Shown here: piece after piece, positions 1-64,000 of the stretch
Numbering within the stretch: the stretch's first letter is position 1
How the letters are laid out: the number at the start of each line of letters is the position of its first letter
NCBI RefSeq assembly: GCF_030028105.1
Contig: NC_092392.1
Span: 23,018,613 to 23,082,612, forward strand
DNA: 64,000 nucleotides
Source of the DNA: Mobula birostris
Lineage: Eukaryota
Direction: 5' to 3'
Program-made: the position numbers and the translations under genes
The notes under the pieces: model-generated
What the model was told of the DNA's origin: nothing
The model's input: only the letters and a program-made list of their open reading frames with translations
The model's database searches: none

Positions 1-1394
1 AGCATTATTACCAAAAGGAAGGGGATTGGGAAGTAATGAGTAGAAAATCTGGTGGGATTCCCCTTATTAATTTAACCATCCCCTGCCCCAGGAATTTGTT
101 CTCCTCAACAAAATCTTTTAAGTTACAAAAGACTAAGTGAATTATATTTCAGGTATTTTTGGTATTCATGAGGGAGAATTGTACACCAAATTTTGTAATG
201 AAGAATAGATCTGTAAATTAAAGAAAGTTATTGCAAAGAGTCAGTGGTGTTAAAGTAAAGATTTCAAATTAGATTCTTCTTGAAACAAAGGAATATCTAT
301 AATCCCTAAGATATTTGACTCATTTTTTCAATGGAAGGGACATTCAACAGGTTCTTGTTACAAGGGATTCGTGAACAACAAATTTTATGATGTATTCTCA
401 TGATATTAAACCTGATTCTGAATCTCTTCACCAGTTTTAGCAATCTCTGCCTCTCCTGGGTGATGCCCACTGCCTAAACAACAACTGGGCCTACTAGCTC
501 CAAAACAGAATAAGGACCAGGAGAGCTGGCTCACATTCACTCAGATCACTGACAAGGGGATCCCAACCTCTTTGTTAAACATAGTCAGCTCTCGGAGATT
601 CACCATTGTGACACATTCAGTAAAGTCAGTGAAAGTTCATTTGACTGGCTCACATTTCAGGGTCCACTATCACATCCGATAAAGGCCAGCAACAAAAGTA
701 TTAACATTCTGCAGCCATGCATCATTATCGTGAAATCTCTGTCAGGACTCATTTGTGATCAGCTCTGTTTTCTTGGCCTCAGAACCGGAGTCACATGCAG
801 CAATGAATGAAGCAAAGTTGATCTATTTTCTCACAGCGATGGTGAATTCCTGCCCTAACAAAGCGGATCAGTGCAAGCTCTTGTTTTGAAAAGTGATTGC
901 TGTGTTTGCTTTTGCAACTGTGATGTAACCTCACAGTCTCCTTCTAAACCACGGGCAGGTTCCTACGGAGACGAGGAAACAAGAGCAAGGCACTGAGTGA
1001 GAGGCCCGCTGTAGCTGAGAGTCAAGTTCATAAGCCTGAAATGATTGGATCTGACAAAATGTTATTGGAAGGATCACCATCTTCAATGGTGTTTGCTTTA
1101 GAAAGTCATTCAGAGATTTATTGAGGCTGAAAGAAAGATTGGCTGTCGGAAGTGAGGGCAGCTGAGAGTAGCAGAAATAGTGAGACTAGGGTGGAGAGGG
1201 GGTGTAGGGAACGGTCTGGGTCCATTAGGTCAACTCCCTTGATCATATATTCATGCTGCACTGTGTATCATTGTAAATATGAATAGGCATGGCAGAAGTA
1301 AATTTTATAATTTTATTAATTTCAACAGATCAAATTACATTTTATTTTTAGACATTTATTTTGAATTTAATCAATTTAAAGTTTCAGGATTACA

Positions 1395-1920
1395 CACTGT
1401 GAGAGGTGTGCAGGGAGACAGTGGGTAAGGGACATCTGGGATCCCAAACTTTACAAATAAAGGCTTATAAATGACAACATGAAAGTCACAATGGACCTTT
1501 ACAAAACATTGGTTAGGCCATGGCTGGGGTATTTGTCTTGTTCTGGAATCCACACTAAGAAAGATAGAAAGGGTGTAGAAAACTTTACCAAAATAATTCC
1601 AGCGATGAAAAGTTTTGGACATGTGGATAGTCTACATAAGTTGGGGTTGTTCTCCTCAGAATATGGGTTCAGAAGTGCATCTGATAGAAATGCAAGTAAG
1701 ATTTTCAAGGCACTCTTGTGCATTCATGTACTTGTACATATGACAGTAAACTTGACATTGACGTTGTTCATTTAAAATCATGAAGGCTACAGACAGAGTA
1801 GATTGAGAGGAGAAAACATTGAGTGATTTAGAATGATAGAGGATGAGAGGCAGCTTGATAGAGTTGTATAAAATTATGAGAGGCATAGATAGAATGGGAA
1901 AACAACACCTTTCCCAGGGT
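1395..1920 (+). mobile_element. CR1 LINE 3' fragment (decayed ORF2 C-terminus)
   Basis: ORFs 1479 (LYKTLVRPWLGY...KLGLFS) and 1843 (RGSLIELYKIMRGIDR) match CR1 C-terminal motifs; interrupted by a short insert near 1690-1775. Confidence 0.8.
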
Positions 1921-2456
1921 TTATCACATGTGAGCGAAGTCATCCAAGAGGAAAAGAAAGAGTATATATCAAGAGAGCAGCTCAGGCTTTTTAGGAATGG
2001 CTTAGGAGCATCAAGATGCATGACAGAAACACAGAGTGAACTAGAACCCATTCCTCAGCCTTTGATTTCTGTGAAGGAAAATGGTTTGTCCGTGACTCGT
2101 GTTCATGTCTTTTTAGCTTATAGAAACTGTACCTCTGTTTTAGAAATCCTTTGTGGTTTAGAAATGATTTGTAACTCGTAAATCACTGAAAATAAATAAA
2201 CTGTATTTAAACTACTTTGTTAGTTGGTAGCATCTCCCCCTTGTTTGGGTTAGGGAGCCCACCCCTCAAATAGTGTGTACTGGGAACTAAACTCACCATA
2301 TAGGATAAATAGGGAAGAGAAGTGGTTTTTGAAGACTGGGTAGTTATAATATAACCTCCCTTTAGGGAGGGTACTTGATGCTATCTGGATCAGATAGGGG
2401 TTTAATATTTTCATTTGAGTTTAGAACTTTGCGGTCAGCAAACCCAATACCATAAT

Positions 2457-2505
2457 ACACTCAGTGGCCACTTTATTAGGTATCCCTCTACACCTGCTCC
2501 TTAAT
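2457..2505 (+). mobile_element. Left-end remnant (TIR) of non-autonomous Tc1-like element
   Basis: TACACTCAGTGGCCACTTTATTAGGTA, the same terminus as the longer copies elsewhere in the window. Confidence 0.75.
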
Positions 2506-2509
2506 CGCA

Positions 2510-2686
2510 ATTGGCAATCACCTCTAATCTGGGCCGACATTTATGTGCCGGGCGGCACCTAATTAATTAGCTTGTTTATTTCGGCTTTTTTCTTAATGAT
2601 GTGCTGGGTGTGTTCTGGCCACCGCTGCACTCCTGCATTCTTCGCAGCAACGTATCGGTCAGCGGCCCGGAGGTTGGGGTCCACTG
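2510..2686. mobile_element. One end of a hAT-like MITE
   Basis: CpG-rich stretch ending GGTTGGGGTCCACTG (reverse complement CAGTGGACCCCAACC, a hAT/Charlie-type terminus); no partner end seen. Confidence 0.5.
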
Positions 2687-2990
2687 GCCTATTTAGCCCA
2701 TTGATCATGGCTGATCCATTTTCCCACTCAGCCACAATCTCCTGCCTACTCCCTGTATCCCTTCATGCCCAGACTAATCAAGAATCTATCAACCTCAGCC
2801 TTATACCCAATGACTTGGCCTCCTCAGCCATCTGTGGCAGCAAATTCCACAGATGTAACACTCTCTGGCTGAAAAAAAAAACTCCTCCTCATCTCCGTTC
2901 TAAAAGGACGTCCCTCTATTTTGAGGCTGTGTCCTCTGGTCCTAGAAACTCCCAACATAAGAAACATCCTCTCGACATCCACTCTATCAG
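2687..2990 (-). mobile_element. CR1 LINE 3' end
   Basis: Minus ORF DRVDVERMF...SRTRGHSLKIEGRPFRTEMRRSFF is the typical CR1 ORF2 end. Confidence 0.85.
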
Positions 2991-3194
2991 GATATTGTGA
3001 CTTCATCCACTGTTACGAAACATGGAAATTGTCAGCAGGTCTGAGAGCAACTATAGAAAGAGGAAAACGGAGTGAACATTTCAGGTCAACAACTTGCCTT
3101 TTCTGTTTCAGATTTGCAACATCTGAACTATTTTACTCTTGGATGCTAAAAGATACTTGTCAAACAAACAAACAATGCTGAGCCATTTAAGAAG

Positions 3195-3610
3195 TTATTG
3201 GTATTGGTAGTAGTTTGTGACCACAGTGAAAAACTTTTTAATTTGCTGTGTTATCCAGACAGATCATACATTCCTGAGTGTACTGAGGTAATTAAAAAGA
3301 AAATCAGAATGCAGAGAATAGTGTTGAAGTTACAGAGAAAGTGAAATGTAGATAGAAAAATTAAGTACGATGCAGATTTTGAGTTCAATTGTTAGTTCAT
3401 GAGAGGTTTGTTGAAGAGTCTGATGAACAATGGAATAGAAGCTGTCCTTGAGTTTGGTGGTTCGTGCTCCCAGGCATTCATATCTTCTGCCCAAGGGAAG
3501 GGACCAGAAGGTGGAATGACTGGGGTAAGAGGCATCCTTGATAATGTTAGCTGCTTCCCTGAGGCAGTAGAAAATGCAGACAGAGTCAATGGAGGGGTGG
3601 CTGCTTGCTA
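3195..3610 (-). mobile_element. Rex/Babar-like LINE 3' fragment (DUF1891 region)
   Basis: Minus ORF CLREAANIIKDASYPSHSTFWSLPLGRRY...RTTKLKDSFY. Confidence 0.75.
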
Positions 3611-3831
3611 GAGGGAAGTGGTCAAAGAGATAGGATAGATGAAGCATGCTAGAGGAGGTAGAATGGGATGAGAGACGGAATTCCAAAGTTCAGGGTCTTG
3701 GTGGCTGGAAACAGTTTTAAAGAGCTGCCTTACATGATAGTGTGACTGTACTTGTAATGCTTTACAGCACGAGCGACAAGGGTTCAGTTCTTCCTGCTGC
3801 CTTTATGGACCTGTACATTCCTCCTGTGCAT

Positions 3832-6800
3832 CAGACCATAAGGTATAGGAGCAGAATTAGGCAATTAGGCCCATGGAGTCTGTTCCACCTTTTCATCATG
3901 GCTGATCCAATTTTCCAATTTTCAACCTCTGCCTTAAATATACATTAATACTTGGCCTCTACAGTTGCCTGTAGCAAAGAATTCCACAGATTCACCACTT
4001 TTTGGTTAAAGAAATTATTCCTCGTCTCCATTCTAAAAGGGCGCCCCTCTATTCTGAGGCTGTGCCCTCTGGTCTTGGACTCTCCCACCATAAGCAACAT
4101 CCTCTCCACACTCTATCAAGTCCTTTCATCATTCAATAGGTTTTAAATAGGTCATCCCTCATTCTTCTGAATTCTAGTGAACACAGGCCCAGAGCCATCA
4201 AAATGTTGTTCATGTGACAAGCTATTTAATCCTAGAATCATTTTCGTGAATCTCCTTTGAACCTTCTCAGTTTCAGCACATCCTTTCTAAGATAGGGGGC
4301 CCATACCTGCTCACAATACTTCAAGTGAGGCTTCACCAGTGCTTTATAAAGTCTCAACATTATATCCTTACGTTTATATTCTAGTCCTCTTGAAATAAAT
4401 GCTAACATTGCAATTGCCTTCATCACCACAGACTCAACCTGTAAATTAATCTTTAGGGAATCCTGCACAAGGACTCCCAAGCCCCATTGCATCTCAGATT
4501 TTTGTATTTTCTCTCCATTTAGAAAATACTCAGCCTTTTCAATTCTTCTACCAAAATACATGACCATACACTTCCCAATACTATCTTCCATCTGCCATTT
4601 CTTTACTCATTCTCCTAATCTAAGTCCTTCTGTAGCCTCTCTACTTCCTCAAAACAATCTGCCCCTCCACCTATCTTCATATCAACTGAAAACTTGCAAC
4701 AAAGCCATCGATTCCATCATCCAAATCATTGATATATAATGTAAAAAGAATCAGTCCCAACACAGGGGAACACCACTAGGCACAGGCAACTAACCACAAA
4801 AGGCTCCCTTTATTCCCACTCTTTGCCACCTGCCAATCAGTCACTGCTTTATCCATGGTAGATTCTTTCCTGCGATGCTATGAGCTCATAGGTTGTTAAG
4901 CAACCTCATGTGTGGCATCTTGTCAAAGGCCTTCTGAAAATCCAAGCAGACAACATCAACCGGTTCTCCTTTGTCTGTCCTGCTTGTTATTTCTTCAAAG
5001 AATTCTAACAGCTTTGTCAGGCAAGATTTTCCGTTGAGGAAACCATGCTGACTACGGCCTATTTAATCATGTGCCTCGAAGTACCCTGAGACTTCATCCT
5101 TTATAATTGACTCCAATATCTTCTGAACCGCTGAGGTCAGACTAACTGGCCTATAGTTTCCTCTCTTCTGCTTCTGTCCTTTCTTGAAGAGTGGAGAGAC
5201 ATTTGCAATTTCCCAGTCTTCTAGAACCATTCCAGAATCTAGAGATTCTTGAAAGATCATTACAAATGCCTCCATGATCTCTTCAGCCACCACTTTCAGG
5301 ACCCTGAGGTGTATACCGTCTAGTCCAGGTGACTGACCTACCTTCAGACCTTTTAGTTTCCCAAGAACCTTCTCTCTAGTTATGGTAACTTCATACACTT
5401 CATGCTCCCTGACACTGGAACTTCCACCATAATACTAGTGTCTTCTACAGTGAATTCTGATGCAAAACACTTATTCAGTTCGTCTGCTATTTTGTTGCCA
5501 CCCATTACTAACTCTCAAGCATAATTTCCAGATATCCACTCTCACCGCTCTTTTGCACTTTATGTATCCTCTTTAATATTATTGGCTAGCTTTCTTTCAT
5601 ATTCATCTTTAGCTTATTAATGATTTTTTTAGTTGCCTTCAATTGGCTTTTAAAAGCTTCCTAGTCCTCTAACTTCCTACTAAATTTTGTTGTATTATAT
5701 GCCCTCTCATAATACTGATACATCTAACTTTAGCTTCTCCTTCTCAAATTTCAGGGTGAATTCAATCATATTATGATCATGTGTCCCTTAGGGTTCTTTT
5801 ACCTTAATCTCTCTAATCAATTCTGGTTCATTGCACAACGTTGGATCCCAAATAGCCAATCCTCTATGAGTTGCTCTAAAAAGCCTTCATGTAGGGACTC
5901 AAGAAATTCCCCGTCCTGTAATCCAGCACCAATGTGATTTTCCCAATTTACCTGCATATTGAAATTCCCCATCATTATTGTAAGGTCGCCCTTTTGGTGT
6001 GCATTTTCTATCTTTCTTTGTAAATTGTAATCTACAACCTTACTACTATTTGGGAGTCTGTATACAACTCCCATCAGGGTCTTTTTGCATTTACAGTTCC
6101 TTAGCTCTATCCACAATGATTCAAAACCTTCTGACCCTATATCACTTCTTGCTCATTTTTTACTAACAGAGCAACATCATCCCCTCTGATTTCCTGCCTG
6201 TCCTATCAATACATTGCATACAATTGATACAATCTGCGGTTCACCAAACTTATTCCATATATGGCGCACATTCAGATACAACACCTTCAGTCCTGCATTC
6301 GCCCTTTTCGATTTTGTCTGTCTTTTTCATGGGAACTTATCCTGTTCCCTGCAATTTTGCCCTACCAACAGCCTCTCCTCACTACACATTGCCTCTGTTT
6401 GTAAACTAGCTACCTCAACTTCAGCACTATTATCTGCCTTTCCTAAGATGCTTCTTGCATTGAAACATAGGCAGTTCAGGACACTAGTTACACCATGCTC
6501 AACGTTATGATTTCTAATCTTGTCTGAAGACATCTGCCTCCACAACCTCTCCACTAACTATTTTGGCATTCTGGCTTCCACTCCTGCAACACTAGTTTAA
6601 ACCCCACTGTGCAGCATTAACAAACCTTCCAGCTGGGATATTTGTCCCCCTCCGGTTCAGGAGCAAACCGTCCCTTATGCTTAGGTCCCACCTTCCCTGG
6701 AAGAGAGCCCAAAGATCGAGAAATCTTATGGCCTCCCTCCTACACCAACTCCTTAACACCAATTAAAGTGTACAGTATAATCTTCCTAGTTCTGGCCTCA

Positions 6801-7540
6801 TTAGCATGTAGCACTGATAGCATTTCTGAGCTCACAACCCTGGATGTCCTACCCTTTAATTTAGCACGTATCTCCCTGAACTCCCATTGCAGAATCTCAT
6901 CACTTGTCCTACCCATGTCATTAGTATCAAAATGGATCATGACTTCTGACTGTTCATTCTCCCACTTAAGAATGCTGAAGACTCCATCCGAGATATCCCT
7001 GGCACCTGGGAGGCAATGTAACATCATACCATCAGGGAATCTCATTCTTGCCCACAGAACCCCCTTACGTAACAATCCCCTATCACCACAGTGTGCCTCT
7101 TCCCCCCCACCCCTACTCCTTCGCTTCTGAGTCACAGAGCCAGAGACCGGACCACTGTGACTTTCCACTGCTAGGTCATTCCCCCCCATCCCCGACAGTA
7201 TCCAAAGTAATATACCTGTTGTCGAAGGGGATGGCCTCAGGAGTACTCTGAGCTGGCTCCTTAACCCCTTTCCCCTTCCTGACTGTCATTCAGTCTCCTG
7301 TGTCCTGCACCTTGGGTGTAACTACCTCTCTATAAGTCCTATCTATCACCCCTTCAGCCTCCTGAATGATCTAGAGTTCCTCGAGTTCCAGCTCCAACTC
7401 CTTAATGCTGTTTGTTAAAAGCTGCAGCTGGATGCACTTCTTGCAGTTGTAGTCATCAGGGACACTAGAGGTCTCCTTGTCTTCTCACATCCCACAAGAG
7501 GAGCATTTCACCATCCTGCCTGGCATCTCCACTGTCTTAG
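3832..7540 (-). mobile_element. Near full-length decayed CR1 LINE (ORF1 Zn-finger/SGNH esterase plus ORF2 endonuclease-RT)
   Basis: ORF1: CLPGARDISD...EVMIHFDTNDMGR (6740-7189). EN: CFNARSI, WIELRN...GVVYRLPN...MGNFN. RT region: SPGLDGIH...NYRPVSLTS and LYKALVKPHLKYCEQVWAPY. CR1 3' UTR near 3832-3950. Many frameshifts. Confidence 0.92.
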
Positions 7541-7759
7541 CTAATATCACCACTCTGACAATGTCCACTCAGGCGATGGCCCCTGCCATCCTTTAACTTG
7601 CTTTTACTAATGAATCTCAAATGCCAATTGGTTGCTGGTTGAAGCACTATAATGCTGCCGCGACCTGCTCCTGCCTTTTATCCTCAGGCAGTGGGCCTGT
7701 TTGAAGTCCCTTCCTCTCCAAACTTTCAATGTCCGGGTTGGCCACTGGTCAAAGCACGG

Positions 7760-7985
7760 GTGGGTTTTCTTTGGGTGCACTACCAGTTTCCTCCGACATT
7801 CCAAACACGTACGGGTTAAGGTTAGTAAGTTATGGCTATACCATGCTGGCGTCTGAAACAGGGTGATACTTGAGGGCTGCCTTAAGCACATCCTTGGAGT
7901 GGGTCGGCCTTTGATGCAAACAATACAGTTCACTATATGTCTTGAAGTTTCAATGTACATGTGGCAAATAAAGCTAATCTTTTCT
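7760..7985 (+). mobile_element. V-SINE/HE1-like SINE fragment
   Basis: GTGGGTTTTCTTGGGTGCACTACCAGTTTCCTCCGACATTCCAAA resembles the V domain; LINE-like tail ending AATAAAGCTAATCTT. Confidence 0.65.
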
Positions 7986-8589
7986 TTAATTAGTGGAGCA
8001 ATGAAATTCGGGACCAAAATGGTGCAGTTACTCAGAAGGTGAAGGGGTGGCAATGAAGATAGATGAGAAGACACAGTAAAACGTTAAGTAAGTTAATTGA
8101 TGTTTGTAATACACTGTGACCTTCTACATAATAGTTTAACTGGCACTGGACTCTTTTGCATTCCATTTCTATACATAATTCCCATCAGATTCTCTTATTT
8201 GGTCAGCAGTGATTAAGTGTTAGCCCATTATTTACATTTTACACAGCACATTGATGAGAGTAGATTCGGATCTTATGCTCTCACTAATACATTTTAAAGA
8301 GTAAATATTGGCCCAATTCTATCTTATTTATAAACTATTCAACTTTTTATTTAAAGGAGATGCAAATACATGGAAACTTGTTAATGTTATTTTAATTAGT
8401 GTGAGAACCTTTCAAATAAAAGCAAATTGAATGTGGAATAATGAAATTCCAAAAGACACGCTGGGTCCAGGCTTGGCAATATCTCAAGGGAGAGGGAGAC
8501 GAGACTTGTTCAAGAGAGCACTAGTTGGCCTAGAGTTTTTAAAAATTGTTCCGGTAAACACTTATTTTGTCCAAACTCTATATAGCTGT

Positions 8590-8870
8590 TTTTCCCAGGG
8601 CAGCAATGGCTAAAACAAAAGGGCATACTTTTAAGGTGATTGTATGACAGTACAGGGAGGATATGAGAGGTAGCTTTTTCTACACAGAGAGTGGTGGGTG
8701 TGTGGCATGCACTGCCAGGTGTGGTGATAGAGTTAGATACTTTAAGGGTATTTAAGAGATTCTCAGATAGACAGATGTTTCAAAGAAAAGTGGAGGGCTG
8801 TGTGAGAGGGTAAGGTTAGATTGATCTTAGATAGTCAGTATGACATGTTGGACCAAAGGGGCTGTATTCT
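8590..8870 (+). mobile_element. CR1 LINE 3' end
   Basis: ...TTTTTCTACACAGAGAGTGGTGGGTGTGTGG...CTGCCAGG, ending GCTGTATTCTATG. Confidence 0.7.
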
Positions 8871-9532
8871 ATGACTGCTTTTCTGTGTGGACCACTAGTT
8901 GTGGAGCTCTTTATGTTATGTATAAAATTCTCACCAAACACACAAAGGCAATTCCCTTTCAATTTAAGTTAACTATGTCAAATAAAAATACTAATTGATT
9001 CATACAGAAGATCAGCATTTAATTGGCAAGGTAGGTGAGGGTATAGCCCTCAAAACAACTTTGAAAACCGCATGCTGATGCCCTTACTTCAGAGTGTGAC
9101 ACAAGTTCAGCAGTGTTACAAATTGACAAGTGCTTTATACCACCTCAAACTGACTGGTGTGAGGCTTCGCAGGGTATTTCATTGATTTTATCCGGTTAGA
9201 TCTCAATTCATTATGTAAAGCAAAAAAGGATTATTATACATTTCACAAGATTGAGGGCGGGGGGCTTAAAATGCCTAAAAGTTAGTGAAGTGGTTGTATA
9301 ATCACAGGAAGCATAAAAGTCAGTGTGTGCACAAAATGCTCACAATGAGATAACTACGTTAAAGAATATTATTATTCAGAACATTTGGGGTGATGTGACT
9401 GTTCTTCCTCAGAATATTTCCCTGGGATCATTCATATTCACCTCAGACAGAAGGTGGATCCTCCACTTATTCTTATTAGGAAGCAGGCACCTCAACTGCA
9501 GCTACAAGAGTTTCTATTGCCAGAATTCTAAA

Positions 9533-9675
9533 GCAACACTCAAAGGAGCTGGAGGAACTCAATAGGTTAGGCAGCATCCGGAGAGAGAAATGGACAGTCA
9601 ATATTTTGGATTGGTACCATTTTCCTTCACAGAAACTGCCTGACCCACTGTGTTTCTCCATCACGTTTGTGTTGC
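9533..9675. mobile_element. Penelope-derived fold-back mini element
   Basis: Imperfect inverted arms of about 60 bp (GCAACAC...GCTGGAGGAACTCA...GGCAGCATC and its complement), related to the Penelope terminus at 43600-43725. Confidence 0.6.
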
Positions 9676-9739
9676 TCCAATGATGTAAAACTTTGTTCAC
9701 ACCCGGCTGAAACACAAAGGAAGAAGACCCCCTCTACCC

Positions 9740-10350
9740 AGCACTTTGTTAGCAAATATGCAGTCGACAGAGAACAAAATTCAGGACCTGACAGCAAGAT
9801 TGCTGTATTGGAGGAATGTGGGAGATTGTTGTATTCTATGTGTGACTGAGAGGTAGCTTACTCCTGGCACACCAGATATGACGATTAGACTCGAAGGCTT
9901 CTCAATTCACAGGATGGGCCGACCTGCTGATTTGGAAAAGGGAAAAGGTGGAGATGTGTTTCATGATAAACTCTGGCTGGTGCTCTGATGTGGCAGTGTT
10001 GTTGAACTCATGTTTCCCCGACCTTGAACCCCCAACAGTCAAATTTACCTAGGGGGTTCTACTCCGTAATACAGACCGCCGTTTACATACCACCACCGGC
10101 TGACTATAATCAACCACTTGAAATACTGCATGATGCTGTCTCCAGAATGAAGCAGTCCATCCAGCATTTCAAATCATATTTGGGGTCTTCGCCCAGGCTT
10201 GTTTGAAGAAAACCCTGCCTAGTTACCATTAGTATATAATCTGTAGCACCAGAGGTCCCAACGCACTAGGCCACTGTTGTACTAAGATAAGGAATGCCTA
10301 CTGTTCTATACCCAGAATGCATTTTGGTAATTCTCATCATTTTGCTGTCC
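9740..10350 (+). mobile_element. Rex/Babar-like LINE endonuclease fragment
   Basis: ORF 10024 LPRGFYSVIQTAVYIPPPAD resembles the APE endonuclease of this clade. Confidence 0.65.
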
Positions 10351-10369
10351 CTCTCCTACCTGCATATCC

Positions 10370-11410
10370 ACCATTGGTATGCCACATCCCCTGCAATGAA
10401 GCCAACTGAAAGTGAATTAAGAAAGATACCAAAAGGTGCCACAGCAGTGTTCAAGAATGACATTGGAAAATTCAAACATATCAAGGGTAAAATAGTGTTA
10501 AATGAAAATACTGCACCCAAGTTTTATGAAGTCCATCTGTTTCTTATAATATCCATGATGAAATAGCCAGTAAGCAAGATCGCATGGAGGCTGAAGGAAT
10601 TCTTTCCAAAGTTGAGTGGAGCCCATGGACAACACCAGTGGTCTCAGTAGCCAAGAAGAATGGGTCTGTAAGGTTACCATCAACCCAGTATTGAAAGTAG
10701 ATCGATACACTCTGCCCAGGATAGAGGATATCTCTGCAAACCTTTCTGGAGGAAAACTCTTCAGTAAAGTGGACTTAGCTGAGGACTACCTACAGATAGA
10801 GATGGAAGAATAGCCCAAGGCGTTTCTCACCATAAACAGACACAAAGGGCTTTATCACTATAATAGGCTTATTTTTGGAGCAGTATCTGCACCTGCACCC
10901 TGGCAGAAAGCTATGGACCAGGTGCTGGAAGGCTGTCCAGCACTCAGTGGTACCTGAATGACATTATTGTTACTGGTAAAGATGACAAGGAACATCTGCA
11001 AAACCGGAAGATTGTTAAAAAAATTAGATGATTATGGAGCTCAGAGCACCATGTGGCAAGTGTGAATTCTTTAAATCAAGCATTACTTACTGTGATTACC
11101 CTATTGATGCATAAGGTTTTACACAATGCGCTGAGAAGATTCAAGCAGCGCTGAATGCCCCAAGACCAAAGGACATGTCATAGTTACCGTCCGTTTTAGG
11201 AATTGTAAAATGCTATAAAAGGTTCCTGCAAAACCTTTCTACTGTGCTTCACACCTTGAACTCATTACAGCAGATCAGGAAAAAGATGGGAATTAACAAA
11301 ACAGTTCTAGATGGCTTTCAAAAAGATAAGGGAAATGGTGACATCAGACACTGTATTCAAACATTATGATCTACATCATCCAGAAAAGCGTGTTTGTGAT
11401 GCCTCCTTTT
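10370..11410 (+). mobile_element. Gypsy-type (K02A2.6-like) pol fragment, RT region, no LTRs seen
   Basis: KVTINPVLKVDRYTLPRIEDISANLSGGKLFSKVDLAEDYLQ; degenerate YLNDI at about 10951; stops and frameshifts. Confidence 0.85.
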
Positions 11411-11509
11411 AAGCAAACATGAAGTCAGACTCACATTTTGAACTCCTGTATCTTTCTTTGAATTAGCTTAATGTTTTAAACTTATAAAATATAACAATGA
11501 ATCAACATT

Positions 11510-12845
11510 TTGGAGGGAGATTGAAAATCTGGCTTAGTAGTGCCATAATAACAACCTCTTATTCAATATCTGCAAGACTAAAGAGCTGATTATTGCCTTC
11601 AGAAGGAGGAAACCAGAGATCAATAAGTCATCCTCGTTGGAGAATTAGAGGTGGAGGATCAGCAACTTTAAAATCTTCTGTGTTATTATTTAGGAGGACC
11701 TGTCTTGGGACCAGCACATAATTACAATTATGAAGAAAGCACGGCTGCACCTTTACTTTCTTAGGAGTCTGCAAAGATTTAGCATGGCATCTAAAACTTT
11801 GACAAACCTCTGTAGATGTGTAGTGGAGAGAATATTGACTGCCTGCATCATAGCCTGATATGGCAACATCAATACTCTTGGACAGAAAATCCTACAAAGT
11901 AGTGGATATGGCCCATTCCATCACGAGTAAAGCCCTCCCCACTATTGAACACATCTACATGAAGCATTGTCACAGGAAAATCAGGGATCGCCACCACCCA
12001 GGTCATATGGTCTTTTCACTGCTGCCATTGGGAAGAAGGTACAGGAGCCTTAGGACTCACACAACCAGGTTCAGCAATATTTACTACCCTTCAACCATTA
12101 GGCTCTTGAACCATAGGGGAGAACTTCACACAGCTTCACTTGCCCCATCACTGAATTGTTCCCACAACATATGGATTCACTTTCAGGGACTCTTCATCTC
12201 AGGCTGTTGATATTTATTGCTTATTTATTATTATTATTATTTATTTCTTCTTGTATTTGCATAGTTTGTTGTCTGTTACACACTGGTTGAAAGCCCAAGT
12301 TGGAGCTGTCTTTCACTGATTCTATTATAGTTATACTTTATACTTTATACTTTATTGCTGCCAAACAATTGATACTAGAACGTACAATCATCACAGCAAT
12401 ATTTGATTCTGCGCTTCCCGCTCCCTGGAGTACAAATTGATAGAAAATATTAAAAATTTAAATTATAAATCATAAATAGAAAACTAGAAAATGGAAAGTA
12501 AGATAGTGCAAAAAAACCGAGAGGCAGTTCCGGGTATTTGGAGGGTACAGTCCAGATCCGGGTCAGGATCTGTTCAGCAGTCTTATCACAGTTCGAAAGA
12601 AGCTGTTCCCAAATCTGGCCTTATGAGTCTTCAAGCTCCTGAGCCTTCTCCCAGAGGGAAGAGAGACAAAAAGTGTGTTGGCTGGGTGGGTCGTGTCCTT
12701 GACTATCCTGGCAGCACTGCTCTGACAGCGTGCAGTATAAAGTTATTAGTCTAGTATGGATTTATTGAATATGCTTCTTAAAAAATGTATCTCAGGTTGT
12801 TTATGGTGACGTATATGTACATTGATAATAAATTTGCTTTGAATT
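11510..12845 (+). mobile_element. Rex/Babar-like LINE 3' part with 3' UTR
   Basis: ORF 11860 LPTIEHIY...HPGHMVFSLLPLGRRYRSLRTHTTRFSNIYYP; tail ATAATAAATTTGCTTTGAA. Confidence 0.8.
12331..12738 (-). mobile_element. Nested LINE 3' end in reverse orientation with (ATAAAGT)n tail
   Basis: TTATACTTTATACTTTATACTTTATT tail; AGTTAT on both sides (possible TSD); interrupts the 3' UTR of the previous element. Confidence 0.6.
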
Positions 12846-12924
12846 TTAATACTGCTCTCATAATCTCAGCCTGGATTGTTTTCTCTTATCTCTGGAGCAA
12901 GATTTGAATGTTCTCATTCAGAGA

Positions 12925-13325
12925 ATATATGGAGGTTTTGAAGAAGGTATAGAAGAGGTTTACCAGGATGCTTCTTGAATTAGATGGCATGCACTATAAA
13001 GAAAGATTACGCAAACTTTGCTTGTTAACTCTGCAGAGCCTGAGAGGAGACCTGTTAGAGTTTATAAGATAATGACAGGCATAGAGAGAGTAGACAGGCA
13101 ATATTCCTATCAGCACTGAAATGTTTAATACCATTAAACATGCACTGAAGGTAAGAGGAGCTAAGTTCAAAGTGATATGTGGGGAAGATTTTTACAGAGG
13201 AAGTGGTGGTGCCTGGAATGTACTACCCTGGGTGATGTTGGAGGTACTTGTGATAGAGGCTTTCAAGAGGCCCTCAACAGACACATGACTGTGGAGGAAA
13301 TGGAAGGATATTAGATATTGTGGAC
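12925..13325 (+). mobile_element. CR1 LINE 3' fragment
   Basis: Translates to KVxKRFTRML...LRGDLLEFIR-like CR1 C-terminus. Confidence 0.7.
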
Positions 13326-13329
13326 ATAC

Positions 13330-14061
13330 CTTCTTCTGGTAAGATGGCGGCACACTTGGATGCAGTGGCTACTCCATGTCCAATCAAAGATGTATTTGTT
13401 CATCCTGTGTTTCCCTTTTATGATCGCATGTCACTGCTGGATACTAAGATCGTCAATTACTGGTGGCCTATTCCATCACTGAGAGGCTTGATAGCGTTGC
13501 TGTGTTGTTGCCTGGACTTGTTGCATACTGTTGCGCCCAGACGGTGCGCAGTCCAAAAAAAAAGGTGTGAGTGATTGGCTTGGACATTTTTATTGTGATC
13601 CCAAGACCCTGTTGGACGTTGGTAGAATACAGCAAGTCTGGTTCATTGGTTCATTGACGGGATGGACAGTGGTGGAGCTGCATGGCCTTGGTTGTTGCAT
13701 AGACAAGGTCCACATGCCTTGGAGTCGCTTGTTCTAGTCACCGGCAAAGGAAGCACTCAAGCTGGCCTTTGTGCTGCTGGGGTTGGCCTCTTCTGTCATT
13801 GTAACCCTCCAGTGTTTGCTCGGTAGAAGACCAAGCTGAACCAGGACAACTCACGGACTTGGGCTGTATTTTTTTTTCAATTTGTGACTGTGTTTTTCTG
13901 AAATCATAACTATACATGCTAGTTGTGCTTTGTGCTATGTGCAGTGTGTTGTGTGCTGTGTGCTGCTGGCAATGTGTTTTACACATTGGCCCTGGAGGAG
14001 CCCTGTTTTATTTGGCTAGATTCATGTATGGTTAAATGGTCATTAATCTTGAAACTTGAAC
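13330..14061 (+). mobile_element. Non-autonomous retroposon with AAGATGGCGG 5' motif
   Basis: AAGATGGCGG at 13341; LINE-like tail ...TTGAAACTTGAAC; no coding capacity. Confidence 0.5.
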
Positions 14062-14454
14062 GTATGTGGCCCTTCTGCCCACATATGTAAGGACATTGTG
14101 TTGGTAGAAAGAATTAGTTTAGTTGTGCATTTGATTAATTTAATTGTTTCAGCACAACTTTGTGGGCAGTCTGTGTAGATCGTTGATGTAAGACCATAAG
14201 ACATAAGTCATAGGAGCAGAATTAGGCCATTCAGCCTATCGAGTCTGTTCCACCACATTTCACTGTATGTTTTGATGTTTTGATGCATATATGACAAATA
14301 AAGCTAATCTTTAAATCTTTAATCTTATCGAATGCTGGAAAGGTTAGGACATCTGAGAATGACTTACAGCTTATAGTCAATGGATGAAATGCTCAGGTGC
14401 CCAAAATTTGAATTTACTGCAAACTTTACTGCACACTTATGCTTTCATCCAGAT

Positions 14455-14925
14455 TATTTAAATGTGTTACTAACAGCAGAGGTCCTAGTACAGATCTCTG
14501 CAGAGCACCACTAGTCACAGACCTAAAAAAAACCTCCAGCTAGAATAATTCCCATTGATGACTACCCTCTATCTTCTATGGGCAAGCAAAGTTTGGATCC
14601 AAATAGCAAATTCATCCTGGATACAATACATGTTAATCTTCTGGATGGATGTCTCAAGAGGGGCCATATCAAATGCCTTACTAAAACCCATGTAGCCAGC
14701 AACCACAGTTCTACATTCATCAGCCATCTTTGGCACTTCCTCAAGACACTCTGTCAAGTTAGTAGCAAATGACTTGCCTCACAAAAAGGCATGCTGTCCA
14801 TCCCTTATTAGGTCAGAGATTTTTAATTGCTCATATATTCTATCCCAAAGAATCCTCTCCAGTAACTGTGGCTTGAGGTTCCACGGTCTATAGTCTGCTG
14901 GATTATCTTTGTTTCCCTTCTTGAA
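14455..14925 (-). mobile_element. CR1 RT fragment
   Basis: FKKGNKDNPADYRP...GQHAFL; YMGFSKAFD...WIQTLLAHRR. Confidence 0.8.
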
Positions 14926-15625
14926 ACCTTCTCTCAAAACTATGTACTCTACCACCAAGAAGGCCAAGGGTAAAAGCACATTGGACATCTTCCTCTTGTA
15001 GGTCCCCCTTCAAGCTGTGCACCATCCTAACTTAGTAATGTATTATTGGTCATTTATTATCACTGAGCCTATATCTGGAACTCTCTTTCAATGGTCCAGG
15101 GGGATTACATTCACCAGAGCACTTCAGCAGTTAAGTGCGGTGGCTCAACAACACCTCCTCAAGGACAACTAACAATGGACAATAAATGTCGGGCTTCTTA
15201 GCAACACTGAGATCTTGAAAAATAATTAAAGTAAAAGAAATATTTGGGTCCTCGGTGATATTACTTTTATTATTGAAAATGGGGCAAGGCAAGGCGATCA
15301 TTTATTGTCCACCCCTAATTGGTCCTGAACTGTCCAGACAGTTAAAGTATCGATCAAATTGTTGGCTCTGCTATATGATAAAGGTTAAATCCGTGACAGA
15401 GTTCCTTCTGTAGTAAATATTTGTGAAAAAAAATAGGTTTTTACTGTAATTTGGTAGTTTCATGATTACAATTGATGCTATTAGATTTATTTTTAATTCC
15501 ACATTTATTTGTCTAGTTGAATTAAAATTATTCGTTTGTGTTGGTGGTATTTGAGTCCATGACAATAAAAGTGCAATAAGCTGGTAACTTAGTTAGTATG
15601 ATCCATGTCTGTGTACCAATTTATG

Positions 15626-16496
15626 TACACTCAGTGGGCAATACTCTTCTATGTTCGGTGCCCAATTTATTAGGTACACCTGTACACCTGTACGTTAGTG
15701 CAACTATCTAATCAGCCATTCGTGTGGCAGCAAGTCAATACATTAAAGCATGCCAACATGATCAAAGGTTCACTTGTTGTTTAGACCAAACATCTGAATC
15801 GAGAAGAAATGTGATCTAAGTGACTTTGACCGTGGAATAATTGTTGATACCAGAAGGGGAGGTTTCAATATCTCAGAAACAACTGACCTCCATAAGACCA
15901 TAAGACATAGGAGCAGAATTAGGCCAGTCAGCCCATCAAGTCTCCTGGGATTTTCATGTGCAATAGAAGAAGAAGAAGAAGAAGAAAGTCCTTAACTCCG
16001 AGTGGTGTCATTGGGATGCTGTCGTGATGGCGTTTTTTTTAGCAGGCTTTCTTGTTTTTACAAAGCTGAGTTCCTAGCTCGACACTCAACCCAGCAGGGA
16101 TGGAAAGCGTGCAAAGGAGCCGCTGGATTCGAACTCGGGAGGAAGTCCAGCACTGATGCAACTATGCCACCAGCCAGCTAATGTGCAATAGACTCTAGAA
16201 TTTACAGAGAATGGTGCAAAAAACATAAAATATCCAGTGAGCAACAGTTCTGTGGGTGAAATGCCTTGTTAATGAGGAAGTTCAGAGGAGAATGGCCAGA
16301 CTGGTTCAAGCTGACAGGAAGGCAGTTGTAACTCAGACAACTGTGCTTTACAACAGTGGTGTGCAAAAGAACATCTCCGAATGCACAATTTGTCGAATCT
16401 TGAAGTGGATGGGCTACAGCAGCAGAAGACCATGAATGTACACTCAATGCCCGGTTTACTAGGTACAGGAGGTACCCAATAAAGTGTACACTTGTA
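15626..16496 (+). mobile_element. Non-autonomous Tc1-derived element (interrupted)
   Basis: TACACTCAGTGG left TIR; encodes KKCDLSDFDRG...RMARLVQADRK; head-to-head TIR pair at 16439-16496; contains CR1 and SINE inserts. Confidence 0.85.
15968..16180 (-). mobile_element. tRNA-derived SINE with 12-bp TSD
   Basis: Minus strand A-box-like TGGCATAGTTG and B-box GAGTTCGAATCC; (TTC)n tail; TSD ATGTGCAATAGA at 15956-15967 and 16181-16192. Confidence 0.85.
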
Positions 16497-16599
16497 GTCC
16501 TATGCATGCTGTTTGCAGATAATTCTGATTTGTATATTTTAACCACATTGGAGGAGAAGGAGCTAAAGATGATGTTAGAGGGTGATTTCTTCTAGTTCT

Positions 16600-18955
16600 T
16601 AAGACCATAAGACCATAAAATATAGGACCAGAATTAAGCCAAATGGCCCATAAAGTCTGCTCCGCCATTTCATCATGGTTTATCCAATTTTCCTCTCAGC
16701 CCCAATCTCCTACCTTCTCCTTATTTCCATTCATGCCCTGATCAATCACGAATCTGTCAACCTCTGTCTTAAATATACATAAAGTCTTGGGCTCCACGGC
16801 TGCCCGTGGCAAAGAATTCTACAATTTCTCCAATCTCTGGCTAACAAAATTCCTCCTCATCACTGTTCTAAAAGGACGCCTCTCTTTTCTGAGGTTGTGT
16901 TCTCTGGTCTTAAGACTCTCCCACCATAAAAAATATCCTCTCCATATCCACTCTATTAAGGCCTTCCACCATTCGATAGGTTTCAATTAGGTCTCACCTC
17001 ATTCTTCTGAATTCCAGTGAATACAGGCCCAGAGCTATCAAATGCTCTTCATTTAACAAGCCACTCAATTATGGAATCATTTTTGTGAACTTCCTTTGAA
17101 CCCTCTCCAGTTTCAGCACATCCTTTCCAAGATAATATGCCCAAACCTGCTCACAATACTCCAAGTGAGGCCTCATCATTGCTTAGAATGTCTCAACATC
17201 ACATCCTTGCTTTTACATTCTAACATTGCATCTGGCTTCCCCACCACAGACTCAACCTGCAAACTAACCTTTAGAGAATCCTGCACAAGCACTCCCAAGT
17301 CCCTTTGCACCTCAGTTTTTTTGTATTTTCTCTACATTTAGAAAATAGTCAACCCTTTCATTTCTTCTACCAAGAGCATGACCATACACTTCCCAACACT
17401 GTATTCTATCTGCCAATTCTTTGCCCATTCTCCTAATCTGTCAAACTCCTCCTTTAGCCTCTCTACTTCTTCAAACCTACCTGTTTTTCTGCTTGTCTTC
17501 ATATAATCTGCAAACTTTGCAACAAAGCTGTCAATTTCATTACCCAAATGTAACACCTCTGTAGCACCTGTCTTATTGTGTATGACTAGTCACTGCACTC
17601 TTCTGAGATAATCAAATTACATAGTTCTACACTAGGTGTTAGTAGGCCATCAGAAGGTTCTAGGTATTGGAAGGAGACAGTGAATAGAAACCACACACTT
17701 CTGGAGATAAGTTTTATTTATAAAAAAAAGAACAATATATACAAAATATTTCCATGAGCAAAAACAATCCAAAATTCAAACATTCTGTTTAGGTTCCAAA
17801 TCTTAGATATCAAACCAAAACAAATTCCTCTTTAATTAGAATCAGTGAGATTCCTTATTGCTCCAATCTCTCTAATTAATTAGATCTAGGGTTATTCTTA
17901 CTCCTATTTAAATTTTACAGACTAAACTTTCCTTTTTACCTATCCCTAGTTAGTTAGAAAACCAACTATAATTGCTATTCTTAAGTATTATCGTTAACTT
18001 CAGTTTCAGTTCCAGGCAGTATATTTACAAGTTTAAATACAAATTCAAAATTTATATGTACATAGTTTAACTCCTTTCATGACAATTTGCCAACATCACA
18101 ACTTTTAAACAAAGTAAATCTCAATCAGTGACTTATCAAAGTCTTTGCAAAAATACTCAGTTCTTGCAGAAAATCAAATTCGGAGTCTTCGAATGAAAAT
18201 AAACTTACATATTCAACCGTATTAAATCTCGTTCTCTGCTGGTTCTCTGCTGGTTCTTCATCTTGGGTGACTCGCCATCTTGTTTCTTGGTTCTTTGGAA
18301 TGAAATAGTTTATCATCCACAGAAAGTTAATTCACAAACTTGTACAAAAACTTGACCAAATCCTTTGGTATGATTTTACAGAATTAATTCCCGACTACAT
18401 GGTCGGGATTTTGTGCATCCATCTCTGCCGATATTGTCTCACTAAAGCTGCTGCATGTTATAGCTGTAACTTCCATAAATCTTTTATCACTATTGTCTCT
18501 CCTTCAGGGGTTTCACCTTTCAGGCTTTCAATTTAGTAGGGCAAAGATGCTCACTACTAATTCCACTCATAACAGTTCATGTCTTCAGCTTCTATTCATT
18601 GCTGCATTTCTCTCCTTTTCCATCCTGTGTCAACCACGCCCCTCCCTCACAAAACTTATTTTTTCAAATTCTTTTTTTAAAATCCGTAAACCTCATTTTC
18701 ATCCCTCCGCAGGTAGAATATTCCAACATTACACCTTTGGGTTTAATTAACCTGGGTCACACAAATCATTGACATATAACGCTAAAAGTATCAGTCCCAA
18801 TATTGAGTGTATACCATCTGGTCCAGATGACATATCTACTTCCAGATTTTCAGTTTCCCAAGAACTTTCTTCTAGTTATGGTTACTTCACACACTTCATT
18901 CCCCCTGACACCTGGAACTTTCGTCATACTGCTGGTGTCTTCCACAGTGAAGACT
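16600..18955 (-). mobile_element. CR1 LINE 3' portion split by a solo LTR
   Basis: KFADYMK...LGEWAKNWQIEYSVGKCMVM; the CR1 sequence resumes at 18762 (CAAATCATTGACATATAA). Confidence 0.85.
17549..18761. mobile_element. Solo LTR (1213 bp) with 4-bp TSD
   Basis: Starts TGTAAC, ends GTCACA; flanked by CAAA at 17545-17548 and 18762-18765; cleanly interrupts CR1; probable minus-strand AATAAA near 17713. Confidence 0.8.
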
Positions 18956-19673
18956 GTGAAAGACAGGCTGTCTCTGGAGTTATCGAAAATGCTTCATCTA
19001 TGAAACAGTTTAAATTCTCTTTAATGTCTCTTCTTTCCTTTTCAAGGTGGCTGGGGTCCTGTTGGAGTCTGTAATCTACAGCTGCACTCAAGTTGTGGTT
19101 CCTCATGGCAGTGGGTTGTCTAGCATTTTTGATATCTCCTGAAACGGCCTGGAAGTCATGCCTGTGGACAACCCGATTCCTCACCTGTGTCACTGACTGA
19201 AGTGTCATGTGAGATCTGAACATCGAGACAGCAGTGTACACTCCTGTCGAAGTAAGTGATACTACAGACTGTAACATCGAAACAGCGAGCTGATGGCCTT
19301 CCTTCTTGCTGTGGGAAAGGTGATACCTTTCTTTCTCTCATGAGTGAGAGGGAGAGCCTGTTTCATGTCGAAGTGCTGGCAGGAACAGTGCTTTTTTGAT
19401 GGACTCTAGATCATTGTCTCTTTGGGGGCTTCGGTGTTGCTTACATGGAGGGAGGTGGTGGGGCTGATGCTCTTGCTAAGGCATATGAGGTGAAGGGTTG
19501 ATGCTTTGCTGTTGCTTGTGTGAGGGAGCATGGCCTTTGGGGTTCTAACATTTTTCTGTCATTTATTCTTTGGTGTTTTTGTTCTGTTTCATGAATTTAT
19601 GGAAAGAACAAGAATTTCACATTGTATACTGTATACATTCTCTGATATTAAATGGAAACATTGAACCATTGAA
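18956..19673 (+). mobile_element. Non-autonomous retroposon related to 44823-45633
   Basis: Shares the 3' segment TTTGGGGTTCTAACATTT...GTATACATT(T)CTCTGATATTAAATG and a TTGAA-type tail with that copy. Confidence 0.65.
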
Positions 19674-20984
19674 CCTCTTCTCATCAAAGTGATGAAGTTC
19701 CTCGCTGAGAATGAGAATTCCTGCTTCACTTTGCAGTCAATACTCAAGGGAATGCATGGCTTTGAAACTATGACATTTGATAATATGGTTTGTTCAGAGG
19801 GTCATTAGTTAAAGAGATAAGCCTGCAATCTCCCAACATCTTCTCAGAGGAAGAATTTCTGCCTTTTTTGACTTCACTTGAACCGACAGATGCAGAAAAT
19901 AAAAATTCCATCAAAATATCTTTAGAGAGCAGGTTGCCTCTATATCACATCACAGACAAGAAAAAAATGTTTTAACTATGTGTGTGATGACCATATCAAT
20001 TTTCTTCTCATGGCATTTCATGGATGTATGTTAAAAACAATAAGTTCACCTTGAGAGGTAAATGCACAGTTTTTCCTCAGGGCAGGGCAGGAGTAATACC
20101 CTTCAGTGTTGGTAGGACCATTCTCAGGTTGACACAGGAGCACAGAGACCACTTATTCACACCAGGTATATTTCAGATAATGGAAGAGCTCCTCAGCCTT
20201 TGTAAATGTCTCTGTCTGTGACAACTGTTTTAGTGAAATTCACCTCACTTAGTTTGTTGAAACTGGCATGGATCCAAGATAATTTTTAGTCAATTATGCA
20301 CTTAAAAAAACAAAAAAATGGAAAGGTCCAGTTTAAAGGAAGTTTTTGATTTTAGTTTAGTTTGGTTTTGAATTTTATACCTTGACAGCTTTTAAGGTGT
20401 CTTGTGAATAGCTTGATAGAATTCACATAAATTTTAGGCTTTCTATTTATTTTGATACAGTCAGTTTTTTTTTGTTAAAAAGGCCCAGCACTGACTCAGA
20501 ATTTTTGCTTCTGCCCTCCCTTTAGACATTTCATCTTATACTATTATACTGTTTTGGAACAGCAGATATTTCATTGAACGTTTCGTTTGTCCACTGGGTC
20601 TTCTTTTTCTCCTTCATTAGCCCTTTGTGTTTGATGGGACAGTTTAGAGCAACGATCACAGTCTTAGAAACAGAAAGAGTTGAAACTAAAGTAAAAGGTG
20701 GCTGTGTGCATATAAGATTTAAAAGTGCCTCGTTCACATTCATATTCAGCTCCAGATTCGGATTTAGATTCAGATTTATTTATCACACGTCCATCGAAAC
20801 ATATAGTAAAACGTGTCATTTGCGTTACTAACCAACACACCCAAGGATATGCTGGGGGCAGCCTGCAAGCTTACCATACATTCTGGCACCAGTACGGGAA
20901 AGTTTCTCAACAAAATCATTGCTCACCTTCACATATGCCTGAGCTCCCACATCACCATAATCCTGAACAGTTATTTCCCTTAAA

Positions 20985-21940
20985 TTATCCGTTTCTTTGT
21001 CCTAATTTATCATGTGCCACCAAGTACCCCAAAACCTCATCCTTAATAATGAACTCCAACATCTTCCCAAGCTAACTGGCCTATAATTTCCTTTCTTCTG
21101 CCTTGCTCCTTTCTTAAAAAGTGAAATGACGTTTACAATTTTCCAGTCCTCCAGAGCATAGTGATTCTTGAAAGATCATTACTAATGCCTCCACAATCTC
21201 TTCATCTTCCTCTTTCAGAATGCTGTGATATAGTCTATCCGGTCCAGGTGACTTATCTACCTTCAGACTTTTCAGCTTCCCAAGCACCGTCTCCTTAGAA
21301 ATAGCAACTACACTCACTTTTGCCCCCTGACGCTCTCAAATTTCGGGCACGCTGCTCGTGTCTTCCACAGTGAAGACTTCAGCAAACGTCTTACTAAGTC
21401 CATTAGCTATCTCTTTGTCCCCATTACTATGTATCTCTCCTGCACTTTCCAAATTGCCCCCAGAAACTCCAGCAGTTGCTGTTCTGTTGTTATCCCTTCC
21501 AATCAACTTTGGCTAGCTCCTTCTCATGCCTCTGTAATTCCCTTTACTTCTCTGTAATACTTACATATCTGACTTTATCTTCAGCCTCTCAAACTGCAGG
21601 ATGAAAATATCATATTATGATCACAGCTTCCCAATGGTTCCTTTACCTTAATCTCCTAGTTCATTTCTAGTTCATTACACAACACCCGTCCGGAACTGCC
21701 TTTCCACTAGTAGTCTCAAACATGATCTGCTCTCTACAAATCCCATTTTCCCAATCTATCTGCATGTTGAAATACCCCATGACTATCATAACATTGCCCT
21801 TATTAAATGTGTTTTCTAATTCCCTTTGGAATTTATATCCCACATCCTTGATACTGTCTGGGGAATCTTTATAGAGCTGCATAAGGGTCTCTCTACCTTT
21901 ACAGTTTCTCATTCTATATCTTCTTATCCTATGTCATCTC
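20985..21940 (-). mobile_element. CR1 ORF2 fragments (EN and pre-RT)
   Basis: LGKLKSLKVDKSPGPD...IFQESL; MRNCKGRETLM...VMGYFNMQIDW. Confidence 0.8.
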
Positions 21941-22249
21941 ACAGGGTTTTGTTTTGTTCTATTGTGTTCTATGTGTTCTGCCAAGCATTGTAAGCGTGCA
22001 GTGTTGTTGCCAGAATATGTAGTGACGCTTGCAGGTTGCCCCAGGCTGTGTTACTTGTTAATGCAAATGGCAGATTTCACTGTATGTTTCAATGTACTTG
22101 TTATAAACAAATCTGAATCTTATACTGCTTTATGTTCTGTGCTCTATGCTTTAGGAGCCAATTGTGAAACAGTCGGGGGTACACACCAGGCAGCAGCTTT
22201 TGAGAAATACTGAGAAGGATGACAGAGCAAATGTAGGTGGGTCAGGGAC

Positions 22250-22650
22250 AATATTGGTAGTGGTATTGGTATATTATTGTCACACATGCCAAGGAACAGT
22301 GAAACGACTGTCTTGCACATACTGTTTATACAAATCAAATCATTACACAGTGCATTGAGCTAGAACAAGGTAAAACATTAACAATGCAGAATGAAGTATA
22401 AATACTACCAAAAGAAATGCCATGCGTGTACATGATAAAGTGCAAGATCATAACAAAGTAGATTGTGAGGCCAGGAGTCCATCTTATCATACAAGAAGTC
22501 AATTCAATAGAATAATAACAGTGGGGTAGACTCTGTCCTTGAGCCTGGAGGTACATGCTTTCAGATTTTTGTGTCTTCTGCCCAATGGGAGAGGGGAGAA
22601 GAGAGAATATTTGGGGTAGTTGGGGTCTTTGATTATGGTGTTTTATAATG
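22250..22650 (-). mobile_element. Rex/Babar-like LINE 3' end
   Basis: Same 3' UTR and (ACCAAT)n tail as 3195-3610 and 28635-29200. Confidence 0.7.
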
Positions 22651-23329
22651 GGTGCATCCGAAAAGCTCACTGACATTTGGTGCCTTCAGTGGGTTAGATA
22701 TATTTGAAGAATATAGGAATGGTAATTTTAGATTTTCTGACATCCTTTCATCATTCAGTCTAATGCCTTGAAGCCAGACTTATCGAATATCAAATTCTGA
22801 TTGCATTACGTGTCTGCCTGAAATTCCTATGCTCAGTGTTTTAAGAGAGGCACTATTCTATTCAAGTTTCACAGCCTATCATCTTTGTTAGATTACCACA
22901 CTGACACTTCACCTTCAGCTAATTGGTGATTATTTATCCTTGAAGTTATTGGAAGTACAGAGTTCAATTTGAAGTAAAAATAGTCTGATTTTTGAACCTA
23001 GCTTAAAGTCAATATGAATGGATAGAGTGAGAGGTGTTAGTAAGTGCAGTGAATTGTGTATGGCTGAGCTCAAGGGATCTCCCTGTCAAACAACTTGGTA
23101 AGAAATTATTCAAGATTCAAGATTGCTTATTATCATTAATCAAAGGAGAATGAAATGATTGTGACTCTAATTGAATGCAGCCCAATAAACGTAAAAAATA
23201 CAATTAAGAAAAGAATAACAAACACATAATAGAAATAACTATAAAAGCAATCCTATAAAAACAATGTACAAGTAATTGGGCGTGTTCAAATATATATAAG
23301 ATTATCTTATGTACAAAGATTGATTGTAT

Positions 23330-23500
23330 GTCCTCCCATTTTCTTACTCTGTCTCATCTTTTTTCTCGTCCTGATGAAGAGTCTCAGCCTGAAACGTCAA
23401 CTGTACTCTTTTCTATAGATGCTGCCTGGTCTTCTGAGCTCCTCCAGCATTTTGTGTGTGTTGCTTGGATTTCCAGCATTTGCAGATTTTCTCTTGTTTG
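23330..23500 (+). mobile_element. Penelope terminal-repeat fragment with minimal hammerhead motif
   Basis: GTC CTGATGA AGAGTCTCAGCCT GAAA CGTC at 23368-23398, followed by GATGCTGCCTGG...CCAGCATTTTGTGTG. Confidence 0.75.
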
Positions 23501-23769
23501 GAAGTGCATAACGTGATGCCAGGTGCAGGAGTGTCTGTACATAAGGTAACTCTGACAGGAAATGATGAAGTGACGAAGTTACTCTTGGTTTCAGGAACTC
23601 TTCTGGGTAGCAGCAGGGCATATGGAAGCACAATGGGACAATGACTGTGTCAGTGCAGGGATGAGGTGTGGAGTGTAAGCATAACGTCACAGTGCATGGG
23701 GGATGAAGGGTACTGAGAGACTGATGTGGACATCATTATATTATCAAGTTAATTGTGGAGCTTAATCAA

Positions 23770-23950
23770 CTCACAGCTCTGGGCCTGTAGTCGCTGGAGT
23801 TTAGAAGAATGAGTTGATAAGTTTTAAGGGTTGTAGGGAGAAGGCAGGAGAATGGGGTTGAAAGGGATTTTAAAAATCAGCTATGATTGAATGGCTGAGC
23901 AGACCCAATGTGCCGAATGGCCTAATTCTACTCCTATGACCTATGGTCTT
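23770..23950 (+). mobile_element. CR1 3' end fragment
   Basis: GGCCTGTAGTCGCTGGAGTTTAGAAGAATGAG...GGCCTAATTCTACTCCTATGACCTATGGTCT. Confidence 0.7.
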
Positions 23951-24354
23951 TAGTGAGAGCTTGCTGTGTTTCTTACAAAGCTGAAAAAGTCCAGGATTTA
24001 ATTACCTCCCACAGCTGAATGCCAGTGGCTGGCTTTAGATCTATTAGTCACGGCTAGCAACCAAGTGACGCCACTGAGTTCATTTAAGATCAAGGTTACC
24101 TTTCCAACATAATGATGAATTCAGATTAATTTTTACTGAGAACATAGCCCCATATTCTGAACAGTTTTTCTGTTTGTAAACCATAAAGGTATCTGGAAAG
24201 TGGTTCAAGAGATAAATTATTAGTGGTGTCGTGTGATCAAACAATATGGAAACAGGCCCTTCAATCCAGAGTCCTGCTGCCATCAAGCTAATTTCATTTC
24301 ATATTCCCCACATTCCTATTAACTCTCCCTCAGATTCTATCTCTTACCTTGACA

Positions 24355-24550
24355 TGAAGTTTAATTCACGGTGGCCAATTAACGTATCAATTTACATGGA
24401 CTTGAGGAGTAGGAGGAGATAGAAGCACCTGGGAGAAGCTCATGTGGTAACAGGGAGAACGTGCAAACTCCACATGGATCGTACTGGAGGTCAGAGTTCG
24501 AACTCAGGTTGCTGGAACTCTGAGACAGCAGCTCCATTAGCTGTGCCAGT
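24355..24550 (-). mobile_element. V-SINE/HE1-like SINE
   Basis: Reverse complement of GGAGTTTGCACGTTCTCCCTG...; B-box-like GAGTTCGAACTC. Confidence 0.7.
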
Positions 24551-24879
24551 GCATTGGTCAATGATCCCAGAGGCTGGTGAGCCCTGGGGTCTGGGTTCAA
24601 GGTCACTGAGTTCCAGAACTGGAGCCCCAAGTTTGGTAGCCGGATCCTGAGCTTGGTGTTCCACGATCAGCGAGTCCTGGACTGTATGTGTTGTTCTGCC
24701 AAGCATTGTGGGCATGCTATGCTGGCCCCGTAATATGTGGCAACACTTACAGTATGCCCTAAGCACATTCTCAGATTGTATTGGTTGTTAATGCAAATGA
24801 AGCATTTCACTATTTTTTTGATGAAATGTGATTAATAAATAAGTCTAATCTAATCTAACCTGTCTTCAAGTCATATGTA

Positions 24880-25335
24880 GAAAAAAGTGCCAGAAAAGGT
24901 CCAGTAACAGAATGAAGGATCCCATCCACTCTGCTCATGGATTGTATGTCCCACTTCCATCAAGGGGGAGGCTACATAGCACCAGGCCAGGACCACCAGT
25001 CTCAAAAGCAGTTACTTTCCCCAAGCAATAAGGCTGATCAACACCTCCACCCATTAACCCACCCTTCCACACCTCCTGCTACCACTAATTTATCAGTTCC
25101 TGTCGGTCACCCTGTGTACAGACACTCCTATACCTAATGTCACATTATGGACATACAATCAATCTATGTATACAGGCTACCTTATGTATTTATTTGTTGT
25201 GTTTTATTATTATTATTGTGTTCTTCATCTTATAGTGCTTTTTTGTACTGCCTCAGATCCGGAGTAACAATTATTTCATTCTCCTTTACATTTGTGTACA
25301 GGAAATGACATTAAACAATCTTCAATCTTCAATCT
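24880..25335 (+). mobile_element. Rex/Babar-like LINE 3' end
   Basis: KDPIHSAHGLYVPLPSRGRL...RTTSLKSSYFP; tail AAATGACATTAAACAATCTTCAATCTTCAATC. Confidence 0.7.
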
Positions 25336-25944
25336 TATCTAATATAATTTATAATGCTGTGGGTATTTTAGAAGGAAAATCCAGACTCTATTGTTACACC
25401 GTTTCGTTAGGAAATGAAAGGAAGAGGCAAATCACCTTTTTTTCAGACAAGTTGCATCAGAATACAGTATATGACATTTCTTTGCTTGTGTGTAGTGTTC
25501 TTGAAGTTACTTACTGGAACTACTGAATGTCATGCAGATAATGTGCATGAAACACAGCTGAAAAGGCTTTGTTCACCTCAGTCAGATCACCTGTTTCCCA
25601 TACTTCACTGAACCTTACTGGCTCCTTAGCTCAGTCCCAAATGTCCCAGCCCAGGAGACAGCCAAACCTCCTGGAGCCAGCTCCAAATATCTTTCTATCA
25701 AAAAAAAATAAGCTCTTCTCTCCAGAGGATGGCTTGCTAGACCTTCCAGCCACTCTAAGGCCATCCAAACAAACAACTGGGCTTGTAGTATACCTACTTG
25801 TAAAAATAGCTGCTTGTATAACCCCTGAACCAGCTGAAACATTAATATGGCTCTAATTGAAGCCTGCTTGCAGTGTAGGATGTGACAGCAGTCCCTGGCT
25901 TGACCTTCTGTCCAATCCCTCAACTCTGCGAAAAGCGATTTTAA

Positions 25945-26300
25945 AATAGAACATAGAGCAACAGAACACTACAGCACAATGTAAGCACTTCAATCCACGA
26001 TAATGTGCCAATCTTTTATCGTACACAAAGATCTCTTCCCTTCATTTCTGTTATTCATGTGCTTATCTGTGAGTTTCTTGATTGTCCCTAATATATCTGT
26101 CCCTACCATTACCCCTGGTATGGTTCTCCATGCACCCACCACTCTCTGTGTAAAAAAATCTACCTTTGACATCCCCCCTATTCTTCCCTCTAATCACCTT
26201 AAAATTATGCCCTCTTGTATTACCCATTTCTACCCTGGGAAAAGTTATCTCTGGCTGTCCAGTGATCCATAACTTATCTTGTACACCTCTATCAAGTCAG
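25945..26300 (-). mobile_element. CR1 3' end
   Basis: Minus ORF FFTQRVVGAWRTIPG; tail sequence ATAGAACATAG. Confidence 0.8.
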
Positions 26301-27834
26301 ATTTAGAAAGGCTCCAGTTAATAATAGTTCTATAAGCGAAGACAGGCAAAAACCTGTGACAATACAGGTTTGATTGCCTCCTCCCACAGTCCTTCTCATT
26401 GTTTTCCTTTCTTCTTCTCACTTTCCTGGCTAGTTGTGGTTTGAGGGGTGGATGTCCATCTAATGTAACAGCCTTCTCTCCATGGTTGGGCTTCTTTTCT
26501 TCCTAACTGGACATGGAGATGACAGGCAACACAGAGTTTGAAGTGTCGAAGTGCCTTTGTATGTCATTTGTTCACACACTCAAACCTTTCCAAATTTAGT
26601 CATTCCATTCTGCTTGCCTAGACTCCACCCTCTAGTGGTCCCTTCCTCCAACACTCTGCCTTTCTACATGTACTTACTCCTTTGAGATATTCATTCAAAG
26701 GAATCAAGTACTAGTTTAATTGCTTTGAATGATTCAAAGTAATCAATCTAGTACTTGATTAATCTGAACAAGTATCTTAAAGGAGTAAATAGGATATTTA
26801 TTTACTGAAACACAATCCAGGCCCCCTGTTTGTGGAAAAAAAACGAGGTCTGGATTGTGCCGAGTGGAAGGTGTCAAAACATTCAGCATTTTTCACGGAC
26901 ACCAGACTACATGAGATGAGACGTTCTTGGATTTCTCTGAATTGTACTGGACAATTCATCTGTCTGCTTCCAGTCCTGATGCAGGAACTCAACCCAAAAC
27001 ATAAACCATTCCTTTGCTTCCAGAGATGCTGCCTTGCCAGGTAGATAATTGAGTTTTTTATCATTCCACCCACTTATAACATTTTAACATTACATTTATT
27101 GTTTGGCATTGTTTACTATACCTCTCAAGCAGCCTAAGATGACTTCTGTCCTTCCCCCTCAGGGGCAGAGATTATAAAGATCATCCTTTATTTATCACCA
27201 TCATCTAAAACATGACTCTTTTAATCAAGGTACTAATTGTCACTATTCTGCACAAGGGATGGTTCTTTACATCAACAACAAAAAATTCTCCATCCAATTT
27301 TCCTCTGATCTCTTCTGAAGATATTATCTCTTTCTGGCTTGTACTTGAAGAAATAGCCACTAACTAATTAGTCTTTCTTTCTGTGATCACCTGCAAGACG
27401 TTTGCTAGCATCAACCTTGTGATTGTGAAGGGCATTATAGCTGATTTCTAACATGGTTCCTCTCATACATTATGATTAGCCACTAGGGACATGATATCTG
27501 GGTGACTATTTCCTCTCTTCAACTTTTGTATTTCTTCTAAGGGTGAGATCATCTGATGAAGCATTTGTAATGTTGCTTTGTTATGTCTTTGGCAAGTTGT
27601 TGAGTCAATTTTAAGGACACAGTGAAATTCCATTTTAAGGCTGTGAATATATGTGGTAGATTTCAAGGCATAAAGTAACAGTATGGTGGACTCTATTTTA
27701 CTAAGTAGCTTCGTGCATGGCTGATCACAAATGTCGTGGTTAATCTAGTTCAAACAACAAGGACCAAGGATCAAGTCTAAGGTCTTCATGGCCTATGATC
27801 CACCTCACTCTGAGCAACTCATAACTCAAGTTCT

Positions 27835-28065
27835 GAGAACATAATGTAACATAAGAAATAGGAACAGGAGTCAGCCATGTGGCTTGTCAAGCCTGCTCTG
27901 CTATTCAATAAGGTCATTGTTGATGGGTCTTGGACTCATCTCCACCCACCTACCTTTCCCTATAACCCTTAACTCCACTGCTATGTAAAATTCTATTGAA
28001 CTGTGTCTTAACGATATTTAATGAGGTTGCCTTGGCTGCTTCCCTGGGCAGAGAAATTCACAGAG
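27835..28065 (-). mobile_element. CR1 3' end
   Basis: ACATAAGAAATAGGAACAGGAG...CCCTGGGCAGAGAAATTCACAGA, reversed CR1 3' UTR. Confidence 0.7.
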
Positions 28066-28459
28066 GACTTGCTTGTGATGAAATATTTTGCAAGCTTCAA
28101 CCAGATTTGCCTTGCAAGAAGACGGTTGTGAAGTAGATAATTTAAATGCATTACCGAAGCAACACTCTGCCATCAGAGGGAACCAAGCCATGAACACCAT
28201 CTCACAATTTTTATTCTCTTTTATCACTACTTATTTAATTTAAAATTTATATAATTATATATATTTCATATTTTAATTTAAAGTATCTTATTTGTTCCTC
28301 TGAACTGCTGCAAAAAACCAACAAATTTCATGACATATGTCAATGATATTAAAACTGATTCTGAATTCTAAGAATCAATTTGATACGCAAAGCAATATTC
28401 ACATGTTGATTCCTTAAGCCACTGTAAAAACAGAATGGTTCAGCCTGTTAAATTGCTCG

Positions 28460-28560
28460 GGCAACACACACAAAATGCTGGAGGAGATCAGCAGGCCCGG
28501 CAGCCTCGATGGAAAGGAATAAACGGTCAATATTTTGGGCCAAGACCCTTCATCAGGACT
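28460..28560 (-). mobile_element. Penelope terminal fragment with degenerate hammerhead
   Basis: Minus strand AGTC CTGATGA AGGGTCTTGGCCC AAAA (GAAA mutated). Confidence 0.7.
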
Positions 28561-28634
28561 CGCATCCTGATTTTGTAATTTCATGTGGAATTATTATATT
28601 CTTAAGGAAATTGATAAGCTGGATGACACTGCAA

Positions 28635-29200
28635 ATTGGTAAATTAGTTTATTGTTGCCAAGTGTACTGTGGTACAGTGTAAAACATGCCTTGCATACTG
28701 TCTGTACAAATCAATTCATTACACACTACATTGAGGTCATACAATGTAAAACAATAACAGAGTGCAGAATAAACTGCTACAGGCTCTGGGAAAGTGGTGC
28801 ACAGGTGGAAAATAAGGTGCAAGATCAAATCAAGGTAGCTTGAGATGTCAAGGGTCCATCTTTTTGTAATAGGGAATTGTTCTATAGTCATAACAGTGAT
28901 CTTGAAGCTGACCTTGAACCTGGTGGCATGTGCTTTCAGGCTTTTTGTATTTCTGCTCAAGAAGAGAGAATGTCTGGGCTGGAAGGGGTTTTCAATTATG
29001 GTGGCTGCTTTATTGAGGCAGCAAGAAGTGAACAGAGTCCATGGAGAGGAAGGCTGTTTTCTGCGATGTCCACAGCCCTGCAGTTTATTGCAATCATCAG
29101 CTGACTAGTTGCCATACCAAGCCAAAATGCATAGATGCCCTCAACTGTACATCAATGAAAATTAGAAAGGTACAACAATAACATACCAAATTTCTTAACA
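28635..29200 (-). mobile_element. Rex/Babar-like LINE 3' end
   Basis: Minus ORF KSLKAHATRFKVSF; same 3' UTR as other copies. Confidence 0.7.
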
Positions 29201-29374
29201 CAGCATGTTTCATGCTTAAGGTCACATACAGTCAAGGAACACAAAGTAGGAAAAATTAACATCAATTTTGTTATATCTGTAAATCACCGCCATGAGACAT
29301 TATGTCAAATTACATAATCAAAGATATAGGTTGTAAGTGCTATTTTAAAGCACCACTTGAAGAAACAAAGAGAG

Positions 29375-29590
29375 GTGGAATGGCATGGTAACGCAGCAGT
29401 TAGAGTACCGCTACAGTAACCACTGTCTGTAAGGAGTTAATATGTTCTCCGGGTGATCATGTTTCATCTGGGTGCTCTGGTTTCCTCCCACATTCCAAAG
29501 ACATACAGGTTAATTCGTCACATGAGTGTAATTGGGCGTCGGGAGCTCTTTGGGCTAGAAGGGCCTTTTACCATACTGCATCTTTAAATT
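29375..29590 (+). mobile_element. V-SINE/HE1-like SINE
   Basis: TGGCATGGTAACGCAGCAGTTAG head; GTAAGGAGTT...GGGTGCTCTGGTTTCCTCCCACATTCCAAAGAC. Confidence 0.7.
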
Positions 29591-30128
29591 TAAAAGTTAA
29601 AAATAAATAAAAAGTCAGTTGGGAAGTAAGTCCAGATTTTAAGGAGCAGAATAAATCAAGAAAGTTGTTTTCTTGATATGGCGAGGGATTCTAGATTTGG
29701 TAAGGAGACTTTAGCAAGATGCACTTCAATATTTTGACCTTGTTAAAGCTTTGTGGAGATGAATAACAGGCCAGGTTTGCAAGATCACGAGCTGCTTGCA
29801 TAGTTATAGGATAAGAGATGGATTTCAAGGAGGAATTTCAAAGCAAGGATCAGAATTTACAATCTGAGAATATGCTAAACCAAGTCAAGATTGAACAACA
29901 AGAATCAAAGCAAATATATAATGCATATTAGAAAGCAGAGTATTGGTTGTCATCACACTTATAGGAATTAGAGCAAGGCAGGCTGCCCTGGATTGCACTG
30001 GAATTGACAACATAGAAACTTCAACAAGAAGCAGAATGAGGATTACAGCACCAGATGAAGTGAGGAAGGGGCAGTGTTGGACAATGATCTGATGGTGGAA
30101 TTTGGTGGTCTGTTATATATAAACTCAG

Positions 30129-30699
30129 TAACTCAGTGGCCACTTTATTAGGTACCTCTTGTACCTATGAAAGTGATGACAGAGTGTCTATTCTTGGTCT
30201 TCTGCTGCTGTAGCCCAATCACTTCAAGGCTTGACATGGTGTGCATTCAGAGATGCTCTTCTCCAGACCACTGTTGTAACGCACGGTTACTTGAGTTACT
30301 GTTGCCCTTCTGTCAGCTTGAAACAGTCTAGGCGTTCTCCTCTGTCCTCTCTGACTAACAAGGCATTTACGCCCGCAGAAATGCCAGTTGTTGCTTGATT
30401 TTTATTTTGTTCTGTGTTTTTTTTTTTCTCTAGGGACTGCTGTGCATGAAAATCTCAGGAGATCAACAGTTTCTAGATACTCAAATCACTCTATTTGGCT
30501 CCAGCAATCATTCCATGGTCAAAATCACTTAGATTACATTTAGTCCCCATTCTGATGTTTGGTCTGAACAACAACTGAACCTCTTGACCATGTCTGCATG
30601 CTTTTATGTATTAAGTTGCTACCACATAATTGGCTGATTAGATACTTGCACGAATAAGTAACTGCAGAGGTGTACGTAATGAAGTAGCCACTGAGTGTA
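30129..30699 (-). mobile_element. Non-autonomous Tc1-derived element (complete copy)
   Basis: TIRs at both ends with terminal TA, plus an extra inverted TIR at 30160-30187. Confidence 0.9.
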
Positions 30700-31479
30700 T
30701 ACCTTAATTAAAAGGGTGATCTGGTTCTCAAAATTCATATTTTTATACATGGATATCAATATATCTAAATTACTAATGTTGGTTAGATTATAAGAAGCTT
30801 GACTCCATTTGAAGTTCCTCTTGTTATCTGTAAACAACCTAACTGTAATGAAATTGAACACTATAACTTTAAGTGCTGTACTCTGTAACCTCTGATATGC
30901 CTTGTCTTAGAAAGACATAAACTTCATTGAATTGGCTCAAAAACCTTTAAAGAAAAGAGATCAAAGGCTAACAAAACTTGGAGAGTGAACTTATTAAAAA
31001 AAACACAATCTCAGAGACTAGAACATTTCAGAAGTGCCCCAGTGAGGTTAATAAATTTGATGCAATATTTATAAAGATAATTTAATACATAATTATAATG
31101 ACAGCCCATGACACAACACTATCAGGCACAGGTCACACTTATTGCTCTGCAGGTTCATTTTAATCATCTATAGAGCTGAAAGCTAATATTCAGGACATTC
31201 AAAACTTCCCAACCATGAAAAAACAGCCTGGCTTTCATTTAATAACAAGAGTCTTGGCGAAATGAGTAATATTTATTCAGAACATCCAGGCAGTTCTCTC
31301 TGAACAGCAAATTTTGGTGAACCATAAGTACGAGGGAAGAGGGCAGAAGGAAGAGTAGTGACCATAGTCTCTTGAGAGGACCCTTCACCACTCAATTGCA
31401 TTAATATTTATTTAGGGATAAATCCTCAAATTAAGCGCCTCTCAGGAGATAGTGAGTCACCTGGGAATATACTTGTGGG

Positions 31480-31855
31480 AGTTCTGAAGAGTGAGAGGGA
31501 TTATAAAGAAACAGATAAAGTTATGAAAGGGATACATAAGATAGAGGCAAAAAAATGTGTTTCCACTGGTAAGTGATATTAGAACTAAGAAATATAGCAT
31601 CCAGATTCCGGGGAGTAAATGTAGGAAGGAGATGAGCAAAAACTGCTGTTCCCCGAGAATAGTGAACCTGTGGAATTCTCTACCAAGGGAGGCAGTAGAG
31701 TTTACCTCATTAAATACATTTAAGGCACTGCTAGATAGATTTTTGCATTGGAGAGGAATTAAGGACTAAGGCAGGCATAAGATCAGCCATGATCTTATTG
31801 AATGGTGGAGGAGGCTTGAAAGGCCAGATGGTCTATTCCTGCTCCTATGTTCTTC
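31480..31855 (+). mobile_element. CR1 3' end
   Basis: ORF RIVNLWNSLPREAVE...FKALLDRFL. Confidence 0.85.
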
Positions 31856-32219
31856 TGAACTACAGGACAAGACAATTTGGAGGAAAACAGATTCTGAGCC
31901 TGGAAATTTTATTTTAATCCATTCACAGTAAGGTCAGTGATCATTGTCCATTCCTACCTTATCACTGACTTTGCCAGCACTGATTTGTTCATTCCTGCTT
32001 GTCTCTTGTACTGAGCGGTCTGCATGCCAGTTCAGACATTGTTTGAATGTTAGCCCCCACATCTGATGTGACTTGGACTCAAGTGCGTCTGTGTGGTACT
32101 TCCATATTTTCCATGTGATCACATGGCTTTCTTCCAGCATTCTGGATTCCTCCCACATCCAAAAGATGTGCAGGTTTGTATATTGATTGGCCACTGTAAA
32201 TTGTCCTGAGTGGTACAAT

Positions 32220-32780
32220 AGATAGAGACATTATTGATCCCAAAAGGAAATTGTAGCATTACAAGTGAACAGATATACAAATATACAAATATTTAAAGGG
32301 AAGTAAGAAAGAATAAAAAATAAATTACTCCAAACAGTCTAATAGGAGGGAGACATCACTTCCCCTAGCTATAAGTTGACTCATCACAGAGCCTAATGGC
32401 TGAGAGTAAGAATGACCTCATATAGCGCTCTTTGAAGCAATGCCATTGTCTTAGTCTATTACTAAAAGTGTTCCTCTGTTCAGCCAAGGTGGCAGGCAGA
32501 GAGTGAGAAACACTGTCCAGATGTGCCAGGATTTTCTGTAGGGTCCTTTGTTCTACCACAGCCTCTAGTATGTCTAGTCTGACTCCTAGAACAGAGCCAG
32601 CTTTTCCAATCAGTTTATTGAGCCTCTTGGCAACACTAGTGTTGATGCCATTGTCCTAGCACATCACCGCGTAGAAGGTTGTACTGGTGACAACAGACTG
32701 GCAGAACATGTGAAGGAGAGGCCTGAATACTCCAGAGGACCTCAGTCTCCTGAGGAAGTAGAGACAATGCTGGCCCTTCT
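32220..32780 (-). mobile_element. Rex/Babar-like LINE 3' end (second subfamily)
   Basis: Minus ORF SHSLPATLAEQRNTFSNRLRQ...ERYMRSFLLSAIRL. Confidence 0.75.
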
Positions 32781-33024
32781 TGGAGTGTAATGTGAATGTG
32801 GGAAGAATAGAATGGATGTAGGATTAGCATAAACAATGGTTGACGATAGATGTGGACTCAATGGGCTGAGGAGCCTCTGTTTCTACACTGCTCCTCTTTA
32901 TGCGTCATTGTCTTATCAGCACCTCTGATGCGTATGAAATCCAGTATTTCCTCTCTCAGAGCTCCGTGGACAAACTCTCCAGCAAGTACCAGCAGACTTG
33001 GTAAACAAACTAATTTAATGAAAC

Positions 33025-33377
33025 CTAACAAATATTGATAAGCCTAGATAGAGTGGACATGGAGACGATATTTCCTATTGAGGGAGAGTCTAGGACCAGA
33101 GGGCACAGCCTCAGAATAGCAGGACGTCCCTTTAGAACAGAAATGAGGATGAATTTATTTAGCCAGAAGATGGTAAATTTGGAATTCATTGCCACAGATA
33201 GCTGTGAAGGCCATGCCATTGCCTGTATTTAAAGCAGAGAACGATATCTTCTTGATTAGTAAGGGTGTCAGAAAAATGGGGTTGAGAGGGATAATAAATC
33301 AGTCATAATGGAATAATAGAGCAGACTCAATATACTAACTGACCTAATTCTGCTCCTATGCTTTATGTTCTTATGGT
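33025..33377 (+). mobile_element. CR1 3' end
   Basis: LDRVDMETIFPIEGESRTRGHSLRIAGRPFRTEMR; tail CTTATGGT. Confidence 0.85.
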
Positions 33378-33689
33378 AGCAACAAAACCTGCAACTGAGG
33401 CAACAAGAGAAAGGAGATTATCAGCGCCCACACTGCATTTCTTCGTTTTTTTTTGCTTTGAGCTCACCAGGAAAAACTATATCAAGACGTTCATCACCAT
33501 GGTCTCAGGGTTTTGGACATAAAACACCAAACCTCTTTCTTTTTCTACAGGTGCTGACTCACATGCTGAACCTTTCCAGCATTTTCAGCATCTGCAGGTT
33601 CATTGTGATGCTCACTTACTGCCAGACTTTGGCACTCCAGGTTGCCTGTAAGATAAGGTCATTAGTGTCAGATGGTTCCTTAAGGTTGT

Positions 33690-34720
33690 TATAATAGTGG
33701 GGTGGTAGTAAGGATAAGCTTTGATTACCTATTAAATACTCTCTAAGGCATGTATCTTAGATAGCCTCTGACAATGAAATGCAGATCTTGGTCTTCACAT
33801 TGTGACTTAGTTACTAAGTCTTGTGAAATCGTTTCTACTGACAGAAGATTGGACGAAGGAGGATTATGAGTGCCTTATAATCCGTGGCTTCGGGTGGATG
33901 GGACTCATCAGCCATGGTTGGAAACTTACCTCGGAGAAGATAAAATTCTGAGCTCAAACCTCCACTGCCTCACAGGGAAGGCTTCAAGAGTAAACCCCGA
34001 ACAGAGATCCAGAGCTGGAATCTCCAAGGCACCCCTACGTTGAGTTCAATGTTGACTGTCAACTCCTGCAACGCCAATGCTGTGAGCTTGCAGCGTGAGC
34101 AGCAATTTGCTCTCCATATTGTACTGCCTTACTCGCCTACTGGCTTGCATACCATATAGAGAGCAGGAATGCAAAATCAATAGTTGACACTGACCAAAGG
34201 AAGACCTTGAGTGGCAGATGGGAAATTGTATAGTTGTAATAATGACGTGGTCGAGTGGCCGGCGACTTGGGCCGGCACCCCAAAGGACTTAGTCTGGTGA
34301 GGAGGGTGTGAGAACACCCAGCAGGGCTAAAAAAAAACAAGACCTGACAAAGGATGGATGAGCTCCTTGTGAGCCAACGGCCATCGTCCGTGGAAGAAAT
34401 TAAAGCCTCACCACGTATCTACGAATCGTATGCTATGCACCTAGTTAGAAGAGACATGATGAACTTGGGCGCTGCACCGTGTGCCTGGACCTGCCCAAGG
34501 CCTCCGCCTAAGGAAGGGCCGAGCTCGAAGAAGCGGCCGTGGCTGGAGGCCGACATGGCCTCAGGCTCGAGTTCGGCGGGGGCAGTGGTGGGCAGTGCCA
34601 AGGCGGCCAGCGAGAACAAACTAGAGGAGAGGCTGTACTCGGTGCTGTCGCAAGATCGAAGAAGAAGGAGGTGCATAGCCGCCAACCCTGGATTCGGGAC
34701 GGCACCCACTGACTGACTGA
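33690..34720 (+). mobile_element. Probable RTE-derived non-autonomous element (5' UTR-like part plus short ORF 3' end)
   Basis: 3' end reads VRRDMMNLG/QDRRRRRCIAANP, like RTE C-termini, followed by an (ACTG)n tail at about 34709-34720; hosts the 178-bp insert; 5' boundary uncertain. Confidence 0.55.
34471..34648 (+). pseudogene. ZFTRAF1: Circularly permuted 178-bp fragment of ZFTRAF1/CYHR1 5' coding sequence
   Basis: 34507-34648 encodes [14 protein letters not shown]...[12 protein letters not shown] plus T; 34471-34506 is GC plus [11 protein letters not shown] plus G; joining end to start restores [22 protein letters not shown], which I recognise from vertebrate ZFTRAF1/CYHR1. Confidence 0.88.
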
Positions 34721-34903
34721 TTGAATAATATAATAGATGAGTAACTAGGCAAACACTCAGAGACATCAACTGAAGATCAATGTTCAAAATCCCAGGAGTT
34801 TAAATTTAGTTAATTTAATAAATCTCATGACATTAAAATACTACTAGCAATGGTGAGCGTGAAAATCCTGAATTATTATTAGCACCCAATATCTTCATTA
34901 ATA

Positions 34904-37417
34904 GTAGCATTAGTGCGACCACCTGAGTTGAGTATGATATTTTTGCTGACCAGTTGTCTATTGGTGAGTCCTTAAGTGGCTGTAAAGGCCGATCAGGGAT
35001 TCACATATTCTAGTGCAGTGCGGAAACAAGTGGTGGATGCGGTTAGTGCTGGACCCTTTGGTTGCTCATTCTCTCCTTTTGCAGCTGCCACAAAGTGGAG
35101 GTCTCCATCGTGCAGCGCAGCTCCCTCTTGAATAGATTTCCTCCAGCTGTTTCTATTGAATGCAACGTCTTCAATTTTTAGTTTTTAGATGTAATGTTGA
35201 ATTTCTTCAGGCTGATTTTGACATTATCTTTGAAGTGTTCCCTTTGCCCACCAGGGGCTGCCTGACCTTCCTTCAACTGGGAGTAAAGGATATGTCTGGG
35301 AGAAGTGAGTTAGGCATCTGACTGGCATGACTGGCCCATCAGAGTTGGAGATGTAGTACCACGACAGAGCAACTGTAGGTCTCCACCAGTATGCTGGTGT
35401 TAGTGTGTCTGTCCTTCCAGTTGAAAGTGTTTAGTAAGGTTCTTTGATAGTATTGTTCGAGGATTTTCATGTGTTTACTGTAGGCGGTCCATGATTCAGC
35501 TCCATACAGTAATGCAGGAAAAATATAGAACAAATGTTTTATTTGGACCTGTAGGTCATGGTCTTCAAAAACTCGTTTGCTTAATCTTGCATAGGGTGTA
35601 CCAGCACTCCTTAAGCAGTGGTTGATCTCTGAGTTGATGTCTGCTTTTGAGGAGGGAATGCTGTTAAGGTAGGGTAAGTGGACTAACTTTTCAATGACAA
35701 TATCATCAACTTTTATAAAGTGCTGGACAAACGGCTGTTTGGGTGGTGGCTGATATAGAACATGTGACTTTTTATATTCAAAATAAGACCCGAGATGTAA
35801 TACATACAAATGCTGGTCTGGCCAGGCAGTATCTATAGAAAAGAGTTTCCTGATGAAGGGTCTTGTCTCGAAAAGTCAATTGCTTACTTTTTTCCATCGA
35901 TGTTGCCTGGCCTGCTGAGTTCCTTCAGCATTTTGTGTGTATTACTTTGATTGCCCACATCCGCAGTTTTTCTCTTGTTTATGTTTCTCTTGTTTGTTTG
36001 TTTGTTTTTCTTTTTTTCTTTCTATATTACCATGTATTGCCTTGTACTGCTGCTGCTAACTTAACAAATTCCAAGAAACATGCCGGTGATAATAAACCTG
36101 ATTCTGATTCTGAAGACCCTATATGCCTTGGCAAAGCATTCAGAACACATTGGAGGTCTCCTTCAGAGTGTGCTGTGATGATGTTGTCATCTGCATACTG
36201 AAGCTCCATGATAGTAAAAGCCCGTTTTCCATTCTACACACGATTGGGATCCCCTGTGGTAGGTTTTGACCGATGAGGTGAAGGGTGGCAGCAATAAAGA
36301 TGGCAAATGATGGGCACAATGACACAGCCCTGTTTGACTCCTGTCTTCACAGTGTAGGGGTCTGATTCAGCATCACTGTTGCCGAGTACCGTGGCTAACA
36401 TGCCATCAGGCAGCAGTCTCAATATTCGTAAATATAGGTACTTGCCGGGGCAGCCATTTCTTGATAGTATACTCCAGAGATCTTGGCAGTTTACCGCGTC
36501 AAATGCCTTTGTCAAATCTATGAAAGCTAAGTACAAAGGTTTTCTTTGCTCATGACATTTTTGTGAAGATCATGTCTGTTGCACCTCTGGGTGGATGGAA
36601 ACCACATTGTGGTTCAAGGAGTACTTCTTTAGGTAGCAGAAGGAGTTGGTTGACAAGGATAGGTGCAACCTATTTGCCCTTTGTTAACAGGAGGGAGTTG
36701 CCTCTGTAATTGCCACAATCTGCCTAGTCTTCCTTCTTGAATATGGTCACTGTTAGAGCGCCCCTGATCTCTGAGGGCAGTTGCTCTTTTTTGCAAACCT
36801 TCAGGATCAAGACATGCATGTGGTGCAGGAGTGCTCATTCTCCTTCCTTAAGGGTCTCTGCTGGGATCTCATCAGGACCAGTGGCTCTGTTGTTTTCCAG
36901 GCTCCTGATGGCATCATGGACCTCTTTCATATTGGGAGGTTCACCCATCTCTTCTTTCACAGATCTCCGAAGGATTTGGTTAGTAACCTCTGGTTCAGCA
37001 GTGCTGTTCTGGTTAAGAAGTTCTTGAAACTGCTCTGTCCAACAATTGTTGATATCCCTCCAATCCTTTAGCAAGTTCTTCCCATCCTTTGAGCACATGG
37101 GGCTTAAGCTGAAGTAACTTAGACCACAGACTGCTTTGGTTGGCCTGAAAAGGCCTCTCATGAAACCAGAGTCAGCCAGCCTCTGGATTTTCAGAGCTTT
37201 CTGAATCCAAAAATAATTCTTTAACTCCCTCACCCTGCCAATGTTATTCTACCAGTAACAAAAGGCTTCCCTTGTCTTGGAGATAAGTTGCTCTACCTCA
37301 TGTCATTATTATCAAACCAATCCTGATGTTTTATGGACTTGCACCCAAGGATGTTTTTGCAAGTATCGAGGATAGTGAATTTAAGCAGACCCAAGTGTAC
37401 TGATATCCTTAATTCTT
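34904..37417 (-). mobile_element. 5'-truncated RTE-clade LINE with 10-bp TSD
   Basis: RATGPDEIPAE, AFIDLTKAFDAV, GVKQGCVI, LQYADD, LLYGAESWT and a C-terminal CPHC...GLYSHLRTH motif; TSD TTCATTAATA at 34894-34903 and 37418-37427; appears to sit within an old SINE; nested inserts at about 35765-36112. Confidence 0.92.
35798..35980. mobile_element. Penelope-derived fold-back fragment with hammerhead core
   Basis: Inverted arm, then CTGATGAAGGGTCTTGTCTCGAAA, then the direct arm. Confidence 0.65.
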
Positions 37418-39296
37418 TTCATTAATATCATTTTCATTGTTATCCTTTTGGAAAACCAATCTACCCTCCTTCCCAATCTGGTCTAGTGTGACTCCAGATT
37501 AACAGCATTGTTTTTAACTGTTAAATGAGTTTAACCCTAAACTATCCTTTGAAATAGCCTCCCACTCCAAAGATATGTAGTAAAGGCTAGACTTGCTTTC
37601 ATCCTGCGAAAAATAAATGTCAAAATTGGCAACATTGACTGCAGAACAATGGAGACAATGGTTATTAAATCAACCATCTGAGGTTGTTTTATGTTGCATA
37701 CTGCTTTCAAGTTTTTCCATCCCCATATTCTGCTAGCAATGAGAACTGTCCAATCCATATATTGTATTGCCTGTGACAAAAAAGGTTCCCTGAATCTACT
37801 GTTGATAAACAAATCTAAACTGGTCTATTAGCATAAAGATAATTAGGTTTTGTTTCAATTTGCATAAGATTAAATGTAGAACAGTTTGCCAAATGACTTT
37901 TCCTGCAAGTTTGTGGTCCTTTCCTTGGACTTTGCAGGTTTTAATTTACCAAATCATACTTTTCCCAATTCTGTCTGATTCATTCCAAAGTAACTAAACT
38001 GATAATTCTGTTTTGCAAATTATAAAAGACAACAACTCTTACATCAATGTTGAATGTTGAGCACAAGTGCTCAGGACTTTATCAATATTTCCAGGATTTA
38101 CAGAAAGAACTGAAGTCACTTCATGCCATTTGGCTTAACCACCATAGCAACAAGCAGTTTGGTGGAGGAACTCAGTGGATTGAGCAGCATCAGGGTGGTG
38201 GTGGGGGCGCGGTGAAGACATTGTCCATGTTTCAAGTTGAAACCCTGCATCAAGATTTATCAGTCTCTGATGCCACTAATTTTATTTTAAAATTCTGTAG
38301 ACTTTTTCTGTTAGCAGCTGAGACCCCACCATTAATTCATTGCTACTTAACATGGAATGAGGGGCACATGATTCTCCTCATGGATTGTTACAACAAGATA
38401 ATTTAACAAATCTGGAACTTCTTCATTTTATGCACAACGTTAACCATATCAGTTTCTTAATAAAATCAACTATGTTGTTTCCTATTATGATTACTAAAAC
38501 AAATCTGATATCCTATAAGTTTAATTTTAGATATATTTGTCTCAGTTTCTTTGTTCTTTACATTTCTTTTCATCAGATGTATCTAGAGTATACTTTATGC
38601 CTTTGCACGTTAGTCTTGAACAGTTTTGTAGTTATAACTCTCTTCCACAACCTTACCAATGTAGCTGAACAGAATCTTCACCATACACATGGGATAAAGA
38701 CACAGATTTCTACATAGGTAACAAATAAATCCCCTCTTTGCACCTAGTGCAAATGTCCCCCTCCCAAATAAATATAAATATGTTCTATAAGGTATTAGAA
38801 GTTTTATCATACATGAATAAATAGATTCAAACATTTGACTATGATAAGGCAATGATATTAGTGAACAAACTATTTCCCATGAAATTTACAAGTAATGATG
38901 ATTTGAAATCACAGAGTGCAGCAGTATAAACAACTGGTGTCTATTCAGACAGTATGCAGTGAGAAGTCATTTGGCATAAGCGGTCTGGAAATTGATCACA
39001 TTATTTATTCAATGACTGGTAGCTTAATACATCAGAGCATATAGGTGCAATTGCCAAAGAAAAAGAAATGAGAGGGAGTCGGGGCTAACCTCATGGGTTC
39101 ACGGCAGTCTGTTCAACATGTAACTAAGTGTATCTCCCTTTGAAGGTAGGTACAGGAACATAATTGGCTTTAGAGGAACAACAGTGATCTACTGGAAGAA
39201 TTGAATAGGTCAAGCAGCACCTATTGGAGGAAAGGAACTGCTGACATTTTGAATTGAAACCCTGCATCAGAATTGGTCTATAGACTTTGTTTAGTG

Positions 39297-39470
39297 TCTC
39301 TTTTCTCTCTGTCTTCCCTCTCTCACTCTCACTCTTTCTCTCTCACTTTCTCTCTCACTCTTCCTCTCTCTCTCTCTCTCATTTTCTCTCCTTTTTTCTC
39401 TCTCTTTCTCTCTAACTCTCACTTTCTCTCTTATTCTCTCCCTTCACTCTTTCTGTCTATTTCTCTTTCA
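39297..39470. repeat. Degenerate (CT)n polypyrimidine tract
   Basis: Directly visible. Confidence 0.9.
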
Positions 39471-40724
39471 TCACCATCTCATGGAAGGAGAGGGTCAACA
39501 ATACAGCAATGGAAGCAGAAATAGTGAGAAAATAATAGTCTGATGTTTTAAGGAGAAAAGTAAATACAATAAAGGCATTAAAGGTACATTCTTGTCTCAG
39601 CTCCCATCAGTTCTCACAATTCCCTGAACTAGGGAGGCAGGTCTTTACATCTATAAGCTGGCTCTGGATGTTCTCCCAGAAAGGCCTGGAGTGATTCCAA
39701 TTAATTTTCTCTCTCCCTCTACTTACACTGAATTGCTTATTTGGGATAACACTATTTCCAGTCCTCACCATACTCCTGTTCATACCTTCAATGAATCAAA
39801 ACTCTGGTTGAGAATTTGGCAGACTCTTCCGACTCTGCCAAGAATGGTACAAGATCTGGAGTTGACATTGAATGACACTCACGGCAGTTAAGGCTGAAGA
39901 GTCAGTGGAGGGTAAGCTTGGAAGAAGAATCGTCAGAGCTGTCTAAAACATCCAAATCTCCAACTCATCGCAATTAATGTTGGAATAAATTGCTTGCAAT
40001 TTGAAGTTCAAGGGAATGCTGATTGTAGGTACGGCACAGGACCTGTTAAAATTGTTTTGTGCGGTTAGTATATTTTAGTTTTTCTTCAAATTGGCAACAT
40101 AATTATTTCAATGTAATTTTGAGATGGGAGAAACCTGCCAGTTGCAGTGAAGCAGATAATTAGTCTTTGGAATAAAGCAGTTCAGAATAATTAATACATC
40201 AAAACTCAACTAACTTTTTCTAATTATTTTTATTTAATCTCCGTCCTAATAACTGTTATACTCTACTGAGCATGATTGCACCTTGTTCATAGATTAAGCT
40301 GCACATTATTCCCGAAGTATGGGGCGATGTGGAATATTAACAAACCGTAGCGTGGAAAAATGAGAGCAGCATTAATTCCAGATAGAAAGACTAAATTGGA
40401 ATTTTTTTTTTCTTTCGACATGCGTGCACTTGGTTAGAATGCAAAGTTGGAAATTCAAGATTGTGGGGGTTGTGAAGGGAAGATCTAAAGGCTTTGTAAA
40501 GTTCAAGATGGAAAAAAAAGGCTTAACATTATGATCTAGGCTATTAGATACCTAACTAGGGAATCCTTGGGATTGCATAACCAAGTGCATAGTCTTGCAG
40601 TAGCTTAAATCACAGAATATAATGACGCAGAAAAAGTCCCTTCATCCCTTCATGTTTATGCCAGCCCAATTTATCTCTCTTCCCAATAGTAAACCCATAG
40701 CCTAGTACATACCCCATTACAGTT

Positions 40725-40950
40725 TAATTATTTATAGATACAGCATCGTAAGAGGCCCTTATGGCCCAATAAGTCCATACCACCTATTACACCCATATGA
40801 CCAAATAAACTACTAATCCCTATGTCTTTCAAGTATGGGAAAAACTGGAGCACCTGGAAGAAACCCATATGGTCATGAAGTGAATGTACCAACTCCTTAG
40901 AAACAGCAGCAGGAATTTAATACAAGTCGCTGGCTACTCTACGCCACTGC
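40725..40950 (-). mobile_element. V-SINE/HE1-like SINE
   Basis: GGGAAAAACTGGAGCACCTGGAAGAAACCCAT, reverse of the V domain. Confidence 0.65.
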
Positions 40951-40963
40951 CTCTGTTCAAGGT

Positions 40964-41577
40964 GGGAGGAGAAGATGGCGGCGCGACGCAGCGCGCGCAG
41001 CTCTCCAGTGAAATTATATAGGGGCTGCGGACAATTCTGGTTTGATGGAGACAGACGTGAAAGCGCGGAGAAGCAGCTGGAGAAATTTCTGAAAGGCCGG
41101 TTCGCTGCCGGCGTTACTGGGTGATCGAGAATCTTCTGGAGGAAAGGCCCCAAAATCCCTGGCTTTGCCTGCTGCTGGCGACCGAGGCTGAGGTCAAATC
41201 GTTCGGATAGAGATAGTGCTCGGTACTCAGTGTCGGAGGGCTGATTGGAGGCTCGACGTTTTCGGACGACTCAGAGTCAGACTGTGGTCGGACATAACAT
41301 GTAGAGTTTTCTTCCTTCTCCTGTCTGTGTGAGATGTGGGGCATTCGAGAGACTTTGAACTTTTTTACTGTGTCATGGCCTGTTCTTCATCAAGTTATGG
41401 TATTGTTGTACTGTTGTAACTATATGTTATAATTATGTGGTTTTTGTTAGTTTTTCAGTCTTGGTCTGTCCCGTGTTTTTGTGATATCACACTGCAGGAA
41501 TATTGTATCATTTCTTAATGCATGCATTACTAAATGACAATAAAAGAGGACTACGTGTCCTCGTAATCTAAATCTAA
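40964..41577 (+). mobile_element. Non-autonomous retroposon, CpG-rich 5' end, (ATCTA)n tail
   Basis: GGGAGGAGAAGATGGCGGCGCGACGCAGCG start; collinear with 46463-47114; ends ATGACAATAAAAGAGGACT...AATCTAAATCTAA. Confidence 0.8.
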
Positions 41578-41579
41578 AA

Positions 41580-41752
41580 TTGTTCAGATATTTAAGAGAC
41601 TCCTAGATAGGCATATGGACATAACATCAATGAAGGGCTATGTGCTGCTTAGGAGAGAAGATTTAGATTGATCATGGAGTAGATGTATATAGGTTGGCAC
41701 AAGATTGTAGGCTGAAGGGCCTTGACTATACTGTATTGTTCTATGTTCTATT
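41580..41752 (+). mobile_element. CR1 3' UTR fragment
   Basis: ATTTAAGAGACTCCTAGATAGG...GGCTGAAGGGCC...TTCTATGTTCTAT. Confidence 0.7.
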
Positions 41753-42319
41753 TCATTGACACTGGCAAGGTATTCTGCTTCCAACTTTCTTAACAGCCAG
41801 TGAGTTTGAAACTCCTGCTGCTCTGTAACAAAATTTTTCTTCAGCTAGCATCTAACCTATTGGACTAATTACATTAATCCTATCCCCCTTACAGGAAAGT
41901 TAGGATCATTCAATAGCTGTCATCCTTCAAATCAAATTTAATGCTGTAATGCAGGAAAATGTAGACTTTTTCTGCATTACCGCACTTCAGAAGTGCTTCA
42001 CAGATTGTATGGGATGTACTAAAGGTGATATGCAAAAGCAATGGAAACTAGACATGCTGTAATACCTAGTGATTTAGTAGCATCTGTGGAAAACTTGATG
42101 ACCTTTGATCACAAAGTTAGTTGACTTAAAATGGTAAATAACTTCGACAATGAACAGTCTGGTGGAGGAACTTAGCAGCTCTACAAAATTCAACCCATTG
42201 AGTTCCTCCAGCAGGTTGTTTGTTGCTCCAGATTCCAGATCTGCAATCTCTTGTCTCTTCATTAAATCTCCTTTTCTCTCTATAGATACCAGCTGACCTG
42301 CTGAGTAACTTTACAACTG

Positions 42320-42690
42320 AGACTTTATATTCCTTGGTATAATCATTTCAGAGGATCTGTCCTGGGTAAATGCCACTACAAAGAAGACAAGGCAGCGTGT
42401 CTCGACTTCCTTGAAGTTTGCAAAAAATCGGCTTGTCATCTAAAACTTTGAGAAATTTCTATATATGCATGTTGGAGAGTATGCTGACTAGTTGCATCAT
42501 GGCCTGGTATGGAAACATTAATGTCCTTGAATGGAAAAGTCTGCAGAAAGTAGTGGGCACATCGCAGTCCTTCCCACTATTGAGCACATCTACAAGGAGC
42601 GTTGTCACAGAAAAGCAGCGTGCATCATCAAGGACCCAGAAAATTTATTTCAAGAACAGTTATTATCCCTCAAACATCAGGCTCCTGAAC
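42320..42690 (+). mobile_element. Rex/Babar-like LINE 3' fragment
   Basis: TLRNFYICMLESMLTSCIMAWYGN...FKNSYYPSNIRLLN. Confidence 0.8.
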
Positions 42691-42744
42691 CTATTTTTTG
42701 TTTCCTGGGTCAATCCTTTAATCAATTTTGCTGCTGCAAAAATC

Positions 42745-43330
42745 AAAGTAAGTTTATTATCAAAATACAAATATGTCACTGTATAAAACCCTCAGATTCA
42801 TTTTGCTGTTCGTATACGCAATAAATCCAATAACTATAATAGAATTAATGGAAGACTGCGCCAACAGGGTGGACAATCAGTGTGCCAAAGACAACAAACT
42901 GTATAAATAAAAAAAAAGAATAAATAAATAAATAAGTAGTATATATTGAGAAAACAAGGTATGTATCTACAATATCTATATCCATAGTTAATCAAAGCTT
43001 TAGATGTCATGCTGAATCTTCTCAAACTTTGAAATGAAGCAGAGGCTGGAAAGTAACATACTTGGCACAGGACAAGTCCTCTGAAATGATAACACCAAAG
43101 AATTTAAAGTTGCTGACCCTCTCCACCTCTGATACTCACATGGACCTCTAGTTTTCTTCTCCTGTAGTCAATAATCAGCTCCTTGGTCTTGCTAATATTA
43201 TGAGATTGTTGTTGTTGCACCACTCAGCCAGATTTTCAAACTCCTTCCTACATGCAGATTTGACACCACCTTTGATTCAGTTAACAACAGTGGTGTCATC
43301 AGCAAACTTAAATATGCCATTGGATCTGTG
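42745..43330 (-). mobile_element. Rex/Babar-like LINE fragments
   Basis: Reverse-strand DDTTVV-type RT motif (ACAGTGGTGTCATCAGC) and family 3' UTR. Confidence 0.7.
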
Positions 43331-43594
43331 CAAGTCCTTTCCTTTATTTCTGTTTCAAACAGAAAGGACATTTCAAAAGGGAGCATTTTTATTTTACTTC
43401 TCAATTATCTGTTGTCAGGATCAAACTGAATGTCATTACTTGTGGATCAAAATTTGCCCATGATATTTCCACATGGTCATTAAACCCATGAGATCTCTGA
43501 CTGTTATTTGTAGTGGGTATTTAACTCATGAAATCTGGCATATCCCAATCACCTCTTACCAATTTTTAATGATGCACCATAGAAAACATCAGAA

Positions 43595-45830
43595 GCAAGA
43601 GAAAAACTGTAGGTGCTGTAAATCCAAACAACACAACAAAAAGCTAGAGGAATGCAAAAGGCCAGGCAACATCTATGGAAAAGAGTACAGTCGACATTTC
43701 TAGCTGAGACCCTTCATCAGGACTGGAGAAAGATGAAAAGTCAAAGTACGAAGGTGGGGGTTGAGAGGAGGAACAAGTTAAAGGTAGTAGGTGATAGGTG
43801 AAACCAGGAGGAGGAAAGGTGAAGTAAAGAGCTGGGAAATCGAATGCTGAAAGAGATAAAGGACTGGAGAAGGGAGAGGACAGAAGACTATGGAAGAAAG
43901 AGAAGGGAGAAGAGCACCAGAGGGAGGTGATGAGCAGGTAAGGAAATAAGATGAGAGAGGGAAATGGGAATGGGGATTGGTGAAAGGGGGGGGGGGGGCG
44001 GTGTTATTGGAAATTCGAGAAATTGATCTTCATGCCATCTGGTTTGAGGCTGCCCAGACAGTATACAAGGTGCTGCTCCTCCAACCTGAGTGTTGCCTCA
44101 TCACATTAGTAGAGACCAACATATCGGAATGGGAGCGGGAAGTAGAATTAAAATGGTTAGCCACCGGGAGATTCTGCTTTTTCTGGTGGATGGAACATAG
44201 GTGCTTGGCGAAGCGGTCTCCCAATCTACGTCGGGTTTCATTGATATACAGGAGGTCACTTTGGGAGCACCGGGTACAGTAGATGCCCCAACGGACTCAC
44301 AGTTGAAGTGTTTCCTCAGCTGGAAAGATTGTTTGGAGCTCTGAATGGTAGTGAGGAAAGAGGTGTAGGCACAAGTGTAGCACTTGTTCCACTTGCAAGG
44401 ATAAGTACCAGGAGGGAGGATCAGTGGGGAGGGACGAATGGACAAGAGAGTCGCGTAGGGAGTGATTTTTGCAGAAAGCAGAGAGTGGGGGGGAGGTGGT
44501 TTGGAGGGAAAGATGTGCTTGGTGGTGGGATCCCATTGGAGATGGTGGAAGTACTGAAGAATTAGGTGCTGGGCATGGAAGCTGGTGGGGGTGGTAGGTG
44601 AGGACAAGAGGAACCCTATCCCTGGGGTGGAGGGCAGCATTGATGATTGAAGAAGGAAGGCCCCTTTCTTTGAAGAAGGAGGACATCTCCTTACTTCTGG
44701 AATGGAAAGCCTCATCTTGAGAGCAGATGCAGTAGAGTAAAATGAACTGGCATTTTTACAAATTATAGGGTGGGAAGAGGTATAGCCCAGATAGCTGTGA
44801 AAATCAGTGGGCTTATAAAAGCTCATAAAAGAGCTTAGGAGAGTCAATGGCACCTAATGGTGACTCCTTTGTTTGCATCTTCGCAAACACTTCCATTTCT
44901 ATCTTTAATGTCTCTATTTTTTTCCCTTTCAGGGTTCTTTTGAAGACCCTGACCTAGAGTTACACGCTGACTACAATCGTTACAGGAATGGGACACGCTC
45001 TGGGGGTTTCGCATCTGGGCATTATTTGACATGACAAAGGCGCGGCCTAACAGCTTCACTCACCTTTGGAGGTCCGGGATTTCATGGCTCTGGAGACGGT
45101 GGGATGGAAGGTTGATGTCCGGGCAAGAGATCAGTGTGTCGTGACAGTCAGAAGATCTAAGGCTGTGTGCCCAGAGACCTGAGATCTTTGGGCACAGAGC
45201 TCGGAAAAGGCGACGCAATGGACTTTTAACATCATAAACTAGCGGGTTGTTTGTTACGTCTCCCCTCTCGCTGGAAATGGAGACATCTCTTTCTCCCTTA
45301 TCAGGGACAGAGAGCCTGTGGTGTCGAAATCTGGGTGAATGAGCTGTCTTTGGGGTACTGCAAGTCTGCGTCTTTGCTGTTGCTTGCTGCACACTTGAAT
45401 GCTCAGTGGTTGGTGCTGATGTATTTTTTTGCTGGTGGGGAGAGGGGGAATTGTTGCTTGCTGCCGCTTACATGCGGGATGGAGGAGAGCTGGGAGGGAC
45501 TTTGGGGTTCTAACATTTCACTGTCATTCATTCTTTGGGGCACTCTGCTTTTGTGGATGGATGAGAAGAAAAGCATTTCAGGATGTATATTGTATACATT
45601 TCTCTGATATTAAATGTACCTTTGAAACCTTTGATATTAGTAGACAAGCTGTCTCCAGATAGAGACAGGGAGATCAGGGAAGTGGAGGGAGGTGTCGGAA
45701 ATGGACCTGGTAAATTTAAGGGCAGGGTGGAGGTTGGAAATAAAGTTGATGAAGTCAACGAGCTCAGCATGGGTGCAGGAAGCAGCACCAATACAGCCAT
45801 CAATGTAGCGTAGGAAAAGTTGAGGAGTAT
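43595..45830 (-). mobile_element. Penelope-like element (RT end, GIY-YIG endonuclease region, terminal repeat), interrupted
   Basis: YKPTDFHSYLGYTSSHP; GTYPCKWNKCYTC; GDRFAKHL...LPVANHFNSTSRSHSDM; hammerhead motif at 43687-43726; split by 44823-45633. Confidence 0.9.
44823..45633 (+). mobile_element. Non-autonomous retroposon nested in Penelope
   Basis: Non-coding; related to 18956-19673; tail CCTTTGAAACCTTTGA. Confidence 0.65.
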
Positions 45831-46462
45831 GTAGCCAGTTTGGTTATCACCAATGTTAACAACTAAGCATATGCTTCCTATATCCGCACAATTACATTTG
45901 CTCACTATCTTTTTTGTTATCCGGGAAGCTCTGTCTTTAATTTCCCAACCAATCTCCTTCAGGGAAATGTATAGTATGTGGACTGTCACTGCTAGATCTT
46001 TACATTAATGCTCCCCCATTGTTCAGGTTTAGTTGCCTGCCAGACTTTACTTCCAGTTTACCCAGGCCAGATCTGATCCTGTTCCATTCTAGTGGCCCCT
46101 CTCCAATTGACTGTGTTTTCCTTGGCTTGCTCTTTATCCTTTTCCACAATATATTGATTCCTGCTTTTGAAATCATTCCCCACTGATATTCACTCACTCA
46201 CCTGGCTCATTTCCCAGAAATAAGACCAGCCATTCCACCCTCCAGTAGGTCAGGAGCACACTAGTTGAGGTGGTTTTAGAATCAGAGAATCACGCAGCAC
46301 AGAAACAGGTTCCTCAGCTCCACCCTGGCCATACTGACCATCAACGTACGAATCTCACTTACCAGCACCTGGTCTGTAGCACCAGTCTTATTGATTCAAT
46401 TGTTTGTCTAGATAGTTCTTAAATGTTGTCAGATTCTTTCTACTCTGGCACTGTGCTCTAAA

Positions 46463-47114
46463 GGGAGGAGAAGATGGTGGTGCGACGCAGCGCACGCGGC
46501 CGTTCCGAATGAATACCGTATGTGTTAACTAGGGGGCCGTGCACAATCCTGATTTGATGGAGACAATCATGAGAAGCATGGAGGAACACCTGGAGTAACT
46601 TCTGAAATGCCGTTTCGCTGCCGCTGCAACTGTGCAATCGAGGATCTCCGGAGGGGAGGCCCCAAACCCTCAGCTTTGTCTATTGTCTGTTGCCAGGGCC
46701 GGGGTCGAAGCGCTCGGCAGAGATGGTGCTCGGTGCTCGGTGTCGGAGAGCTGGTCGGAGGCTCGGAGTTTTCGGACAGACTCAGAGTCGGACTGTGGTC
46801 AGATGCTTCCAGTCTGCTGCATCGGCAAGTTTGCGGCGCTGGAGGTTCACCGTCTGCGTGAGATGATGGGACTTTCGAGGGACTTTGAGACTTTTACCGT
46901 GCCATGGTCTGTTCTTATCAAATTACGGTATTGTTTTGCACTGTTGTAACTATATGTTATAGTTATGTGTTTTTTGTTAGTTTTTAAGTCGGTTTGTCAT
47001 GTGTTTCCATGATACCATTCTGGAAAAACATTGTATCATTTCTTAATGCATGCATTACTAAATGACAATAAGAGAGGACTGCGTGTCTTCATAATCTAAT
47101 CTAATCTAGTCTAA
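46463..47114 (+). mobile_element. Second copy of the 40964-41577 non-autonomous retroposon
   Basis: Same start (GGGAGGAGAAGATGGTGG) and (ATCTA)n tail; collinear. Confidence 0.8.
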
Positions 47115-47384
47115 TTTCAACTCACCCTCCAAGCGAAAAATATTTTCCTTCAATCCTTTCTAATCCTTTTACTCCATATCTAAAACCTATGCCCTCTTAA
47201 TATAGAAACATCAGCTACCTCGTTATGACCTTGCACTTCCTGCACTGCACTTTCTCTGTACTTGTTACACTTTATTCAGTATTGTTGTTGTTATTGTTTT
47301 ACCTTATCCTGCCTCAATGCACTGTCTAATGATTTGATCTGTATGAACAGTATGCAAGACAAGCTTTTCACTGTATCACAGTAG

Positions 47385-47700
47385 AGTAGCGGTTAGCCTA
47401 ACGCTTTACCAGTGCCAGTTGTAAAATTGGGGTTCAATTGCCACTTTTGTCTGTAAGGAGTTTGTATGTTCTCTCTGTAACTGTATGGGTTTCCTCTGGG
47501 TTCTCTGGTTTCCTCCCACATTCCAAATACTTACGGGCTATGGCTAGTAAGTGGTGGGCATGCTATGTTGGCACAGGCATGCCAACACTTATGGGCTGCC
47601 TCCAGCATATATTTTGACTGTGTTGGTCATCGACGCAAACAACACACTTCACTGTATGCTTCGACGTTTCGATGTACATGTGCAAATAAACAAGTCTTAA
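47385..47700 (+). mobile_element. V-SINE/HE1-like SINE
   Basis: GTAGCGGTTAG...GGGGTTCAATTGCC head followed by the V domain. Confidence 0.75.
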
Positions 47701-47934
47701 AGACACTATCTGTCTTTGATTCAATGTCAACAAAAGACATGGTCTTGTTATTATCATTTTGCCAATTGTGGAAATTTGCCTTGAACAAAGTCATTGCTAT
47801 GATCCTAATGTTGTAACAGTGGTAATTCTTTAAGTATCATTCAAACTTCTTAGGTTGTACAGTTTATTCTCGCTTATAGGTTTGACGAGCTTGGTCTCCA
47901 GCAGAGGAGAGAATAAATTTCAAAATGTATTATT

Positions 47935-48428
47935 AGGTGTCTGTCTCTGGCCTCCTCCAACCTGTTGGCATGAACATTGATTTCTCCAACTTCTGGCAAA
48001 TTCTCGACCCCTCCTTCCTTTATCGTTTTTCCATTCCCCATTCTGGTTACACTCTCACCTCTTCTATTTTTCTCGTCACCTCCCTCTGGTTCCTCTCCTC
48101 CTGTTCCTTCCATGATCTACTGTCCTTTCCTATTATATTCCTTCTTCAGCTCTTTACGTCTTCTATTTATCACCTCCCAGCTTCTCACATCATCCCCACC
48201 CCCACCTCCCAGCTCACCTCGTCTCAACTATTATCTGTCAGCTTGTCAGCTACCATCACCCCACCACCCTTCTTATTTCTCCTTCCTTTCCAGAATTGAT
48301 GAAGGGTTGTGACCCAAAACACCAACTGTTTATTTCTCTCCACAGATGCTGCCTGAGCAGCTGAGTTCCTTCAGCATTCTGTGTATGTTGCTTGAGATTT
48401 CCAGCATCTGCAGAATCTCTTGTGTTTA
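47935..48428 (+). mobile_element. Penelope 3' end / pseudo-LTR
   Basis: LQPVGMNIDFSNF ORF end, pyrimidine-rich UTR, degenerate TTGATGAAGGG...CCAAAA; inverted relative to 43595-44090. Confidence 0.8.
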
Positions 48429-48906
48429 TAAAAGATAATCTGACAAGATGGTATGATGCTGACTTATCTGAAACCCAAAATCAGAATCAGGTTTAATATT
48501 GCTAACATATGTTGTGAAATGTGTTGTCTTGCGGCAGTAATACAGTGCATACAAAAAAATACTATAAATTACAATACAAAAAATATATATTTTTAAACAA
48601 AACTTAAATAATCAGAGCAAAAGAGAGCAGAAATATTCTGGTAGTGTTTATGGTTTGGCTCATTGTTGATTCAGAAATCGAAGATGTTCCTAAAATGTTA
48701 AGTGTGTTTCTTCAGCCTTATGCATTAACTGGGCTATCACTGATGTGGTCCAAAAGACCTGTGTGAGAGTTCCAGGGAACAGAGAAGTGAAATGTCCTGT
48801 ATTGTGCTTGAATCAGCTACTGGCATTTGGCACCGACTGTGTGAAAATCATGAGGATCAAAGCTCAAGAAATGGGGCATGCCATTGTGCCTGTCATTACG
48901 TAGAAT

Positions 48907-49459
48907 TATACTCAGGCTCGCATTATTCGGTACCTCCCATGCAAAATAAAGTGGCTATTTGTGATCTTCTGCTGCTGTAGTCCATGTAGTGCATTCAGAG
49001 ATGCTCTTCTGCACAGCACTGTTGTAATATGTGCTTATTTGAGTTACCGTCTGAGTTGAGTTACAGATTGAACCACTCTGGCTAGTCCTCCCAGAACTCT
49101 CTGATTAACAAAGTGCTTTCACCCACAGAACTCCTGCTCAGTAGATGCATTTTTGTTTTCCACCCATTCTTTGTCTACGCTAGAGAATGTTGTGCCTGAA
49201 AATCCCAGTAGTTCAGCAGTTTCTGAGAAATTCAAACCATCCTGTTTGGCACCAACGATCATTTCACAGTCAACGTCACTTAGATCACATTTCTTTCCCA
49301 GTTTGATGGCTGGTGAACAACAGTTGAACCTCTTGACCATGTCTGCATGCTTTTATGCAATGAGTTGCTGCCATATAATAGGCTAATTAGATAAAGTATT
49401 TGCACTAATGAGCAAGTGTACAAATGTATATAAGTGTCATAAAGTGGACACTAAGTGTA
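48907..49459 (-). mobile_element. Non-autonomous Tc1-derived element
   Basis: Minus ORF LGKKCDLSDVDCEMIVGAKQDGLNFSETAELLGFS; degraded TIRs. Confidence 0.85.
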
Positions 49460-49767
49460 TGTGGGAAACACAGCAGAGAAATGGGCCATTTGGCCCAATA
49501 TGTCTATGGTGGGTCATCTGTTATTGCTTGAATTCAGCTAGCGTTTTTCATGTTTATTATCATTTAAATATGTTGCGAAATTTGTTGTTTTGCAACAGCA
49601 GCACACTGCAAGACATACTGTAAAATTAATGTAGGTTACAAAAACTAAATATTGCAAAAGAAGAATAGTAGAGTAATATTAGACCCGAAGAAATATGAGT
49701 AGAATTAAGCCATTTGGTCCATTCAGTCTGCTTCATCATTCCATCGTGGCTGATATATTATCCCTCT

Positions 49768-52700
49768 GAGTACAGGAATAGAGTGAGGTGGAGGATAAAT
49801 GCATGGCTGAGGGATTGGAGCAGGGGGTAGGGATTCAGATTTCTGGATCATTGGTACCTCTTTTCGGGTAAGAGTGACCTGTACAAAAAGGACAAGTTGC
49901 ACTTGAATACCAGGGGGAACCAATATACTGGTGGGGAGGTTTGCTAAGGCTATTGGGGAGAGTTTAAACTAGGATTGTTGGGGGGTGGGAATCAAACTGA
50001 AGAGACGGAGGAAGAGGCAGTTGGTTCATAAATAGAGAAAGCTTGGAGATAGTGTGAGAGGGAGGATAAGCAGGTGATAGAGAAGGGATGTGCTAGGACT
50101 GATGGCCTGAGATGTGTTGATTTTAATGCAAGGAGTATTATGAACAAAGTGGGTGAGCTTAGAGTGTGGATCAGTACTTGGAGCTCTGATGTTGTGGCTA
50201 TTACAGAGACTCGGATAGCTCAGGGGCAGGAATAGTTACTTCGAGTGCCAGGTTTCAGATGTTTCAGAAAGGACAGGGAGGGAGGCAAAAGAGATGGGGG
50301 CATGGCATTGTTGATCAGAGATAGTATCATAGCTGCAGAAAAGGAGGAAGTCATGGATGGAATATCTACGGAGTCTCTATGGGTAGAAGTTAGGAACAAG
50401 AAGGAGTCAATAACTCGACTGGGTGTTTTTTATAGACCACCCAATAGTAACGGGGACATCGGGGAACAGATAGAGAGACAGGTTCTGGAAAGGTGTAATA
50501 ATAACAGGGTTGTCATGGTGGGAGATTTTAACTTCCCAAATATCGATTGGCATGTCCCTATAGCAAGGGGTTCAGATGGGATAGGGTTTCTTCGATGTGT
50601 TCAAGAAGGATTCTTGACTCAATATATAGATAAGCCTACAAGAAGAGAGGCTGTACTTGATCTGATATTGGGAAATGAACCTGGTCAGGTGTCAGATCTC
50701 TCAATGGGAGAACATTTTGGAGATCGTGATAACAATTCCTTATAACAACTCCTATAGCATTTGAGAGGGATAGGAACAGACAAGTTAGGAAAGTGTTTAA
50801 TTGGAGTAAGGGGAAATATGAACTTATCAGGCAGCAACTTGGAAGCATAAATTGGGAAGAGATGTTCTCAGGGAAATGCACAGAAATGTGGCGAATGTTC
50901 AGGGGATATTTACATGGAGTTCTGCATAGGTACATTCCAATGAGACAGGGAAAGGATGGTAGGGTACAGAACCTTGGTGTACAAAGGCTGTTGTAAATCT
51001 AGTCAAGAAGAAAAGAAGAGCTTACGAAAGGTTAAAAAAACAAGTAATGACAGAGATCTAGAAGCTTATAAGGCTACCAGGAAGGAGCTTAAGAAAGAAA
51101 TTAGGAGAAACAGAGGGGCCATGAGAAGGCCTTGGTAGACAGGATTAAGGAAAATCCCAAGACATTCTACAAGTATGTGAAGAGCAAGAGGATAAGACAT
51201 GAGAGAATAGGACCAATCAAATGTGACAGTGGAAAAGAGTGCATGGAACCGGAGGAGATAGCAGAGGTACTTAATGAGTACATTGCTTCAGAATTCACTA
51301 TGGAAAAGGATCTTGGCAATTGTAGGGATGACTTACAGCGGACTGAAAAGCTTGAGCATGTAGCTATTAAGAAAGAGGATATGCTGGAGCTTTTGGAAAG
51401 CACCAAATTGGATAAGTCACCGGGACCGGACGAGATGTACCCCAGGCGATTGTGGGAGGCGAGGAAGGAGATTGCTCAGCTTCTGCCGATGATCTTTGCA
51501 TCATCAATGGGGACGGGGGAGGTTCCGGAGGATTGGAGGGTTGTGGATGTTGTTCCATTATTCAAGAAAAGGAGTAGAAATAGCCCAGGAAATATGACAG
51601 TGGTTGGTAAGTTGATGGAGAAGATCCTGAGAAGCAGGATTTATGAACATTTGGAGAGGCATTATATGATTAGGAATAGTCACCATGGTTTTGTGAAGGG
51701 CAGGTCGTGCCTTGTGAGCCTGATTGAGTTTTTTGAGGATGTGGCTAAACACATTCATGAAGGTAGAGCAATAGATGTAGTGTCTGTGGATTTCAGCAAG
51801 GCATTTGACAAGGTACCCCATGTAAGGGTTATTGAGAAAATGACGAGGTATGGGATCCAAGGGGACATTGCTTTGTGGACCCAGAACTGGCTTGCCCACA
51901 GAAGGCAAAGAGTGGTTGTAGACCGGTCATATTCTGCATGGACATCGGTCACCAATGGTGTGCCTCAGGGATCTGTTCTGGGACCCCTACTCTTTGTGAT
52001 TTTTATAAATGACCTGGATGAAAAAGTGGAGGATGGGTTAGTAAATTTGCTGATGACACAAAGGTTGGAGATGTTGTGGACAGTGTGGAGGGCTATCAGA
52101 GGTTACAGCTGACATTAATAGGATGCAAAACTGGGCTGAGGAGTGGCAGATGGAGCTCAACCCAGATAAGTGTGATGTGGTTCATTTTGGTAGGTCAAAT
52201 AAGATGACATAATATAATATTAATGGTAAGACTCTTGGCAGTGTGGCGGATCAGAGGGATCTTTGCGTCCGAGTCCATAGGACACTCAAAGCTGCTGCAC
52301 AGGTTGACTCTGTGGTTAAGAAAATATACAGTGCATTGGCCTTCATCAATCGTTGGATTGAGTTTAAGAGCCAAGAGGTAATGTTGCAGCTGCAGAGGAC
52401 CCTGGTCAGACCCAACTTGGAGTATTGTGCTCAGTTCTGGTCTCCTCACTATAGGAAGGATGTGGAAACCATAGAAAGGGTGCAGAGGAAATATACAAGG
52501 ATATTTCCTGGATTGGGGAGCATGCCTTATGAGAATAGGTTGAGTGAACTCGGCCTTTTTTCCTTGGAGCGACGGAGGATGAGAGGTGACCTGATAGATG
52601 TGTATAAGATGATGAGAGGCAATAAACGTATGGATACTCAGAGGCTGAAATGGCTAGCACGAGAGGGCAGAGTTTTAAGGTGCTTGGAAATAGGTACAGA

Positions 52701-52945
52701 GGAAATGTCAGGACTAAGTATTTTATGCAGAGAGTGGTGAGTGCGTGGAATGGGCTGCAGGCGATGGTGGTGGAGGCGGATACGATAGGGTCTTTTCAAA
52801 GACTCCTGGACAGTTACATGGAGCTCAGAAAAATAGAGGGCTATGTGTAAACCTGGGTAATTTCTAAGGTAAGGACATGTTCAGCACAGCTTTGTAGGCC
52901 GAGAGGCTTGTATTGTGCTGTATGTTTTCTATGTTTCTATGTTTC
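49768..52945 (+). mobile_element. Large CR1 LINE (end of ORF1 plus decayed ORF2)
   Basis: EN: GVFYRPPN, VGDFNFPNIDW, LDLILGNE. RT: KSPGPD, QHGF-like [35 protein letters not shown]-terminus LVRPNLEYCAQFWSPHY. (TTCTATGT)n tail. Frameshifted. Confidence 0.95.
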
Positions 52946-53025
52946 TCTCAACCTCATTCTCCTACGTACTCCCCATAATCTTTGACACTCTTACAAAGTA
53001 AGAACCTTTCAACCTTCACTTTAAG

Positions 53026-53597
53026 TATACTCAGTGGCCACTTCATTAGATATACCTGTACACTTGCCCATTATTGCAAATATCATTAGCCAATCATATG
53101 GCAGCAATTCAAAGCATAAAAACATGCTGACATGGTCAAGAGGTTGAGTTGTTGTTCAGGACAAATATTAGAATGGGAAAAGTGTGATTTAAGTGACTTC
53201 GACCGTGGAATGATTGTTGGTGCCAGACAGGGTGGTTTGCATATCTCAGAAACTGCTGATCTCCTGGGATTTTCACACACAACAATCTCTAGAGCTTACA
53301 GTGAATGGTGCATAGAATAAAATCATTCAGTGAGCAGCAGTTCTGTGAGTGAAAATCTGTTTTTAATGGGAGAGGTCAGAGGGTAATGGCCAGACTGTTT
53401 CAAGCTGACAGGAAAGTGACAGTAACTCAAGTAACCATGTGTTACAACAGTGTTATGCAGAAGAGCATCTCGGAACACACAACGCATCAAACCTTATAGC
53501 GAATGTGCTACAGCAGAAGAAGACAACAAACATACTGTACAGTCAGTGGCCACTTTATAGTTACTGGAGGTACCTTATAACATGATTACTGCGTGTA
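53026..53597 (+). mobile_element. Non-autonomous Tc1-derived element (complete copy)
   Basis: KCDLSDFDRGMIVGARQGGLHISETADLLGFSHTTISRAYSEW; TIRs with a doubled right end. Confidence 0.9.
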
Positions 53598-53834
53598 TGT
53601 CAGGAAGCATTCAGAACCTGACAGTGTACACTTAACTGAAGAAACATAAGATATTTGTCTTTTGTTTCTTCAGTTAAATCTACCAGGTTCATTCCCTTCT
53701 CCCTCATTTCTTTCTCCAGTCTGCCTTAAGCACATGTCCATTATGTTTCCCATCACTTGTTTGATTACTATTTTCTGTATTCCCAACTGGATTTCTTTGT
53801 GACCATTTTCTTGGCTTCCTGTTCTAATCTTACT

Positions 53835-54060
53835 TTATTTTATTTAGAGATACAGTACGGTAACAAGCCCTTCCTGCCCACTTACATTCAACGTGACCAA
53901 TTAGCCAACTAACCCTTTGGAATGGGGGATGAAACCAGAGCACCCAGAGGAAACCCATGTGGATACAGGGAAAATATACAGACATCTCTCATTCAGTGGT
54001 GGGAACACAACCCGGGTGCTGTAATAGCATTACACTAATCACTGTGCTACCATGCCACCC
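53835..54060 (-). mobile_element. V-SINE/HE1-like SINE
   Basis: GAAACCAGAGCACCCAGAGGAAACCCATG, reverse of the V domain. Confidence 0.7.
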
Positions 54061-54204
54061 AAACTATTTCTTCATCCTCTTGTCAAGGCCTTTCAACACC
54101 ACTCTTTTTCTCAAAGATACCCCATGGCTGAAGTGCAATCCTCCACATCCCTTCCCAACCACCCGACATCCTGCTTATCTAGTTTTGTTTCATGCCGTAC
54201 TTAA

Positions 54205-55020
54205 GGCCATGAGACATCAGAGCAGAATTAGGCCTTTCAGGCCATTGCGTTTGCTCCGCCATTGCTCATGGGTCATTTCAAATGTCAAAGGTCAAAGTTC
54301 AAAGTTAATTAATTATCGAAGTACCTATACGTCACCAATAAAACCCTGAGATTTATTTTCATGTGAGCACACTCAATAAATATATCATAGAATAAAAACC
54401 ATCAGAAGAATCAAAGAAAAAGTCAGTAACAATTATAATAAAGTCAATAATCAGCTTCTTGGCCTTGCTGACATTGACTAAGAGGTTGTTGTTATGGCAC
54501 CACTCAGTGAGATTTTCAATTGCAGTTCCATTGATTATCCCTCCCTACCGCATTCTCCTGCCTTCTCACAACCTTTGACACCCTGATTAATCAAGAGACT
54601 ATCAACCTCCGCTTTAAATATACCCAATGGCATGGCCTTCACAGTCGTTCATGGCAATGAATTCCACAGGTTCACCACCTTCTGGCTAAAGAAATTCCTC
54701 CTCATCTCTCTTCTAAAGGTATGTCCCTCTGTTCTGAGTATATGCCCTTTGGTCCTGGACTCTCCCTGGTATAAGAAACATCCTTTCCACATCCACTCTT
54801 TTTAGGCCTCTTAACATTTGACAGGATTGAATAAGATCCCTTTGATTCTATTAAACTTTAGTTAGTATAGGCCCAGAGCCATCAAATGTTCCTCATACAT
54901 TAGCCCTTTCTTTCCTGTAATCATTCTCATGAACCTCTTCTGCATCCTTTCCAATGCCAGCACATCCTTTCTTATGTAAGGGACCTAAACTACTCACAAT
55001 ACTTCAAGTTCAGTCTGATC
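54205..55020 (-). mobile_element. CR1 3' fragment with nested Rex/Babar-like piece
   Basis: Same subfamily as 3832-4400; interrupted at about 54280-54520. Confidence 0.75.
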
Positions 55021-55056
55021 ACTGCCTTATAAAGCCTCAACTTACAAAAAGACAGT

Positions 55057-57565
55057 TGAAGTTCAAAGTTCAAAGTAAATTTATTATCACAGTACACAAA
55101 TCTGAGATTCATTTTCCTACGCGCATTCACAATAGGTACAAAAAACACCATAGAATCAATGAAAAACTACACACCAAGACAAACAACCCATATGCAAAGG
55201 ACAACAAGCTGTGCAAATACAAATAATATTAATAATAATGATATTGACTACCAACAAGCATTTGATTCTGTCCCACACTGATGGTTAATAGAAGTTCCTA
55301 ATATATATAAACTATACCCAATACTCATGAAATTCCTGCAACATCTGATGTGCATTGGCGTACTATAATCACCCTATCTATTAACAACCAAAAATGAACA
55401 ACCACCATTATCAAAATAAACCAAGACATTTACCAAGGTGATTCTTTGAGTCCTCTATGGTTCTGTTTAGCTTTAAACCCGCTCTCTAATTTACTGAATC
55501 AGACATAAATTGGGTATCAAATCAGAAGCAACAAAATAAGCTATACCTTAACACATTTCTATCCATGGATGGTTTGAAATTATATGCTCCTTTATCAGTT
55601 AAGCTTTTTTCAAAAGATATAAACATGAACTTTGGACTGGATAAATGCAGAACATTATACACAAAGAAAGGCGCAATTGAGTTTATAGAATACAAAACAG
55701 AGCAGCAGGATACAATGCAACTGATGGATCAATATGAAACATATAAGTCACTGGGACAGCAACAAATAAAAAAAAGGATCATAGTGAGATCAAGGAAAAA
55801 CTTTTGACCGAGTTTACTTCAACGCCTAAGAAAGTCAGTTAACCAGAGCACAACAGTAAAAACATAACAAAGGCAATAAATACTTTCATGATATCTGTAT
55901 TAACGTATTCTTTTGGTCCAAAACTGATCTGCAAAACCTGCAGAGAAAAATGACTGAAATGACAAATTTCAGAAAACATTATGTACATTTGAATGTTGCT
56001 TAGATTAACACTACCTAAGACGGAAGGGGGAAGAGGAATAACAGTCATTAAAAATCTACACAACAGTCAGATAAAACTTCTAAGGATATACTTTCATCAA
56101 TGAAAACAGGATTCACCAATTCATGCCAGCAAATGCATTTCTGATAAGTATACACCACTAAACTTAAATGAGAGCACAACCCAGAAAAATGGCATTATAA
56201 CTATTAAAGAAAAAGATAACCAATGGAAGAACATGATCCTCCAATGATGACATCAACACAATCTGAGCAGACTAGATGTCAACATAGAAGCTTCGAACAC
56301 CTGACTCAACATTGGAGACCTCTTCCCAGAAACAGAAGGCTTCCTTGTGGCAATACAGGACCACACAGTTAACGCAAAAAAAATCAAAAATATGTAATAA
56401 AAGACCAAAAAAGTCAAGATGATAAATGTAGAAAATGCTTAGAAAAACCAGAAACAATCTAACACGTTATAGGATCCTGTAGCAATTTTACACAAACTGA
56501 TTAATTACACAGGCACAATCAAATGGCAATTATTATTCATTAAAATCTCACTTTAAAATACAAACTCATAAATTAAATCATACTTTACTATAAATACAAG
56601 CCACAAATTATATTATTACTGATCACTTATTACAGTTAGAACAATCCATAATAACCATTTGGATATAATAACACAGGACAAACAAGAACAATTTATTTAA
56701 TAGATATAGCCATCCCAAACACACATAACTTACAAAATTCAGTAAGTGAAAAACACCAGAAATATGCTGAATTAAAAGAGGAAGTAGAAAGATTTTGGAA
56801 CATGAACTGTGTAGACATTGTCCCGATAGTAATATCTATAACTGGTATCACCCAAAGTCACAACACAATAGCATTAAATGATTAGGGCTACACAGTAATA
56901 TCTATGTAAATCTTCAGAAAGCCACAATACTAAACGCCACCAGAATAGTCCAAAAGTGCCTAGCAATTGAAAAATGAGGATGCTTGGCTAAGCCCGCACC
57001 TCAGGCTTTACTAGCTTCAGCTGAGAAAAAATAAGATAATTATAATAAACAAATAAGAAAAAAATATCAAGCACATGAGGTGAAGAGTCCATAGTTTATG
57101 GGAACAATTCAGTGATGGAGTGAATGAAATTGAGTGAATTTATCCCTTCTGGTTCAAGAGCCCGATGACTGAGGGTTAATAATTATTCCTGAACCTGGTA
57201 GCGTGGGTGCTGAGGCTGTTATACTTTGTTCCTGATGGTAGCAGTGAGAAGAGAGCACGGCCTGGATGGTGGAGGTTCTTGATGATGGATGATGCTTTCC
57301 TCCGATATTGCTCCTTGTAAATGTGTTCAGTGGTGGGAAGGGCATTATCCATGATGGACTGGACTATAACCATAACTTTTTGTAGGCTTTTCCATTCTGG
57401 GGCATTTGTAATGCAGCCAGTCAATGTACTCTCCATGACACATTTATAGAAGTCTGTCAAAGTTTTAGATATCATGCTGAATCTTTGCAAACTTCTAAGG
57501 AAGTAGAGGCACTGCTGTGTTTTATTTGTAATGACACTTATATGCTGCACCTAGGGCTGATCCTT
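55057..57565 (-). mobile_element. Rex/Babar-like LINE 3' part (host of the R4-type insertion)
   Basis: Minus ORF 57176-57550 KTQQCLYFLRSL...HPGRALFSLLPSG...HATRFRNNY; its 3' UTR continues at 55057-55240. Confidence 0.8.
55241..57031 (+). mobile_element. 5'-truncated R4/Dong-type (restriction-like endonuclease) LINE, decayed
   Basis: IDYQQAFDSVPH, IYQGDSLSPLWFCLAL, MDGLKLYA, FGLDKC, LPKTEGGRGI, ETEGFLVAIQD, Cys-knuckle remnant then RHNQ, LIDIAIP, KYAELKEE, VPIVISITGI, LQKATILN. Confidence 0.88.
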
Positions 57566-58304
57566 TGATATGACATACAAAGATGTGACTGTTAACAGGT
57601 ACAAGGTAAAAATTGGTCAATAAATTGGAACAGCAATTGGGATTTAATAGTCTGCTTTCGGCATTCCCCAGATTTGAAGCTGAAGTGGCTTGGGGATGAT
57701 TTACACCATCTTAATATTTGGTCAGTTTGGCAATTCATTGTCAGGAAAACAGTAGTACTTGATTTTCTGTGTTGACAAAATGATAACACCTTTTCTCTGA
57801 AAATTGCATGGTGTAAAAGATAATACAATGTGTATTTGCTGACATCTACTGACTAATCATGGTTATTACATCAATGGGCCTGTTGATGAAATGAGTGTCT
57901 TAGAGGGAAAGGGTTCAGAGGTCTCTTAATGTGTTGTGTTGAATAAGCAACTCCATCGCTGGTAGTACTACGAATGTTCAAATACATATTACATCTCAAT
58001 TGGCATTGGAGCTAAAGAGCTGAAACAAGCAAATACAAATAAACTACACAAGATCTGAAAAGTCTGTTTGCTGAATTTATTACTCAGGTTACATTAGGTT
58101 GGGAAGAACAAAGGCTGACAGCTTTACTGTTGCAGTGTGAACCACAGCTTCTGATGAAATCTTTGACTTTGGTTCTATTTATATAAATTTGCTACAATAT
58201 CATGTGAGGGATTTCATTCTATTTTGAGTCGGTTGTTCTATTAGACTCTAAATCCCATCCTATGAACTATGTAGACACACAAAAGTACACGCATACACAA
58301 GAAC

Positions 58305-58305
58305 A

Positions 58306-58376
<71 letters not shown>
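58305..58376. repeat. Compound (CT)n(CA)n microsatellite
   Basis: Directly visible. Confidence 0.95.
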
Positions 58377-58378
<2 letters not shown>

Positions 58379-58387
58379 ACACTGACA

Positions 58388-58803
58388 TACACTCAGTGGC
58401 CACTTTACTCGATTCACCAGCACACTTGCTCATTAATACAAATATCTAATCAGCCAATCATATTTTATGCAATTCAAAGCGTAAAAGCATACATGCATGA
58501 TCCAGAGGTTTAGGTGTGTTCAGAACAAATACAAAATGGGGGAAACAGTGATTTAAGTGACTTTGACCATGGTGGTGCCAGATAGGATGGTTTGAATATC
58601 TCAGAAACTGCAGCTCCTAGGATTGTCACGCACAACAATCTCCAGGGTTTGCAGAGAATGGTATGAAAAACCAAAAAAAAAAATCGGTGTGCAGCAGTTT
58701 TGTCGGCAAAAAAGTCTTGTTAATGAGCGAGGTCAGAGGAGAATGGCCAGATTTGTTCAAGCTAACAGGAAGGTGATAGTAACTCAAATAATCATACGTT
58801 ACA
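58388..58803 (+). mobile_element. Non-autonomous Tc1-derived element, right end missing
   Basis: Left TIR; SRTTISRVCREWYEK...RRMARFVQANRKVIVTQII, then an abrupt switch to Gypsy sequence. Confidence 0.85.
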
Positions 58804-61765
58804 TTAAAGGACTCATATGTTTTGTTCACAACATCCTATATTGGTGTCCCCGATACTCTCAGGTGATTCCAGAGTCACTCAACAACACGTTGACCAATGC
58901 TTTGAAGCTGTCAGAGTTTTGGAAGCAGCATTCTATATTGTGGTTTGCACAGACAGAAACCCAGTTCATGCTGTGAGAAATCACCGCGGACAATGCAATA
59001 CCAAAGTTTACTACGTCATAGCATTGCTAAGTGGTTCCACTGCAGCCAGAGTGGTGAGTCCCACTGGAAGACCCTCTAAAAACTCAACTTTTACAGACTT
59101 GTGGATTGTTTGAGTCTGTGTGCACCAAATAGTTGCTCTTCATACCCGGCCTGGATGATACTAGGCCTTCAGAGCTAATGGATCACATGCTATCTCTCCT
59201 GGGCAATCACCATCCTTGTTTATTTTTTAAAGAACTCTTCATGCAACAAGTGACTGATTAAGTTCACATAGCCCTCACTAATGCACCCATGAAGGACTAA
59301 TGGGAGCTTGCTAAAATGGCCCATGGTCTACATTCTCCCAGGCAGAATTACATTATTCCTCCTCCTTTCTCTGTCTCATTAAACCTTGTCAGAAGAGCCT
59401 CCAACAGTCTCATGCCCACGGCTCCAAACCAGACAACACAGGGTCTATGTTGCCACGCACGCTTTGGCATGAACGCCAAGAAATGAGAACCGCCATGCAC
59501 CTTCAATAGTACCAATACATCAAAAAATGGAGGTCTGTGAACACCATGGGTTTCAGCTGCCAGGGTTGTCTATTGAGCGATGGACCCTCGCTGGAGGCCG
59601 CCAGTGGCAGCAGGATCCAGACTTGTGGGATATGACACATATTGCTCTGCTTCTGTTGACAACATTGCACAAGGGAATTTGTCTTGGCTAAAGTTGCTAG
59701 ACCTCTACTCAGCGCAGATTTCCTGTGAACCAAAGGACTGTTAGTCAATCTTAAGAACTGCCAGCTTGTGGACGCAAAGGACTTTGGGTCACTACCCATA
59801 CTCCCAGTAAGTCCCCTACGACAACTCTGCCTATACATGCATGACCACATGTGAATTCAGTCCCCTGTTGAGTGAATTCCCAACCTTCACCAAGCCTACA
59901 TCTTCCACTACAGCCATAAAGCATGGGGTCGAGCACCACACTTCCACAACTGGCTCACGGGTCCATAGGCTGGACTCAGAAAAGCTGGCCAGTGCAAAGG
60001 CTGAGTTTGCTAACATGGAGAAGCCTGGTATTGTACGTAGGTCAAATAGCCCTTGAGTGTCAGCCTTTCACATTGTCTCTGAGCCTGATGGTAGTTGCCA
60101 TCCTTGCAACAATTACCACTGCCTTAATGAGGCCGCCACCTCTGATCGTACCCAATGCCAACATTCAAGACTTTTTGGCATGCTTAGCTGGAAAGATCAT
60201 GTTTTTCTAAAGTGGGCTTACTCATGGGCTGCCATCAGGTGCCTGTGTGCACAGAGGACATTCCCAAATCAGCTACTATCACTCCATTTGGCTTAATTGA
60301 GTATTTGCGCATACCGTTTGAGCTGAAAAATGTGTCACAGACTTTCCAACAACTAATGTAATTTGTGTTAAAAGTCTTAGTTTTTATTTTTGTTTACCTG
60401 GATGACATACTTCTTGCCAGTGCAGCCAAAACCAAATACTATCACACTTCTGTACATTTTTCTAGTGTTTAAGCCAAGATGGGCTGATTATTAACCCAGC
60501 CAAATGCCATTTTGGATGGTCTACTATTGACTTTCTTGACCACTGCATCTGCGCAGAAGGTGTGACTCCCCACTGTCAAAAGTTGCCACTATAATGGACT
60601 TTCCACTGCCCTGCACTACAAAGCACTGCAATTGTTTTTAGGTATGGTGAACGTCTACCACCATTTTATGTTCCCCTAGCTAAGTGCTCTCAAAGGCAGT
60701 GCCCCTAATCACATGCTTGATGGTCAGCGGACATGATCAGAGCACTTGATGACACCACATTCTTTCGAACGCAACCCTACAGGTGTGCCAGCCTCCCAGT
60801 GCATCTATAGCCATCACTGCTGATGCTTCAGACTATGCTGTGGGTGCTGTGCATTTACAGTGGGTTGGAAGCGTGTGGCAGCTGCTTGCCTTTGTCAGCC
60901 AGCAGCTCTGTACACCCCCTCCCAAGACAAAATGCAGGACATTCAACCCTAAACTTCTCGATTCTCTATTTGGCTGTCTGCCATTTTCATTTTCTACTGG
61001 AGGGCCAGCATTTCACAACATTCATTGACCTTAAACCTCCTGTGTATGCAATGGCAAAAGCATCATGCCCTTTGTCTGCAGGGCAGGAACGTCACCTGGC
61101 CTACTTTTTGGAATTCACGACTGACATAAAGCACATCGAAGGGAAAAATAATACAGTGGCTGATTGCCTCTCACCATTCATGCTATACACATTGGGGTTG
61201 ACTATGCCAGCATGGCAGCCAACAAGCTACTGACGCAGAGTTCCAGCTTTACAGGCCTGATGCACGTCAACACCTCATTAAGCCCCCTTATGATGGTCCG
61301 TTCCACAGTTTAGAATGAGACGAAAGACTTTTATTGCAGATAGGAAGGTTATACCTGGATGTATTTCTGTAGCTAGCCTTAAACAGGCCTACCAAGCCCT
61401 GTGTGGTTCCACTACCATACCATCTGCATCACAACATGGCCACGTGCCTGGATGAGCCAGGGGTGCCTGCTGTTACTCTAACCAAGACACATAGGACCCG
61501 ATCCGGGTGGTTCATATGAGGGCCAGTTTTGGTGAACTCTGTAGGATAATGTAATGGGTAACAGATGACACATATTCTTCATGATAGAAACTGCTCTACA
61601 TAATTTACAAACACTATCACTGAGTTGTTGTGTCCACTTTAAGAGACGGTGTCTGATATAATGGCTTCAGTGTAAGTCTACTGCTTTTTGGGTTGTTCGT
61701 AACAGAAGTGAAGGGCTACTGCTTTTGTTAAGCACAATAAACAACTCTTGCTTGTTTTAGTCACA
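58804..61765 (+). mobile_element. Decayed Gypsy LTR retrotransposon (gag, RT, RNase H; integrase largely deleted; putative 3' LTR 61550-61765)
   Basis: PBS-like TGGTGTCCCCGA at 58842; gag ALKLSEFW...WFAQTETQF; YLDD at about 60395; ADASDYAVGAV; IEGKNNTVADCLS; TG...AATAAA...CA terminal segment. Confidence 0.88.
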
Positions 61766-61829
61766 AAAGCCTACACTCTCACATATACACATTTATACAC
61801 ACATATACAAACACACACACTTTAACATA

Positions 61830-62020
61830 GCCAGACAGTGGTGCACTGCACCAGACTTCGAGGCTAATGATCTCGGGTTTGAATTTGACCAGTTCCTTAA
61901 CCACTTTCCATCTGTGCTGGGTTGAGTGTCGAGCTAGCAATTCAGCCTCATGAAAAACAGACAAATGCTAAAGGGACAGTAAGTTTGCAGCCTGATAAAA
62001 ATACCATTCCAATGCAATTA
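61830..62020 (+). mobile_element. tRNA-derived SINE related to 15968-16180
   Basis: Shared core CTTTCCATC...GCTGGGTTGAGTGTCGAGCTAG. Confidence 0.7.
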
Positions 62021-62067
62021 AATGCATATGTACACAAACACCTGCAGAGATATGTATGCAACAAACA

Positions 62068-63430
62068 TATACTCAGTGGCCACTTTATTAGGTACCTAAA
62101 AAAGTGGTCACTGAGTGTATGCTCAAAATCCTGGAAGTCCTGTACTCTTTTCCTAGATGCTGCCTGGCCTGCAGAGTTCCTCCAGCATTTTGTGTGTTGC
62201 TCAGATTTCCAGCATCTGCAGATTTTCTCTTGTTTGTGAATATATGCTTTTGGGTTTTCTACTGTTTGCAGCCTATCCATTTGTGTTCGATGTGTTGTGA
62301 GTTCAGAGATGCTCTTCTGCACAGCACTGTTGTAATGTGTGATTATTTGATTTTCTGTCACCTACCTGTCAGCTTGAACCAGTCTGACCATTCACCTCTG
62401 ACCTCTCTCTCATTAATAAGGCACTTCTGCCCCAAGAGCAGCTGCTTTTATTGTTTTCACACCATTCTTTGTAACCTCTAGAGACTCCTGGGTTAAGATG
62501 GCACTGGTGAAACAAAGTGACGACTTGCTGTCAGCAAACAGAACTACTTTATTAATCACACTGCTTCTGGAAAATAGCCTGCAACTTCCCTTTCAGAGTT
62601 GAGTATTTGAACCTGGCATTTTTGTGGTATAAACTGATGTCTCGAAGGTGCAAGACAGTTGCAGCCTGGCACATACAGACTGAACTGAGGCAGTGGAGAC
62701 TGGGCCCGAGAAAGGGCAATGAGACAATGAGTTGCCATTGCTGGAGCAGACATGGAGCTGAATTGAAGCAGCAGAACTGAGGCAAGCTGCGATGAGTCAT
62801 GGCAGAGTCAAGGTGGCAGGGCCCAGGCCTGAGGGCAAAGAACAAGCCGACGTTTGACCGATTTAAGTGCCAGGCCAGATTGAAAAGGTCAGGGTGTCGG
62901 GGCTGGAGGAGATGGATGGACCGGTATTCAGCTCACTGCTCGGGGAGATTTACTCATCTCTGCGCTGAACTGTGGCTACAGCCTGCAACAAATAGGCTCC
63001 TGGATCGGCTGTGCCCAGCTTCGTGACTGTGGACTCACTTTTGTGAACTTCATTTCTGAATGTTATTTCCTTACTTTTATTGTTTGCACAATTTGTTTTT
63101 TTCTGCACATCGGATGTTTGACAGTCTTTTTTTAATGGGTTTTATTGGATTTCTTTGTTTTATGGCTGTCTGGATTGAGTCAAATCTCAAGGTTGCATAT
63201 AATATACATACTTTGATAATAAATTAACTTTGAACTTTGAAACTGTTGTGCATAAAAAATTCAGGAGATCAGCATTTTCTGAGATACACATACCACCCCA
63301 TCTGACACCAGCAATCATTCCACGGTCAAAATCACTTAGATCACATTTCCTCCCCATTCTGACGTTTGATCTGAACAACAACTGAATCTACATGCTTTTG
63401 TGCATTGGATTGCTGCCACATGATTGGTTG
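62068..63430 (-). mobile_element. Non-autonomous Tc1-derived element with nested inserts
   Basis: Palindromic double TIR at 62066-62121; MGRKCDLSDFDRGMIAG at 63240-63380; Penelope fragment at about 62135-62237 and a retroposon at 62488-63240 inside. Confidence 0.85.
62488..63240 (+). mobile_element. Non-autonomous retroposon with AAGATGGC head and Rex/Babar-type tail
   Basis: TTAAGATGGCAC start; ends TTTGATAATAAATTAACTTTGAACTTTGA, like the LINE tail at 12820-12845. Confidence 0.65.
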
Positions 63431-63431
63431 A

Positions 63432-63468
<37 letters not shown>
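63432..63468. repeat. (CT)n(CA)n microsatellite
   Basis: Directly visible. Confidence 0.9.
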
Positions 63469-63469
<1 letters not shown>

Positions 63470-64000
63470 CCCTAACTTGTGGATTACATTACTGCACTTT
63501 CACCTCTGTCATAAATTAACATGAAACACTGAACTGATAGGTGAGTTCCCTGTCCATTGTGGTACTGATCAAGGGAGATCACTTCCATCTCTCAGCTAAG
63601 TTGAAAAAGATTAGCAAAACCAGAGCAAACAGCACAAACCCACTGAAGCTTCTATAAGGGTTCTTCTTCCTGAACACTCCCCAGTAACCCTGTGTGCAAA
63701 CAATCCTTCTCCCAAGGTAAATGGACAGGGAAAAAATAGCTTTTTTCTGTGATGTAAAAATACTTGCCAAGCACAAAATATGCGTTACCTTGGATAAAGT
63801 GCTGACGGAAGCTAGAAAGGGTTTTTTTTTGATGTGCTGATGGAATTTTGTGTAGGAATGAACAGAAATTATGTTTTTTTACACAATTCTAATGTCCTCT
63901 ATGCAGTGAAGAGGGAACTATACTTTGAAGTCAAGTTTCTAATATTTTTGTAGATGTTGAAGCTTTCACATGGGTTTTAACTACAAAAGTTAAAGGAAGG

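What the first reader, a model, noticed from the sequence alone, without database searches (positions are those of the whole stretch)
34471..34648. Circularly permuted 178-bp ZFTRAF1/CYHR1 fragment: probable fossil of a reintegrated extrachromosomal microDNA circle
Seen: a GC-rich island with about 13 CpGs in an AT-rich, CpG-poor window. Segment A (34507-34648) reads [47 protein letters not shown] and ends ...GTG CTG T. Segment B (34471-34506) lies upstream and begins GC TGC ACC GTG TGC CTG GAC CTG CCC AAG GCC TCC G. Joining the end of A to the start of B gives CTG TGC TGC ACC..., restoring [22 protein letters not shown] with no base lost or duplicated. Known (from memory): vertebrate ZFTRAF1/CYHR1 has PKKRLR...[25 protein letters not shown], and microDNAs are enriched for GC-rich genic 5' regions with a roughly nucleosome-sized class. 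Inference: a 178-bp piece circularised (junction near 34506/34507, apparently mid-codon and not at a splice site), was opened once at a different point and integrated here. There is no poly(A) or TSD, so it is not a normal retrocopy. If heritable, this is a rare nucleotide-level record of eccDNA reintegration.
Basis: partly seen in the sequence, partly recalled or inferred. Interest (0 to 1): 0.9.

Follow-up and report, generated by a model that had tools for sequence, protein, structure and literature searches.

The report
Order-swapped host exon piece in retroposon
A 178-base piece that reads like the start of a host zinc-finger gene, with its two halves swapped, is really there, but it sits inside a larger young insertion with a retroposon-type tail, so it most likely arrived as cargo of a jumping gene and not as a free DNA circle.

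Summary
Window 34507-34647 and 34470-34508 translate to the two quoted peptides. The piece holds 13 CpGs at GC 0.67, and the 142 + 36 bases close one codon when the order is swapped (read).

The CpG-rich island is wider than the 178 bases. CpGs are dense from about 33830 to 34700, with none for 342 bases before and 158 after. The 695 block bases outside the piece have CpG o/e 0.58, against a background median of 0.25. The block ends in (ACTG)3A, the only such run in the 64 kb. So the piece most likely belongs to one young insertion of about 0.4-0.9 kb.

This scan found the same swapped piece before, on other DNA of the same genome. Thirteen notes hold the gene name. Three follow-ups call it cargo of an RTE-like retroposon. 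I could not test those notes here.

Identity to ZFTRAF1, the parental order, the exon borders, copy number and junction reads therefore stayed unchecked. No target-site duplication, LINE coding remnant or ribozyme head was shown here.

Verdict: the swap is real. A free microDNA landing at this site is not supported. Whether the original circle was RNA or DNA stays open.

The parts
34471..34506 (+). Segment B: 36 nt, the downstream part of the host-gene piece, placed first
   Evidence: letters and translation.
34507..34648 (+). Segment A: 142 nt, the upstream part of the host-gene piece, placed second. ATG at 34555-34557 with A at -3 and G at +4. The 48 nt before it are open in frame and may be 5' UTR.
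   Evidence: PDB sequences and Pfam gave no match for 34510-34647.
34649..34707 (+). 59-nt stretch between the piece and the tail, not part of the host-gene reading: putative retroposon 3' tip
   Evidence: CpG o/e 0.84 for 34649-34722. No copy elsewhere in the window. The fold is not better than shuffles (z -1.04). Its origin from an RTE was not tested.
34708..34720 (+). (ACTG)3A microsatellite-like run at the right end of the CpG-rich block: putative non-LTR 3' tail
   Evidence: It is the only run of this unit of 10 nt or more on either strand of the 64 kb. The last CpG is at 34700 and the next at 34858.
33850..34470 (+). Upstream part of the CpG-retaining block: putative body of the carrier element. 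The true 5' end lies somewhere between about 33830 and 34470. An A9 run at 34329-34337 may divide it.
   Evidence: 33870-34470 has 19 CpGs and o/e 0.52. There is no CpG between 33488 and 33830. Stops occur in all frames. No LINE protein match and no Rfam match.
33837..33851 (+). Candidate left copy of a target-site duplication, resembling 34708-34723: not significant
   Evidence: Local alignment score 15; 349 of 500 shuffles reach it.
34961..37233 (-). Older neighbouring LINE on the opposite strand, not part of the feature. Its 3' side faces the block.
   Evidence: RVT_1 E 1.5e-08 for 36237-36536 (-). CpG o/e 0.25. ORFs.

Best explanation
Window ~33850-34722 (+) is one copy of a young non-LTR retroposon, probably 5'-truncated. 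Other notes of this scan call the element RTE-like. In its 3' region, 74 bp before an (ACTG)n tail, it carries a 178-bp piece of the 5' exon of a host zinc-finger gene (ZFTRAF1/CYHR1 by recollection) with its two halves exactly swapped. The piece reached this site by retrotransposition of its carrier. The swap arose once, in an ancestor element. The most likely route (inferred, not shown) is that the element's reverse transcriptase copied its own 3' tip, switched template onto a small circular host RNA, ran one lap until it met its own cDNA, and then switched back. Insertion of a DNA circle into a master copy is the less likely route.
For: Shown here: (1) The CpG-rich zone is about 870 bp wide, not 178 bp. 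The block flanks without the piece hold 25 CpGs in 695 bp, o/e 0.58, against a background median of 0.25, and 1.7% of 2462 background windows reach 25 CpGs (100-bp profile). CpG-free gaps of 342 bp and 158 bp bound the block. (2) The block ends exactly at (ACTG)3A, which is unique in the 64 kb. (3) The host piece is sense on the same strand as that tail, as expected if both were copied from RNA in one cDNA. (4) Four runs of organism C, each of only 108-119 million letters, hold 0.30-0.32 of the sampled words of 33701-35200. If the genome is in the gigabase range (general knowledge for rays, from no call), about a third of that stretch must be multi-copy there. Which third is unknown. Leads not tested here: 13 notes in the same genome describe the same swapped 166-178-bp piece elsewhere. 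Three follow-ups call it cargo of an RTE-like retroposon, and notes or follow-ups give copy lengths of 233, 286 and 627 letters. Those lengths fit a 5'-truncation series ending at 178 + 74 bp. Precedents: 33 mouse pseudogenes with a circRFWD2 back-splice junction, with LTR sequences enriched beside them (PMC4897178, whole text read), and RTE-tailed chimeric SINEs with host-RNA parts (PMC7245038, passages).
Against: No second copy of the flanks, the tip or the piece lies in this window, so I did not show the family itself. The TSD candidate is not significant (349 of 500 shuffles). My eyeballed 'LINE C-terminus' upstream failed its test. phmmer of the 71-aa piece against 1.84 billion proteins gave one hit, a bacterial Ig-repeat protein, and Pfam was blank. 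Rfam found no ribozyme or small-RNA head. The 3' tip does not fold better than shuffles. The A9 run at 34329-34337 may mean the block is two adjacent insertions. Other CpG-rich stretches exist in the window, so a CpG-rich block is not unique evidence.
Confidence: 0.68

Rival explanations
1. One reading: a free 178-bp DNA circle (microDNA) cut out of the host gene's 5' region was opened once and joined into the chromosome at this very site.
For: Exactly one unit with swapped halves and no overlap, as far as the letters show. No poly(A) directly at either edge. From recollection, not from a call: microDNAs are enriched in GC-rich 5' gene regions.
Against: Both flanks are as CpG-rich as the piece, and the block ends in a unique tail-like repeat 74 bp downstream. 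A circle landing in old CpG-poor DNA would give an island of 178 bp. Notes of this scan report many other copies, untested here.
Confidence: 0.08
2. A DNA circle did exist, but it was inserted into the 3' region of a master retroposon copy and was then spread by retrotransposition. This site is one descendant copy.
For: It explains the exact single unit (one cut of a circle) together with the larger block and tail.
Against: It needs a rare hit into a short stretch of an active master copy that leaves it still mobile. The sense orientation of the piece relative to the tail is then a coincidence of 1 in 2. Template switching during reverse transcription places foreign RNA next to the 3' tip without such a hit.
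Confidence: 0.12
3. An independent retrocopy of a back-spliced circRNA (or of broken RNA pieces copied in the wrong order) was made at this site by a LINE enzyme, and the flanks are unrelated older DNA.
For: CircRNA-derived pseudogenes with non-colinear junctions exist (PMC4897178, whole text read).
Against: The same block argument as above. Two follow-up notes place the piece in the first (coding) exon (untested), which does not favour canonical back-splicing. Exactly one lap is not expected from rolling-circle copying.
Confidence: 0.07
4. An assembly chimera, or a chance resemblance that is not ZFTRAF1 at all.
For: No call confirmed the gene identity (blank).
Against: Runs of three organisms from three studies hold 0.30-0.71 of the words of the 1.5-kb stretch. 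A 59-codon frame with a well-placed ATG is restored by the swap. Independent readers noted the same piece elsewhere (untested).
Confidence: 0.05

Closest known systems
CircRNA-derived pseudogenes (Dong et al. 2016, Cell Res, PMC4897178; whole text read, supplements closed)
   Same: A host exon sequence in non-colinear order, possibly in many copies (33 for circRFWD2; here only by untested notes), without the poly(A) of normal retrocopies, with retroelement sequence beside it.
   Different: There the junction is a back-splice between whole exons (exon 6 to exon 2) and the flanks are LTRs. Here the unit is 178 nt, said by follow-up notes (untested) to lie in the first exon. The carrier looks like a non-LTR element with a microsatellite tail. 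Whether the junction is a splice site is unknown.
RTE-tailed chimeric SINEs: snoRTE/PlatSINE1, MeloSINE, bird SINEs with GC-rich heads (as listed in Kojima 2020, PMC7245038; passages read)
   Same: A host-RNA-derived part joined to an RTE-type 3' tail and moved by the RTE machinery. The chimeric structure is uniform among copies.
   Different: Those carry small RNAs or rRNA ends as a 5' head in normal order. Here the host part is an mRNA exon piece, order-swapped, lying between element body and 3' tip. I tested neither the RTE origin of the tip nor uniformity among copies.
microDNA / eccDNA
   Same: Size class below 400 bp, GC-rich 5' genic origin, and circular permutation expected after a single cut.
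   Different: Germline reintegration of such a circle has to my knowledge not been shown at nucleotide level (recollection; no literature search was made for this). Here the flanks argue against direct integration at this site.

Membership tests
Reintegrated microDNA (free DNA circle inserted at this site) | Exactly one unit of parental sequence, circularly permuted | tested here: inconclusive
   The frame arithmetic and translations fit.
Reintegrated microDNA (free DNA circle inserted at this site) | The unit abuts pre-existing host DNA on both sides, with nothing co-inserted | tested here: not met
   The CpG-retaining block runs from ~33830 to 34722. Flanks without the piece have o/e 0.58 against a background median of 0.25. 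The block ends at a unique (ACTG)3A.
Reintegrated microDNA (free DNA circle inserted at this site) | Single, site-specific event (one copy in the genome) | not testable with these tools
Notes of this scan report 13 sightings in the same genome, untested.
CircRNA-derived pseudogene | The non-colinear junction coincides with the splice donor and acceptor of the parent gene | not testable with these tools
   No parent gene model was available. Two follow-up notes place the piece in the first (coding) exon, untested.
Non-LTR (RTE-type) retroposon copy with host cargo | 3' end with a short tandem-repeat tail, and the insertion boundary there | tested here: met
   (ACTG)3A at 34708-34720 is unique in the window. 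CpG and GC drop directly after it.
Non-LTR (RTE-type) retroposon copy with host cargo | The 3' tip and body are homologous to an autonomous RTE LINE | tested here: inconclusive
   No RTE reference was at hand. The 71-aa upstream piece had no LINE match, Pfam was blank, and there was no in-window relative. Only one frame piece was searched widely.
Non-LTR (RTE-type) retroposon copy with host cargo | Target-site duplication | tested here: inconclusive
   Candidate 33837-33851 against 34708-34723; 349 of 500 shuffles score as well.
Non-LTR (RTE-type) retroposon copy with host cargo | Several copies sharing the same chimeric structure | not testable with these tools
   Only notes. The low-coverage runs of organism C holding 0.30-0.32 of the words hint at a multi-copy part.

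The most novel reading that the evidence does not exclude
The swap records a small host circle that an active RTE-like retroposon lineage of a ray captured once and then amplified. In the boldest form not excluded, the circle was a microDNA from the gene's 5' end that entered a master copy. That would make this family a heritable, many-copy, nucleotide-level record of eccDNA reintegration. In the RNA form, it would be the first record of a LINE reverse transcriptase running exactly one lap on a circular host RNA that was not made by back-splicing.
Probability: 0.3. Interest if true: 0.65.

Novelty: new variant of a known kind. Interest (0 to 1): 0.4.

Why it matters
How circular RNAs or DNAs get back into germline genomes is not understood. 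The paper that described circRNA-derived pseudogenes calls the mechanism mysterious (PMC4897178). Suppose a retroposon family carries one exact lap of a small host circle directly upstream of its 3' tip. The position of the cargo, the two cargo/element junctions and the parent's exon borders could then tell template switching onto an RNA circle from insertion of a DNA circle. For this single locus the result is sobering: it is most likely an ordinary copy of such an element, not a fresh circle integration.

Tried and rejected
Junction support, copy number, the parent gene and exon borders could therefore not be examined.

2. I read LINE C-terminal motifs by eye in 33900-34420. I reject this reading: phmmer of the best 71-aa piece against 1.84 billion proteins gave one hit, a bacterial Ig-repeat protein whose score is inflated by its repeats. 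Pfam was blank for that piece and for a 57-aa ORF.

3. Target-site duplication: the best candidate is not better than shuffles.

4. Ribozyme or small-RNA head, prompted by notes on ribozyme-headed RTE copies in this genome: Rfam was blank for 32000-34468, and 34508-37500 gave only a chance miRNA match.

5. Other copies in the window: none by blastn, tblastx or blastn-short.

6. Fold of the 3' tip: z -1.04.

7. Findings look-up by sequence was blank.

8. Papers: 'circularly permuted' + retrotransposon + 'template switching' + 'circular RNA' gave 0 papers. A search by gene name gave 123 papers, of which I saw 12 in the listing, none on gene structure. The first 'snoRTE' search was swamped by unrelated words and was repeated with more terms. 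Supplements of PMC4897178 are closed; they hold the tables on flanking LTRs and copy lists.

Full report
WHAT IS THERE. The window is vertebrate-like DNA with GC 0.41 and CpG o/e 0.27, without N. It is full of LINE and Penelope-type debris. Positions 34507-34647 translate to the 47-residue peptide quoted, and 34470-34508 to the short Cys-x2-Cys peptide.

Segment A has 142 nt (47 codons plus one base). Segment B has 36 nt (two bases, 11 codons, one base). A followed by B therefore closes one codon and gives a single frame that starts at a well-placed ATG (34555). In the native order a stop follows the B/A junction. The piece holds 13 CpGs at GC 0.67.

No call of mine confirms it.

I judged read evidence the most decisive test. 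I also wanted no database search with the piece to come before it. So I asked for runs and then laid four of them on 33301-35300.

From then on I sent neither that part nor its translation to any search. I did not look for the gene in read, contig, sample or protein collections, and I did not build the joined form. As a result, gene identity, parental order, exon borders, copy number and the two host junctions stayed unchecked. Segment A alone, beside the part, matched nothing in the PDB sequences or in Pfam. That is uninformative for an N-terminal stretch.

THE ISLAND IS WIDER THAN THE PIECE. CpG positions show no CpG from 33489 to 33829. They are then dense from 33830 to 34700, and absent again until 34858. 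In 100-bp steps, CpG o/e is 0.34-0.99 in eight of the nine windows from 33801 to 34700 (0.22 in 34101-34200), against 0.0 in 33501-33800 and in 34701-34800.

I took the block without the piece (33850-34470 plus 34649-34722, 695 bp). It has 25 CpGs, GC 0.50 and o/e 0.58. Among 2462 background windows of the same length the median is 7 CpGs and o/e 0.25. Only 1.7% reach 25 CpGs and 2.8% reach o/e 0.55.

In a genome that loses CpGs, a block that still keeps them is younger than its surroundings, and the piece shares that state with about 620 bp on its left and 74 bp on its right. A 178-bp circle dropped into old DNA would have given an island of 178 bp. Other CpG-rich stretches exist in the window, so the block is not unique, but its edges are sharp.

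THE RIGHT EDGE LOOKS LIKE A NON-LTR TAIL. The block ends in (ACTG)3A at 34708-34720, the only run of this unit of 10 nt or more on either strand of the 64 kb. Non-LTR elements other than mammalian L1 commonly end in such short tandem repeats and carry no poly(A). The hagfish paper describes RTE-type SINE tails with 3' microsatellites (PMC7245038, passages). The host piece is sense on the same strand as this tail, as expected if both were copied from RNA into one cDNA.

WHAT I COULD NOT SHOW.
- No second copy of the flanks, the tip or the piece is in the window.
- The best target-site-duplication candidate (33837-33851 against 34708-34723) is no better than 349 of 500 shuffles.
- By eye I read LINE C-terminal motifs upstream, and the test failed. 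phmmer of the best 71-aa piece against 1.84 billion proteins returned one hit, a 1780-aa protein full of bacterial Ig-type domains, matched through its repeats. Pfam was blank. The upstream part has stops in all frames and is probably non-coding.
- Rfam found no ribozyme or small-RNA head on either side.
- The 74-nt tip does not fold better than shuffles.
- An A9 run at 34329-34337 may mean that the block is two neighbouring insertions. The carrier would then be about 0.4 kb, not 0.9 kb.

HINTS OF COPY NUMBER. In one search, four runs of organism C, each of only 108-119 million letters, hold 0.30-0.32 of the sampled words of 33701-35200. For a gigabase genome (general knowledge for rays, from no call) a single-copy stretch could not be held at that depth. 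About a third of the stretch must therefore be multi-copy and nearly identical there. Which third is unknown.

Runs guessed to be RNA hold 0.06-0.09.

WHAT THE SCAN NOTED BEFORE. This scan found the same thing before on other DNA of the same genome. Thirteen notes hold the gene name, and they describe swapped pieces of 166-178 letters. Three follow-ups (s1-145109, s1-145216, s1-145736) conclude that the swap is real but is cargo of an RTE-like retroposon. One note or follow-up each speaks of an RTE-like 3' tip (233 letters), a TSD-flanked copy (286 letters) and a 627-base copy. These are unchecked AI notes and I could not test them. The lengths do fit a 5'-truncation series ending at 178 + 74 = 252 bp, and they fit the anatomy I see here. 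They changed my reading from 'even odds' to cargo.

MECHANISM.
- Shown: the piece lies in a larger young block with a tail-like end.
- Inferred: the block is a retroposon copy that brought the piece here.
- Inferred further: the swap arose once in an ancestor element. Its position directly upstream of the 3' tip is where a reverse transcriptase that has just started on its own RNA would place foreign sequence after a template switch. On a small RNA circle the enzyme would meet its own cDNA after exactly one lap. If it cannot displace that cDNA it would jump on, which gives one exact unit.

A DNA circle inserted into a master copy gives the same product but needs a rare hit. I put the RNA route ahead of the DNA route, and neither is tested. 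The mouse circRFWD2 pseudogenes, 33 copies with a non-colinear junction and LTR sequences enriched beside them, are the nearest precedent. Their authors call the mechanism mysterious (PMC4897178, whole text read; supplements closed).

VERDICT. Confidence in 'cargo of a larger young retroposon-type insertion' is 0.68. The finding is a new variant of a known kind, with interest 0.4.

Noticed in passing
window 44101-44853 (-): A 250-aa open frame in a CpG-rich stretch (44116-45274). By eye it has a Cys-rich motif like the GIY-YIG end of Penelope-like elements. Pfam was blank.
   Followed up: partly
window 50245-52740 (+): A fairly intact LINE: endonuclease (Exo_endo_phos, E 2.8e-07) and reverse transcriptase (RVT_1, E 1.6e-19) in successive ORFs. 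It is unrelated at DNA and tblastx level to the block that carries the piece.
   Followed up: partly
window 33025-33240 (+) and 31557-31769 (+): Two copies of the peptide-like tail common in cartilaginous-fish repeats, read by eye in the ORF lists and not tested.
   Followed up: no
window 40820-41381, 46330-47000, 62846-63025, 2480-2726: Further CpG-rich stretches (9 or more CpGs per 178 bp) in a CpG-poor window: other young insertions or true CpG islands. Not examined.
   Followed up: no
window 35803-35940 (+): A 27-nt inverted repeat (81% complementary) with a weak, sub-threshold Rfam match to a miRNA precursor family (24.3 bits against gathering 150, E 0.14): most likely chance.
   Followed up: no
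window 34354-34716 (+): A 120-aa ATG-started ORF runs through the whole piece in the native order. There is no evidence that it is used.
   Followed up: no
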